DNA of 63,994 nt, the filler included. It is 11 parts of 11 records of this genome, joined end to end, with 100 filler letters (N's around TTAATTAATTAA, not from the genome) between each part and the next. Parts side by side here need not be neighbours in the genome. Positions count along the whole stretch, not along the records: positions 17,418 to 30,270 come from SRR7504441_7129; 10 more parts are not named here. One strand, given 5' to 3'. The position numbers and the translations under genes are program-made. The notes below the pieces were generated by a model, which saw only the letters and a list, made by a program, of their open reading frames with translations, did not search any database and was not told the DNA's origin. Shown piece after piece: positions 1 to 63,994 of the stretch. Position 1 is the stretch's first letter; every line of letters begins with the position of its first letter.

Positions 1-257
1 TCGCCAAGATGGAGCAGGGCTCGCCCAAGGCCAGCAGCCCTAGCAGTCCGAAGTTGTCCAAGGCACGGAGCCCTTCTCCGACCAAGAAGCCGGCCGCCAG
101 CCTGGAGGAGGAGGAGGAGGCCTTCGCGTCCCGTGTGGCGCTGCTGGATAACGCCTCGCCAACCTCGCCTGCGCTTGCCAAGAAGAAGCGGGCAGACAAG
201 GTGCGAGAGCTCGATGAGAACAAGTTTGATAAATACGTGGACCAGGCCGGCTACTAG
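1..257 (+). CDS. 3' end of a hypothetical Ser/Pro/Lys-rich protein (5'-partial)
   Basis: GC-rich codon-like frame running from the window edge to TAG at 255-257, followed by an AT-rich spacer. Confidence 0.55.
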   Translation, partial: AKMEQGSPKASSPSSPKLSKARSPSPTKKPAASLEEEEEAFASRVALLDNASPTSPALAKKKRADKVRELDENKFDKYVDQAGY

Positions 258-309
258 GGTTATAGCCGATATTTATAAATGCCAGTATAATGCTATGGTC
301 CATCGCGAT

Positions 310-2130
310 TTATTCCGCCATGATAGTCGCTATCTCCGATTGTGTCTGCTTCAGCTTTTGAAACACGGCATATTTCTTTTCGTGGTATCGACGTATCTCC
401 GGATCGGCCGTTGGCTCTAACACCGCCCCTACGCTGGTCATCGCAGCCATCGCGCCTTCTACACCTCCCGGGTGTATGCCTGCTGCTGCCGCCGCCAGCA
501 CCGCTGTCCCTAGCAGCACAGCCTCCGGCTCGCTAGGCAGCGCCACACTCAGCCCGAGTGCATCCGCGTGCGACCGGAGGTACAGTTTGTTCTTGGCCAG
601 CCCGCCGCAAGCCACCAGCTGCTGCACAGCGGGCTCGCGCCCCGCCGCCGCTACTGCCTCTACGATCTGCCGACTCGAGTGTGCCAGCGCCTGGCACCCG
701 GCCAGGTAACTGACAGCCAGGTCGTCCAGCGCCAGCTCAAGCCACTCGCCGCTGGCCAGTGGAGGGAGCATCCCCAGCCCAAGCTCGCATCCGCGCCGGG
801 TCGGATCGGCCAGCGGGCTCCGATTGCCAGCCCAGTCAGGGTCGATGTGCCTGTCTGCAGCCAACGGGGCGAGCCGGGCGAGCACAGCGTCTGTTGGCTC
901 CTGGTCGGCGGGTCCTAGCTCGGCCGAGTCGATCAGCCCACGGGCGGCGGCCAGCCTGGCCAGCCGAGCATGCAGCAGCTCGCAAGCAGGACGATCGCCG
1001 GCCTGTGCCCTGAGGGCATGCCCTGCAGCGTGCCGGTCTATCAGGCAGTCGAGCATGCTGCCGGCTGCCGACTGGCCGCCCTCGGTCAAGAACTGGCCGG
1101 GCAGCATGGCCGAGTAGTAGGGGCCCCACACACCAGGGACAAACTGTGGCTGGGCGCTCGAGATCATATGGCAGCATGACGTCCCGGCCACCAGCACGCA
1201 CCGCTCCTTTTGACACTGTCGGCGGAACCTCCTCTCCCCGGCCGCCCCCACTGCCGGGTCCGCAGGCTGGACGGCCCCGATGCAGCCTATTCCGCCTGCG
1301 TGCGCGTCGATGGCACCAATAGCCACTGTAATTCCATCCAGCGGTAGTCCGAGCTCCTCAGCCGCCTCCGGTGCCAGCACTGCGGCCGCGGCCCCGGGCG
1401 GGACGGCGGCGTGGCCTATGACCGCGTCGGGGAGCTCATCCTCGAAGCCGAGCGAGTCGAGGCAAGCTCGGTTCCAGCCTCTTTCGGGGCCAGTGGCCTG
1501 ATACCCCCACTTACACACCACTGTGCAGAGCGATCGAGGCACTGGCTGGACGGCGCCTCCCGGGAGCGATCCAGTCGCCTTGGCCACGAGCCAGTCGGCT
1601 AAGTCATAGGCGGCCCCGCCCTGATGCAGCTTCCGCCAGCTGTCGGGAGCGTGCCGCTTGAGCCAGAGCAGCTTTGGGATCTGCATCTCCGGCGAGACTT
1701 TGCCGCCCACCGTCTCCAGGCTGGCCCGCACAGACTCGGCCCGGCTGCCGTTGATCTCCTCGGCCTCGCCGGCCGCCCGTGCGCATCTCCACACCACCAC
1801 ATCTCGGCCTGTCCCAGGCTCTCGACTGACGGCCAGGCCCTGCCCGTCAGCGCCAGAGAGTACCAGCGAGCAGGTGGCGTCGAACGCCAGCCCGCCTACC
1901 CGCTCAGCCGTCCCAGTGGGCGCGGCCTCGGCGGCAGCGCGGACGGCCCGGCAGACGGCCGGCCAGATGTCGTCGGTCCGCTGCTCCGAATGGCCGGGCT
2001 CCGGGGTCCACTCGCCGATCGGGTGCGAGCCCTCCCCAAGCAGCCGGCCGTCCGCTTCGAATAGGCCACACCGCGCCGAGCCGGTCCCCACGTCTACCGC
2101 ACAAGTCACGGTGGCGTCCTTCAGCGGCAT
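310..2130 (-). CDS. FGGY-family carbohydrate (pentulose/ribulo-) kinase
   Basis: Motifs AVDVGTGSARC, FDATCSLV, SPEMQIPKLLWLK, CTVVCKW, IDAHAGG, GVWGPY, EGGQSAAG, GNRSPLADP, CGGLAKN. Likely ATG at 2130; a possible in-frame intron lies near 1207-1251. Confidence 0.92.
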   Translation of the reverse strand: MPLKDATVTCAVDVGTGSARCGLFEADGRLLGEGSHPIGEWTPEPGHSEQRTDDIWPAVCRAVRAAAEAAPTGTAERVGGLAFDATCSLVLSGADGQGLAVSREPGTGRDVVVWRCARAAGEAEEINGSRAESVRASLETVGGKVSPEMQIPKLLWLKRHAPDSWRKLHQGGAAYDLADWLVAKATGSLPGGAVQPVPRSLCTVVCKWGYQATGPERGWNRACLDSLGFEDELPDAVIGHAAVPPGAAAAVLAPEAAEELGLPLDGITVAIGAIDAHAGGIGCIGAVQPADPAVGAAGERRFRRQCQKERCVLVAGTSCCHMISSAQPQFVPGVWGPYYSAMLPGQFLTEGGQSAAGSMLDCLIDRHAAGHALRAQAGDRPACELLHARLARLAAARGLIDSAELGPADQEPTDAVLARLAPLAADRHIDPDWAGNRSPLADPTRRGCELGLGMLPPLASGEWLELALDDLAVSYLAGCQALAHSSRQIVEAVAAAGREPAVQQLVACGGLAKNKLYLRSHADALGLSVALPSEPEAVLLGTAVLAAAAAGIHPGGVEGAMAAMTSVGAVLEPTADPEIRRYHEKKYAVFQKLKQTQSEIATIMAE

Positions 2131-2217
2131 CGTTGTGGGGTCACGAACACAACCACACCACCCACCACACCCCGGAGGACGACAGCTCAACTTCCGTTAC
2201 GAACCGACGAGTGTAGC

Positions 2218-3354
2218 ATGGCACACCGCTGGCTCCTGTTGATCACTTGTTGTGGAGCGATGGCTGGATGCGGAGCGTTGCGGGTCGAGCACTCGGGCGG
2301 CGGGCTGACCAGCGTCGTGATGCGGGATCTGATCGACAAGCTGCCCCCGGCTCCCAAGCCCGCCGGGCCGATCCATAATGCCACTCGACTGGTGCGAACC
2401 GTCCAGCTGCGCGGGAACTACCTGGCGGATGTGCCGATCGTGCTGCCGTCCTACACCCGTCTGGTGCTGGATGGCACCATGCGGGCCACCCTGGCCCTCG
2501 GAACAAACGCCACCAAGATGCCGCAGGATGCGCTGTGCACCGCAATGGTGCTGGCAAGCGGGGAAATGATCGGGGTGGAAGGCGGGAGCTTCTCGTGCAC
2601 CGGCTGGACCTCTGCGGCCTCCGGTACCAACACCTCGGCCGTCACCGCCATCTGGTATTATAACGTGCTCGCCGGTTGGATCCGCGGCACCACGGTCAAA
2701 GACTGCGGGATGGGCGCCCCGGCAGGGCCCCGGCCGGGGTATGTGAGCGGGAACATCCGGGTGCAGGGCGGCTGGGGCAACTCTGTGCAGAAGGTCGACT
2801 CGTGTTGCTCGTCAAATCGCGGGCTGTGGGCTCAGACCCAAAAGCTGATGGTCTGGGATGGGCATTGGTGGAACAATTCCGCTGACGGGATCGACTTCGA
2901 CTCGGGCACCTCCAAGTCGGTGGCTTATAACAATCTGTGCGAGAACAACAATCGGCACGGGGTGTTCCTCGAGGAGGGCGCGAGCTTCAATGTGATCGTG
3001 AACAACACGTTGATCAACAACAGCGGCGCGGGCGTCTCAGAGGGATCCGCAGCGGCCGGGCCAACCACTGACAATGTTGTGCTGGCAAATGTACTCGGAC
3101 CGGACTGCAACACCGCGCCACCAACTGGCGAGAGCTCAGGCTGCTACGGGCAGCCGCTGGATGTTGGTGGAGGCAGTTATGAGCGGCGTACGAACGACTT
3201 TCTGGCTGTTGGGAATACGATGGGAGGGCAGGGCACGGGCACACATGGCTCAATCTATCGCGGGGTCTTCAATTTGAACCAAGGGTTTGGCGGGTTCGCT
3301 GAAGAGAGGGCGAGCGCCAATGCAAGTATCTATTTCTACAACCCGGATGTATGA
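2218..3354 (+). CDS. Secreted right-handed beta-helix (pectin lyase-like fold) protein
   Basis: Signal-peptide-like N-terminus and parallel beta-helix repeats (NNSADGIDFD, NNLCENNNRHGVFLE, NNTLINNSGAGV). Intronless. Confidence 0.75.
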   Translation: MAHRWLLLITCCGAMAGCGALRVEHSGGGLTSVVMRDLIDKLPPAPKPAGPIHNATRLVRTVQLRGNYLADVPIVLPSYTRLVLDGTMRATLALGTNATKMPQDALCTAMVLASGEMIGVEGGSFSCTGWTSAASGTNTSAVTAIWYYNVLAGWIRGTTVKDCGMGAPAGPRPGYVSGNIRVQGGWGNSVQKVDSCCSSNRGLWAQTQKLMVWDGHWWNNSADGIDFDSGTSKSVAYNNLCENNNRHGVFLEEGASFNVIVNNTLINNSGAGVSEGSAAAGPTTDNVVLANVLGPDCNTAPPTGESSGCYGQPLDVGGGSYERRTNDFLAVGNTMGGQGTGTHGSIYRGVFNLNQGFGGFAEERASANASIYFYNPDV

Positions 3355-3648
3355 GCGTTATATTATTGGCGGCTTCTGCCGGCTCAATTCATCGTGACGA
3401 GCCTAGTCGTCGCAAAGCCGGAACAGCACGAACTGATCATCGTGATCATGAACTATAATTGAACAGAATTGAATCGAATTGATAAAATCACAACTCACGA
3501 AATCATTGATAATGTAATTGATGTTGTAACCGGTACCGCAGACTACCACCACCCCCCGCCCCCCGCGTGTGCATTGAGGCTAGGTCTCCCGCGTCGACCC
3601 GCGTCTCCCGGCAGAGTTGCGAGAAGGCCGTTACAGCCCGCCGCGGAA

Positions 3649-3910
3649 ATGCCGAGCATCGTTGTCTTCCTTGCTTTCAGTTTGGCTGTCGCGTCGGCGG
3701 AGCCTGGTCTGACCAGCAGCTCGCACCTGGACCTGCAGCACATTGACTTCTCCGCCGGGGGCCCGATGCGGCTCCAGCTACTCAACGGAACTCAGAGCTC
3801 CGGAGCCGTCTGCCTCGACGGCACCCCCGGTGCTTACCCGCTGGGCCGGCGCGACTGAGATGGCTGTTAGCCGGATTCTATTTCTCGCCGGCCACCGACC
3901 CGGCCCACGC
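3649..3910 (+). CDS. Pectin acetylesterase/Notum-family protein (3'-truncated by contig end)
   Basis: Signal peptide. Splicing the GT-AG intron 3830-3870 gives GAVCLDGTPAGFYFSP, the family N-terminal signature. Confidence 0.75.
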
Positions 3911-4010
3911 NNNNNNNNNNNNNNNNNNNNNNNNNNNNNNNNNNNNNNNNNNNNTTAATTAATTAANNNNNNNNNNNNNNNNNNNNNNNNNNNNNNNNNN
4001 NNNNNNNNNN
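3911..4010. other. Artificial contig-joining linker (N-run + TTAATTAATTAA + N-run)
   Basis: Identical 100-nt linkers with stops in all six frames, also at 7288-7387, 10902-11001, 17318-17417, 30271-30370, 38170-38269, 47198-47297, 50407-50506, 53648-53747 and 59154-59253. Genes are cut at these points. Confidence 0.98.
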
Positions 4011-4062
4011 GGCCCCGACTTTCTAATAAATGTACTTGTAGGGCTGTGTGAGCCTTAGGGCG

Positions 4063-5643
4063 TCATTCAGGCGTTATTGGGTCCAGGAATCGGCCTGCAT
4101 ACTTGCGAGTCCACCAGAGGCCGTGTGCAAGCTCCGCTGTGTCTGGACGGTCCCTCCACAGCCGCCCGTCGGTCCTATTGGCGCCGGGTGGGGCCATCCA
4201 GTATTGATACGCCTCGGCCTGGATCCTGGCGGGCGGGCTGCCCGGCCCAAACTCTTGTGCCTGCTCCATCGCAGCCCAGGCAGCTCGATTTCCGTTGGCC
4301 AGCTTTTGGACCAGCGTGTCGAACCAGGTTCGGTCGGCCCCGAGAGCCAGGAACCAGCTCTGCCAGGCCAGCCTCCGGTGGAACGGGGCGGTCTGGCAGG
4401 GCGGCCGGTCGATGCTCCCCACCTTACACGGGATGTCCAGCTCGATCCAGCGGCCGGTCCGAGCCGACTGGGCCCAGAGCACCACCTCGTACCTCTCACT
4501 GGTTATGGATGCAAACCTGCCGCTGCTGTACAGGTTGCCCACACCGGCGGCCTGCCCGGCCTGCCACGCGCTCGGGCTCCACAGCCAGTTCCGGGCCAGG
4601 CAGCTGTGCAGCTCGGCACCGTCGGCCAGCCAGCACAGCCCTGGGACCGAGCTGATCACCGCGAGCCCGAGCACCAGCCCAGCGGCCGCCTCGCGCAATG
4701 CGTTGGCTGCAGCCGAGCTGGCCGGCCGGGCGCGGACGAGCGGGCTGGCCCATCGGAGGTACCGGTCGTCGACCAGGCAGAGGCAAGGGAGCGCGGTGAG
4801 CCAGTTGAGCAGCGCGTAGTTGCCGGTGGCTGCGATCCCGAGCATCAGACAGGCGGGCAGCCCCGCAGCGAGCAGCCTCACGCGGCCGGCAAGAATCTCG
4901 AGCCAGTGGGCCATCCGACTGGAGAAGCTTTGGACTAGCCAGCTGGCCGGGAGGAGCAGCAGGTCGGCTAGGAGCAGCCAGGGCGCGTTGAGCTCTATCA
5001 GGTCTATCGCCAGCCACTGCATCCAGCCGTGTGCCCACCCAGGCAGCTGGTGCGCCCACCAGCTCAGCCGGTTGGGCATCGGCATGGTCTCAAAGTGGCT
5101 CCCGAAGCAGCTGTACTCAGTCCAGCACGGGTCGGCTTTCATCTTGAGCCGGCCGGCCGCTAGCATCACCCGGAACAGCAGCAGTTGGACCGGCCATCGC
5201 TGTAATGTCTGTCCGAGCCCAGACTCTGCAGGCCAGCAGCAGCACAGCCCCATCAGCACCACCGTCTCGCGCAGCTGCGACTCCCAGGCGAACTTGTACC
5301 ACGGACCGCCCACCGCCGCCACAGACTGGTAAAGCCAGCCAGCCAGCAGCACCGCCGGTGGGTTGTGGAGCCGGCCGAGCAGCATGGCCAGCCCGATCGC
5401 GGCCCCGGCCAGGTTGGGCAGCCCGATCTGCCCGGAGTGGCCCACCCCCGGGGTGAGCCCCTCCGGCCCGATCAGCAGCTCGGCCTCGGCCTGGTTGGCC
5501 GTGAAGGCGCAGAGCAGCAGCCCGCCCAGCCCCCGGAGCGCGAGCGCCGGCCCGAGCACGCACCGCTCCCGCGCCGGGCACGAACCGCGCAGCAGCAGCA
5601 GCCCGCAGCAGACCGCCCACCCGAGCGCACCCCACAGCCACAT
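4063..5643 (-). CDS. Lipase maturation factor (LMF1/LMF2 family) ER membrane protein
   Basis: Motifs LIGPEGLTP, WYKFAWESQLRE, LLFRVMLAAGRLK, HFETMPMPNRLSWWAH, ATGNYALLNWLT, APFHRRLAWQSWF. Confidence 0.9.
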   Translation of the reverse strand: MWLWGALGWAVCCGLLLLRGSCPARERCVLGPALALRGLGGLLLCAFTANQAEAELLIGPEGLTPGVGHSGQIGLPNLAGAAIGLAMLLGRLHNPPAVLLAGWLYQSVAAVGGPWYKFAWESQLRETVVLMGLCCCWPAESGLGQTLQRWPVQLLLFRVMLAAGRLKMKADPCWTEYSCFGSHFETMPMPNRLSWWAHQLPGWAHGWMQWLAIDLIELNAPWLLLADLLLLPASWLVQSFSSRMAHWLEILAGRVRLLAAGLPACLMLGIAATGNYALLNWLTALPCLCLVDDRYLRWASPLVRARPASSAAANALREAAAGLVLGLAVISSVPGLCWLADGAELHSCLARNWLWSPSAWQAGQAAGVGNLYSSGRFASITSERYEVVLWAQSARTGRWIELDIPCKVGSIDRPPCQTAPFHRRLAWQSWFLALGADRTWFDTLVQKLANGNRAAWAAMEQAQEFGPGSPPARIQAEAYQYWMAPPGANRTDGRLWRDRPDTAELAHGLWWTRKYAGRFLDPITPE

Positions 5644-5714
5644 GGCTCCCCAGCAGCCCGATTGAATAACGGACTTTGAATAACGGACTCTACCGGCCGG
5701 TCGTGTGGCGCATC

Positions 5715-7287
5715 ATGAACGTGCCGGCTGGGCTGGCGGTGGGGGCGGTGCTGCTGCTCGGGCTGGCGTACCTGGGGGAGCAGCACAACCGGCCGCGGAG
5801 CGGGATCGAACTGGCCGGGCAGGACCACTTCGAGGTGCTCGGGGCCTCGCGCCAGGCCACCGACCGGGAGCTCAAGAAGAAGTTCAGGCAGCTGGCGCTC
5901 AAGTGGCACCCGGACAAGAACCCGGACTGCCCAGACTGCGAGCGGCGGATGGCCTCGATCAGCAAGGCCTACGAGGTGCTCTCCGACCCGATCAAGCGCG
6001 CCGCGTTCGAGAACGACCGGCAGCAGTTCGCCCCGATCGATTCGGAGACCGAGGAGCTGGACGAGCAGCGCTGGGCCGAGGAGGTGCTCGGGTCGGACCA
6101 GCCCTGGCTGATCCAGATATACGCCGACTGGAGCCACGCCAGTGCGCTATTCCGGCCGAGCTGGGAGCGGGCCGCCCGGAGCTTCGACGGGGCCGTCCGG
6201 ATGGGCAGAGTCAACTTCGCCCGGCACCGGATCTTCGCCGACAATCTGATGCGCGGCCAGCTCGGGCTGCCGTTCGTGCTCGCCTTCTTCCGCAACCGGA
6301 CCGCCGAGCGGGCGCCCGGGGCTTGGATGAGTGGGCAGGCTGCCAGGGCCGAGCTGGCGGAGCTGATGCTCGAGGCGCTCGGAGAGGCCAAGCTGCGCCC
6401 GCCGGCCGAGCTGCCGGGCTGCCGGCCGGGCCGTGTGAAGCTGACCCTGCTGGCGGGCGAGCGGTCGCTGGCTCGGTTCTACCTGTCAGCAATCCGGCCG
6501 GAGCTCGAGATGGACTGCCACCTGCACTGGGCGCCACCTGAGGCCGGCAAGCCGGACTGGCGGGGCAAGAACAACAAGCCCACAATCCTGGTCGAGCAGC
6601 CGTGCGAGGCCGGCGGCCAGCTCTCGCTCCAGCGGGATCAGCTGGCCAGCGCCGCTGCTATCCGGCAGACCGTCCACAAGCTCTGCCAGCCTGCCGGCCG
6701 GTTCCCAGCAAGCCTGTCGGCCGCCAGCGCCCGGTGCGCCCCCAACCGAGTCGGCTGAGCTGGGGGCAGCCGGCTCTGCTCCGGGCTCTGCCTGGCGAGT
6801 GCCGAGCTGCAGCTGCTGCAACCGGCCCGAGCACACCCCGTGCTGCACATCCGGGCTGACGAGCATCCTCGGCTGGCCGCGCTGCCCGGGCTGCTCGCCA
6901 TCCGAGCCGGTGCCCACTCAACCGGGCCGGCGCCAGTGCGGGCAGGCGAGGCCGGGCTGTCTGTGGCTCTCAAGCCGGCGGGCGTGGTGGGTGCGGGCTG
7001 GGTGCGGCTGAGGTTGGGCAGTCGATCGAGGATTGGCTCGAGCTGGCCAACTTTGATTGGAAGCCGGTCCAGATCGAGCCCAGGCTGCTCGACCAGCCCG
7101 GATGGGCCGACCGGGCCTGGCTGGCTGGCTCCAGGTGGGCCAGATCGCCTGCGGTGCTGGTGCCGGCCATTCTGGTCGGGCTGCTGCTGCTGCTCTGGGC
7201 TGGGCTCCGGCTCCGGGCCGGACTGGGTGGCCAGCGGAGCGTGGGCGGCTTCCCAGTGGGGCTGGTCAAGAACATCCTGCTCCACTG
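5715..7287 (+). CDS. ER DnaJ-domain + thioredoxin-like protein (DNAJC16/ERdj-like), 3'-truncated
   Basis: Signal/TM segment, J-domain with HPD (WHPDKN), and a Trx-like fold (PWLIQIYADWSHAS, no CxxC). The GT-AG intron 6734-6769 removes the TGA at 6756 and joins ORF 6840. Confidence 0.8.
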
Positions 7288-7387
7288 NNNNNNNNNNNNN
7301 NNNNNNNNNNNNNNNNNNNNNNNNNNNNNNNTTAATTAATTAANNNNNNNNNNNNNNNNNNNNNNNNNNNNNNNNNNNNNNNNNNNN

Positions 7388-7641
7388 GCCAGGCAGAGCG
7401 CGGCCTGGTGCTCCGGGCCATCCAGGTACCCGGCGACCCGCAGTTGGAGCTCGCTTGGAAGACACTCAAAGCCCGGCAAATCGGGGCACTTGTCGGGGGC
7501 GGCGGAGGCGACATCCATGTGCGGCTTCTTGGCGGCGCGCGGCGTCTTGGCGGCGTGCGGCGTCTTGGAGGCGTGCGGCGTCTTGATGGCAGTCGGCGAT
7601 CCGCCCTTGCCCCCTTCCCCGAACGCGCGCGCCCTCTTCAT
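7388..7641 (-). CDS. F-box-like protein, N-terminal fragment, with KTPxAA repeats
   Basis: FECLPSELQLRVAGYLD F-box start, preceded by 18-nt coding repeats (KTPHAS/KTPHAA/KTPRAA). Cut by a linker. Confidence 0.55.
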
Positions 7642-7723
7642 CGACTGCAATTTCCCGGCTGGCTTGAATCTGCGGTCGTTTCCTATCTAATTCGGGAATA
7701 ATAAAATCGGCTCGAGGCGGGGG

Positions 7724-8317
7724 ATGCCGCCGGGGGTGGTGCCCAAGAAGTTCTTCCCGGCCACGGGCAACCCGCACGACAGCCCGTGGAACCAGAAGGT
7801 CTCCTGGCAAGGCACCATCACCAAAGAGCGCGGGCTGCGCAAGGAGTGGAACCGGAAGCACGAGATTGGTCAGTCTCGCCCGCCGCACGGGGAGCCCAAC
7901 GGCCGGGCAGGCGCGGACAAGGCCAAGGTGCTGCACTCGGCAAACTTCCTGCGCCACAAGGGTCGGCAGCCCCCTCCCCACCGCCGGCCCAGCCGGGCGG
8001 CGCAGGGGCCTCGCGGGACTCGCTCAGGGCACTGCAGACCGTTCCGTTGCCGTTCTCCAAGGCCGCCGCCAGCGTGCTGGGCGGCCCGAACGACTTTGCG
8101 CTGGCACAGCGGGCGCACCAGAACGAGCAGCTCGAGGGGTTGCTCCGCGAGAATGCCAACCTTAGAAGCGAACTGCGCGAGCTGCAGCACGTGCTGATGA
8201 AGACGCACCAACGGTGGAGCCTGCTCCTTAGGTGTGGGCTGAGCGGCAGGGCGCAGGCTTCAGCAGCTCGAGGTGCTTAAGGCGCAGCAAGCGAAGACAC
8301 AATCAGCCCACATCTAG
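7724..8317 (+). CDS. Hypothetical small coiled-coil protein (4 exons)
   Basis: GT-AG introns 7869-7910, 7962-8005 and 8214-8256 give a continuous frame ending at TAG 8315-8317. Confidence 0.6.
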
Positions 8318-8463
8318 ATCAGAATAGACTAAATACATTAAATTCATTCAATGACCAACATTGTTGCTTTTGAAGAGATACTCGTACAATGTAGTAACGG
8401 CATGTACTCGTACCGATGATATGATTGTTATCACCAGCCACGCGCCACCTGTGTCGCCGCCTC

Positions 8464-9519
8464 TCACAGCTTGCTATCCACAGCGGCCACGTTCACGCAC
8501 ACCTTGCCCGTGTGCCCGCCCCTGTCCAGTGCCTCGAACGCCTGTTGAACTTGCTCAAACTGCCATGTCGAGTCGACCACCGGCCGAATCCGGTGCGCGT
8601 CAAAGAAGTCGAGCATCCGCTCAAAGTCGGCCCGCGACCCGGCCGACACCCCGTGCACGTGCAGCCGGCCCTGGAACAGTCGGAACAAGTTGAGCTCAGC
8701 TTTCATGCCACCAAGCACCCCGACCAGTGCGATTGAGCCGGTGTTGCGGACGGCCTTGATCGACTCGTTCAGGTTGTTCCCACCCACAACGTCCACCAGG
8801 TGGTGCACTCCCGGGTTGATTCCGTTAGGGTCCGCGGCCATCTTCTTCGCGACCTTCCCCCAGCTTGGTGTTTCCTTACAGTTGATCCCTCCAAGCCACG
8901 CCGACCCAGCCAGCGCCTTAGCCCGGGCCAGTTTCTCCTCGAAGATCTCGGCCACAATCACCCGGCACCCAAACGCCACCGCCAGCTGCAGCACAAACAG
9001 CGACACGCCGCCGGTGCCCTGAACCAGCACCGTCTGGCCCGGCTGCAGCCCGCACTCGACCACTAGCGCCCGCCAGGCCGTCACCGCCGCGCACGGCAGG
9101 CAGGCCGCCTCGGCGTCGGTCAGGTAGCCCGGCAGCCGGACTACGGCCTCCTCGGAGCAGACCATCCGCTCGCGCAGCACGCCGTCCGCGCTCGGCTGCC
9201 CGAGCGCCGTGCGCACATACCCGGCGGGGTCGGGCTCGCCGTCGATCCAGCTCGGCGCGAAGATCGGGCACACCCGGTCGCCCACCGCCACCCGGCTCAC
9301 CCCGGGGCCTACGGCGATCACCCGGGCGCAGGCGTCGCTGCCGGGTATGTACCGCTTCCGGGCGTGCTTGGCCTCAGCCAGGTCGCGCCAGACTAGCGAG
9401 ACCACCGAGACCTGGATCAGCACCTCGTGCGGCCCCGGCGGCTCCGGCTCCGGCGCGCTCCGCACCACGACCGCCTCGAGGCCCTTGCCCAGCTCCGGGT
9501 CCACCATCGTGCATCGCAT
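8464..9519 (-). CDS. Medium-chain dehydrogenase/reductase (zinc-binding ADH/quinone reductase-like, MDR7 type) with PTS1
   Basis: IPGSDACARV, AACLPCAAVTAWRAL, VLVQGTGGVSLF, GSRADFERM, IRPVVD, GHTGKV; ends in -SKL. Intronless; start at 9519 or 9507. Confidence 0.9.
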   Translation of the reverse strand: MRCTMVDPELGKGLEAVVVRSAPEPEPPGPHEVLIQVSVVSLVWRDLAEAKHARKRYIPGSDACARVIAVGPGVSRVAVGDRVCPIFAPSWIDGEPDPAGYVRTALGQPSADGVLRERMVCSEEAVVRLPGYLTDAEAACLPCAAVTAWRALVVECGLQPGQTVLVQGTGGVSLFVLQLAVAFGCRVIVAEIFEEKLARAKALAGSAWLGGINCKETPSWGKVAKKMAADPNGINPGVHHLVDVVGGNNLNESIKAVRNTGSIALVGVLGGMKAELNLFRLFQGRLHVHGVSAGSRADFERMLDFFDAHRIRPVVDSTWQFEQVQQAFEALDRGGHTGKVCVNVAAVDSKL

Positions 9520-9533
9520 TGTTGTGGCTCGCA

Positions 9534-10855
9534 ATGGGAAGCTGGGACGTGGAGGCGGCGCTGCAGGGTGTGCCCGACGACCAGCGCCCGGCCGGTCCGC
9601 CCGCCCCGTCCTGGCCGAGCAGCTGAGAGCGTGCTGCCAGTCTGGGCCGAGGTGGCCGGGGTGGACCGGCGTCGTGCCGAGCACCCGAGCCAGTACGCGC
9701 GGCTGCTGGATGCGCACCTGCACTCGCCTGCCGAGTGGGCCCGCGACATCGAGCGGGTGCCCACCGCCGGCCGGCCAGCCCGAACTGGCCGGGCAGGACG
9801 CCCCTCGAGTAGCCTTCGTCGGGCAGCCGGCCCCGGTACCCGTGGAGGGGCTGGTGCGCGTCCTGACCGCCTTCTGCGGCTGGCATTGCTCCGTCAGCTA
9901 CGTGCCCCTGCTTTCCTGGCCAGCCGGCCAGCGGTGGGGCAGTGCCAGCCGTTGGGGTTTATCGCCGGGTTCCTGCTGATGCATCTCGGCGAGGAGGGTG
10001 GGTTCCATGGGCTAGTCCAGCTGCACACCCGGCACTGCAAAGAGTACTGGGCCGCCGGGATGCTCGGCTGGAAGGGTGTCCCCCGGCCCCGGGGCGCGGC
10101 CCGAGCCCGGGGCAGTGGACGAGCAGATCCTGGCCGATTGGCTGTCGGCCCACCTGCCCAAGACAATGAGGCACATGATCTCTCTAGGGCTGCAGCCTGC
10201 AATGGTTCTGCCCGGCTGGCTCCAGTCGCTCTGGCTCAACCACTTGCCTTACCCGCTGGCCGAGCGGATATGGGACCTTATGCTCGCCTCCGGAGTGCAC
10301 ATGTGCCACTCTGTCGCGATTGCACTGATCAAGGACCGCGAGAGGAGGCTGCTGCACACCAGCTCGGCCAGTGCGATCTTCCAGCTCCTTGCAGAGCAAC
10401 CGGACCCTGGTCCCCCACCCGCCCACCCGGGCTGACTGGCTGGACCAGGCCGGTTCGAGTCTCTGCTCCGCGAGGCAGTTGCACTAGAGCCGCAGTTGGC
10501 CAACCATTATGCAGAGCACAGGTCTCGGCTCCGGAGCGGGGTGCTCGAGCAGATCAGCACCATACACTACAAGCACTACAAGTCCCGTCTAGTGGTGCAC
10601 CCGCCGCCCGCCCCGGCTGGCCCGCCCGGCTGGGGCTCGGCCAAACTTCACGCGTCGCCGCCGCCGACGCCTGCAGGCAAGACGGCGCCTGCGACAATGA
10701 GTGCAGCCCGGAGCGGGGCGCAGGTGGAGGTGGTGCGGCGAGACGAGCACGTGCAGCGAAGGGCGCTGAGGTCGATAACGGACGAGCTGGGCATGGATGC
10801 CGAGCAAGGGCTCGCGGATTTGCTTCGAAAGGTGTGTTTAAGAGAGGGAGCGTAG
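9534..10855 (+). CDS. TBC-domain Rab GTPase-activating protein (6 exons)
   Basis: After splicing short GT-AG introns: RPAVWAEVAG...DIERDAPR...RVLTAF...SYCQPLGFIAGFLL...WLQSLW...LPYPLAERIWD. Confidence 0.85.
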
Positions 10856-11001
10856 GGTGAGAGTGGCCTGACAGGGGGGCGAGGCGGGGGTCGGGGGGGG
10901 GNNNNNNNNNNNNNNNNNNNNNNNNNNNNNNNNNNNNNNNNNNNNTTAATTAATTAANNNNNNNNNNNNNNNNNNNNNNNNNNNNNNNNNNNNNNNNNNN
11001 N

Positions 11002-12559
11002 CGTGGGGTGGCCGCCTACCGGTTAGGGGCGGTGCCAGAGGCAGTGGCGCTGTATTTGCGGGCGACGAGGCTGGCGCCGCTGGCAGCCCAGGCGTACAGC
11101 AACATGGCCGGGGCGCTGCTAGAGCTCGGGCGGCACAGCGAGGGCCTGGCGGCCGCGCGGCTGGCCGTGAGGTTGCGGCCGGACCTGGCTGCGGCACATG
11201 TGAACATGGGCGTGCTGTTAGACGAGATGCATCACACCGAGCGGGCTGTAACGGCGTTTGGGCGGGCGCTGGCGCTGGCCCCGCGGATGACACCTGCTGG
11301 GATAAACCTGGCGGCCGGATTGCGGCAGCTGAAACGGTTGGGAGAGGCCAAGCGTGTGCTCGAGCGGGTAGCAAGCGGAGTAGTGCACGCAGTAGCGCTG
11401 CTCACGGAGCGCATTGTGATCGACTTGGCGCTGTGCGACTGGCGGTGCACGGCTGTGGCTCCACCTATGACTGCTGTGGCAGGGGGCATCGTAGCTGGTC
11501 TAGCGAGCTGGCTGGGGCAGTCCGGGCACCAGCTGCCTCACCAGCTCGCAGCTTCCCGCCACGTTTATGCGAGTTGAGCCAGGTCTTAACATCTCCAATA
11601 GAGGCTTGATCAACCGCGCAGGTGCTGGTCCGTGGTGATGGCCTGAGGCACGCCTCTGCGCTGCTGGCTGCCAGGCGGCACGTCGCCCGGCTAGCTGCCG
11701 AGGGAGGGGATTTGATTCCTCCTGCTACGCGGCAGTCGGCTCGCACCGCACGACTGAGTGTCGGGCTAGTCTCCTCAGACCTGGGCGAGACGGCGCTCGG
11801 GATGGCGATTAGAGGCGTGCTCCAGCTGCGGATTGCCAATCGCCACAATAGCGCACACACCGCTGGGCTCGGGGCGCGCACAGCGGCTGGGATGGTAGAC
11901 TGGCTATAATGATTTGGATGCAAGCTCCACGGGAGGGCCACTACCCGCTCAGGCGAGTGCCTGCTCAGATCCGGAGGTGTCACCTGGCTACGCGCTCAGT
12001 AGCAGTGGGCTGTGACTAGCCACTGCTAGATCAGTGACGATGAGCGGGACAGATGGCAGCCCAACCATGGTATAGATCTGGTGTGCGCGGGCCTGCACCG
12101 GCGCTGGGTGGTGCTCGAAAAGCTGGGGCGAGCTGTGCTGCGTATTGCCGTTTAGATCCAGCACTATCTGGACCTTGTCCCGCCTTATTGCTTGAACCGC
12201 CTGGGTGGTAGACAGTCCGACTAGCGACCGGTAACAGCCTTGCAGCGAGCCTGCAATCGCATCAGCAGTTTCCGACCGGGTCCAGCTGGACAGTCAAGTA
12301 GTAAGCCAAGTCTGGTGAGCAAGTCAAACCTGGCAAGGGCGTACCCGCACAGCCGGAGCTTCTGCGTATCGTCTCGGGGCTCACAGATACTTCGGCGCTT
12401 GAGCCCCGTCGCTACAGCCGGTGGTCTGGTACGCCGGTGAGTACAACGAAGGAGTATGAGGACCTTATTGTGAGCTTAATCGTCACCCGGCATGGCACAC
12501 ATCGCCAATCATATCCGCCGATCAGCGCTAGTGCGCATGCAACGAGGACTGCCGGCTAG
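11002..12559 (+). CDS. TPR-repeat O-GlcNAc transferase (GT41)-like protein, 5'-partial, divergent or degenerate C-terminus
   Basis: TPRs (AYSNMAGALLELGR, AHVNMGVLL), CDWR, LSVGLVSSDLG, and a terminal STTKEYEDLIVSL. I could not fully resolve the exons between 11900 and 12340. Confidence 0.55.
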
Positions 12560-12798
12560 GCGGCTAGGATACTCGTACGAGTTCGTTAATTAGTTTACAC
12601 TACAATGACACTGCCACGCCATAAGGATGTGTGAACTGGCCGGGCCCGCTGCCGCAGCTCCCGATGGTGCGCACGTGACTACCGTCCAATCGAAGCACTT
12701 GCACCCGACGCACCCGATTCGGAGGCATGCGCCAGGCCAGTCGAAGCCGTTGCCAGCGTCAACGGCAGAGCCGTTGGGCCGGAAGCTGTCGGAGCACC

Positions 12799-14649
12799 AT
12801 GGACGAGATGTTCCAGACCTCGGTCGACGCGGCCTCGCGGGACTACGTGATCGAGCCGCGCCTCCGTCCGGCCCCGGCCCGGGCTCGGCTCACCGGGGGG
12901 CGGCAGAGTACCAGACCGTCAAAGGGGTGAATGGGCCGCTTGTCATCCTAGAGAACGTCAAGGCGCCCATGTGCCCACTGCCCCGGTGCCTGGGCCGACC
13001 GGCGGGTGCAAGGTATGCCGAGATCTGCGAGCTGACCCTAGCCAAGGGCGAGAAGCGGGCTGGGCAAGTGCTCGAGGTGCACGACTCCAAAGCGGTGGTT
13101 CAGGCATGCGCCGGCCTCCTGGCCAAGGCCGTCGAGCCCGGAGAGTACAGGTGTTCGAAGGCACTGACGGGATTGACGCCAAGAACACCCACTGCGAGTT
13201 CAGGCGCGCCCGGGAGGGGGGAGGCGGCTGATTGGCGGGGCAGCGGGGACATTCTGCGGATCCCGGTGTCGGAGGAGATGGTCGGCCGTGTGTTCAACGG
13301 TTCGGGCAAGCCGATCGATAAGGGGCCGAAGATCCTGGCCGAGGACTACCTGGACATCCAAGGCGAGCCTGTGAATCCGTTCATGCGAGTCTACCCGGAG
13401 GAGATGATCCAAGTCCGCCCCCCTGTGTCGACTGGCCCCTCACCAGGGGGCAGACTGGCGTGTCGGCCATCGACACAATGAACTCTATCGCGCGCGGCCA
13501 GAAGATTCCGTTGTTCTCGGCCGCTGGGCTGCCGCACAATGAGATCGCTGCACAGATCTGCAGGCAGGCCGGGCTAGTGGACCCCAACTCCGAGACAGAA
13601 TTTGGTATCGTATTTGCGGCCATGGGCGTCAACAAGGAAACTGCCCGGTTCTTCATGATGGACTTCGAGGAGAACGGTGCGCCGCCCGAGCGCTTGGCCC
13701 GATTGAAGGCAGGCTCTATGGAGAAACTGGTGATGTTTCTGAATTTGGCCAGTGACCCTACTATCGAGCGTATCATCACCCCTCGCCTGGCGCTCACAAC
13801 CGCCGAGTACCTGGCGTACACTAAGGGCAAGCACATCCTGGTCATCCTCACCGACATGTCTTCGTACGCGGATGCGCTGCGCGAGGTGCGCCGTGGCCGG
13901 GCGTGGGTGGAATGACCGATGGGGCTAGGTGTCTGCTGCTCGTGAGGAGGTGCCCGGACGTCGCGGCTACCCGGGGTACATGTATACCGACCTTGCGACC
14001 ATCTACGAGCGGGCTGGCCGTGTGAAGGACACCAAGGGCTCCATCACTCAGCTGCCAATTCTGACGATGCCGAATGACGACATCACCCACCCGATTCCTG
14101 ACCTGACCGGGTACATTACCGAGGGCCAAATCTACATCGACCGGAAGCTGCACACCAAAGAGGTAGCGCCGGCCTTTTGATTGAGCCTGAGTCCCGTGCA
14201 GATCTACCCACCAATCAATGTGCTGCCGTCGCTCTCACGACTGATGAAGAACGCAATCGGTAAGGGCATGACTCGTGAGGACCATCCGGATGTGTCAAAC
14301 CAGATGTACGCCTGCTACGCAATCGGACAGGACGCGAATGCGATGAAGTGCGAGCAAGGCCCGGGCCGGGCCGAGCGGGGACAGGTCGGTGGTCGGAATT
14401 GAGGCTCTATCGCACGAGGATTTGCTGCACTTGGAGTTCCTCGAGAAGTTTGAGCGCCAGTTTGTCAAGCAAGGTGCCCCGATTGACTGGCACAGCCGCG
14501 GAGCTGCGGGTGCAGGCGCGTATGAGAACCGAACTATCTTTGACAGCTTGAACATCGCGTGGGAGCTGCTCAGGACTTTCCCGAAAGAGCTGCTCAAGCG
14601 GATCAAGGAAGCCAATCTGGAGAAGTACTACAAGCGCAGCGCCCAATGA
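12799..14649 (+). CDS. VMA2: V-type H+-ATPase subunit B (11 exons)
   Basis: Conserved protein is restored by removing introns 12866-12906, 12971-13012, 13104-13150 (GC-AG), 13204-13243 (GC-AG), 13413-13453, 13677-13712, 13886-13928, 14163-14201, 14348-14384 and 14474-14515. Motifs [42 protein letters not shown]. Confidence 0.97.
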
Positions 14650-15041
14650 GATTGATATAGCTATGATGAGTATGATATATGATATGATCATGTCGTCGGC
14701 TCGTGTTAGTGTCAGTTATGTTGCGCGCGGTTTCAGTGACGATCTGTTTCAATAATTATTAAACTCATCTTGGTATTGTAGGCCGGGTGGCATTCACTGT
14801 GTCCACCTCAAAAATATAGGATTTAATGAGTTCTCTAAAGTTTATTCTTTTTAATTTCTAGTAGATCTACTAGTGTGCAGCAAGTCTCTGACAAAAAAAC
14901 CGTCGTTCCCAAATTTCAACACAAATGCTGCACGCACGTTCTGCACCCTCGCCGAGGGCCAAGCGGCTGCCTCGCTCGCCTCTGGCGCCCCGCCCGGTCA
15001 ACGGGGCATCGCCTCGCGCCGCCGGGCTGCCCGACTGCCCG

Positions 15042-16976
15042 ATGGCCCAGGCGGTCGGTCTGCCAGTCACGCTGCGTCTGTGCGGGGCCGCGGCGATCGG
15101 CAGGCTGGGCGTGTCCGGGGTGCTAGGCAAGGACTTTCTGTCAGATGAGGACAGCTGGCACGCGATCTGCCTGGCGCTCTCCGACGAGTTCCACCTGCAC
15201 ACTCCCGCCGCATGCTCGAGTTGGCGCTCGGCTTTCTACGGGCAGCTATGGCCGGCCAGAGGCAAGTGGGCCACTGACGGCCAGGGCCCTTCGATAGGTT
15301 TTAAAATCCAAGTGGCGGCCCGGTTCCGGCCGCCCCGCGAGCAGCGGCCGGATGAGGGCAGACTGGTCCTCCCCCTGCATCAGCGCCTGAAGCTCCTGCG
15401 CAAGGGAGAGCGGCTTCAATTCAGCGGCGGGCGGCGTCCAGCCGAAGGGTGCGCGGTGCAGGCCGGCGAGTTGGGGGCGCTGGCCCGGGCGGGGGCCGAG
15501 TTGACGCCCGAGCTGATACAAGCGGTGCTGGAGGCTGAGCAGCTAGAAGCTGCCCTCAAGACCGCCCAGCGTGAGAGCGCAAGCAAGCCAAAGCTGAGCG
15601 AATTCGAGCTGTTTCCCGGAGACAGCCCGGCTGCGGCGGCGGCGGCGGCGGCGGAGTTTCAGCCCGGCCCACCAAATGAGGCGGCCTTGGCGGCCGGGGG
15701 CGCGGCTGGGGCGCCTGCGGAGGGCGCGGCGAGTGAAGGCGGTGCTGACGAGGAAGAGAAGAACCAGGAGGAGGAGGAGGTGAGGCCCAGGCACAGTGGT
15801 GCCCGGCTGCTAGCCATCGACTCGCCGCGCGTGCTCATGTTCACTCCGGGGTCTGGAGTCCGCCCGTTCAGCTTTGGCGGTGGCGCGGTTGATGGGACAA
15901 CTACCCAAGCCGAGCTGTATGCCGGAGCTGTCCGTGAGCCTGTACTAGCCGCCCTCAACGGTTTCAACGGCTGCTTGCTCTGCTATGGCCAGACGGGCAG
16001 TGGGAAAACGTATACCATGTTTGGCCCACCGGGCGTGTTCGAAAGGTCGGACGAGGTTACGCCACAGAGCGGTGTCGCTGTGAGGGCGTGCGCAGAGTTG
16101 CTCCACGCAGCCTCCGGCTCACACAGCGTGAAGCTTTCGACACGGCTGCAGTATGTGCAGATCTTTAACGACGAGATAACGGATCTCACCTCCGGTCAGC
16201 GCGTGGTGCTCCGACAGGCCGGCGAGCCGGATAGCCCAGAGGTTGTGTTACAAGGCTCAGCAAGCCACGAGCTGCAGAGCATGCCGCAGCTAATGAACTT
16301 GCTTCGAGCCGGTGAGCAACGCAAACGGTTCGGGAGCACCGCGATGAATGACCGCTCGAGCCGTGCCCACACAGCGCTTGTGCTCTCTCTGACCCAGGTG
16401 AACAACGATACAGGTGCGGTCTGCCAATCTCAGCTGCAGCTGGTCGACTTGGCTGGGTGTGAGCAGCTTAAGCAGTCCAAGGCCAAGGGGGCGCAGAAGG
16501 CCGAGGCGGTTGGGATAAACAACTCGCTGCTGGTGCTCGGGCGGTGCATCAACGGACTGGTGAAGCAGCACTCACACGTGCCATACCTCGACTCGCGGCT
16601 CACGCTGCTGCTCCGAGGCGCGCTCGGAGGCAACTCACGCACCTCCGTGCTGGTCGCGTGCAGCCCCGACCAGGAGCACGCCGACCAGAGCTTCAGCGCT
16701 CTGCAATTCGGGGAGCGGTGCGGGAATATCACAAACTCTGCTAGGCTCAAGGCAACGTCGGTCCAAGGGGCGCTGGACAGCATCGATGCGGCGCTCGAGT
16801 TGTGCGCTGGCCAGCTGGCGGAGCTTGAGAGCAAGCAACGTACTCATCTGCCATCGTACCACAGGGTGAAGGAAAGGATGACGCAGCTGCACCAGAGTAA
16901 GTCCTTGGATAATAGCTGCAGGCTGAGTGTGCTGGTTGCAGAGCGCCGTGAGCTGGATTCGATGAAGCTGCGCTGA
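15042..16976 (+). CDS. Kinesin motor protein with an N-terminal F-box-like segment
   Basis: VAARFRP, P-loop YGQTGSGKT, NDRSSRAH, LVDLAGCE, HVPYLDSRLT. In-frame GTAAGT...CAG intron at 16897-16941. Confidence 0.92.
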   Translation: MAQAVGLPVTLRLCGAAAIGRLGVSGVLGKDFLSDEDSWHAICLALSDEFHLHTPAACSSWRSAFYGQLWPARGKWATDGQGPSIGFKIQVAARFRPPREQRPDEGRLVLPLHQRLKLLRKGERLQFSGGRRPAEGCAVQAGELGALARAGAELTPELIQAVLEAEQLEAALKTAQRESASKPKLSEFELFPGDSPAAAAAAAAEFQPGPPNEAALAAGGAAGAPAEGAASEGGADEEEKNQEEEEVRPRHSGARLLAIDSPRVLMFTPGSGVRPFSFGGGAVDGTTTQAELYAGAVREPVLAALNGFNGCLLCYGQTGSGKTYTMFGPPGVFERSDEVTPQSGVAVRACAELLHAASGSHSVKLSTRLQYVQIFNDEITDLTSGQRVVLRQAGEPDSPEVVLQGSASHELQSMPQLMNLLRAGEQRKRFGSTAMNDRSSRAHTALVLSLTQVNNDTGAVCQSQLQLVDLAGCEQLKQSKAKGAQKAEAVGINNSLLVLGRCINGLVKQHSHVPYLDSRLTLLLRGALGGNSRTSVLVACSPDQEHADQSFSALQFGERCGNITNSARLKATSVQGALDSIDAALELCAGQLAELESKQRTHLPSYHRVKERMTQLHQSKSLDNSCRLSVLVAERRELDSMKLR

Positions 16977-17272
16977 GTAAACTTCAGGAGCTTGAAATAA
17001 CAGACCTTGTCCGCGTCCCCAGGTAAACGGCTTAGCCAGCGCGTCAATGTCCCTGTCGTGACCAACACATTTTGGTAGCCTGGGCTAATTTGCTAGCGTA
17101 CATCCGGCACATCAGTATCAAACGTTAATTACACCGGCACTAATCTGCACTAAATATGCACTAAATATCGTACTTGTATAGTACTTGTAAGTAAAATTAA
17201 TATCAATCATCGGGCAATGCACTACATGTAAATATCAATCATTTGCACTAAATATGCACTAAATATCAATCA

Positions 17273-17317
17273 TCACTTCTTCTTTGTCGCGGGCTTCTTC
17301 GCCGCAGTCTTCTTCTT
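17273..17317 (-). CDS. Lys/Ala-rich C-terminal tail (KKKTAAKKPATKKK*) of a gene cut by the contig end
   Basis: Reverse complement reads KKKTAAKKPATKKK-TGA. Composition resembles histone H1 or a ribosomal-protein tail; identity not determinable. Confidence 0.5.
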   Translation of the reverse strand, partial: KKKTAAKKPATKKK

Positions 17318-17417
17318 NNNNNNNNNNNNNNNNNNNNNNNNNNNNNNNNNNNNNNNNNNNNTTAATTAATTAANNNNNNNNNNNNNNNNNNNNNNNNNNN
17401 NNNNNNNNNNNNNNNNN

Positions 17418-19685
17418 AGGCTTGATAGTAGAGGTGGTGGACGATTGCTTTAGCCGAGCAGCTGAATGAGTTCGTTGCTCGAAGAATGGGGGCAATAGCA
17501 CGTCTTCGCCGCAGCATGAATTCTATTTGTAAAAACAGCAAGGCCTCACTATTAGAAAACTGGAAGGAAAATTTCGCACGGTTTATGTACCAATCCGAGA
17601 GAAAGATGATAGCTGGAGGCTGCACAGCGTGCAGCCGTAGACTTTGAGTCGAAATTGCTTATAGACCAGCAAGAAATCGGCTCGCCGAAACTCGGGTTCA
17701 GTTCGACAGAACCTCGAGAGGTCGCAGTATGGTATGGAAAGGCGCCTGTGGCATCCGACGTACCGCGTGTGCAAGACAATCAGAAGTTCAATTTTCTGCA
17801 ACAAGAACTTTTGAAGCTACAGCAGGCGTTGGCTCATGCAGAAGTCCGTGGTGATAGTGCTACTGAGCGTCTTGACCAAGAGGTAAAGCACTCATCTGAG
17901 CTTGTCAAGCAACTTGAGGAAAGTCAAAAGTTTGACTCTAGTCGAAGCATTCCAAATGAGCCCGCAACAGGCGCCTCTGACTCACGCCTTTTCTTCGAGT
18001 TGGAAGCAGCAAAAGCAAAGCTTGCTGCAAAAGATCGCTGGGTGTCTGTTCTAGAGCAGAGGACCACAAGTCTTCTAAGAAATGTTGTCAACAAGGACGA
18101 TGCCGGGGGGCTGGCTGCTCATTTGAAGGAAGCAGAAACTCAAGTGCAAGATGCATTGCACGGCATGGATTCCCTCAGGAGACAGCTCGAAGCAGAGAAG
18201 CAAAGTAAGGTTGCATGTGAAGCTGAGATCAAAGAACTGAAAGAGCAGATATGCCATCACAGTGAAGAATTGACAACCGTACGTATGGAAGCGAAGTCTA
18301 TTCAAAGTGAAAGAGAGCAGTTCAAGTTGAGCTTGTCTGAGGGTAGTAGACGTTTTAGCAGTATTCAGCTTGAAGAAAGAGAAGCCCGATCTGAGTCATC
18401 AGAGTTGTTACGTCTGAAGGAGAAAACTCTTGAGGAGACCAACAAGACACTTGCCATTGCCGAAGGGAGAGTAGCCCAGCTTGAAAAAGCTCTGCAGAAT
18501 GTTACCTTATCCCCCCAACAACAACGCAGACAGGAGGATGCAGGGCACAGTGCAGCTATTCGCAACCTGGCAGAAGCAGAAAGGGAGCTTAAATTCACTA
18601 GAAAGCAAGTAAAAGGCCTCGAGCAGCGTCTGCAACTCATCGAGGAGAGTAGAAGAAAGCTGGATGAGCATCTGCTGACTCTACTAGAGGACAGCTGCTT
18701 GGCAAAGACCCAGCTTGCTGGAGAATGTGCTCTCTCTCAGCTGCTGCGGCAGGAGTTGACAAAGCTGCAAGCCACAAATAGAAGCGATGCGCGCATGGAG
18801 AGTGTAAGCGACTCTCAACTTCGTGCGGAGGAGCTCAGTTGTCAAGTTCAGATTCTTGAGGGTGTCATTGCTACACTTAAAGCACAGAACAAAGAGTTTG
18901 CGACATTTTCAGGCAGCATTCAGGCTAGGCGGGCAGATCTAGCCCAAGCAGCAAACACTCCAAGGGAAAAGGCTTCATTGCATGATGACAAACCAGAGAC
19001 AGAAACCAGACAGGAGGAGGTCAGGGATCAGAGCGCAGCATTACAAGAACGAGTCCGAGAGCTCGAGGCGCAAATTAGAGCCTTGAAGACTCAACAAACT
19101 GCAGCGCCTGATGTGAAAGAATACACGGCATATGTAGCAGTCAAAAGCAAGTATAACCGATCTCGTTATGAGCTACTGTCGCTTTGTGAGGAGTTGAAAC
19201 TTAGAATGCGGCAAATAGATCACGAGTTGTTACAAGAATCCCACAGCAGTGCTCCGGCCCAACAACACAAACAGATCAAATCTACTCTGAAACTCGTCCG
19301 AGCGATTACTGAGGACATTGCACAGGAATGCAATGCGCTAGCAGGGACATTATCAGAGCAGGAAGTCAATGAACTTTCAGAGCAGGGCAAACAAGAGGGA
19401 GGAGAGGCCACTCGATTAAAAAACAAGCTCGCTGCCAGAGAGCAAGAGGTCTCAGCTCTGGAACTCAAACTAAATCAGACTCAAGCTAATCTGGAATCGC
19501 TACAGCAGAAAATGGAATCTGCAGAAAAGAGGACGGGGCATGAACATCTTGCAAAAACAGGAGGAAATACACTGCTCGAAGAAGAGTTGAGGAGGCACCA
19601 AGCTGAGATCAAACAATTGAAGAGCAGCTTGAAAATTGCAACCTACGAGGCTGAGAGGCATAAGCAAAAAGCAAGCCGGCAATAG
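17418..19685 (+). CDS. Large coiled-coil protein (5'-partial)
   Basis: 676-aa heptad-rich ORF, extendable upstream via a probable GC-AG intron 17576-17612. Lower GC than neighbouring genes. Confidence 0.75.
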
Positions 19686-19991
19686 AATAATTATACACAT
19701 TTCTAGATCTAGAGTATTGATAGAATCATTTTGAATGAGCAGGTTCATTTACTTGTATTAACAAATGATTTATTTTTAATTGCGTGTGGAAATCGAGATC
19801 ACGGTCAATAATCCCGTCCAACATTTACGGTTGCGGATTTACAAGCGGGAACACTTGGTATCAGCATTATCAGAAGTCACTGAACTCCTGGCTTAGGAGA
19901 TGAAATCTAGCTATTGAGCACTTTCAAAGGCTTCCATGCGGTGTCCAGGCAATCGAGGCGGAGTCGCATTCAGCATTAATAGGTGGCAAAC

Positions 19992-21220
19992 TCACGACAT
20001 GTTGTAGGAAGCAAACGGCACTAAAGTTGGCTCTGCCACTGGAATTGTCTGGGTTGGTACAGAAGTCATCACGTCTTGCAGCGTGGATACTCTTGCATTC
20101 AGCGTCTCCAGCATGCAGCCCATGCGTGTCACTTTTCCATGAAGTGCATTCACTAATTCGACAAAGGCTTCTTCGCCAATTGATGCAGGGCTGAAGGGCA
20201 ACTGCGATGAAGGCTGTGCCCCCGCCTTAGGTGCCTGCGTCAGGTCTGCAGCAGAGCCTTTGGCTGAACCACAATCTAAAGTCAGCACACTCCCAGTTTC
20301 GCAGTGGGGCACCAAGTTTTCGGAGCATTGTTGGATCTGGCCAGTCAGGCTGACACACGGCCTCTCAGCCAGCGCTCCAAATGACTAGATCTCATATGGA
20401 CACACATTATGATGCTATTTCACGATGGCTCGCACCTGGACGAATTGTGCAGGAGGCTGGCTGGGGAACATCGGTTTCACTCCTGAATTGACGTCCAGTG
20501 GGATTCCAGTCAGCGAACCGTGGCCGCGAAAGCTCGGAGCCCAGAATCGTGGAGGCACGACTGCACCGCTATCGTGTCAGCAATAGCTTTCAGCATCCAG
20601 CACACCTCGAGGCAGCGACAGCCTTCGCTTGCGTCCATTCTCCTCTTCTGGGATACACAGATCAGCAGCCGACAGGAAAGCATCAGTCACTGATAGGTTT
20701 AGGCTTTTCAATGCGATTCGGGGGCTGGGTAGACTGCAGGCGAGAGGCTCGAGTCATTCTCCCTCCGCTGCCAGATGGCGCAGCGTCGTTCGCCTCCGAG
20801 CTAGCTTTGAACGGCACAGGCCTGAAAATGCCGGCACCGAGCTTCACTTTGGCAGCCGGCTTTTGCTGCAAACAGCCGACACATGTCACAGCAGGCACAG
20901 GCAGGGAAAGAACAGACCATGGCTTTCAAGCCGATTGGCATGATCGTGGCCTGGTCGTGCCCTTCGACCGCTGAAACTGGTCGTCAGTTCAGAGGCGATA
21001 GCAAGGGCGTACCGTCGTCGTCGCCATTCTTGCAGGCAATCATGTATTTGGCGGCAGCACGGCAGCGGCGGATCTTCTTGGGGCGAAACCCAAAGAAGTC
21101 GTCCTGCTCGGTCAGCTGCCTGCCTTGCGCATCATGGTAGAGCTGCTCCATGGCAAAGTATCGGACGATCTGCCGGTCATTCTCTGTGATCTGTGCCGCC
21201 GCAGAGCCCTTCGGCTTCAT
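19992..21220 (-). CDS. Hypothetical multi-exon protein
   Basis: Minus-strand ORF pieces (20984-21244, 20683-20898, 19992-20315) separated by GT-AG intron-like segments. Divergent from PTC7. Exact exon boundaries uncertain. Confidence 0.45.
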
Positions 21221-21382
21221 CTCCGTGTGTCGGACCCCAGCCACAGCCGCCGGCCCAGCCGGAGGTTTGTCTCAGTGGCGCTGCCCGCTACGCTGGGCAC
21301 CAACGGACGGGATTTTTTCCAAGGCTCCAAAGAAAGAGGCCCGACGCCAGGCCGACGCAAGGGGCTCCGGACCGGAGCCGGG

Positions 21383-22779
21383 ATGTACCAGACCTCATCC
21401 CGGCCCTCCATGGCCGTGTCGTCCACCGTGTCGGGCCGAAGGCGGCTCCCGGCGCGCGAATGGAAGATTGGTGGTACCAGCCGGCCTGGTACGTCTTCGA
21501 GGATGCAACTGGCCGGGCTCCGCCAACCAACCGGCGGCCGCAAGAAGAGCATTGGGGGGGAGAGTCAGCGCGGACTCGTCCGTCGCCCTAGGACTGGCCT
21601 CACCACCGCGTCCCCTGGCTCCGGATCTCAAGGCAATAGGCTCTTTTCGCTGCGCAACACCAGTAGCGGCTCCTTGGGCGGATCGCTGGGCGGGACAACG
21701 TCGCGGCTCGGCACCGCGTCACTCGCGGGCAAGATTAGAAGTAGGGACACGGGTAGAGGCTCCACGTCCGCAAGTAATTCCGGCCAAGGGTCCGAGCCCA
21801 GCCCGCTCCTCCCCGAGCCCGGGCTGATGGCGACCCAGATCATCCGCCCAGTTCAGGCAGAACCGGCGGTGATGGCTCGGCGCGGCACCCTCTGGCAGAC
21901 GCAGGCTCTCAACAAGCCCTCCACAAGCTCGGCCGCGTGCCGAGCCACCAGGGGTGCGCAGCTCAATAGCCTGCTTCCTGCAGTGCCAATCGGTGCAGCT
22001 TTGGGGGGGAATGTCAAACTAGAGACTGCGTCGTGTTCGCTGCCGCATCCGGGCAAGGCGAACGGAGGGGAAGACGCACATTTTTTCTTGGATCACGCGG
22101 TGGGAGTGGCGGATGGTGTGGGAGGGTGGTCGGCTCATGGGATTGATGCCGGTGAATACGCGCGGCAACTGATGCGATTCATGGAAGCCGCAGTGCAAGC
22201 GGGCACCACAGATCCGGTGGAGGCGATGTGGCTAGGGTACCACCAGACCGACACACTGGGCTCGTCTACGTGTCTGTTGCTGGTTTTGGACCCAGGCAAC
22301 CACACAATTGAGTCGGCCAACCTCGGTGACTCTGCATTTCGGCACATTCGTGATTCAGCTGTGTGCACCCGAGCCAAAGTGGGCCAGGTATGCAGCTGCC
22401 CCGGTACGCTTAGGTCTGAGCTTTGCCTGCCTGTCAGCACTACTTCAATTGCCCATACCAGCTTGGATCGCACTCTGGCGACATGCCGAGCGATTCATTA
22501 CGACAGATCACTAAGGTGCTTGTGGGAGACTTCTGTGTGTGTGGCAGCGACGGCCTGTTTGATAATCTGTTCGACTCGGAGATCATCGGAGCGCTGGACG
22601 AGTACCGCGAAGATCTGAATGCAGCAGCGAGTGCCATTGCCCATCTGGCGCAAAGAGCAGCGACCAACATGCACAGGCAGGGCCCATTTGCGCAGGAAGC
22701 CAACGCCAGCGGCATTGCTTTCCAAGGAGGCAAACTTGATGACATTACGTGCGTAGTGTCCAAAGTCGTTGCACAGTGA
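21383..22779 (+). CDS. PTC7: PP2C/PTC7-family protein phosphatase with a long Ser/Gly/Arg-rich N-terminus
   Basis: GEDAHF, GVADGVGGW, GSST, ANLGDS, Q|HYFNCPYQLG (intron 22388-22437), SDGLFDNL, GGKLDDIT. Confidence 0.92.
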
Positions 22780-23369
22780 ATGTTGGTTGTACGAGTACAG
22801 TGTTCCGTTTGATAACATTCCAACAAGGAGTGGTGTTTGCTAGTGGACAGACACCGTAAATTAACCATTGATTAAGCCTGCAAGTATTTAAGCTGCCCGT
22901 GCACGGGGAGCCAAGGAATCGTCTTTTTGGACATTTATTTAAACCGCTCTTTTAATTATGTTTTGTACGTACGAGTACTGTACTCACAATCATGTAGCCG
23001 ATGTGAGCGGTCCGTGCTCCTCTCCTATGAAAGTAACTCTCGTTGTTCCATTGATGCACGGCTTGAGCCCCAAGATGGTTGGACTTGTTCGAAAACAATC
23101 ATCAATTCATGTTGCTAAGAGAACCAGGCATTCAAGATTTGCCATTGTGAGACCAATACTCGTACATGTACTTGAAATGAAGCTTGCAACAACAATTACG
23201 CACGATAGAGCAGATTGCAGCAGGGGCTGAGTGGGCGCTGGTCCAAGGAGCCAATTGCGCACTTGGCGACCTCGCGGCGGGAAGCTCGGGGCAGCTTTAT
23301 TTGGCCTGCACCCGGCAGACTGATCAGCATCCGTGCTGTTGACCGGGCACAGGCAGCCCGACGGAGCAA

Positions 23370-23480
23370 TTGACCTCAGCCTGACAGCTTTATCACCGTG
23401 CCGACTGGTTAAGCCCAGTTAGTACCTCCGGGCCCAGACCGGCAATCATCTAAGATCAAGTTACTATCATCATCGGGCAA
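23370..23480 (-). ncRNA. Box C/D guide RNA (scaRNA-like) predicted to direct U2 snRNA Gm25
   Basis: Terminal stem TTGCCC/GGTCAA; box C ATGATGA (23473-23467); guide ACTTGATCTTAG (23461-23450), complementary to U2 CUAAGAUCAAGU; D' ATGA; long internal hairpin; C'-like GTGATAA; box D CTGA (23379-23376). The D'+5 rule points to G25. Confidence 0.85.
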
Positions 23481-23631
23481 GCACACAGTCGCCGCCCGGA
23501 GGGGTGCGGACCTGGCGCATCGGGGCCCAGGGCAGCGTTCCAGTGGATGGCATCCTGCGGGGCAGCCAGTCGGTCGAGTGAGAGGCCACAGCCACCAGGC
23601 CGAGCAGGGCAGTGCGATGGGGTGTTAGGTC

Positions 23632-23763
23632 TTCTGTTGGCTGAGCCATAACCGCGGCGGCACGTGGGAGGCCGCAGCGGCTAATTTACTCAGCCTTGAT
23701 CTGGCCAGTTAATGAGGCACACCCGGCCATAGAATATCGGCTGGTGGCTAATAGGACTGGCCC
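23632..23763 (-). ncRNA. Box H/ACA snoRNA (5' pocket targets 18S rRNA UAAUGA-U-U-AAUAGGG)
   Basis: Hairpin 1 GGCCAGT/ACTGGCC; H box AGATCA (23702-23697); hairpin 2 GGCTGAG/CTCAGCC; ACA three nucleotides from the 3' end. Pocket strands TCCTATT and TCATTA, with the target U about 14 nt from the H box. Confidence 0.85.
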
Positions 23764-23995
23764 ATGGGGCTCGGGCGCTAGGCTCGGGCGCTGCACCGCG
23801 CGAGCAACTGGGCGACGCCTCTGGTCTCCGACCCGGCCTCGGCTCACAGGTCTTCATCCAGCTCGGCCAGGCTCACCCCGCACACCGGAGGCGCCCAACA
23901 GCCTCCTCCGCAGGGGCTGAGACAAGCCGGCGCTGGCATTGGCCGGGATCCGGGTGGGTCTTGGAGGTGATGACATCGATTCCGTTGTCGTTGCC

Positions 23996-25747
23996 ATGGT
24001 ACCAACAGCCCAGCACGCCGGGCTTTATCCTCGGGGCTGCAGGTGCTAAACCGGAACCGCACGCCGGACAAGTCGCGGTATGGGTCTCCCCGGCGCCCCA
24101 GCTCCCCAATCGCCTTCAAGCCGTCGCTGGTCGAGCGACAGGACCTGGTGCGCAACCTTACCCGCTCGCGCGGTTCGAACGGCGCTGTGGCAGACCGTCT
24201 TCCGGGCCCCGCTCAGCACGCTGTACCTGTTCTGCGAGTGGACGTTCGAGACGCTGAGCGGACTGGCCATCTCGTTGCTCAAGGACCCCCGGGTCTGGTG
24301 GGTGGGCGGTCCGCTGGCGCTGGCCTACGCCGCTGCCCATCTTTCCTCGAACTCATCCGTTACGGTGGCTCTTGGGCTCGCGCCTCGTCGGTAGGGCCGG
24401 AGCAATGGCGGCCAGGCGCTGGTCACCGAGCTGGACTTCCAATTGTCGTTCATCCTGTGGTGGGCGGGGCTGGGAGTCCTCTCGTCTGTCGGCCTCGGGA
24501 CTGGAATGCACTCCGGTGAAGCCGGCTCGATGGCGCCCACGTGACCGGAGCTGGCGCAGGCATTCTGTTCCTGTTCCCTCATATGATGCGGGTCTGCCAA
24601 GCGGCCCATGACTGCCAGACACTGGACTTTGAGTCTCGTACCGACATGTAAGTCGATCGCAGCCAGGCGCAGGCCTGACCCGTGCCTGGCGCCCGCAGCT
24701 GGTTCAGCACCACGGCCCTCACCTTCAAGTGCCCCGAAACTGACCCAAGCATGGCTACTCCGGTCACATTCTTGGGCTTATTCTGCAAGGTCCCTGCCGC
24801 AGTGCGAGAGAGCACTCAACTGCAGACCTCAGGTGTGCTGGGCCGCGTTCCTCTGGGGGGCGGGCACTGCAGTGGGCGAGATCCCGCCATACGCAGTCGC
24901 TTACGCTGCCGCCACCGCGGGCGAGGCCAATGCTGAGCTGTCCGGTCCCCGCGGCCGACTGTCGCACAGCCTGACCTGTGTGGCAGACCTGGATGATGAG
25001 GCGGGAGCGACCGACGCAGTTACCCGGTGCAAGGTGTGGATGATCGACTTCATCAAGCGGTACGGGTTCACCGCTGTCTTCCTTTTCTCAGCCTGGCCGA
25101 ACGCGATGTTTGACCTCTGTGGCATCTGCTGTGGTGTGCGACTCCAGTGGCTGCAACTGACCTGGTGCGGTGAAGGGAGCTTCCGTATGCCGTTCTGGCA
25201 ATTCTTTGGGGCCACCTTCTGCGGCAAGGCACTCGTGAAGGTGCTGAGCACGCAGCCGGGCGCCCGAGCGGTCGCGGCAGGTCCAGCTTCAAACGGTGTT
25301 CTTCATCACTCTGTTCAGCGCAGAGCATTTGACTCGGTGAGGCTCCGCTGCCAGGCATACCTTGACTCTTGTCTACCAGCGCGCTGGGCTGGCTCCAGGC
25401 CATGCTGCCTGATTGGCTGTACGAGCTTGCTCGCAAGGGCGCCGATAAGGGCAAGGCAAAATTTGAAAAGGGCGGAAGCAGTAGTGGCGGCGACGAGGGC
25501 GGAAGCCTCATGAAAGATGTAGCTGATTCCGCTGCTTGTTTGCTGATTGCGGCTGCAGGCGTGGAATTTGTTGATCGGCGTGATCATCCTGTTCTTTGTA
25601 GTGTCTACAATCGAGCAGCTTGCGCAGCTGCAGCATGTAACCGCCATACCTGAGCCGGGATCCTCAAACCCGGGTTGTTCAGGCCACACGGGAGGAGAGG
25701 GAAAAGAACAAGAGACGCTGAGTACTCTGCCAAGCTCAGAACTTTGA
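23996..25747 (+). CDS. VMP1: Vacuole membrane protein 1 (VMP1/KMS1, DedA/SNARE-associated family), 12 exons
   Basis: Spliced protein contains [70 protein letters not shown]. The first exon is the ATG alone (intron 23999-24042). Confidence 0.92.
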
Positions 25748-26156
25748 ATGAATCAGCAGCGATGGGCTGATTCGGGACACCAGTATATACGGTATTGTGT
25801 TTCTTGAAGTCAAGGCTTGTTGGAGCAAGGGATGTTGCAAGAGTTTCTAGAGTGTCAAGTTCAAGTTTGTGTGCAGTACAGTGTAAGTAATTAGCTTTGC
25901 CCATGGATTACAAGTCATGTAGTCGTGGGCTTAGTCCACTTGATAGCTTACGAGTGTCCAGTACATCTAATTGCGAGTGTCCATGGCTATCATATTCACT
26001 TACATGGACACTTATTCGCACCGCGCTGCGTTGCACTTCTTTGAAAGAATTTCATTAATCAAGACAAGATTACAAAATGGATTACAACAGAATCCAAACC
26101 ATTAAATACTCGTAAATTGCCCTCCAAAATCCTCGGCATCCGGCAGTCTTTACACA

Positions 26157-26903
26157 CTAACCAGTACCGCTGCCAGTGAGCACGCCTATGTTCACCGCAT
26201 AGAAGCAGCTCGAGCCTACCATCACCATCGCATGCCAGATGGCCTGGTGGAACTCAAAGCTCTTTGCCAGCAATACCCCGAGCCCCACAGTGTAGAACAG
26301 CCCACCGGCCAGAACTGTCTGCATCACACCCGCGCTGAATTCTTCAGACAGCGCGGTCAGAGCAGGGTATCCGGCCCAGCCCATCAGCAGGAACCGAGCA
26401 TCGTTGAGTGTGAATCCCTCGTTGTTTCGTACCAGCTTGCTGTTCATCGCGTACCGGAGCTCCTGCAACACGCCCAGCCCGCCCAGCACACAGACAAAGG
26501 CTAGCGTCTGGTACATCCCGCATTGCTGCATGATCGGGGCGTAGCACCCCACGATCATCATGTTGATTCCAAGTTGGTCCACAGCGTAAAACCGCCGGGC
26601 CAGCCCCGCGTCGCAACTGTAGTAATGGAAGACAGCCGACCCGTTGGTCATTGCAATCAAGCCCAGCCCGTGGAGCACGAACCCGAGCTGCTTTGTGGCC
26701 GAGTCCCCGGCCGCCCACGACACGTAGCTCAGAGCAATCGCCGCCGTCCAAGAGAGCACCGCCATGGTGAAGTTGACCACGCGGTCAGCCAGGAGCTCCC
26801 GGAGCGAGTAGGTGCGCGCCGGCGGGGGGTACCACTGCAAGCGCCCCCCGCCGGGTTGCCCCTTCATAAGGGCCCCGAACACCGACGGCCGTTTCCCCGT
26901 CAT
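26157..26903 (-). CDS. Hemolysin-III/PAQR-family membrane protein
   Basis: Seven TM segments; SAVFH, DQLGINMMIVGCYAP, GGLFYTVG, HQAIWHAMV. Intronless. Confidence 0.88.
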   Translation of the reverse strand: MTGKRPSVFGALMKGQPGGGRLQWYPPPARTYSLRELLADRVVNFTMAVLSWTAAIALSYVSWAAGDSATKQLGFVLHGLGLIAMTNGSAVFHYYSCDAGLARRFYAVDQLGINMMIVGCYAPIMQQCGMYQTLAFVCVLGGLGVLQELRYAMNSKLVRNNEGFTLNDARFLLMGWAGYPALTALSEEFSAGVMQTVLAGGLFYTVGLGVLLAKSFEFHQAIWHAMVMVGSSCFYAVNIGVLTGSGTG

Positions 26904-27051
26904 GTGGTTGCCGGCACCGCTCGGGTGAGCCGGGCTGACTCAGCCGTCTCGTCTGGTGCACGATCAACAGTCAAGTTGTAACGGATATTCGTGGCTCCAG
27001 CCACCAGGCGCCAGGGCGAGGAGGCCCGGGCCGCTGCCGGCTGAGGCCCGG

Positions 27052-27774
27052 ATGGACATTGACGAGCAGCTGCGGCGGCAGGCGGCCAAGCACGGGCTGG
27101 CTAGCTTCGACCCGGCCGTCTCGGAGCAGGAGGCCGAGGCGGAGGACGTGTACAAGCAGCGGCGGGACGAGCACCTTGAGGAGATCGAGCACACCAACGG
27201 CGGTTTCGCCGGATTTCGCAAGGCCGGCGGGGAGAGCCAGGACGACAAACGGATCGGTCTGGAGGCGTACCAGACCGCGCTGGAGCTCGAGGGCCTCGGC
27301 CTGGCCCCGCTGAAGGTCGCGCTGCCCCGGGGACCGGGCGAGCCGGGCCGCAGGAGCAGCTGCAGCTCCGCGGGATGAAGTGCAGCGGCACGCTGCAGGC
27401 GGGCCAGGGCTGGTGCCACCGGCCTCATGCAGTGGGCAGGAGCGCGCGACCCGGCTGTTCGAGGCCAAAGACGTCGGGCTGCCGTTGCTCCGGGCCCAAA
27501 AGCCGCAGCTGTTCATCAAGCCGGCGCAAGCAGCGGTTGCTCGCGGCTCGGCTTGCCGGGCAGCCCGTGGTTGCGCAGGTGGACATGTCGGCCAGCGCCG
27601 CCAAAGATCCTGCGTGTAGGAAGAGACAGCGAGGTGCGTTGGTCTCAAGCAATTGTTGCTGTGTGCACTGATTAGCCCAACTGAGCCATTGGGGGTGTAC
27701 TAGGGCCGTTGCTGCCGGGACAGAAGATGAGCAAGAATCAAAAGAGATTGCCGTCGTCGGCTTCTTGGCTTTAG
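27052..27774 (+). CDS. Small protein with an SDE2/SF3A3-type SAP-like domain
   Basis: After splicing: LEGLGLAPLKEQLQLRGMKCSGTLQERATRLF, matching the LxxLGLxxLKxxLxxxGLKCGGTLxERAxRLF motif. Confidence 0.7.
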
Positions 27775-28310
27775 ATAAGCACCTATATAAGTACATTTAG
27801 TAGAAAGTCCGGTCGGACCACATAACAGGTCTGGCTTTAGATACGCAACAACTAGCTTTACTATCGAATACACGCATAGAACGATTTGATTCCGATTGTA
27901 ACTGCATAATCGAGATCATTCAATAATATTCGATATGTCTGAATGAGTGTGCCCTAGTGTTTCTATTCGTTGAAGTCGTTGAAGTCAATGAAGAATAAAC
28001 GCCTTGCAACGTACATCAAGCCAACGCTTGTCCGCGGCACTGAGCAGCTCGTGCCTGAAGTTCTCGCCGAGAGCTGCTTCTTGCGTTTGCAAGCCGGTCA
28101 GCTCGGCTGTGAAGGTGGTGGCATGTGGCTCGTATGCGGCTTGTTCCCAAAGTCTTCAAACCAATGCCTATGACAATTTCGCGCTCCTGAAGCAGACTGG
28201 GCACACACGCGGCACTGGCTCGCACGTTGTGCACTCAATCGAGCGGCTTTTGATCGCTCCATGCATTCACCAGCTACTCTGTACAGTACACCGCCCCCGC
28301 ACTCGTCATT

Positions 28311-29099
28311 CTAAGCAGGCTTCACGTATCCGAATTGCGCCGAGCCGAAAAATGTCAGGTAAGGCGGCACTTGCTCCGAGCTCGGCCGAAACGTGTTCCC
28401 CGACCAATACTCGCTCTGCACATAGGCGCACAGTATTTGGCAGATCAGCAGATTGTGCCCGGTCCCGAGGTCCTGTACGGATTGCTTGCGACACACTAAA
28501 TGTGCCACGCAGTCCCGAACGGCCAGGCAGCTATCGGCCGCCGATTCCATCTGCCGGAGCTTGAGCAACTGCCGCTCTTTCTTGGAACCTTTGGCCGGCG
28601 GACGGCCCTCCCCCTGCAGCCGGCACTCTGGTGTTTGGACCCAGCCGGGCAGGCAGGTCTGGATCCCGAGCTGCTCGATCTTGTCGGTGTGGGCCGACCC
28701 GTGGCACGAGCCTATCGCGGTAACCAACGGCTCCATCCCGGCCACTGGCACCCCGAGGCAGAAGAGCTCGGCATCGGCGAGCAGCTCGGCGGTCCGTCGG
28801 TTCTGGTTGACCGAGCAACAGAACCCGCCCCGGTTGTCAGTGCAGGTGAGCCACGAGATGGTCATCAGGCTGCGCTGCCCGCTGCCGTCCAGCACGCTGA
28901 GCAGGCACACTGGATTCGTGTAGAGCAGCCGGGCCAGCATCTGCGGCTCGGCGATGCTCACAGCCCGCCCGGGGGAGGGCGGCCGGCTGGGGCAGCTGGT
29001 GGCTGAGGCCTCCAGGAACGGATCGTCCGCGTCCCACTCGCTCGCCTCGCCTCGGGCTGCTACTGGGCCCGTCCGCCCGGCTGCTCGAGGCCGGTTCAT
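28311..29099 (-). CDS. Flavin reductase-like FMN-binding split-barrel protein
   Basis: RLLYTNPVCLLS, MTISWLT, IGSCHG...DK, CVAHLVC, GHNLLICQI. Confidence 0.8.
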   Translation of the reverse strand: MNRPRAAGRTGPVAARGEASEWDADDPFLEASATSCPSRPPSPGRAVSIAEPQMLARLLYTNPVCLLSVLDGSGQRSLMTISWLTCTDNRGGFCCSVNQNRRTAELLADAELFCLGVPVAGMEPLVTAIGSCHGSAHTDKIEQLGIQTCLPGWVQTPECRLQGEGRPPAKGSKKERQLLKLRQMESAADSCLAVRDCVAHLVCRKQSVQDLGTGHNLLICQILCAYVQSEYWSGNTFRPSSEQVPPYLTFFGSAQFGYVKPA

Positions 29100-29147
29100 G
29101 TGGCGTTTAGCGTCCGCATTATTAATTTTTTAATTAACAAGCACGGA

Positions 29148-30221
<1,074 letters not shown>

Positions 30222-30427
30222 TCACCGGGCACGAGCAGCCGTCGGAGCACCGTCTGTGTCGGAGCACCGTNNNNNNNNNNNNNNNNNNNNNNNNNNNNNN
30301 NNNNNNNNNNNNNNTTAATTAATTAANNNNNNNNNNNNNNNNNNNNNNNNNNNNNNNNNNNNNNNNNNNNCAACTCTGTAGTATGATGAACATGATAAAT
30401 GATCATGCCAAATGCTGATGCCGAAAG

Positions 30428-32391
30428 CTACTCGCCTCTCAAGAGCCGATCTACCTTATCGACATCCTCATAGCTGTATCCGACCTCGCGGTGATACAAC
30501 CGGAGTGCGGTCGAATCCACCACTTTGAACCCGTCCCGCATCGTGTAGTTGTGGTTGGCCATCGAGGGCGAGCCCACCACCAGCCGCAGCGCCTCCTTCT
30601 CGTACAGCCCCGGGGTCTCCTGCTCAGCGTCCTCCCGAGTTCTGCCCCACCGCTCGCCCGAGCCCAGCCCGGCCAGCGCACATGGATGGAATCACTGTAG
30701 GCCGGCTAGAGATCAGGGCAGCCAGGTAGGCCAGGCTGGACGTACAACCCCCGCTGATCAGGTACCTGCATCCCCACTCAGCCCAGCCTTAGCAGGTCAG
30801 ACCGCGCATTCGCCATCCGGGACAGGTCTAGCAGCGGTGTTTCGCCACAGTCCACCCTCACAGCGTGCCCGCGGGCCTTGAGCCAGCGCACGAACCGGTC
30901 TACGTACTGTGCACAGAGCGACGGCCAATTGTCAGCCGACTCGCGGTAGCGCGACAGATTCCACTGATGGCAGGCGAGCACGAGCACGGCCGGTCGGTCC
31001 TGGGCCAGATTAAGTCGAGCCATCGCTTGGACATAGTACTCATACTTGAGGAAGTGGTACCTGTCCCCTGTGATGCTAGCCCCGGGATGAGCAGACCCCC
31101 AGTGCAGATTCATCGGAGAGTCGGAGCACCGGAAGTGCACAACCACGGGCTCGGGGTCGGGCTCGGCGGGCTTGGGCAGCTGGGGCAGGAGCAGACGGCG
31201 TGCTAGGGGAGCTGCGGCGTGCAGGCGCTGGCTCATGGGCGATTGCCATGCGGCCGCGAGGGGGGTAGCGCCGTTCGCAAGTGTTGGTATCCAGTCAGTG
31301 TGGATCGAGGGCACCGCACACGGCTCGGACAGACAAGCCAGGCAGCTCCCTCGGACGCAAGCGCCCCGAGGGTGGTACCAGACAGCAGCTGGGAGTGACA
31401 GCCCGACAGCCTCCTCAGGCTTACCCTCAAACTCGACTCTCGCTGAGCATCCTTCGAACAAAAAGGAGGCCACGTTGTCGAGGTACATGAGCGCCAGGTT
31501 GCCCAAGTTGCCCCGGTCCGACCAGGCTAGCTCCACTAGATCTGGGCAGCCTGGCGCTGGTCGCTCCGGCGCGTAAGTCGCCAGATCTGTCACTGGCTCC
31601 GCGGCCAGCGCCGGCCTGAGCACCGCCAGTCCACACCCGCGCTCATACGGCCTGAGCACCCCTTCGGCCGGGTTGGCGCAGTGCGCCGAGTAACCGCCCT
31701 CCAGCAGCTGCTCGACCAGCCCTTCTGTCTCAGTAGCAGAATCCGGCTCATTGGCCCAGTTCCAGATCCAGCCCCCGGCCGCCCCCGGCTCGGTGCGCTC
31801 GAGCACCAGCCAGGCCTGATGCCCCGGCCCCAGCAACTCCACCAGCTTGGGCACCGCCCCGTACCAGGCTGGCGACACCCGGATCAGCCCCAGCTGCCCG
31901 GACAGCCGCCTGAGCCGCCGGTCGGCCCGGCGAGTCTGGTTGACCAAAGCAAGCCCGAGCTTCTGCGGCGACCACCCGTTCAGCCCCGCGTCGCGCTGCA
32001 GCCGCGCCAGCTGGTCGCGCCGGTGGTCCAGAGCGAGCACCCGCCAGCCGTGCGCCGCGGGGAGCAGAGAGCCGCCCGACGCCCCTAGATCGACCCAGAT
32101 CGCGCAGTCGTCCCGCCGGCGGGCCCGGTCGAGCTCGGCCAACCAGCCGACGGCGCACCGGCGCTCGGGCGGCTCCGGGCTCGGGCTGGAGACTAAGTAG
32201 CCGGGGCGGGGGCACCAGGCCACCGAGAGCCGGCCGCCGGCCCGCAGGAGCGGCTGGTCAGCCAGGCCGCCGCCCGGGGGGATCAGGGGATGCTTGGCCG
32301 ACCCGAGCGGCAGGCAGCGCGGGGACGAGTCCGGGGCGCCGGGCCGGAGCATGCTCATCCAGCATCCGAGCAGCCACACCGTTCTGGCCAT
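30428..32391 (-). CDS. Secretory-pathway protein: FkbM-like methyltransferase domain fused to a GT11/NodZ-like fucosyltransferase domain
   Basis: Signal-like N-terminus; WVDLGASGG SAM motif; GNLGNLALMY, VVVHFRCSD, YYVQAM, PLLDLSRMANARYLISGGCTSSLAY after splicing. Confidence 0.55.
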
Positions 32392-32458
32392 TGGGCTCGG
32401 GCGATCGACTAACGGAACGATACGCTCGACGAGTGTGCTCACGACCGTAGCCTCGACG

Positions 32459-34799
32459 ATGAACATCACCTCAGCGCTGCACAGCTGGCTGGCCTCGAGC
32501 TGGGCCGGTCCAACCTACGCCTTCCTGCGCGACACGGCGCTGCCCTGGTGCCTCCTGCTCGCCGGGCTCTGGCTCGTGCTCCGCGTGCTCCGTGCCGGGC
32601 TCGCCGCGCTCACTGGGTCGGCTCCCAAGGTCCGAACTGGCCGGGCTCCGGGCCAGCCGCGGGGCAGGTGGACCTGCGGGCGGCGGTCGCCGAGATGGAT
32701 GCCGACCTAGCCGCGGCCAAGTCCCGCGACCCTTTCGATTACCAGCGGTGACCGCCCCGGGCGGCCCGGCGGCTCAGCTGGCTGCAGCTGGCGAGGCGCC
32801 AACTCCGGTCCATGCGACCAAGTGCCCTGCTGGGACCCGGCCACCCTGCACGACCTCGGCACTCTCCCGGGTGCCCTGCTGATCGGACCTGCGGCCGTTA
32901 TCCCGGGTGCAGCGATGAGTGCGGACGACGTAGCCGCTGCCATCCAGTCCGCCCGGGAGGCTCAGCGAGTCTGGGGCCAATCGGGCTTCGAGCAGCGGCG
33001 GCTGGTGCTACGGACCCTGCTCCGGTGCATTGTCGAGAACTGCACACACATCGCGCGCGCTGCGTGCGTCGACTCGGGCAAGACGGTAGTCGACGCCATG
33101 GTCGGCGAGATCCTTGTGACTTGTGAGAAGCTACGCTGGACGATCGCCGACGGTGCCGCGGCCCGGTCCGCCTCTAATCGCACCGCAGGCGAGGCGGCGC
33201 TCCGGCCCGAGTATCGCAGCTCAGGCCTGATGAATCTGCACAAGACCTCTCGAGTCCAGTGGACACCAATGGGTGGCTAGGCCAGAGTGGGGCCGGCCAG
33301 CCGTGTTCAGGCGTGGTGGGTGCGATTGTGCCCTGGAACTACCCCTTTCACAACCTGGTGCCTCGCCGCCTCGAGCTGTACCCGAGCTGTGTCGGCCAGC
33401 TCAACCCTGTGATAGCTTCGCTGTTTGCTGGGAATGCTATTGTAATCAAGACCTCGGAATACGCCTCGTGGAGCACCAAATTCTACCTCAAGTTGATCCG
33501 GCAGTGCCTGGCCGCCGCCGGCGCCCCGACCGATCTGGTAAAAGCCTACTCTAGCGGCTGGTGACCTGTGCAGGTGCAAATCGTGACTGGATTCGGAGCG
33601 GCTGGACACGGACTGGTCACTGGCGGTGTCGACGTCGTGATCTTTGTCGGATCGGTCGAAGTGGGCAAGAAGGTGCTGCCCGCCGGCTCGAGCTGTCGAG
33701 CGCTCGGCAGGTGATGGCTGCAGCTGCAGACTCGCTCACTCCTGTGATTCTGGAGCTCGGCGGAAAGGATCCATTCATCGTATGCGAGGACGCCAACCCG
33801 GCGGGGCTGGCCCAGCTGGCCTGCCGCGGAGTCTACCAGAACATGGGTAGTCGCTGGGCTGGCGGCCGGTTCTGAACTGCTTGGCAGGCCAGAACTGTGC
33901 TGGGCCGGAGCGATTCCTGGTGCATCAGGCTGTGTATGACGACTTTTGTGAGCAGGTGGCCGGTGTGGTGAACAAAATGACACAGGCGAGCATGCGAACC
34001 ATCAACTGCTGACGCCCGGCAGGCGCCGCCTCTCGAGTCAGACTTTGTCGACTGTGGCGCTGTCTGCATGCCACAGTCGATGGAGCGTTACCAGGCCTTG
34101 GTGGATGACGCTGTAGCCAAGGGCGCGACCGTGCTGGCTGGCGGCACGCTCGAAGGGCTCCAAGCCCAGATGTACCCGCCAACTGTTCTGGCCGGGGTCA
34201 CCCAGCAGATGGATATAGCCTCTGAGGAGATCTTTGGACCAATCATGTGTATCTTCAAGGCAAACCTCACCGAGCCCTGCGCCTGACCAGTCTGGGCGCA
34301 GGTCAGCTCGGATCAGGACGCAATTCGCATTGCCAACCAGTCCGTCTTTGGGCTGAGCGGCTGTGTGCACTCCAAGTCGCAGGCGCGGGCTGCAGCCATG
34401 TGCGATGCCCTGGAGACTGGGATGGCCTCAGTGAACGATTTGGAGGGAACCACGTACCTCTCGCAGTCACTCCCCTTCGGCGGTCGGGCCACTGAACTGG
34501 CCATAGCGCTGACTCTGGACTCTGCAGGTCAGAAAGAGTCGGGATTTGGCCGGTTTGCTGGACCTGAGGGCCTGAGAGGGCTGTGCCATGCCAAATCTGT
34601 GGTCGAGAACCGGCTCTCTTTCATTGCTGCTGAGATCCCAGCCCAACTGGCCTATCCGGCAAACGGGCAGGGTCCGGCCTTCTGCCAGGCGCTGATCAAC
34701 ATCATGTACGGCTATGGCCTGTTTGCCAGGCTGGGCGGAGTCTTCTCAATCATCGGCACTGCATCAGCCAAGACAAAGCCAGCAACCAAAGAGGACTAG
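32459..34799 (+). CDS. Aldehyde dehydrogenase of the ALDH22A1/MSC7 type with N-terminal TM (13 exons)
   Basis: [60 protein letters not shown] after removing 12 introns of 36-45 nt (two GC-AG). Confidence 0.93.
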
Positions 34800-35140
34800 G
34801 CCTTGCACTCTGAGAGCATTTAACAACGTGTGCTTTGAAGCATCATGGGCTTGTCCGGTCTGAGCATGCCGGGCTACTTGGATGCTACTGTGTGTCATAA
34901 TTATGATCATGAAGATCTATGAACAAAGATCTACATTTACAGTGACGCAGTAGAGAAAGACTTAAGTGATCAATAAGAGTAAAAAGATACTAAAAAGATA
35001 TCTACAATCATACAATCATGTACATGTAAGTATACGACGTGATCGACGCGACAATGATTGTCATGACTCCATACATTTTATTTACAAGCATGATTGTAGT
35101 AGTAAGTCACTTGAGACAACTTTGCGTTTAATCAAGCGTA

Positions 35141-37288
35141 TCAAGTGAATTTGAGTGCAAGCAAACCATCGATCACTTGTCTTTGATATGTGAACTTGCC
35201 ACACAATTCATCGACAAGGCTATTCTCCGAAAGCGACTCTACGGGCTGCGTAGCGCCACACTCCTCACATTGATGCATTCCATAAGTTATCTTATTTGCT
35301 TCACAGCACGACTTGCAGAACGTGTGCCCACAAGGGTGGTAGGTCATTGGTTCCTTGAAAATCTCCATACACCCCATGCAGGTAAGAAGCCCTTCGCTGG
35401 CCTCTTGCGCCTTTTGAAGCTTATCAAGAGCTGAACCAAGCTTCTTCTGTGCCACTTTTAATTCGGCAGACGGGTCCAGCTTTTGGGACAACTCAGCCAC
35501 CTTGGCCTGTGATGCAGCTAAATCCTTCTCGAGCCCATCTGTCCTGCCCTGTAGCTCCTCTGCTTTGCCTTGCAGTTCATCTATCCTAGCCTGCAATTCT
35601 GCACGCTCTGTTTTAAGGTCGTCCACCTCGCCGCTTTGCCCACCTGCTGAACCATTCTGAGCCTTCAGCAGCCTGATGGCCTTTGCCAACTCTTCGTTCT
35701 CACTTTGACTTTCGGCGGCCTGCTCCTCCGCGGCAAGCGCATCTGCCTCCGCCTGATTGACCTGTTGTTGACACTGAAGCCACTGTGCTGTCTTTTCACC
35801 CAGCTCCCGCTGCAGCCGTTCCTGCTCCTGCATTGCTGCAATTTCATTTGAAGATGCCTTCTCTAATTGCTCTTTGAGCGCCGCGAGCGCCGCATCCCGT
35901 GTGGCGTCTTCATCGGCCCCGTGTCTACGCAGGGAACTGATCTCGAGCTGTTGCGCCGCAAGCTGCTGCTGCTGCTGAGCAATCTGCTCCTGAAATTGTT
36001 TCATCTTCTCTACCCCCTGTGTCGTTCGCTCCTCGGCCTGTTTTGCACGCTGTTCGGCGCTTGCAATCTGCTCCTGCAGTTTGCTGGCCCGCTCCTCTTC
36101 CTGTTCAGCGCGCTCTTCTGCTGCAAGTGCTTCTGCCTCTGCTGTGTTCAACTGCTGCTTGTATTGTAAGAGCACAGCTTGGGCCCTCGCCACCTGCAGA
36201 CGAATCAGCCTAGCTGCCGCAACCTGCGCACGGACCTCCTCTTGTAACCGAGCCCTCTCTGCAGTGCGTCGGTCTTTCTCTTGCTGAAGCTGCTTTGCTA
36301 AGTGTTCTGCGCTACCAGCAGCCTCCGCCTCACCCCGCTCTCGATCACTCTGTCCCACCCCTCACACGCCGAGCCCAGCTCAATCAAGGTACCTTGCTTC
36401 TCTCCAGTTCGTCCCGAAGCCGCTTAATCGAGCTCTCTAGCTGCTCCTTCACTGCAGCAGCCTTGGACTCTGCCTGCCTTGCCAAAGCCTCACTCTCCTG
36501 CAGGGCTGCTAGCTCCGACTCGGCTCGCTGCGCCCTGTTTTTCTGGGACCACATCTCATTAAGATTTGTCTCAGCCTCTTGCTTAGCCGAAGCTGCCTCC
36601 GCCTGGGCGTCAGCCTCGGCCTTCTGTGCTCGTGCAGCCTCTGCAACTGATACGCTCGCCTGCTCTTCCAACCGAGCGGCTTGCTGCCTCGCCTCGCCAA
36701 GCCGCTTCATCCGCTCAGAGCTGACCTGACCGACCGCTGAACAGGCCATACACCGCTAAGTCACCTGTGACAAGCTCGCGAGCTGCTTTTCCAGTTCGGC
36801 AGCTCGGACCGCCAGCGCCTGCCCTTCGGCTCAGCGAGTCAGAAGGCCTGGGCCACCTGGTTTGTGCTCTCGATGCTGCTGTCCCCCGCGTGTTGCTGCA
36901 GCAGGGCTTCGTCCAGCTGGCTCCGCAGTCCAGCGCTCACCGCCCGCTCCTGCTGCAGGCTTTGGGTCATCTGCCCGCCCAGTCACCAGCCAGCCCAGTA
37001 GCCCAGACTGGCCTGCCGGAGCTGCCCCAGCACCCGTTCGTAGTCGCCCTGGGCACTGTCTACAGCCGGCAGGGCGGCCAGGTTTGCGGCGTTCCGTTGG
37101 AGCGCTTGGACCATCTCGGTCTTCTTCTCGAGCTGGTGCCGCTGCTCCTCGACGGTCCGTTGGAGATCCTCGATCAGCAGCTCGTCGCCCGGTGGCTCGC
37201 GCTGCCCGAGGAACTGCTCGGCCGCCACCCGCGGCGACGGCTGCCCCAGTCCCGACTTGCGCCGCCCGGCCGCCCGAGGCAGCTGCAT
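35141..37288 (-). CDS. Coiled-coil protein with a C-terminal RING finger (probable E3 ligase), multi-exon
   Basis: LTCMGCMEIFKEPMTYHPCGHTFCKSC...CEECG. Upstream coiled-coil ORFs are linked by short introns. Confidence 0.8.
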
Positions 37289-37719
37289 CCCTTCCAGGAG
37301 CCAAATCGGATCGCGATTTGGCCCGCAAAGTCAATCGCCGACATGCTCGAGTTCATCAAGAGCTCCTAAATGCGTATCTAACTAGAGCACTGGTACACGC
37401 GCAGAACTTGTGCTGCCACAGGCGGCTCAAGTACTGGTAGGTTAACTATTGAAAGTGCGGTTACTCTGGCTAGATTCGCACTCAGCGGGCGATTCTAAGT
37501 TGATTGTCAGAGCTAATATGTGCATATAGTCTTAGCCTTATTTTACCCCCTTCTATTGCGGGCACAATGAGGATTGCAGTTGAAATAGAACTCTGCCGTT
37601 CTGCCCGGGAATGCCCAGTGGTGCCTTGCATGGGGTCAGGAACAGATGTCGTGGGGAATTGCGGGAATGATGGGAAACGGCTAGTTGCGCCGACGTGCTG
37701 GCTAGAAGACTTTACTTAT

Positions 37720-38169
37720 CTACGTTAGAGCAGGTGCGTGACCGAATCGCGCCAAAGTGATCGAACGGTCCCAACTGATACTCAGCACGGTGGCGAAGTC
37801 CTGGTAGATCCCACCTCTATTACGCTGCGTGCAGCTATTCTTGAGATGAAGAAAGTCCCCGCTGCATGGAGTACCGAGCCCCCTTGCATGGTCCCAGAGC
37901 TGTCCTGTCGAGCACGCGGTGCCGGTGACCCTACCCTCCCCGTGGTAGTTTGCTGCCGGGCAGAACCAGCTCCACGGGCTCAGGGTCTGGCTGAACTCGC
38001 CGTTGGCGATCCAGTTGGTGGTGCACTCTCCATTTGGCCAGGAGCTGGCACACGCCTGAGAGCTCTGCACCACGCCAAACAGCACTCCTCCGGCGGGCCG
38101 AAGCCCCGGAAATTCTCCCTGTTCACTGCCAATGCCTCGACCTCCAGGATCGAGTTCTTTGCAGGTGGC
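37720..38169 (-). CDS. Fragment of a Cys/Trp-rich, possibly carbohydrate-binding extracellular protein
   Basis: Frame open from the contig edge; NWIANGEFS...GGIYQDFAT resembles galactose-binding-like domains. 3' end unresolved. Confidence 0.4.
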   Translation of the reverse strand, partial: ATCKELDPGGRGIGSEQGEFPGLRPAGGVLFGVVQSSQACASSWPNGECTTNWIANGEFSQTLSPWSWFCPAANYHGEGRVTGTACSTGQLWDHARGLGTPCSGDFLHLKNSCTQRNRGGIYQDFATVLSISWDRSITLARFGHAPALT

Positions 38170-38269
38170 NNNNNNNNNNNNNNNNNNNNNNNNNNNNNNN
38201 NNNNNNNNNNNNNTTAATTAATTAANNNNNNNNNNNNNNNNNNNNNNNNNNNNNNNNNNNNNNNNNNNN

Positions 38270-38546
38270 CCCGTTGGTTCTTCGTGTCGGCCACCAGCAA
38301 AAGATCATCTCCGCCTCCCCCAAGCCTCTCCACCACTGCCACGCCACACGGGTAGAGGAACTGGCCGGGCTCGCTGCCCTTGCACCCGAGGCTCCTGACG
38401 TGGCTCCCATTCTCGAACAGCTGGATCCGGTGGTTTTGACGGTCAGCAACCGCCACCAGCGTCACCCCCCCTTCCTCCCGGGCGATCCTCTCCAAATCGG
38501 CCTCCATGGCCGATCCCGACGACTCGCAGCATTGCGCCCCGCCCAT
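38270..38546 (-). CDS. NHL-repeat protein (3'-truncated)
   Basis: VADRQNHRIQLF, GSEPGQFLYPCGVAV, VADTKNQR; MG- start. Confidence 0.8.
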
Positions 38547-38583
38547 GGCTGACCAGACCTGCTCGTGGCGAACGAGCGGAGCA

Positions 38584-38656
38584 GCGGTGGCGGCAGGCTA
38601 CCCCGAGCGGCCTGTCTGGCGGTGGCGGTAGGCTACCCCGAGCGGCCTGTCTGGCG
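38584..38656. repeat. 35-bp tandem duplication in the divergent promoter between the NHL and JmjC genes
   Basis: GCGGTGGCGGYAGGCTACCCCGAGCGGCCTGTCTG x2, one mismatch. Confidence 0.9.
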
Positions 38657-38693
38657 TTGCAGGGCCACGGCGCGAGATCCGAAAATAACGGAC

Positions 38694-39896
38694 ATGCTGC
38701 TCGCAATGCTCTTGTTGGGAGCCCTCGGGGCGGCCGGCGGGCTGGCGGTGGGCCGGCTGAGCCCGGGGGCGGTGTCCGGGCTGTGGGGTTCCCGGGAGCC
38801 GACTCATCTGCGCCCGGCCGATTCGTGCGGTGGGTCGCTTGAATGGGATTGGGCGTTGGTCGCGGCTCAGCTCGGTTGGGTGACGGTTCAGCGCCGCCCG
38901 GCCGGCCGGCAGCAGTTCCCGTTCTACCAGCCAGGGATGCGGCTGACTGCGGGCTTTGAGCACCTGGCGGCTGCTGAGCGGCTGGAGATGGGCGGTGGAC
39001 AGCTGGTGGGCTTGCTTCGGGGCAGCGACAGATGATGCTGCTACAGCAGCGGGCTGTTGCTCCAGACCAACACGACCGGACGGCGGTTGGCCCGGCCGTT
39101 GGGCCGGTTGATTGAGCACGAGATTCGGCCAATGCTCCGGGGGGAGGCCAGGGTCCACCTGTGGCTCGGCAGCGACGGGGCCGGCACACCGGCGCATCTT
39201 GATCAGCGCGATAACCTGTTCGTGCAGCTGTTGGGCTCCAAAAGCCTCACGCTCTGGCCGCCGCCCGACCCGGCCGCGCTTTACCCGAGCGAGAGTCCCG
39301 GACGGCGGCAGATGCGGGGCCCCCCTGAGGCTGGGCTGAGAATAGAGATGGCTCCGGGCAGTGCGGTGCTCATCCCGGCGTATTGGCTGCACCAGACTGA
39401 GGCGCGCGGGGCGTCGGCCTCGCTGTCGGTTTGGCACGACTCGGATGCTCGGGTCCGGCTGGAGGCACTGAGCTCGCCGACGGTTGCGAGCAGTGCGGCG
39501 GAGGTGGTGCAAATGTGCCGGCAGCTGGCAGGCCGGCTCGGGCTATCGGCAGCGGCGGCAGGGCGGGCCGTAGTCGAGCGGTATGCCATGTACAATCGCA
39601 GTCACGCTCTGCCGGAGGGGTGTCAATGCAACGATGAGAGCTCAATCGAGGTGCCGTTGAGAGACGAGCTGCGAGGGTGGGTGGCGCACGCTGCAGAGAC
39701 GTTGAAGCAATCGCCGACTGACGTGTGGGCGATTCTGCTCGCCGACTCAGTGGAGGGGTTGCTGCTGTGTCACGTCACAAACTGCGTCGCCATGCCAGAC
39801 CAAGGCGCTGCGAGCTCGTTGTTATTGTCCGACGGCGGACTGGCAGCCGGGCAAGCGGTGAGGGCGATTAGCGTGCGGTGCCTGGTAAATGACTAG
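38694..39896 (+). CDS. Secreted JmjC/cupin-8 2-oxoglutarate oxygenase, with an in-frame TGA at 39033-39035
   Basis: Signal peptide, then LWLGSDGAGTPAHLDQRDNLFVQLLGSK...PGSAVLIPAYWLHQ (HxD...H). ORFs 38565-39035 and 39057-39896 are in the same frame. Confidence 0.75.
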
Positions 39897-39917
39897 TCGG
39901 TTTGTTTATTCGGCGTG

Positions 39918-40434
39918 TCATAACATTCGCCACAGCAGCAGGAAGAACCCTAGCACAAAGAAGAATAGGAGGCACATGTGCCCGCTACCAGCCTACGCAC
40001 GCACTCAGCCCCCCGCCGGGGCCCAACGGGCGCACCGAAGCCAGCATCCTCTTGGCGTGGTTCATCGCCTTCTGCAGCGCCGCGCTGGCCGCCCCCATTT
40101 CCTTGTCCTGTGCCCACCGCCTGTCGGCGGGCGGGGGGGGGGGCGGGTCACAATCCCGTCCATCATCCTGTTCTGCTGGATGAGCTCGTCGTTCATGACC
40201 TCGCCCATCTGGCCCCGGCTCGCCCGGCCCGGACCACGCCGGTCGCCTCGCGGATTAGACCAATCTTTGATCGGAGCGCGTCGATCTTCTGGTCCGAGCA
40301 GCCCTCCTCCATGGCCATGGCCACGTGGTCGTCGTCGTCGTCGTCCGCCCGGCCTGACCAGCCAGACCCTTGATCCCTGGCCCCCGTCGGCCCCCCAGCC
40401 GCCACGCCCCGACGCACCCCGCCCCGCGACGCAT
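39918..40434 (-). CDS. Bet1/GS15-like Qc-SNARE (5 exons; not visible in the ORF track)
   Basis: Spliced: MRRGAGDQ...DQKIDALRSKIGLIREMGEVMNDELIQQNRMMDGIDKEM...HMCLLFFFVLGFFLLLWRML*, a SNARE motif plus C-terminal TM. Confidence 0.82.
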
Positions 40435-40523
40435 GCCGGCTGCTGCTCTCACTAGCTGGTTCCAGGCCCAGCTGCCAGCAGGAAATTTGGGCGTTTCTGT
40501 CGTTGCAGCATTTGGCGCGGAGA

Positions 40524-41267
40524 ATGGCGCCGCAACCGCCCCGCACGCACGCCCAGTGGAGCAAGCACATCTCGCTCACGGCGCCCAACCTGGCGCACGC
40601 CCGGGGCCAGCGCTCCGGGTTGGCCAAGAGCGGGCACCTCGCGGCCGCAGTGCTCTCGGCCCCCGACGCCTACCTAGACGAGCGCAAAGAATATATCTGC
40701 AGGCTAAAGAATGAGCTCAACCAGTGCAACCCGACCCTCACCCCGGCGCTCAGGGCCGAGAGCCGGGACGAGTCCCTGGCGCTCGTCCCCGGGTTTGACA
40801 TCGACATTCGGGAGGACATAGAACAAGCAAAGGTGCGCGAGGCCAGAGCCGGATCCGGGTACGTGGTTGTCATGGGAAAGCCGTTCAAGTCAGCCCACGC
40901 CGAGCCGTCCCCGCCCCCAGGGGAGCACCAGGCGGCACAGGCCCAACCAGACCCGATGGACTACACTCAGTACTACACGCAGCCGGTCGCGAGCGATCCT
41001 CCGATCGCGAGGGAGCACCCGAAAGTACCCAAGCTGCCCATCGCCGAGACGGTGGCAGGGGCCGCCAACAGGGCGAAAGTGCGGGCGTTTAAGGAGAGTG
41101 TGGAAGCTGAGATGCGAGCTGAGAGCGATAGGAGCGGGGGGGCTCCTATGCAGACGACGGAATTGGAGGAGAGCAGCAATAGCATGAGTGCAGCGGATTT
41201 GTATAAGTCGTATGCACAGCAGGCACACAGGGAGGGCAGGCGGGCTTATGATGGCCAGCAGTGGTGA
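40524..41267 (+). CDS. Hypothetical protein
   Basis: Intronless GC-rich ORF, divergent from the Bet1-like gene. Confidence 0.65.
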   Translation: MAPQPPRTHAQWSKHISLTAPNLAHARGQRSGLAKSGHLAAAVLSAPDAYLDERKEYICRLKNELNQCNPTLTPALRAESRDESLALVPGFDIDIREDIEQAKVREARAGSGYVVVMGKPFKSAHAEPSPPPGEHQAAQAQPDPMDYTQYYTQPVASDPPIAREHPKVPKLPIAETVAGAANRAKVRAFKESVEAEMRAESDRSGGAPMQTTELEESSNSMSAADLYKSYAQQAHREGRRAYDGQQW

Positions 41268-41580
41268 GTGGTGCCACACCGGATACGCTCGCCGGCTCTT
41301 GTGTGGGTCCGGGCGACAGCTTTGTTAATTGAGTGAGTACTTTAGATCTTAGAGAGACGTTATGTTAGCTTCACAATGAATCGTCAGTAATAATCCGATA
41401 CGAACGCTCGACGGTATTTGATGACTACAGCTGCATTAAATTAACTATTGCTTTATTATAGTGTTGCGCCGCGCGTATGCGATTGTGCTAGCCGAGTACT
41501 CACAGCTGACTCACAGCCCTCACGTGACTTGCCGACCACATGCGACTTGGGGCCAGATCGCCTACCATTGCGCCCCTGGC

Positions 41581-41974
41581 TCAGTCCCGGTTCCGCGTCT
41601 TATCCACGTGGTCGACCATCGCTTGATACCCCTCCGCTAACTGGCCCATCGGCTGCGGCGGCGGCGGCGGCCCAGGATGGCACCTTACTCTGGACCTGCA
41701 TGAGACAGTCCTGGCCCGACACCAGCAGCCGGCGCACCATCTCCGGGTCTGCCCCCGGGGGCTCGCCCACCCCCGCCGGCCCCGCACCCTGCTCGTGCCG
41801 CGCCTGCTCGAACTCAGTCCGCACGCTGACCTGCAGCTTGGGCGCCCTGCTCCACCGGTGAGCCGGGCGGGGCGGCGGGCACCAGCGCTGGCCGTCCTTG
41901 TCGTTCCACTGGAAGGCTTTGATCGTCCGCAGGCAGTCTCTGTACAGCCGTATCGCCTCCCTGCGTGACTGCAT
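41581..41974 (-). CDS. LYR-motif (Complex1_LYR-like) mitochondrial protein (4 exons)
   Basis: SRREAIRLYRDCLR...W...VRTEFEQARHEQDPEMVRRLLVSG; three short GT-AG introns. Confidence 0.82.
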
Positions 41975-42207
41975 CAGTAGCACCGGCGCCTGTGGGTGCC
42001 CCGGCCCGATCGGTCTGCCCCAAGGGTGGGCAGGCGGCCAGCCAGGGCGCGGGGCACTTGGAGATCACCAGACTCCCTATCTTCGCCGCCTCCTTCAGGC
42101 ACATCCCCCCCGCCGCCCCCCGCCGCGCGGTCCCGCCCGTGTCGAGCCTTCCGCACCACAAATCCCTGCTGGGCGACTCGGGCCGGGGGTTGACTCGGGC
42201 ACTCGGC

Positions 42208-42854
42208 ATGGATTTGGGAGGTGGACGGGGCTCCTTCGAGGATCGAGTGGAGTCGCCGTCGACCCTGGCGCTCACCCAGGAGGCCGAGCAGCTCTGGGAC
42301 GCCTGGACCTCGGCCCAGCCGGCCCCCAGCTCGCTGGCTGACTTCCTCAAAGCCCAGCAGCGCCCGCCTGCCCGATTCGAGTTGCTGCTCGCTGCGCTGG
42401 AGGCAGGCAGTGCGATTCCGGACAGCCAGGCCCAGCTCGTCAAGTGCCGGCCGGCCGGGCCGGCTGAGCGGCCGCAGGTTGTACCTAGAGTGCCAGCCGA
42501 AGGACCCGATCCTGGGTGCACCCAAGCCTCAGCCAACTCACAGACGGGCCCCTTCCTCGGAGGAAGTCTTCGGGCAGGCAGTTAGCCTGGGGCAGCCCGG
42601 GCTCACAGTGGGCAGCGGGGCTCGCACACGCGGAGCGGGTCAGACCCGGGGAGTAGCCTGCCTTTCCCTGAGGAGGAGGAGGAGGAGGTGGACGTGACGG
42701 ACGCTATGGACATCAGCCAGCAGCGCAAGTCCCGGTGGGGCAGCTGCCGGGTGGTGGCGAGCCGGGCGGCAGGTTTGAGGAGACGAAGCTGACTGTGAAT
42801 GAGGATCAGGAATGCTGCTCTATCCACACAGTGCGAGGCTGCACAATGCAATGA
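42208..42854 (+). CDS. Hypothetical protein, probably ending in a CaaX box (-CTMQ*)
   Basis: Manual model with three short introns gives ...EDQECCSIHTVRGCTMQ-TGA. Confidence 0.5.
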
Positions 42855-43091
42855 TCGAGCGCGACGAATGCACGATACACTTTGGCTTTTAATACAAGTG
42901 GAAAGACGGGCTTCTAGAGTACTTCATATGATTACAATATATAGTGTACATGTTCTATTGCTCCATGGCCACCCTCGCAAGCTTGGACAGCCATGTACAG
43001 TACTAGAGTACAAGTAAGCGAACCGATCCCTTTTCGACTGCAGGTGCGGTCCACTACAGTGTGTAAGCTTACTCGTACATGTAGCGCTCCT

Positions 43092-45278
43092 CTACACCTC
43101 CCCGACCTCAACCGGTTCGTCTCCGGCCTCAGCGATCGCCCCCTCGAGCGCCTCCTCATATTGCATGTGGATCGCCCCGTCGCCTTGGACAGCCTGATCG
43201 TATTCCGGCGGTGGCGCCTCCTGCTCCTCCTGCTCCTCCGGCTCCTCCTCGTGATCCGGCTGCTCGAGTATGTCCACAATCACAGAGGTGCACCCGCCCA
43301 CTTTCACCACGGCGCTCGCTTCCGGCCAGTCGAGCTGGCCCTCCTCCAGTCCGCACAGCACCAGCGAGGAAAGCTGGTGCCGGAGCTCACGCATCTCGAC
43401 CACCGGACTCACTCTCACCCTCAGCTGCCGGTCCTTCCAGGCCTCAACAAGCTCATCCGGGAGCTCAACCACCCAGTCGATCGCATTCGTCCCAGGCTGG
43501 TTGACAGCGCTCGACGCGATCTCGATCCGCTTGCACGCGTCGTTTTCAGTAGGGTCCACGAGCTCGAGCAGCACCCTGGCAGTGCCACATTCGTATCCTT
43601 CACTCTTCCATTTGATGTTCTGCTGGCTGCCTAGAGCCCACTTGGCACGGCGGCGGCCGAAGCCTTTGGTGTTGGACAGCACCAGGGAACAGATCTCCCC
43701 GGGTTTGAGTTTGAGCTTCAGCTCGGTCGAGTCAGCCGAGCCTTCTTTGAGACTCATTGCAGGCACCGGCGAGCTGTTCTGTACGATCGGGTCGGGCACA
43801 AACGCTTTGAGCGTCCAGTAGTCAAAGTCCGGGAGCTGCTGGGCTGCCCACCTGCGGCCAGCTCGCCCCGCCCCAACGGGGAGTCGCACATCTCGAGTGG
43901 CACTTTCCAAGAGAACAGGCAAACTCCGTTGGCACACGGAGCGTCGCGTGAGATCACAAGCGTGGGCGGAGCCGAATCCGGCTTGTCTTTAGACTTACCT
44001 AGCGGGGCTGGCAGTGCGCCGACGGGCGGGGCACCGTGCCAGACAGCGAGCAGCGCCAGCGACGAGATCAGCTCAGCCACTTTGCACTCGATCTCGTAAG
44101 TTGTGCCCACGTGCCAGGTACTGGTCGGGCCCCAGGCGCCAGATGAGGACGGCGTCTCGAACGAGCGGACAGTGGGGCTCTCCACCTGGCGCTGCTCCGC
44201 GCCGGACCTAGCCGGCGAGCGCACCATGACTTGGGCGGAGTCGGTTGGGCAGTCGAGACAGTCATCGTGCGCTGATATGTAGATCCAGTGGTCGCCCTCC
44301 TTCTCAACCTCAGCAACCCAGCAGAACTCGCCGCTGTTATCCAGACCCTCCTCCGGGGTGATCAGTGTCCGCTTCCAGAATTCACTAGTGATCTTGTGCT
44401 CGCCTGCTCGCCGGGTCACGCCCAGCGCCGCGGCGGGTCGAAACACCGGCCACGTCGCGCGACACGTGGATCTGCACCTTAGGAATCGGCCCGACGTGCC
44501 GCCAGCTGAACGTGATGCTCTTGCCCGGCTCCTGCCCGGTCCATTACGCTTCCAGGCCGGGCCGGGAGCCCACCACGGCCTTAGCCGGTAGAGGAGAGAG
44601 CCAAATCCTGCAAGGAAACGCATTCTCCTGTGCCGTCACGAACGCCGCGGGTGCCACCGTCCTGTATAGATGGTGAGGCCAGCGCGGGGAGGGGCGGACC
44701 CGTGCAGGTTGTGCAGGCCGACCAGCGCAACGGCCTGCTGGAGCACTTGTCCGTTTAGCTCGTCCATGTCTTCAAGCCGAGCCAGCAGCACAGTGCGTGG
44801 GTCGAACGAGTTAACGTCCACAGAGTCGCCCACCGCCTCGGCGAGCCCCTCCGCGAAGCCCTTGACGTTCATGGCGGTGCTCTTCTTCCAGTCGTCCTCG
44901 GCGTTGTCCAAGAGCGCTTTCCCCTCCGAGAGGAGCTGCCGAGTGTGCGCCACGCACTCAAGGGACCAAGCAAGCAGCTGAGCCGGTAGCTTTAGCGAGG
45001 ACGACTCGCCCACGCTCCTGCCGGTAACGGTCAGTAACGGACACGGGCGGGGGGACCGGATGAACTCTACGAGCATTTCGAGGTTGGTGGAGGAGCGACG
45101 CAGCTGGATCCGGAGCTCTTTGGACTTTCCGAGCGAGTCCTGCACCCCGCCCACCGCCCCGATCGTGGCCTTGATCGCCTTCACTCCGATCGTGAAGAAC
45201 GGGATCCCGCTGCCCCTGCCACCACCTCGCCCCCTGCCCGAATACAAGCCTCCGATGCCTGCTCGGAGCTGCCGACAT
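43092..45278 (-). CDS. Multi-exon protein: MLKL/RPW8-like N-terminal helical bundle, beta-rich domains and an acidic tail
   Basis: Short GT/GC-AG introns link ORFs 44636, 43754 and 43092. N-terminus IPFFTIGVKAIKATIGAVGGVQDSLGKSKELRIQLRR...LLSEGKALL. Confidence 0.55.
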
Positions 45279-45665
45279 CTCTCAGAAAACCTGCCGTTGG
45301 CGATCTGCTGCAACCTGGCCGCGGCGACGACACAGGGATCAACCGTGGCGACCGGCTGGCGGGTGCGGCTGCTGGTGGCGGCGGGGGTCGCGCTGTGGCT
45401 GCTGGCCTGGTTCTGGGGCGTGCTCGCCTTCAGTCGCATTGCAGTCGACGCCGCTGACCAGCCGGAGGCCCCGCGCCCTGGCGACCGCTGGGAAGAGGAC
45501 CAGCTGCCAGGCCCCAAGCCGGCCGAGCTGACCGAGGCCGAGCTGGACGCGATCGCACGGCAGGTGCGCGAGGAGCACCCGGCTCGCCCGCGTGGGGAGA
45601 GACCAGAGTGGGCGGCGCATACCGGGGTGGGTCGGACCGACGACACCCGGGCGGTCGGCGGATAG
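45255..45665 (+). CDS. Hypothetical small single-TM protein
   Basis: Hydrophobic LLVAAGVALWLLAWFWGVLAF followed by a codon-like acidic segment; start uncertain. Confidence 0.4.
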   Translation: MPARSCRHLSENLPLAICCNLAAATTQGSTVATGWRVRLLVAAGVALWLLAWFWGVLAFSRIAVDAADQPEAPRPGDRWEEDQLPGPKPAELTEAELDAIARQVREEHPARPRGERPEWAAHTGVGRTDDTRAVGG

Positions 45666-45829
45666 GCGGTTCGTAGAGGGTGCGGCGGGCCAATTGGCGA
45701 CGCTCATGAGCTGGTAGGTTATATTTGATATACAGTATTACACCATTGTAGCTGGATTGGTAGGTTATCTTTGATATAGTATTACACCATGGATTGTAAA
45801 CTAGGATCTAACTAGGATCCACGAGCGGT

Positions 45830-47176
45830 GTACGCAAAGCGGACCGCTGTTGCCTGAACTGCAATATTGCCATGAGCTCCGGGGACCCGCCATGCGTACT
45901 TGCACTCCGAGCAGTACGGCCCCGTCAGCCCGTGCCGACAGCCCCGGCGGTCTAGCCTTGTGTCGGGGAGAACCAGTCCTGCCAACCTCGTCAGTCAGTC
46001 ATTGGCAGATTAATCAAATTCAGGCAGCGCACATCTTGCGCCCTCGGCCTGCGCTTGTCCCGGCCGCCATCGTTCAGCTCGAGCCCGCGTGCCTCCATGT
46101 CGACCTAAACCACCCTAGTCAGTTCCAGCCGCTCACCATGACAAGCCTACCTCACCAACTTTGCCTAAATATTTGAACAGTGGTCGCTCACCCTGCCCCG
46201 CCTCGCCGGCCCGCTACGAGCCTCCAGCCCACCATTGGGTCGGAGAGTGGCAGCCACCGGCCCGTGCTCTTGCACCGTACAAACACCGCCCGCCGGCCTG
46301 ATCAGAGTCACGCGCCGCCCGCACGCCCCACACCCTGGCACACCCGGTCCGCAATGATGCACTGGGGCGCCTCCGGCCCGGACCCGTCGTTCACCTGCTG
46401 CCGGTGAGCACGCTGCTTGACCGATCCGCTCACCCTATCTTGGAACGAGGGCGTCGTGCGGTACCCGACCCCAGGCGGTGCCTGCAGACACTGGTACACT
46501 CGCTCTCCAAACTGATGTTCCGGCCCGAGTCCGCTGATCTCGCCCTGCCCGACTGCTGGCTACTCATACCCCGCCGGCGGAGCACCGAGCGGTCCGACGG
46601 CACCGGAGTGGCCAGCCGAAGCGCGGCGATCTGGGCGTCGAGTCCGGCAATGGCCGAGTGCTGGTCTGCGATCTGGGCCAGCAGCGCCTCGTCCATGGCG
46701 GCTTGCTCCTGGTGCAGCATCCGCACCGGGGCCGGGTCGTCGGGCGTGGACACGTGCCCGTACCCGTAACGGTTCTTGATGAACGGACCACGGCCCGAGC
46801 AGGGGGCCCCGTCGCCCGGCGGCTGGGAGAGCCTGTAGATCGGGCCAGGTAACGGACGCCAGTTGCCCGCGCCGTACTGCCGGCCCCGCCCGCAGGCCAC
46901 CACCTTGCCGCCTACCACAACGTACCCCATGCCCACGCCGGCTGCCGGCGAGTACCAGCCTTCGTCGACGGCGGAGGCTGGGCGCTGGTTCCAGCGCTCG
47001 GGGGAGGGCGGCCGGTGCTCGGTGATACTTCCGTTGAACAGCGGGTCTAGCTGCGTGGCCGGGAAATACGGGTCCGCCGCCCCGAGGTAAGAAGCCATTG
47101 TGCTATGCTCTCCGGCGAGCTGGGATCGTGTCGTTGGGAGGAAAAAATCGCGGTATGATTTGACGTTATCCAACAT
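45830..47176 (-). CDS. Hypothetical multi-exon protein
   Basis: ORF 46430-47176 continues through several GT-AG intron-like segments (YQCLQAPPGVGYRTTPSFQDR...). 3' end approximate. Confidence 0.5.
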
Positions 47177-47299
47177 GGTGGCGCCAACAGAGACTCCNNN
47201 NNNNNNNNNNNNNNNNNNNNNNNNNNNNNNNNNNNNNNNNNTTAATTAATTAANNNNNNNNNNNNNNNNNNNNNNNNNNNNNNNNNNNNNNNNNNNNAA

Positions 47300-48346
47300 T
47301 TAATCAGAACGAAATATTTTATCGGGTGCAACAACTCCCACAGCAGCCGCCACGCAGTTGAAGCCATATATGTCACCGTCGTCTTCGATCTGCCACCCGC
47401 CACTTTTCCCTGTGATCTCAGCTGGCCTACGACGGCTCTGCTCAAACAAGTTAGCATGCATGGCGACCCAGGCATCCTTGGCTTGGTCGACGCACTTCAC
47501 AGCATCCACCATTGTAGCAAACACCCCGATTGCAGTGACACCTTCCCCCTATGCACAAAGGCAGCAACTCAGCGGACGTATGCCCAGAAAAATGAAAGTG
47601 CAGTACCTCCTCACAATGCCCAGAAGAACCACAGCACTCCGTCCTGAAGGCGACCCATACGTTGTCTTCCGTTGTGGGCCCCGGTGCGATAGTGTGCCGT
47701 TCCACCATGAAGTCATATAAAAACAGGTAATCCGGGCATGAGATCTTCCACGCGCTTTCAAATCCTGCGGTGAAATGTTGGCCCTCCTCTTCCTCCTCCT
47801 CCTCCTCCCCCTCCATCTCCTCCTCCTTGATCTGTCACGAGAGACACATTAAAATCTGCCCTGGCGGGAAGAAAAAAGTCACCCAGGCCCCGTCATTTAC
47901 GTCCCATGTATGCAGCAGCTTGTCAGGACCAATGAAGTTGCATTCCCAGTGCTCCGGACGGCGAAAGCCCTTGCGCCTAGCTTCATAAGCAGCACCAGCG
48001 CACTTGAGTGCATCCTCACGGGCAGTGAACGCGCCAAGCAATACGAACGTGTTCCACTGCAGATGCAGCACTATCAGTGTACTGTTGTGGTGGCATACAA
48101 AGTTCGCAAGGGTGTGCATGAGTAGGTACGTACCCCTGAGTCGAGGTCGCGGTACTGAGAGACCGCTAAGTGTACTTGTGCAAATACGCCTGGCCAACAC
48201 CACCAACCCCTGACAATCTGCTCGAGGAGAGGGTGCCCGCGCAGCAGTTGGAGCGGGCTGTGCTCGTCGTGGGTGCCGCACAGGAAGGTGCGGACGATCT
48301 CACTCACCCAGGGAGGAGGGAGAGGGCTGTCATTGTCGGTTGACAT
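47300..48346 (-). CDS. Hypothetical protein with an internally duplicated domain (4 exons)
   Basis: Two similar segments (LGAFTAREDALKCAGAA and IGVFATMVDAVKCVDQA). Introns are longer (about 50-80 nt) and more AT-rich than elsewhere. Confidence 0.55.
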
Positions 48347-48378
48347 TTCGGTACTTGGTGCGATCCGTTACTCGCGAG

Positions 48379-49005
48379 ATGGGCCAGGCCGGCAGCCAGT
48401 ACAACTTCACTCCCGAGCAGCGGGCTCGGGTGCCGGGCGTCCGTTACTGGGCTGATGGCGGCGGGCCAGCTGGCGTCCGTCTACGATCAGATCGACGTGG
48501 ACGGCAACGGCGAGCTGGTGCGGCCAGTCCCTAGCCTTGACCCTAAAGCCCGGCGGCCGCAGGACTACCAAGAGATAAAGCGGCTGTTCCTGGGGGATGA
48601 GGCCAAGGCCTGGGCCTTCTTCGGCGCCCGGCTGTCCCGGCCGGCGGTCGAGCCCGGGGGTAGAGGAGGCGGACAGTATAGAGACGGATGGCATCATCTC
48701 CAAGGTGACTGACCAATCTGTGGCCTGAGCGCCCCCGAGCCCGGCCAGTTGTGGCTGAGAGCGGCCCGCAGGAGGAGCTGCTGAAGTACGCGGACACGCT
48801 CAACACTAAGAGCCCGGGGAAGCTAGAGGAGGTCGGAGCGGGGCAGAATTGGGAATAAAGAATTGATGGGCAGGTACTGGAAACCTGGGAGCGAAACCTA
48901 GAGACGATAGCGCAGAGCGAGCCGCCGGTAGCCAAACCTGGGTGCTTTAGCTGGCTGGGTGCTACCATGCTGTACAACCCGTGTAAGAAGGTCAACGGTC
49001 AGTAG
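48379..49005 (+). CDS. Small N-myristoylated EF-hand Ca2+-binding protein (6 exons)
   Basis: MGQAGS myristoylation motif; EF loops DVDGNGELDYQE and DSIETDGIISKEE appear only after splicing. Confidence 0.78.
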
Positions 49006-49423
49006 CACCACGTGCACTGCGTGATTTAGGATTAGTTTTTGATACGAGTATATAGTTTAGCGCAATACAATGAGCAAAGTAGATCGATCCAAACGGCTGA
49101 TGGCCGCTCAAGGAGGCCCAACTGCCGATGGGCTGATCGTACGGTAGTCGCGTCGAGTAATACGATTGGGTTTGTCTTACGTGTGTCTTATGTTTACACT
49201 ATTAATTAATAGATAGGTATGTGAGTATAATCATCGTACTATCATCGTAGCAAACCATTAGCAAACAGGCTTCATGGTGCGTCACCTTTCCTCCACGAGC
49301 ATACTGCACTACTCGTACGTATAGTGCAGGATCGCAGGTTCAGTTCGTCAGTTTCTCGCCCATGACAGTTGATGCGCCAATCGGTCAAAGACAAAGTCGC
49401 GGCTGGACCACGCGGCGCCGACG

Positions 49424-50181
49424 ATGATGACGTTCCTGCCGCTGGCGGACTTCGCGGCCAGCGCCGCAGCGCTCGACTACCACCGGCTGCAGAACCAGCG
49501 CACGGCGCCCGGCAGTGCCGGCCGGGCCGACGGCGGGCAGGAGGCGCGCTTTGTGCTGGAATGGCTGGAGGGCCGGGCGGGCGCGATGGGCCTCGGGGGC
49601 TACGGGGCCGCTCGGATGTGGAGCGGGTTCCGGGACGCTCTGGCCTTATACTACAACGCTATGCTCGCCGAGTACGAGCGACGAGGCTTCAAAAACGGTC
49701 CAAACGCGGCCGGCGGGAGTGAGCATTCGGCAGGGCCCACTATGTCGCCGGCCGCGGTGCCCACGGGCGGGGCCCAGATGCCGCCCTGGCTGGGTGACGC
49801 CCGGTTCCACGCATCGCACCGGACGATGCTCCTCCGCAAGAAGCCCGAGTACTATCAGGGCCGCGGATGGATCGAGGAACAGGTGCCTGGATCAGAGTCT
49901 CGGGCTCTGATCACGGGCAGGGCGCCGAGTTTGACGAGTATCTCTACCCGGTGCCGCTGGAGGACGGCCGCTGGGGATTGTACCCGCAGTCACTGGCCAA
50001 GACCAAGACTGTGGTGGCGATAGCACACGGTGATCTCGTCTCCCGTAAAGGCGATGCGAGCAAGAAGCGGAAGAAGCGCGCGGCAATCGAGGACCAGGCG
50101 GACAGCTCGGATGACGATAAGCCAATCAGCCAGCTGCGAGTTCGGCGGAGCAGCCGGCGGCGGGTCAGTTCCGCCCCGTGA
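49424..50181 (+). CDS. Pyrimidine-dimer DNA glycosylase/T4 endonuclease V-like (MSMEG_6728-type) protein with a basic C-terminal tail
   Basis: MMTFLPLADFAASAAALDYHRLQNQRTEA..., MWSG, EYERRG, PPWLGDARFHASHRTMLLRKKPEYY, YLYPV. Introns 49505-49540 (GC-AG), 49698-49733 and 49883-49920. Confidence 0.82.
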
Positions 50182-50894
50182 AATATTATGTGCGCCCATT
50201 AATTTTGAAGCGATGCTCATGGCGATGCTCCAGCTATATATTTAGAGATTTTGTTAATTACTTTGATTTAATAGTAAAAGTCGAGTACCTGGTACGGACT
50301 TCCAGGCCGGGTGGTAGCCGCCTTGCATGACTAGCTCGAACAACGAGTCTGTGGCGGGAGCAAGTTGGTCTCCACAGCAAGGCTACTATTTACTATTTGA
50401 CTATTTNNNNNNNNNNNNNNNNNNNNNNNNNNNNNNNNNNNNNNNNNNNNTTAATTAATTAANNNNNNNNNNNNNNNNNNNNNNNNNNNNNNNNNNNNNN
50501 NNNNNNCTAAATTGGTAATTTCAACTATTAGTAAATTTACTCATGCATTTCTATTGAAAAACTTTTGGTAAATTTAGATGGTGCTCGAGTGGTTGCAGCA
50601 CCATGCACTCAACACGCATGATCACGACGTGCATCAAGGCCGCCCGTTTTCAGCCTACCGCCTACGTCAGCACTGAAGCAATAGCTGCCATTGACACCGA
50701 GGCAAAGGTGAACGTGCAAAATCTGACGATGCAGCATGACACTGTCGAATACAATGACAAGAGCTATACCCCAAATTTGTAAGGGCCTGGGCACGCTACA
50801 GGTACATACCTGTCCCGTACCAGGTACATGTACGACTGTAGCTAGTAGATTGAAAGAGAAGATTGTCGTTGGATTCATGGGGTTTTGAGACCGA

Positions 50895-52764
50895 ATGGAG
50901 TTGGAGGCCGCGGTGGCGTCGGCCAAATCGACCGGCCGGCGTGCGGACGTGACAATGTGCGCCCGGGGCCGGGCCGGGCTGAGTTGGGGCCAGTTCGCTG
51001 CTCCGCCAAGTCTGCCAGGAGCGCGACTCGGTGCGGGCGATCGCGGGCGAGCCGGAGGGCGGGCAGGTGGAGGCGTCGGCGGCCAGCGCCTGGTCCCAGC
51101 TGGAGCAGGCCCAGCAGGAACTGGCCGGGCTTAAGGCGGAGCTGGCTCAGCGGCCGGGCGGGCAACTGGTGGCGGCGCAGCGGGCGCTGGGCGGGGTGGT
51201 AGAAGAGTCCGAAGGGCGGTTGAGCCGACTGATGAGCGAGCTGGCTGCGATGAAGAGCCAGCAGCTGCGGGTGGCCGAGGACCAGGAGAGCCGGATAGCG
51301 CGGCTTGAGGCCGAGCGGGAAGCGGCGCGGGACGAGTTGGAGCTGGCCAGCCGGGGGCAGCAGGCCCAGCTGGTTCAGTTCAAGCACGACCTCGAGCGGC
51401 TCAAGCTGGCCCATAAGCAGCAGGTGGACCAGCTGCTCGAGCAGCTCGCCCGGCAGGAAGCGCTGCTCCAGGACGAGAAGCGCGAGACGCACGCGGCAGC
51501 ACTAGAGCTCAGCCGGCTGCGGCAGCAGGCGAGTCCGATCGAGCCGGAGCTGGCAGCGCTCGCTGAGGAGCTGGCCGAGCGGCACGCAAGGCAGGCAGAC
51601 GGAGTGCAGGGGCACATCCCGCGGCTCAGGGCGGTGGCGGAGGGCCTGGCCGCTGAGCGCGATCAGCTGGCGCGAGAGCTGGTCAAGGCCGAGGCGGAGT
51701 TGGTCAGCAGGCCACTTCAAGCGAGCTCCGAGCCGGAGGCCAAGCCGAGCGGCCAGCTGAAGGTGCTAGGGAGCTCCGAAGCCGAGGCGCAGGCCAGCGG
51801 CCAGCTGGAGCGGGAGCTGGCTGGGCTGCGCGCACAGCTCGAGTCGCAAGCCGAGGCGGCGGCCGGCGAGCAGGCGAAGGCGGCGCAGGCGCACGCGGGG
51901 GAGCTGCGCGAGCTGCAGGCCCAGCTGGAGTCGCAGCAGGCGCTGGTGGTCGAGCTCAAGGGGCAGCTGGCCGAGGGCGAGCTCCTGCCCACTCATGCCG
52001 AGCAGCAGGCCGAGCGAGTGTCTGCACTCGAGGCTAGACTCGGGCAAGCCGAGGCCCAAGCCCAGCGAGTGAAGCAGCTGGACGCCAAGCTGCGCCGGGC
52101 CGAGGCAGAGAGAGACGAGGCCGAGCTGGCGGCCGAGCGGGCAGCTAAGCTGATGAGCGCGGGCAAGGCGGCCGAGCAGAGGGCGGTGCAGGCCGAGACG
52201 CAGGCGCGAGGGGCGCGGACCGAGCTCGGCAAGATGGGAGCCGAGCTGGAGCGGGCGCGGATCGGGTTTGATCAGGGGCAGGCCGAGCTGGAGATGATGC
52301 GAGGGCACATGGTCGAGATGGGCATGGTCGAGGCCGAGCTGAGGGATCAGCTGCTCCGCGAGAGGCAGCTCGCTGCACACAAGCTCGCGGGCGTAGAGGC
52401 GGCTCGTGAGCAGCTAGCTGACAAGGCCAAGCAGCTCGCACTGGCAGCGATCATCCAGCCGCCGGATGAGTCGAGCTTGACCGTTTCAAAATCTGACGAG
52501 GGCAAGATCGACCGAGGAAGGGTCGAAATCGAGCCGCACCTTGTCGACCGGCAATCCAACAGCGACACCCCGCCGCCACCGCCTCCGCCGCCGCCGCCGC
52601 CACCTCCGCCAATGGAATATTTGGTGGAGCAGCCGGGCCGGCTGAGCGGGCTGGAAAGGGAACTCAAGGCGCTCCAAGACTCGCCGGTGCGACGGCGGAG
52701 AGTGATCTACGATAGAGGCAACATGGGAGTTCCCATTGCACGAAGAGGCAATCATCTGCTCTAG
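50895..52764 (+). CDS. Coiled-coil protein with a poly-proline stretch
   Basis: 577-aa heptad ORF joined to an ATG exon by an intron at about 50957-50993. Confidence 0.75.
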
Positions 52765-53001
52765 CAGGTTCACGCGTTGCAGCGACGCCGGCTTGTGTTG
52801 AACAGAGTATCGTGCAGAGTGCGCGCATGCATAATTATTATCGCATGAGGGGTCCACTATGATTGTGGACATTGGATACCGGCATGTAATGTAGAGAATT
52901 TGATTAGAATTTGATGAAAATTTGATGGGAGCAAGTTTTAAATAAAGATCTTTGAGAATAGTTCGAGAAAGTCTACTGGGCATGCGCAATAATTCTGAAC
53001 G

Positions 53002-53647
53002 CTATGCACAGTTGACTTGGAGTTTTTGTAAACATTCAGGCAGGCTCCTACGTCGGGCCCATATGACTTGCTTGTTTTGCTTGTGCTCTTTACAGCCAAT
53101 TGGTACACGCGGCTGAGGCTTGGTACTAGAACAGTCCACCGTTGATAACTGCGGTGTCAGTACAGCAGCTGGTTTGAAGCACATGACTTGCGGGGGCAAC
53201 GCTGCGACCCGTGCGCCTGACTGAGACACGGGCCTCTTGCTCTGCTTGTTTGTTGGATTGGGCATTTTAGCTTGCGCTGGAGGCATAGGTGGTTTAAGCC
53301 CGACTGTTGGTGGATGTCCGCTACAGTCAATCGATACAGACTTCACAGGCGCCGCTCTTCGCTTCCTCTGAGTCTGCGGAGTGACTTGAAACCCCCAGTC
53401 TAGGGCAGCCCTGGCACAATCCCACCTGAACCCTCACGATCAAATGCACTCTTCCAGGCATGCATGCACCGGATGTCCGAACTAGGTGAGCCGAGTACAA
53501 TTGCAATGAGTGATATCCCGTTGCGCGTGGCTGTGGCGAAACCAGAATTCGGCCCCTTTATGATTAACACGAGATCCTTGTATGAAACACATAAGACGTC
53601 CACTGGAGTCACAGGAGCTGAGTTCTGAGGACAATGCGACCGGGGGG
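53002..53647 (-). CDS. C-terminal part of a peptidase S11 (D-Ala-D-Ala carboxypeptidase)-like protein, 5'-partial
   Basis: Splicing intron 53469-53426 gives FATATRNGISLIAIVLGSPSSDIRWDCARAALDWGF, the S11 domain C-terminus, then a basic disordered tail. Confidence 0.6.
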
Positions 53648-53747
53648 NNNNNNNNNNNNNNNNNNNNNNNNNNNNNNNNNNNNNNNNNNNNTTAATTAAT
53701 TAANNNNNNNNNNNNNNNNNNNNNNNNNNNNNNNNNNNNNNNNNNNN

Positions 53748-55504
53748 CGGGGCGGGAGATTTGTGGCAAGTATAAGAAGACCGGCCACTGCCCGGCCTTC
53801 GACCCCGGCGGCAAGGGCAAATGCGCCTTCGATCACCCGCCCGAGCTGATCCGACTCAAGGCCGCCGGGATCCCCGAGGACCAGGCCGCCAGCCCGGTTC
53901 GCGTGGCCCGGCCTGCGCCGAGCACCGCCGAGCCGGGGGTCTCTTCCAACGTACAACGCCGCCGGGAGATGGAGCAGCAGCAGCAGGAGGCCGACCAGCT
54001 GGACGCGGCCCGCCGGCAGGAGCAGCAGGCCCGGTCGGACGACGGTCTCCGCAGGCGGCGGGAGGAGGCCGAGAAGCGGGCTAAGGCCCGGGAGGCGCAG
54101 AAGAAGGCGCAGATGGCGCAGGCCAAGGAGGAGAAGCACCAGCTGCAGCTGGAGGAGCGGCAGCGCCGGAAGGAAATGATGAACCGGGAGAAGCAAGCCC
54201 TGGAGGAGATGGAGGCCAAGAAACAGCTGCAGGCCGAGCAGCGCAAGGAGAAGCGGCTGGCCGAGCGGCAGGCTCAGGAGGCCGAGGACCGGGCCAGGGA
54301 GGCGATGGAGACCGAGGCTCGCACCAAGAAGCGAGCAGACGAAGTGGCCAGGAGGGAAGCCGAGGCGGCAGCCAGGCGCGAGGCCGAGGCGATGCTGCAG
54401 AACAAGCTGGACGAGGAGGCGCGGGTCCGGCAGGGGGAGGCGATGGCGGCCGCGGCGGCCCGGCAGGAGCAGCTGGAAAAGGAGGCTGTGCGGCAGTTGG
54501 AGATGGCGGAATCCGAAAGGCAGCAGGCGGAGCAGAGGGAAGCCGACAAATCAAAGGCGAGGGAGGTCAACTTCCAGCACAGCGAAGTGAACCCGCAGCA
54601 CGAGATGGAGTACATGATGCAGCGGGAAGCTCAGCGGATGGGCAAGGCGCCGCCAATCAAGCCGGCCGTGATCGTGGAGCCCGTGGAGCCCGAATGGCCG
54701 ATCAAAGTGGAGCCTCCGACCACCGACCGTGCCACGATTAAGGCCCAGCGGCGGCTCTGGCGGGGGGTGGAGCAGGACGATGTCGAGATGGTGCGGGGGG
54801 CGCTCCGCGACGGGGCGCTGCTAAACCACAGCTCGCCGGCGCTGCTCGGGATGTCTGTGCTCCACCTGGCGGCTCACGCGGGACACAGCGGAGTGGTGAA
54901 GAGCCTGCTGCATGAGGGCGGCACCGTGGACCTGCGCGACTTGAGCATGGGCACTCCGATGCACTATGCGGCCAGGACCGGCCAGTCTGAAGTTGTCGAG
55001 ATCCTGCTGCGCGCTCACGCCAGCACAGGGTGCGCGGACCGGTTCGGGAGGGTGCCGCTGCACCTGGCGGCTTCGAACGCCGGGCAGGGGGCGGTTTACA
55101 CCGCGATGGCGCTGATCAAGGCCCGGGCGTCGTGCAATGTTCAAGATAAATATGGCCAGTCGCCTTTGCACTTGGCGTGCCGGCAGCAGTTACAGTTCAC
55201 CGCTAAGTACATGGTAGACCATGGCGAAGCAGACCCGGATCTCCGGGATTTAATGGGTCGTAAACCGGAGCAGCTGCTGCAGGAGGCAGCCTGGCAGCTC
55301 CGTGTGGGGGCTCCTCTAGCACCTGGGCAGCCAGCGAGCTCGCCCCCACCTCAGCAGCCCAATGAAGAGATCGCTGGAGGCTGGAGCAACCCAGAGCTTG
55401 AGTCTGTGATGTTTGACAACGAGAACCCAGATCCGAGCCCTGCCACCGCCGGCTACTCGGCGAGGCGAACGGCTGCTGAAGACGACGGCTGTCTGCAGCA
55501 ATAA
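53748..55504 (+). CDS. CCCH zinc finger + coiled coil + ankyrin-repeat protein (5'-partial)
   Basis: Frame open to the contig edge gives EICGKYKKTGHCPAFDPGGKGKCAFDH; ankyrin repeats GMSVLHLAA, GTPMHYAA, GRVPLHLAA, GQSPLHLAC. Confidence 0.82.
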
Positions 55505-56085
55505 GAGCGGAGTAAAACGCGCTCGACTGTTGCTTAAGCTCTGGCTCTGGCTCTGTCTGATGTGACAGAGCTCTCTATTCGGTGCCTGCAACACGTAACC
55601 GCTCGATTGTTGATGTCAGTAACACAATCATGCACATCTAAAGGATCTGATGCACATCATGATCAACCGAATTACAACCGAATATGATCATGAAAGCAGT
55701 CAGCTTCGACTAGTATAGCTAACTGCTTATAAACTAGCTTACCCTAAATTAAAGCCGTAAAACTTAAAAAGCATCTATAAAAGCATCAAAGGAGTCATTA
55801 TTTGAATGAAGTGCTCGTACGCATGTTGTTGTTGACGCGGCTAACGCTGCTGACGTGACAGCTATGAGACAGCTCTCATGAGCTCTGCGAGCTCTGAGTG
55901 TACACGAGCTGCTGTACAATACTGAGTAATCCTGTCTCCATAAAGACGCTCCCGAGTCAAAAAAGAACAATACTGAATACTCGTAGCTCCGACTGTATCG
56001 AGCTACATGTATGTACATGTACGTACCGTACGGCTATAATGACGGCTACACGGCTAATGTACGGCTAATGTCGGCTATACATGCC

Positions 56086-56790
56086 TTTATCTTATTTTAT
56101 TACCAGGTATCGAGCTGGTCGTCAGCTGGGGGCAAAATCATAGGCCAGCAAGAGTGCCATGACACTCACTTCAAGCCGTGCTTGAGAGCTGACTCTGTAG
56201 CGATTCTCTCTTTCCCATCTTTCGTTTTCGGTGCGACCAATGCCATGTTTAAGTGGCGTGCCCTCATGCTCCTCTGCTGGATGCTGGCTCCCACTGATCT
56301 GGTTGATGTCGTCCATCTCTCCCTGAAGTAACACCGAGCACATCCGTCAAAGTAACACCGAGCACGTGTCTACCTCTGAGCGATGCCTCCGCCTACCCGC
56401 TTTACGCATGTCTGGCAGGTCAATCCCTACCTTGTCGTCTAGTGGTTCTGGCTTCTTATCCTCCTCAGAGGGACAGAGCAGTCCCCAAGCGCTCCCCTGA
56501 GATGAGCAGATGCTCACCCTTATGGGATGCAACGAGTCACCAAGGTAGATATGCAAAGCGCAACGATGGCAACAAACCAACCGGGCCGTCTGCGTTGCCA
56601 TACTACTATCAGACAGGGCGGCGGGGGCAAGGCGTCTCACTTTTCAGATATCTTGAGTGCCATGGATGGACATCATAGGGAGCAAGTGCCCCCTCAGGAC
56701 CAAGCTATGCCAACAGTGGAGGTTCGTCACATTACCACTCTGACTCTTTTCAATACGATGCAAACGTTTAAATTTGACCGACCAATACGT
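56086..56790 (-). CDS. Possible hypothetical multi-exon gene
   Basis: Same-frame ORFs 56347-56640 and 56122-56343 can be joined by a 51-nt GT-AG intron. Start unresolved. Confidence 0.3.
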
Positions 56791-57299
56791 ATTCTGTGCA
56801 CATACATGCATATAATCAATTTTTGATGATGTTAAATTGTTTTATTAGAAATATAATTATATGAATCACTCTACGGTTGTAAGGGCGGGGGACCTGGCTG
56901 ACGTGGCTGTTAACATGGCCTAGACTCGGCTGTAACCCGGTTGTTCCCTCCTCGAACCCCCCAGAACTTGGATTATCGACACAACTTCAAGCACAATACT
57001 AAAGGAATGCAACAGATGCACCAGGCCACTGGCGCTTATAAAGTGGCGCGCCTACTGTACTGACATATTGAATCAGTTATACTGACGATATACTGTATAG
57101 TGCAAACCGATTACAAACCGATTGTCAGATCTAGAGCGAGCTGGCCCGTGCCAATTTCGATACTGGTCAGTGCAACTCATTGTACTGTACAAGCGGGCAG
57201 TCGATTTCAATCAACCTTGCCAATTACTTGCCAATTTTCTAAACGTCCTTGGGTATGAGCATTTGCCACTGAGACACGAGTTATTCATTGATCTTTTGA

Positions 57300-58976
57300 C
57301 GTTTGCTCGCTGCAAAACAAAGCACGTGGTCAAAGATGTGCCATAGATCATCCCTGTTACTACAAGCCTAGACCTCGACTTAAATGACTAAGCACTTAGC
57401 CCTGAGCAGTAAGTTGCACCTGCTTGAACCACGCCTTTGACAGCAGTCTGCGCCTGTCGACCCATGTTAGCCTTCAGCCACACCACACGGGCACGTGCGG
57501 GTTGGAAACTGCTCGCTGATTGATCGCCGCCAGCATGGATCCAGGCTCCTGCTGTAGAGCAGCTCAGCCGCTGGGCGTGACTACCTCACCTCAACTAGGG
57601 CATACTGCTCCCCATCTGAGCTGGCTGGAACGAACTGAGCCAGTTGTGGCGTTGGCTGGCCTTCCGCATCATTCTGCAATCGCCCGTGCCGGCTGCCCAA
57701 TCGCAGCGGTGGCACCGCGCACATTGCGACCCACAGAGAATGGTCGTCCGGGTCAAAGCAAGCTGAACTGGCAGGATGCGCGAGCTCGAGCTGCTGCACC
57801 TGTGCTGGCTCACCCGGCAGTGCCGATGTGCTCCGGCGCCTGGCTGAGGCTGGCTGGGTTGGTAGTGAGCTTCATGAACACCAGCGCACAGCTGCCCGGC
57901 CGTTCGGATTGCTAGGGCATGTGCTCACCCTTCGGTGGCCGCAGCCAGCAGCTGGCCCTGGGCTCCTAGAGCTAGAGCAGTAACTGCCCCGCCCAGGCTG
58001 TGCCTCTGCAGCTGTTCCCCTGCGGCCAGATCCCGTCACCCGTCCAACGGCCTCGCACCCGTGCTGTGTCGCCATAGGATTAGGTCGCCCTCGCCATCGG
58101 CCGAGATTAGAAGGCTCGGGTCCGACGGGACGGCCGCCAGCTGCGTGATGTGCCTGAGCGCCCGGTGACAAGCCCGGCTGCCAAGCGCTCACTTTGAATG
58201 CCCGAGGCAGTATGACTCGATGTTGAACCCGTCCGGGAAGCACGAGCACCGGATGCTGGCGTCCCGGTCTCCGGTGATCACAGTTGACGAGCCGGGCATC
58301 AACGCCTATCCTGCCCGTCACGCCGCGGCAATGCGGGCCAACCATGCACGTGATGATCGAGACGTGCCCCAGGCAAAACTGCTGCGGGCCAGCTGGCTCG
58401 AGCTGCACAGTCTGCACCTCGCCGAATTTGTCGGCCCCCGCCACGATTGAGCCGTCCTCGGAGGCAACCACCGCGGTAGCCTTCTTAGCGAGGGTGCTGC
58501 CATGGGCTGGACGGCCAGCTGTTAGCCATGCAGGCACCAGGATCGGCGCAGCGTCCAGTCAGATGTGGACCAGACCTTGAGCTGCGCAGCTGCCTAGTCA
58601 GCGCGTCGGCCGGCGGCCACACTCACTTGCTTGTCGTCGGCCCCGCTCACAATCACCTTGCCGTCCTTCGAGACCGCCAGCGCACGAATCACCCCGCTGT
58701 GCGCATCGGCACAGCCAACCGAACTCCAGCGAGGCTCCCCGAGCTGCCTGCCGTCGCACCGTTACGGCTCACCGCGCCAGCGGCCACTCACTCGCCCAAG
58801 TCGAACACGTACAGGTGTGCCCCCGCCGATATCGCCAGCCAGCGCCCAAATCTGGCGACGCACGAGCACGGTGGGTCGACGTCGCTGGACTGGCCGATCT
58901 CAGCATCATTCGTCTGGCCATCTTCATGCTTGGATTTGTTCCGCCGGCGAGCTGCACGGGCACTCGCCGAGGGCAT
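57300..58976 (-). CDS. TRM82: WD40 protein Trm82/WDR4, non-catalytic subunit of the tRNA m7G46 methyltransferase
   Basis: AGADKFGEV, FCLGHVSIITCM, TGDRDASIRCSCFPDGFNIESYCLGH across short introns. 3' end approximate. Confidence 0.82.
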
Positions 58977-59309
58977 TCGCAGTCTGACGCCTCCGTTGCT
59001 ACCGGTACCAGGACGGGCCGCAGCTGCCAGTGCTGCTAGCTGCCAGTCAACCCGGTGCAGTTTTTTGTGGAATCGCGCTAGAATCGCGCTAGCTTTCCGG
59101 CCAGTTCGGCCGGGGGTTCATACGGTCGGTGAAATCACGCCCTTCCCACGTAGNNNNNNNNNNNNNNNNNNNNNNNNNNNNNNNNNNNNNNNNNNNNTTA
59201 ATTAATTAANNNNNNNNNNNNNNNNNNNNNNNNNNNNNNNNNNNNNNNNNNNNTAAGGGTACTTTAAGTTCTCATAGGACGCATCTAAGACATTGATTGA
59301 TTGTACATG

Positions 59310-62300
59310 TTATTCAAAGTCGTCAGAGTCAACACTCAAACCCTCGTTAAATAGCATTTCATCTCCGTGGTACTGAAGTGGATTCTCAATTGAAGGGCTG
59401 GACCCAAGTGGTGACCATCGGAAGCTGGTCGAGTGGTCATCCGTTGCATCAATAGTATACAACTCTCCAGGTGACTCCTTCATTACGGCGGTGTCACAGT
59501 AGAACCAGTGCAGCGTGTCAGCGTGTCCATTGTACTGAAGCTGGACCAGGCAGCCACCATCCATCTCTCCTGCCGGGCTGTCCTGCACGTCCCAGGCCCC
59601 ATTGTCTAGCTGCTGAAGGTTGCTCTGCACAAGCATCTGAATCTCCTCATCCCCCTCGCATAAGCGACTCCGGGTGCTCCATACCACGACTGCCACACAA
59701 TCGGCACCGACCACTCTAATCTTCCTTGGGAGCAGGGTTATTATTGGCACACTAAACGGGCTACCACAGATCGGGGCTCCGGCTACTGCAACCCCTATCG
59801 TGTGCTCCAGGTCAGCTGATGTAGGCGTGAAACTCACCTGGCACTCGCCCAGTCCGGTCTGACGTATTTCGCACGCACACCCATCGGACGACTGAGCAGA
59901 CAGCATGGAGTTGTCTGCCACGGCGCACAACTTACCAGCTGCATCATACACAACCACCCCGAGAACACAGCAGTGCCCAACAAACCCAACAAATAGTCCT
60001 GATGAGGCCTTGGCATGGCACAGCCCAGGCTCCGGTTCAATGGTGGGTCCAAGCCTGTGCAGCAACTTGACTATCTCTTGCCGCTCCTTGAGTCGGGCCG
60101 TTCTCGAACGCTCGCCAATGTCTGGCTTACTGAGCGCCTTGTCCTTCATGCTTAGCTGCATAAGCACCTTGCGCAATGCCTTGTCATTCACAGGCACCGA
60201 CGGCACAGCCAACACGTCTCTACTATATTTGCCTGCCTCACGGCCAGTAGCCACATACTGAAGCACTAGATCCTCCCAGCTGATAGCACCGTTCGCATCA
60301 GAGGACAGTGCTGAGAAAAAGCTGCGCCATGTGCCCCCATTAGCGGCACCAGGTGGCTTAACCTGCTTGTTTGCCTTGATGTAGTTTTTGAGGTCCGCAA
60401 GGAGCAGCAACCCGTCACTATCGCTGTCGGCTGCATCAAACAACTTGGATGCCTCCCACTGCAGGCTGGCCAAATGAGGCTCCATTACCCCATGCTGCGT
60501 CCTTGCCTGGACTACTGTCGTCCGCAGTGTGTCCAGCTGCTCCCTCTGTTGCCGGCACAAAGCCCGCCAGCTGCTCACTAGCCCAGCCACTGGGTTCCCT
60601 GGGTTATTCTGTTGTGAGCTTTCCAACTCAGGCTTGCCGTGAGTTTGGTTCAGTGGTGCTGGCTCTTCAGCGGAAATCTGCTCAAGAAAAGCCACCACTG
60701 CAGACGGGTCGTCATCTTGCTCCGACTCCCCAAACGCATACTGGCACAACTGCCAGAATGTGGCGTGCCAGGATCCAGGAGTGATCTCCTGGCGCCTGTC
60801 ATTGTGCATTTCAGGAGCGCTCATCCCTGTGAAAACCTGCCGCAGGCCCTCCATCTGTATTCGAATTGGGTAGATCCCAGTCTCCTTGGCCAGCCGCACA
60901 AACTGGATGAAGTTGATCGCCAATGTCGTGCCAAACTTCCCTGCACGCGCATAGCGCTCCCAGAGCATATCTAGCTCAGCCGCGACCATAGGTTCAGAGA
61001 GAATTTCCTGGCCGGGCAGCGGGATGACCTTGACGTCTGCCTGCGCCATCGCCTGCTGTTCTAGGTGTTCAAACTCTTGTGTCTCCCGCTGAATGGAATC
61101 CTTGAATTGGTCTTGATCAGCCTGCTTCTTGATCACTGCTGCCTCGATCTTGGTCAATACCATCGATTGATGACGCTGTTTGGCCGAGCTCGGTCGCCCG
61201 GACCATGAAGAGCTACGCGCACGGATGGTAGACGACTCTATCTGATGCAACCAACTGGGCTCCCCGGCAGGTTTTTCAGGTTCCTTCCACAGTGCATTAG
61301 GCGCAATGAGACTGGCAGATGACTTGGCAGTGTTGCCCTTTGCTGGCGAGCAAAACTCCGGGCAATCGACCTTGTTATTGCCATTTTGGTCATACACCTC
61401 AAACAGTCGACGCATCTCCCGAGGCGACGGGAGTGGTCTCACTCCGATCAGTGCCACGCCTTTGCAGAACTCGTCAAACGTTAGCTTATCATCTCGATTC
61501 TGATTGGCGCAGAAGAACAGCTTACCTTCGGCCCCAAGCCGCTGTACATCCGCTGGTTGCTGCTGCTCATCTGAGATGGCCTCTGGCTGGTTCGCCTTGC
61601 TGGTTGAGGCGAGACTCGCACCCAACTGCAGTGGCGGCACCGCTTTCTCACTCTGCTCCTTGGCAGCACTATTAGAGCTCTTAGAGGCGCGGCCCGGGGC
61701 GTATGGCCCGAGTAGGTGATTGTCTCGCGCCCATATTTCTGCACACTTGCGTGGAGTGAGTAGGGGCGGTCGCGGGTCCGTAGTAGCCTCAGGGTGAGGG
61801 TTGTTCATCAGCTCAAATAGCTTATGCTGTGCCTCATCTGGCATCGTGCTTGGCCGGAACGGCTCGCCACATGAGACGAGCAAAGCGTCGCCGTCGTGGA
61901 GGGTCGTTATGTCCTTGAGCTCCCGCCCGTCAAGATAAAAAGCTCTCCGGGCACACCGAACCAACTTAAGCGCCTCAACAGCCTCAGCAAACAGATTGTC
62001 GAGAGTAGCGGACCCTCGCAGTATCACACGGCGCACTGTGTGCAGCACGCCGCCTTCATGCCACAACGCAGGGTGCGCCAAAAGCTGCCCCCCTGATGAG
62101 TCACAATGTGCAACAATGCTTAATGCCTGAACCCGTCGGAGCCGGCGCGGGGTGCTCACAGGCGTGCGGTTCTTATTCCCGGAGAACTCGGACTTTCTGA
62201 ACCGGGGAGTGCGTGACTTGCAACCGGCATACGGCCCACGCAGGTCTGGCCGGGCATAGCCCTCGCCACATGAAGTCACCAAACAGCAGAGCGGCCGGAG

Positions 62301-63815
62301 CTCGTTGATGGCATGATCACTCTTCACCTAGTCGGGGTCAAACCAGATCCAGGTCAGGATCGCACCTCTTGACCGTCCAAAAGGAAAGCGCGCTGGGCAG
62401 CTCGCGTAAGCCCAAGCAGCTCCGTCTGCCCAACACAATTCAATAGAAACCTTGGACGGCTCTCACCGCATCTTGGAGCAGGTGCGCCAGCAGGTGTGGA
62501 CGCCGGAGCACCAAGGTCCGGAGCCCTTCGCCCAGCTCTGGGGGCAATCTTGCTCGGCTCAATAATCCATCACTCCCAACCAAGCTTCGCAGCAGCTCAG
62601 AATGCACTTCCGAACCGTTACGGACAATATATACCACCCGATGGGCCGGTGAGAGCGGCGGCCGAGAGGACGGCGCTACCTGCATTGGGGCAGATATGCT
62701 GCCAGCACAAGTCAGCGCTTGCCCTGTAAGGGCTCACCATGGTCTGTGGGCAGTCGGTTTGGGGATGAACGCTGCGCCTGTGGATATGAACAGATGCATA
62801 CTGTTGGCAAGTTGCTTGGCCTGAAACAGTTCGCTGCCATCTTCACAGAACACCCTGCGAGCCGCCTTGAGCAGCTCCAGTCGCCGGCTGCATTCAGCAA
62901 GAAACACATCCCAGACGCGCTCCTGTTAGCTTTCAGTGCCGCCCTATACCGCGTGGGCGCCTGGTCATCCAAGTGGTCGGCCACACCCAGCCGGAGCCCG
63001 CTGAACGACCAGGCACCATTAGCCCGCACATGCACCACCTGACCCATGGCTCGGCCATAGTCAAATCCAATGCACCCGGTTCTGTTTGTATAGTTTGCGA
63101 GACATGTCGAGGCTGCTAACGCGGGAGCCTGGAGGCGCCCCACTTGTGGCATGCACTTGGTTTCCACTCTCCAGTTTGGTCAAATCCGTCACCTGGACAT
63201 GTACTGTGCCCAGTTTCGCGTCGGATCTCACCTCAGAGCCGTCGTCTAGGTATAGCTTGCGCAAAGGCATACTCAGCGAGGAGCCGCGTTCGACCGCATA
63301 GCTGCCCCGGCCCTCTAAAGCAGTCAGCGGGCGGCCGACCGTTGCTGGATGTTATCGAGCATTTCCATGAGTGTGATATTTGGGGGAACCAATACATGCG
63401 GCAGCAGGTGCTCACCGGTGACCGCTTCGTGCACTAAAACCTCTACGCTGGGCGCCGGCCGATTGGCCACCTTCCAAACTTGCGACTCGACGTGCGAGTA
63501 ATCTGGAAGCCGGGCCGGCGGGCAGTAGGGCTGGCGACTTTCCTTGTGTGGAGTACAGTTCGGGTCGTGCCCCGCGAAGACGGAGGCGCAGAGCTCGCTG
63601 CCGTCAATAATGTCGGCGAAGCTGGAGACCCGGTCGCCGTTGGCGTCTGTCAGTGAGCGACAGAGCGAGCTCAGGTTGCAGGCCTTAGTGACGTCGAGCA
63701 CGAAGTTGTCCCACGAGCCACGCGCAAGGACTTGCTTGCCGTGCTTGGCCACCGTGCTAGTTGAAGGGAAGACCACAACCTTCTTGGGCCGGCGCGACTC
63801 GGACATGCTGCTCAT
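59310..63815 (-). CDS. Large multi-domain protein: several doublecortin (DCX)-like domains, EF-hands and a filamin-like Ig repeat
   Basis: DCX-like segments (ARRAFYLDGRELKDITTLHDGDALLVSCGEPF and similar ones at 63.1-63.8 kb), EF loops (DQNGNNKVD, DSDSDGLL), and VSFTPT...HTIGVAVAGAPICGSPF. Joining of the upstream exons is inferred. Confidence 0.7.
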
Positions 63816-63994
63816 TACACGTGAAGGGGCAAACGGCTACGGTACCATGGCCGGTTTGTAATATTTATGCGCTTACGTACCGATGAAGATTATGTAGATC
63901 TATACCAAAGGGAATAATATTAAAACACATCGTCGCAAGTTGGGCGGGAATTTTCGGGGTCGGCCGTTTATTCCGCAACTTGCACAGTCGCTTC

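Follow-up and report, generated by a model that had tools for sequence, protein, structure and literature searches.

Two candidate guide RNAs of different classes in a putative non-coding unit divergent from VMP1 in a presumed green alga

Known hosts and clusters of guide RNAs

In the vertebrate host genes UHG, GAS5 and SNHG, the exons contain only a short open reading frame (ORF), each intron carries one guide RNA, and the introns are the useful product of the gene. The putative host considered here lies on the minus strand beside the VMP1 gene, in DNA taken to be that of a green alga. It differs from the vertebrate genes in having only two introns, in mixing guide RNAs of two classes and in belonging to a genome with introns normally of 42-51 nt.

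In the fungus Neurospora crassa, clusters I-V are non-coding UHG-like hosts with ORFs of 159-267 bp and one snoRNA in each intron (PMC2780460). These hosts were likened to UHG and gas5, and the distance between the snoRNA and the 3' splice site was stressed (PMC2780460). Examples of non-coding hosts with one guide RNA per intron already exist in animals and fungi. The initial annotation of the algal locus regarded dedicated snoRNA hosts as described mainly from animals, which was overstated in view of the Neurospora hosts and of the snoRNA set of Ostreococcus tauri, as far as the cited parts of these two reports extend. With the Neurospora clusters, as presented in the cited part of their description, the algal locus would share a non-coding host outside animals, a short ORF, canonical splice sites and the presence of a single snoRNA in each intron. 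The Neurospora clusters, verified by RT-PCR, are made up exclusively of C/D RNAs, whereas the candidate host of the alga mixes H/ACA and C/D RNAs and is predicted from sequence.

In the marine green alga O. tauri, 131 snoRNAs were described, 72 of them intronic, 49 located in 12 clusters and 10 solitary (PMC7671301). All of the 72 intronic snoRNAs belong to protein-coding genes, adjacent intergenic snoRNAs form unspliced polycistronic clusters, and five snoRNAs target snRNAs only (PMC7671301). Sections 15-16, 22 and 24 of this report mention no spliced non-coding snoRNA host. On the basis of these sections, the two organisms are alike as marine green algae with compact genomes, with intronic snoRNAs (putative in the present alga) and with guides that would target snRNAs. 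They differ in that the intronic snoRNAs of O. tauri are found in protein-coding hosts, whereas the candidate host described here is non-coding.

One of the two algal RNAs is a candidate guide for U2 snRNA. Human U2 is 2'-O-methylated at G25, and this methylation is assigned to scaRNA2 (mgU2-25/61), which resembles the algal candidate in being a box C/D guide with U2 Gm25 as its target (PMC7960923). According to the cited excerpts, scaRNA2 differs in being independently transcribed (PMC2811027) and in guiding C61 as well. Since the two RNAs have no sequence similarity at the Rfam level, the likeness is one of function and not of demonstrated descent. Within the green lineage, the same conserved residue is methylated in Arabidopsis, where it is numbered U2 G26, and the guide cell for this residue is empty (PMC8053127, Table 3). 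As far as this table goes, the C/D RNA of the alga therefore represents a candidate for a guide type that is unassigned in plants. No plant homologue of this RNA was found.

The source organism and the neighbouring VMP1 gene

The window, i.e. the whole stretch of 63,994 nt that was analysed, comes from the nucleus of a G+C-rich eukaryote, the spacers being richer in A+T. This eukaryote had initially been treated as an unplaced protist; the protein matches of a kinesin and of VMP1 point instead to a green alga. For the kinesin frame of 694 residues, the best named relative is the prasinophyte Cymbomonas (42% identity), and the best unnamed matches reach 45-46%. The VMP1 frame matches green algal proteins named 'Vacuole membrane 1' from Trebouxia, Parachlorella and Micractinium at 44-47% and unnamed proteins at 53-55%. 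Judging from these matches, the host of the window is taken as a green alga, apparently without a close sequenced relative in the searched collections. The VMP1 exons find matches of at least 95% identity in contigs from seawater metatranscriptomes. These RNA contigs originate from runs X1, X2, X4 and X7, four of the nine listed, each of the nine containing only 0.05-0.09 of the sampled words, and their coverage stops short of 23281-24050.

The gene beside the minus-strand unit was identified as VMP1 by a protein search, in which the named matches carry the VTT domain. The Pfam search with the VMP1 pieces gave only a sub-threshold VTT match (E 0.037), and the identity of the gene is taken from the protein search. 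On the plus strand, the start codon is placed at 23996-23998 by homology to protein P0121 and is directly followed by a 44-nt intron (23999-24042). In P0121, the first methionine is immediately followed by the residues that are encoded here from 24043, and the VMP1 exon from 24043 contains no in-frame ATG; the start at 23996 is deduced from these two observations.

The introns of VMP1 are short and of similar size. All of the four joints present in RNA contigs skip segments with GT..AG ends, of 46, 51, 44 and 43 nt, a fifth intron of 42 nt was fixed by a loose contig end, and three more, of 44, 51 and 42 nt, were placed by homology to P0121. This gives VMP1 eight introns, all within 42-51 nt. 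The two candidate introns of the opposite strand, at 293 and 206 nt, are therefore 4-7 times the local size. The initial description of introns of about 40 nt as normal for this genome holds for VMP1.

The VMP1 start codon at 23996 (plus strand) and the ATG at 23939 (minus strand) are separated by 56 nt. This interval was initially presented as a 56-bp promoter common to the two genes. The value of 56 nt stands; it is the distance from ATG to ATG and not a mapped promoter. The VMP1 and minus-strand transcripts may overlap head to head.

Structure and predicted targets of the two candidate guide RNAs

The box H/ACA snoRNA candidate occupies 23632..23762 of the minus strand (131 nt) and consists of hairpin 1 (23762-23703) and hairpin 2 (23695-23639). 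The H box AGAUCA (consensus ANANNA) is located at 23697..23702, in the hinge, as judged from the sequence and the fold, and the ACA box at 23635..23637, 3 nt ahead of the predicted 3' end at 23632. The segment 23770-23625 (minus strand) folds with a minimum free energy (MFE) of -63.2 kcal/mol and a z of -4.35, a stability that none of 200 shuffles attains. In the MFE structure, AGAUCA occupies the hinge between two single hairpins, and ACA is found one nucleotide past hairpin 2. Scanning both strands of the window for the order hairpin-ANANNA-hairpin-ACA returned 27 units, among which the candidate ranks first (-61.8 versus -58.9 for the next one). Several of the other H/ACA-like units lie within long frames, and for this reason the fold energy alone is not decisive in G+C-rich DNA.

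The pocket of hairpin 1 (23710..23755 of the minus strand; 5' strand 23755-23749, 3' strand 23716-23710) is predicted to pair with 18S rRNA. Six and seven base pairs, including one G-U, would flank the UU of the 18S motif UAAUGA-UU-AAUAGGG, and the distance from the top of the pocket to the H box is 14 nt, in line with the 14-16 nt usual between a target U and the H or ACA box. The target U may be the equivalent of human 18S psi918. The reference rRNAs were eukaryotic rRNAs that contaminate bacterial assemblies; they included only two complete LSU rRNAs, and the target references consisted of these rRNAs and U2 snRNA. The 18S motif is complete in L047 and one base off in the plant-like L051, L043, L037, L016 and L057, and L040 and L019 keep UAAUGA-UU-AAUA with different bases after it. 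In the five loci with a locatable 18S 5' end (L047, L051, L043, L037 and L016), the target falls at about position 863-865. Among 400 shuffles of the pocket, three scored as well as the pocket itself. In a control, the 20 hairpins belonging to the ten best-folding architectures were scored in the same way; the top score, 12.5, was that of the candidate, and a hairpin within a long ORF reached 12.0, which makes 18S rRNA a plausible rather than a proven target of hairpin 1.

The pocket of hairpin 2 has the right geometry, with 14 nt to the ACA box if three weak pairs open. No target of this pocket was conserved across the reference rRNAs or the 5' part of U2.

The box C/D RNA candidate is located at about 23370..23480 of the minus strand and is about 100-110 nt long, as delimited by a C/D box pair with a terminal stem. 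Its C box AUGAUGA (23467..23473) is followed by a 17-nt spacer and its D box CUGA (23376..23379) is preceded by a 10-nt spacer, the two boxes being 98 nt apart. The internal boxes are D' AUGA (23446..23449), with one change from CUGA, and C' GUGAUAA (23390..23396), read from the sequence and with one change from the consensus. In the predicted fold, D' and C' are brought together by an intervening hairpin. The fold as such is not unusual (z -1.41), and the weak terminal stem comprises 3 contiguous pairs, to which a 5-bp outer stem, read by eye, can be added in the flanks. Scanning both strands of the 64 kb for RUGAUGA...CUGA with a terminal stem gave only two pairs, the other one being inside a long ORF.

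The 12-nt guide ahead of the D' box (23450..23461) is a perfect complement of nucleotides 21-32 of U2 snRNA. The predicted duplex of 12 bp, with no G-U pair or mismatch, begins at position 1 before D', and the fifth nucleotide, opposite which box C/D guides place the residue to be methylated, pairs with G25. Guides of this class require an uninterrupted pairing of at least 9-10 bp adjoining D or D'. As the U2 reference, the Rfam U2 consensus and a U2-like RNA in L002 were used, and this guide match to U2 is the only one in the window. None of 1000 guide shuffles reached 12 bp on the 5' part of U2; with U2, one 18S and one LSU rRNA taken together, 15 of 1000 did. The guide ahead of the D box has no target in the references, its best match being one of 11 bp with 2 G-U pairs to a variable 18S region in two references.

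Two Cajal-body signals are known from animals, the CAB box in the loops of H/ACA RNAs and a long UG repeat in C/D scaRNAs. As to the CAB signal, neither apical loop of the H/ACA candidate contains UGAG, and the C/D RNA has no UG repeat. The signals are perhaps not applicable to algae, and in their absence the C/D RNA is called scaRNA-like by its target only.

The Rfam search of the whole window gave no family at the gathering score, and at E values up to 10 the region 22800-24400 returned two matches only, both noise: mir-727 (E 5) and, over 33 nt, part of an H/ACA family of trypanosomatids (E 3.8). No paralogues of either RNA were found in the window. The boxes, folds and complementarities support in silico the proposal, made in the initial annotation, of two guide RNAs of different classes. 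The service to both ribosome and spliceosome envisaged there agrees, again in silico, with the fit of the pocket to 18S rRNA and of the guide to U2 G25. Both RNAs are convincing as in silico predictions, and it is very likely that both are real.

The putative minus-strand unit and the possible release of its RNAs

Two GT-AG intervals of the minus strand can be read from the sequence, 23847-23555 (293 nt) and 23511-23306 (206 nt). The first, putative intron 1 (23555..23847; GTGAGC...CGCAG/G), encloses the H/ACA RNA, and the second, putative intron 2 (23306..23511; GTCCGC...TGCAG/G), encloses the C/D RNA. They would separate putative exon 1 (23848..23939), which was mapped from the sequence starting at the ATG at 23939 and has a putative 5' end, a putative exon 2 of 43 nt (23512..23554), drawn from the sequence and the splice-site scores, and a putative last exon (22934..23305) with a TAA at 23299-23297 and an A+T-richer tail. 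The initial reading of these two intervals, with three exons that join in frame to 47 codons, was confirmed in the sequence.

The quality of the splice sites was evaluated with a rough matrix built from the 8 VMP1 introns, by which all 36 GT and 45 AG dinucleotides of the minus strand between 23990 and 23230 were scored. Donor 23511 and acceptor 23306 each rank first, so that no sites of the region score better than the two at the borders of the 206-nt interval. For the 293-nt interval, acceptor 23555 ranks third of 45 and donor 23847 eleventh of 36; this donor has U in place of G before GU, and its score of 4.4 is below those of all 8 training donors (minimum 5.4). Donor 23595, second of 36, lies 41 nt ahead of acceptor 23555. 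Its use would produce an alternative intron (23555..23595, 41 nt, minus strand) with a size near the 42-51 nt of the VMP1 introns and would make the H/ACA RNA exonic. The weaker donors 23350 and 23343 (score about 5) are situated 45 and 38 nt ahead of acceptor 23306. All three of these donors are at the normal local intron distance, and their use would leave the guide RNAs in exons. By these scores, the intron proposed for the C/D RNA appears better supported than that proposed for the H/ACA RNA.

For intronic snoRNAs, a position 70-77 nt ahead of the acceptor is in the favourable range. In the alga, the spacing to the proposed 3' splice site amounts to 70 nt from the end of the D box and to 77 nt from the H/ACA RNA's 3' end. 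Both acceptors read CAG/G, and branch-like motifs (CUGAU, CCGAC) are present 17-21 nt upstream of both. That each guide RNA would have a long intron of its own, as the initial annotation proposed, is given close to an even chance on these data, and a single non-coding unit of the minus strand, divergent from VMP1, is the likely source of both.

RNA contigs from two studies cover parts of the putative last exon, namely 23017-23280 (X4, polyA) and 22997-23223 (X7, rRNA-depleted); these contigs are strandless. Just past them, ATTAAA occurs at 22956 and AATAAA at 22939, and hexamers of this signal-like kind are seen on the minus strand only.

Metagenome contigs were scanned with the pattern 'C box, 2-10 nt, 12-nt U2 guide, NUGA', which gave 3 matches and no relative. 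By eye, the three matches appear to be due to chance and are found in A+T-richer, coding-looking DNA.

The best explanation, to which we give slightly better than even chances, is a small non-coding unit of the minus strand, head to head with VMP1, with the two guide RNAs as its products. It would take up the minus-strand DNA that separates the VMP1 start from the A+T-rich tail. Release would most likely proceed from a spliced Pol II precursor, with the C/D RNA (about 105 nt) inside the 206-nt intron and the H/ACA RNA inside the one of 293 nt or, when the nearer donor is used, inside exon 1. Proteins of the snoRNP would shield each RNA, and exonucleases would trim the excised intron around it. 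The first pocket of the H/ACA RNA could then target a conserved U of 18S rRNA for pseudouridylation, and the D' guide of the C/D RNA could direct the 2'-O-methylation of G25 in U2 snRNA. We infer transcription, splicing, accumulation and the two modifications from motifs, folds, complementarities and splice-site quality. The proposal of a dedicated non-coding gene, divergent from the VMP1 promoter region, that keeps two introns of 4-7 times the usual size solely for guide RNAs is more tentative and is rated somewhat short of an even chance.

The main rival is a dicistronic precursor of the kind known from plants or Ostreococcus, which would be cut by nucleases, with or without small ordinary introns. 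Both RNAs would be released by endo- and exonucleases from one Pol II precursor without long introns, and any splicing would remove only ordinary introns of 38-45 nt downstream of each RNA. The donors 23595 (second of 36), 23350 and 23343, at normal intron distance from the acceptors, and the weak donor 23847 fit such a precursor, as do the 10 independent intergenic clusters of O. tauri, some of which, according to the text cited, overlap small mis-annotated CDS (PMC7671301). The C/D RNA is, however, flanked by the top-ranking donor and acceptor of the region, 206 nt apart, and both RNAs are placed 70-77 nt ahead of an acceptor; an unspliced or minimally spliced cluster is considered unlikely on balance. 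The same strong splice sites around the C/D RNA argue against two independent small genes with their own promoters, in which the H/ACA RNA would begin at or close to a transcription start of its own, located downstream of the stretch shared with VMP1. The cited text counts ten O. tauri snoRNAs as monocistronic and intergenic (PMC7671301), and about 230 nt of non-coding DNA extend from the 5' end of the H/ACA RNA to the VMP1 ATG, both in favour of such genes. The two RNAs are, however, only about 150 nt apart, with no promoter or terminator element recognised between them and no T-run past either, and independent genes seem improbable.

It is still less probable that the three exons encode a real micro-protein of 47 residues, with the guide RNAs as passengers, as in most animal and O. 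tauri hosts. The segments 23939-23848, 23554-23512 and 23305-23297 do form a frame that stays open through both proposed junctions and ends with TAA 9 nt into the last exon. Against its coding nature, the GC content by codon position is flat (0.67/0.65/0.71), and flat in all three frames, whereas four coding stretches of the window have 0.56-0.70, 0.46-0.65 and 0.74-0.88 at the three positions. The strong third-position GC excess of these stretches is absent from the 47-codon frame, which is a small sample. About 30% of random stretches of 47 codons would be open at this G+C, by our own estimate from base composition. Further, an out-of-frame ATG is present at 23976, upstream of the minus-strand ATG at 23939, and the 5' junction is uncertain. 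Most likely, the frame is not translated into a functional protein, and the initial suspicion that the peptide may be non-functional accords with the flat codon-position GC. The lowest probability of all is given to chance motifs in a G+C-rich spacer from which no stable RNA is made. Such an origin could account for the missing Rfam match, and G+C-rich coding sequence of the window does produce H/ACA-like folds with energies as low as -58.9 kcal/mol and pockets that score 12.0. It would leave to coincidence, however, that two independent guide-RNA architectures are neighbours in the only stretch that is clearly non-coding and that a 12-bp match to U2 located exactly at the box hits a known methylated residue.

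Under the preferred reading of one non-coding unit with two guide RNAs, the locus is mildly new in its green-lineage setting, in the contrast with introns of 42-51 nt and in offering a candidate guide for U2 G25/26. If the dedicated gene with two long introns is real, it would extend the UHG type of host gene to the green lineage, with the size of the introns set there by their cargo. Should splicing be confirmed, a green alga would join the organisms in which a gene is kept for the sake of its introns alone, and the locus would provide a clean natural case of an embedded RNA dictating intron length in a genome whose introns are very short and uniform. In the C/D RNA there is a concrete candidate guide for the green-lineage methylation of U2 G25/G26, a residue adjoining the branch-point-recognition sequence. 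For annotation, short 'orphan' frames next to divergent promoters in genomes of this kind may be precursors of guide RNAs and not protein genes.

Guide-RNA-like architectures elsewhere in the window

Apart from the candidate C/D guide RNA at about 23480-23370 (-), the window contains only one further combination of C box, D box and terminal stem, at 18982-19111 (+). It lies within a 690-residue frame (17613-19685), and its D spacer can pair over 10 bp, 2 of them G-U, with part of the 18S rRNA in L047, one of the database contigs used as 18S references. This pair probably arose by chance. H/ACA-like architectures were found at 40121-39974 (-) and 58208-58062 (-), with folding energies of -55.0 and -54.5 kcal/mol, respectively, and both are located outside all listed frames of at least 250 aa. 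A search for rRNA targets gave nothing convincing for either of them.

N blocks and reference contigs

At ten places, the window carries two blocks of 44 N each with 12 bases between them, 880 N altogether (3911-4010, 7288-7387, 10902-11001, 17318-17417, 30271-30370, 38170-38269, 47198-47297, 50407-50506, 53648-53747 and 59154-59253). These places look like the masking of one repeated element of about 100 nt or like sequence left out deliberately; the joined records are separated by 100 filler letters not taken from the genome.

The conserved 5' part of U2 snRNA is present in three IMG/VR contigs of about 1.8 kb filed as viral (L001-L003); in L002, a truncated U2 of 106 nt was detected (49.7 bits, Rfam). 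At least 52 contigs from assemblies of bacteria or archaea (GTDB genomes, L008-L059) contain the eukaryote-specific 3' end of 18S rRNA. These contigs are eukaryotic rDNA contamination, and several of them are plant-like.

VMP1 start and variation of the RNA contigs

The first exon of VMP1 ends with a lone start codon, a 44-nt intron being located directly 3' of the ATG (23996-24042, +). The residues that follow this intron are confirmed by the homologue P0121. RNA contigs of the seawater metatranscriptome X1 match the window almost exactly over the VMP1 exons, whereas in the region 22997-23280, within the putative last exon of the proposed host gene, the contig of the polyA library X4 (23017-23280) shows 6 substitutions relative to the window, plus 7 inserted bases, in 264 nt. 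This difference points to related strains in the sea or to a faster-evolving untranslated region.
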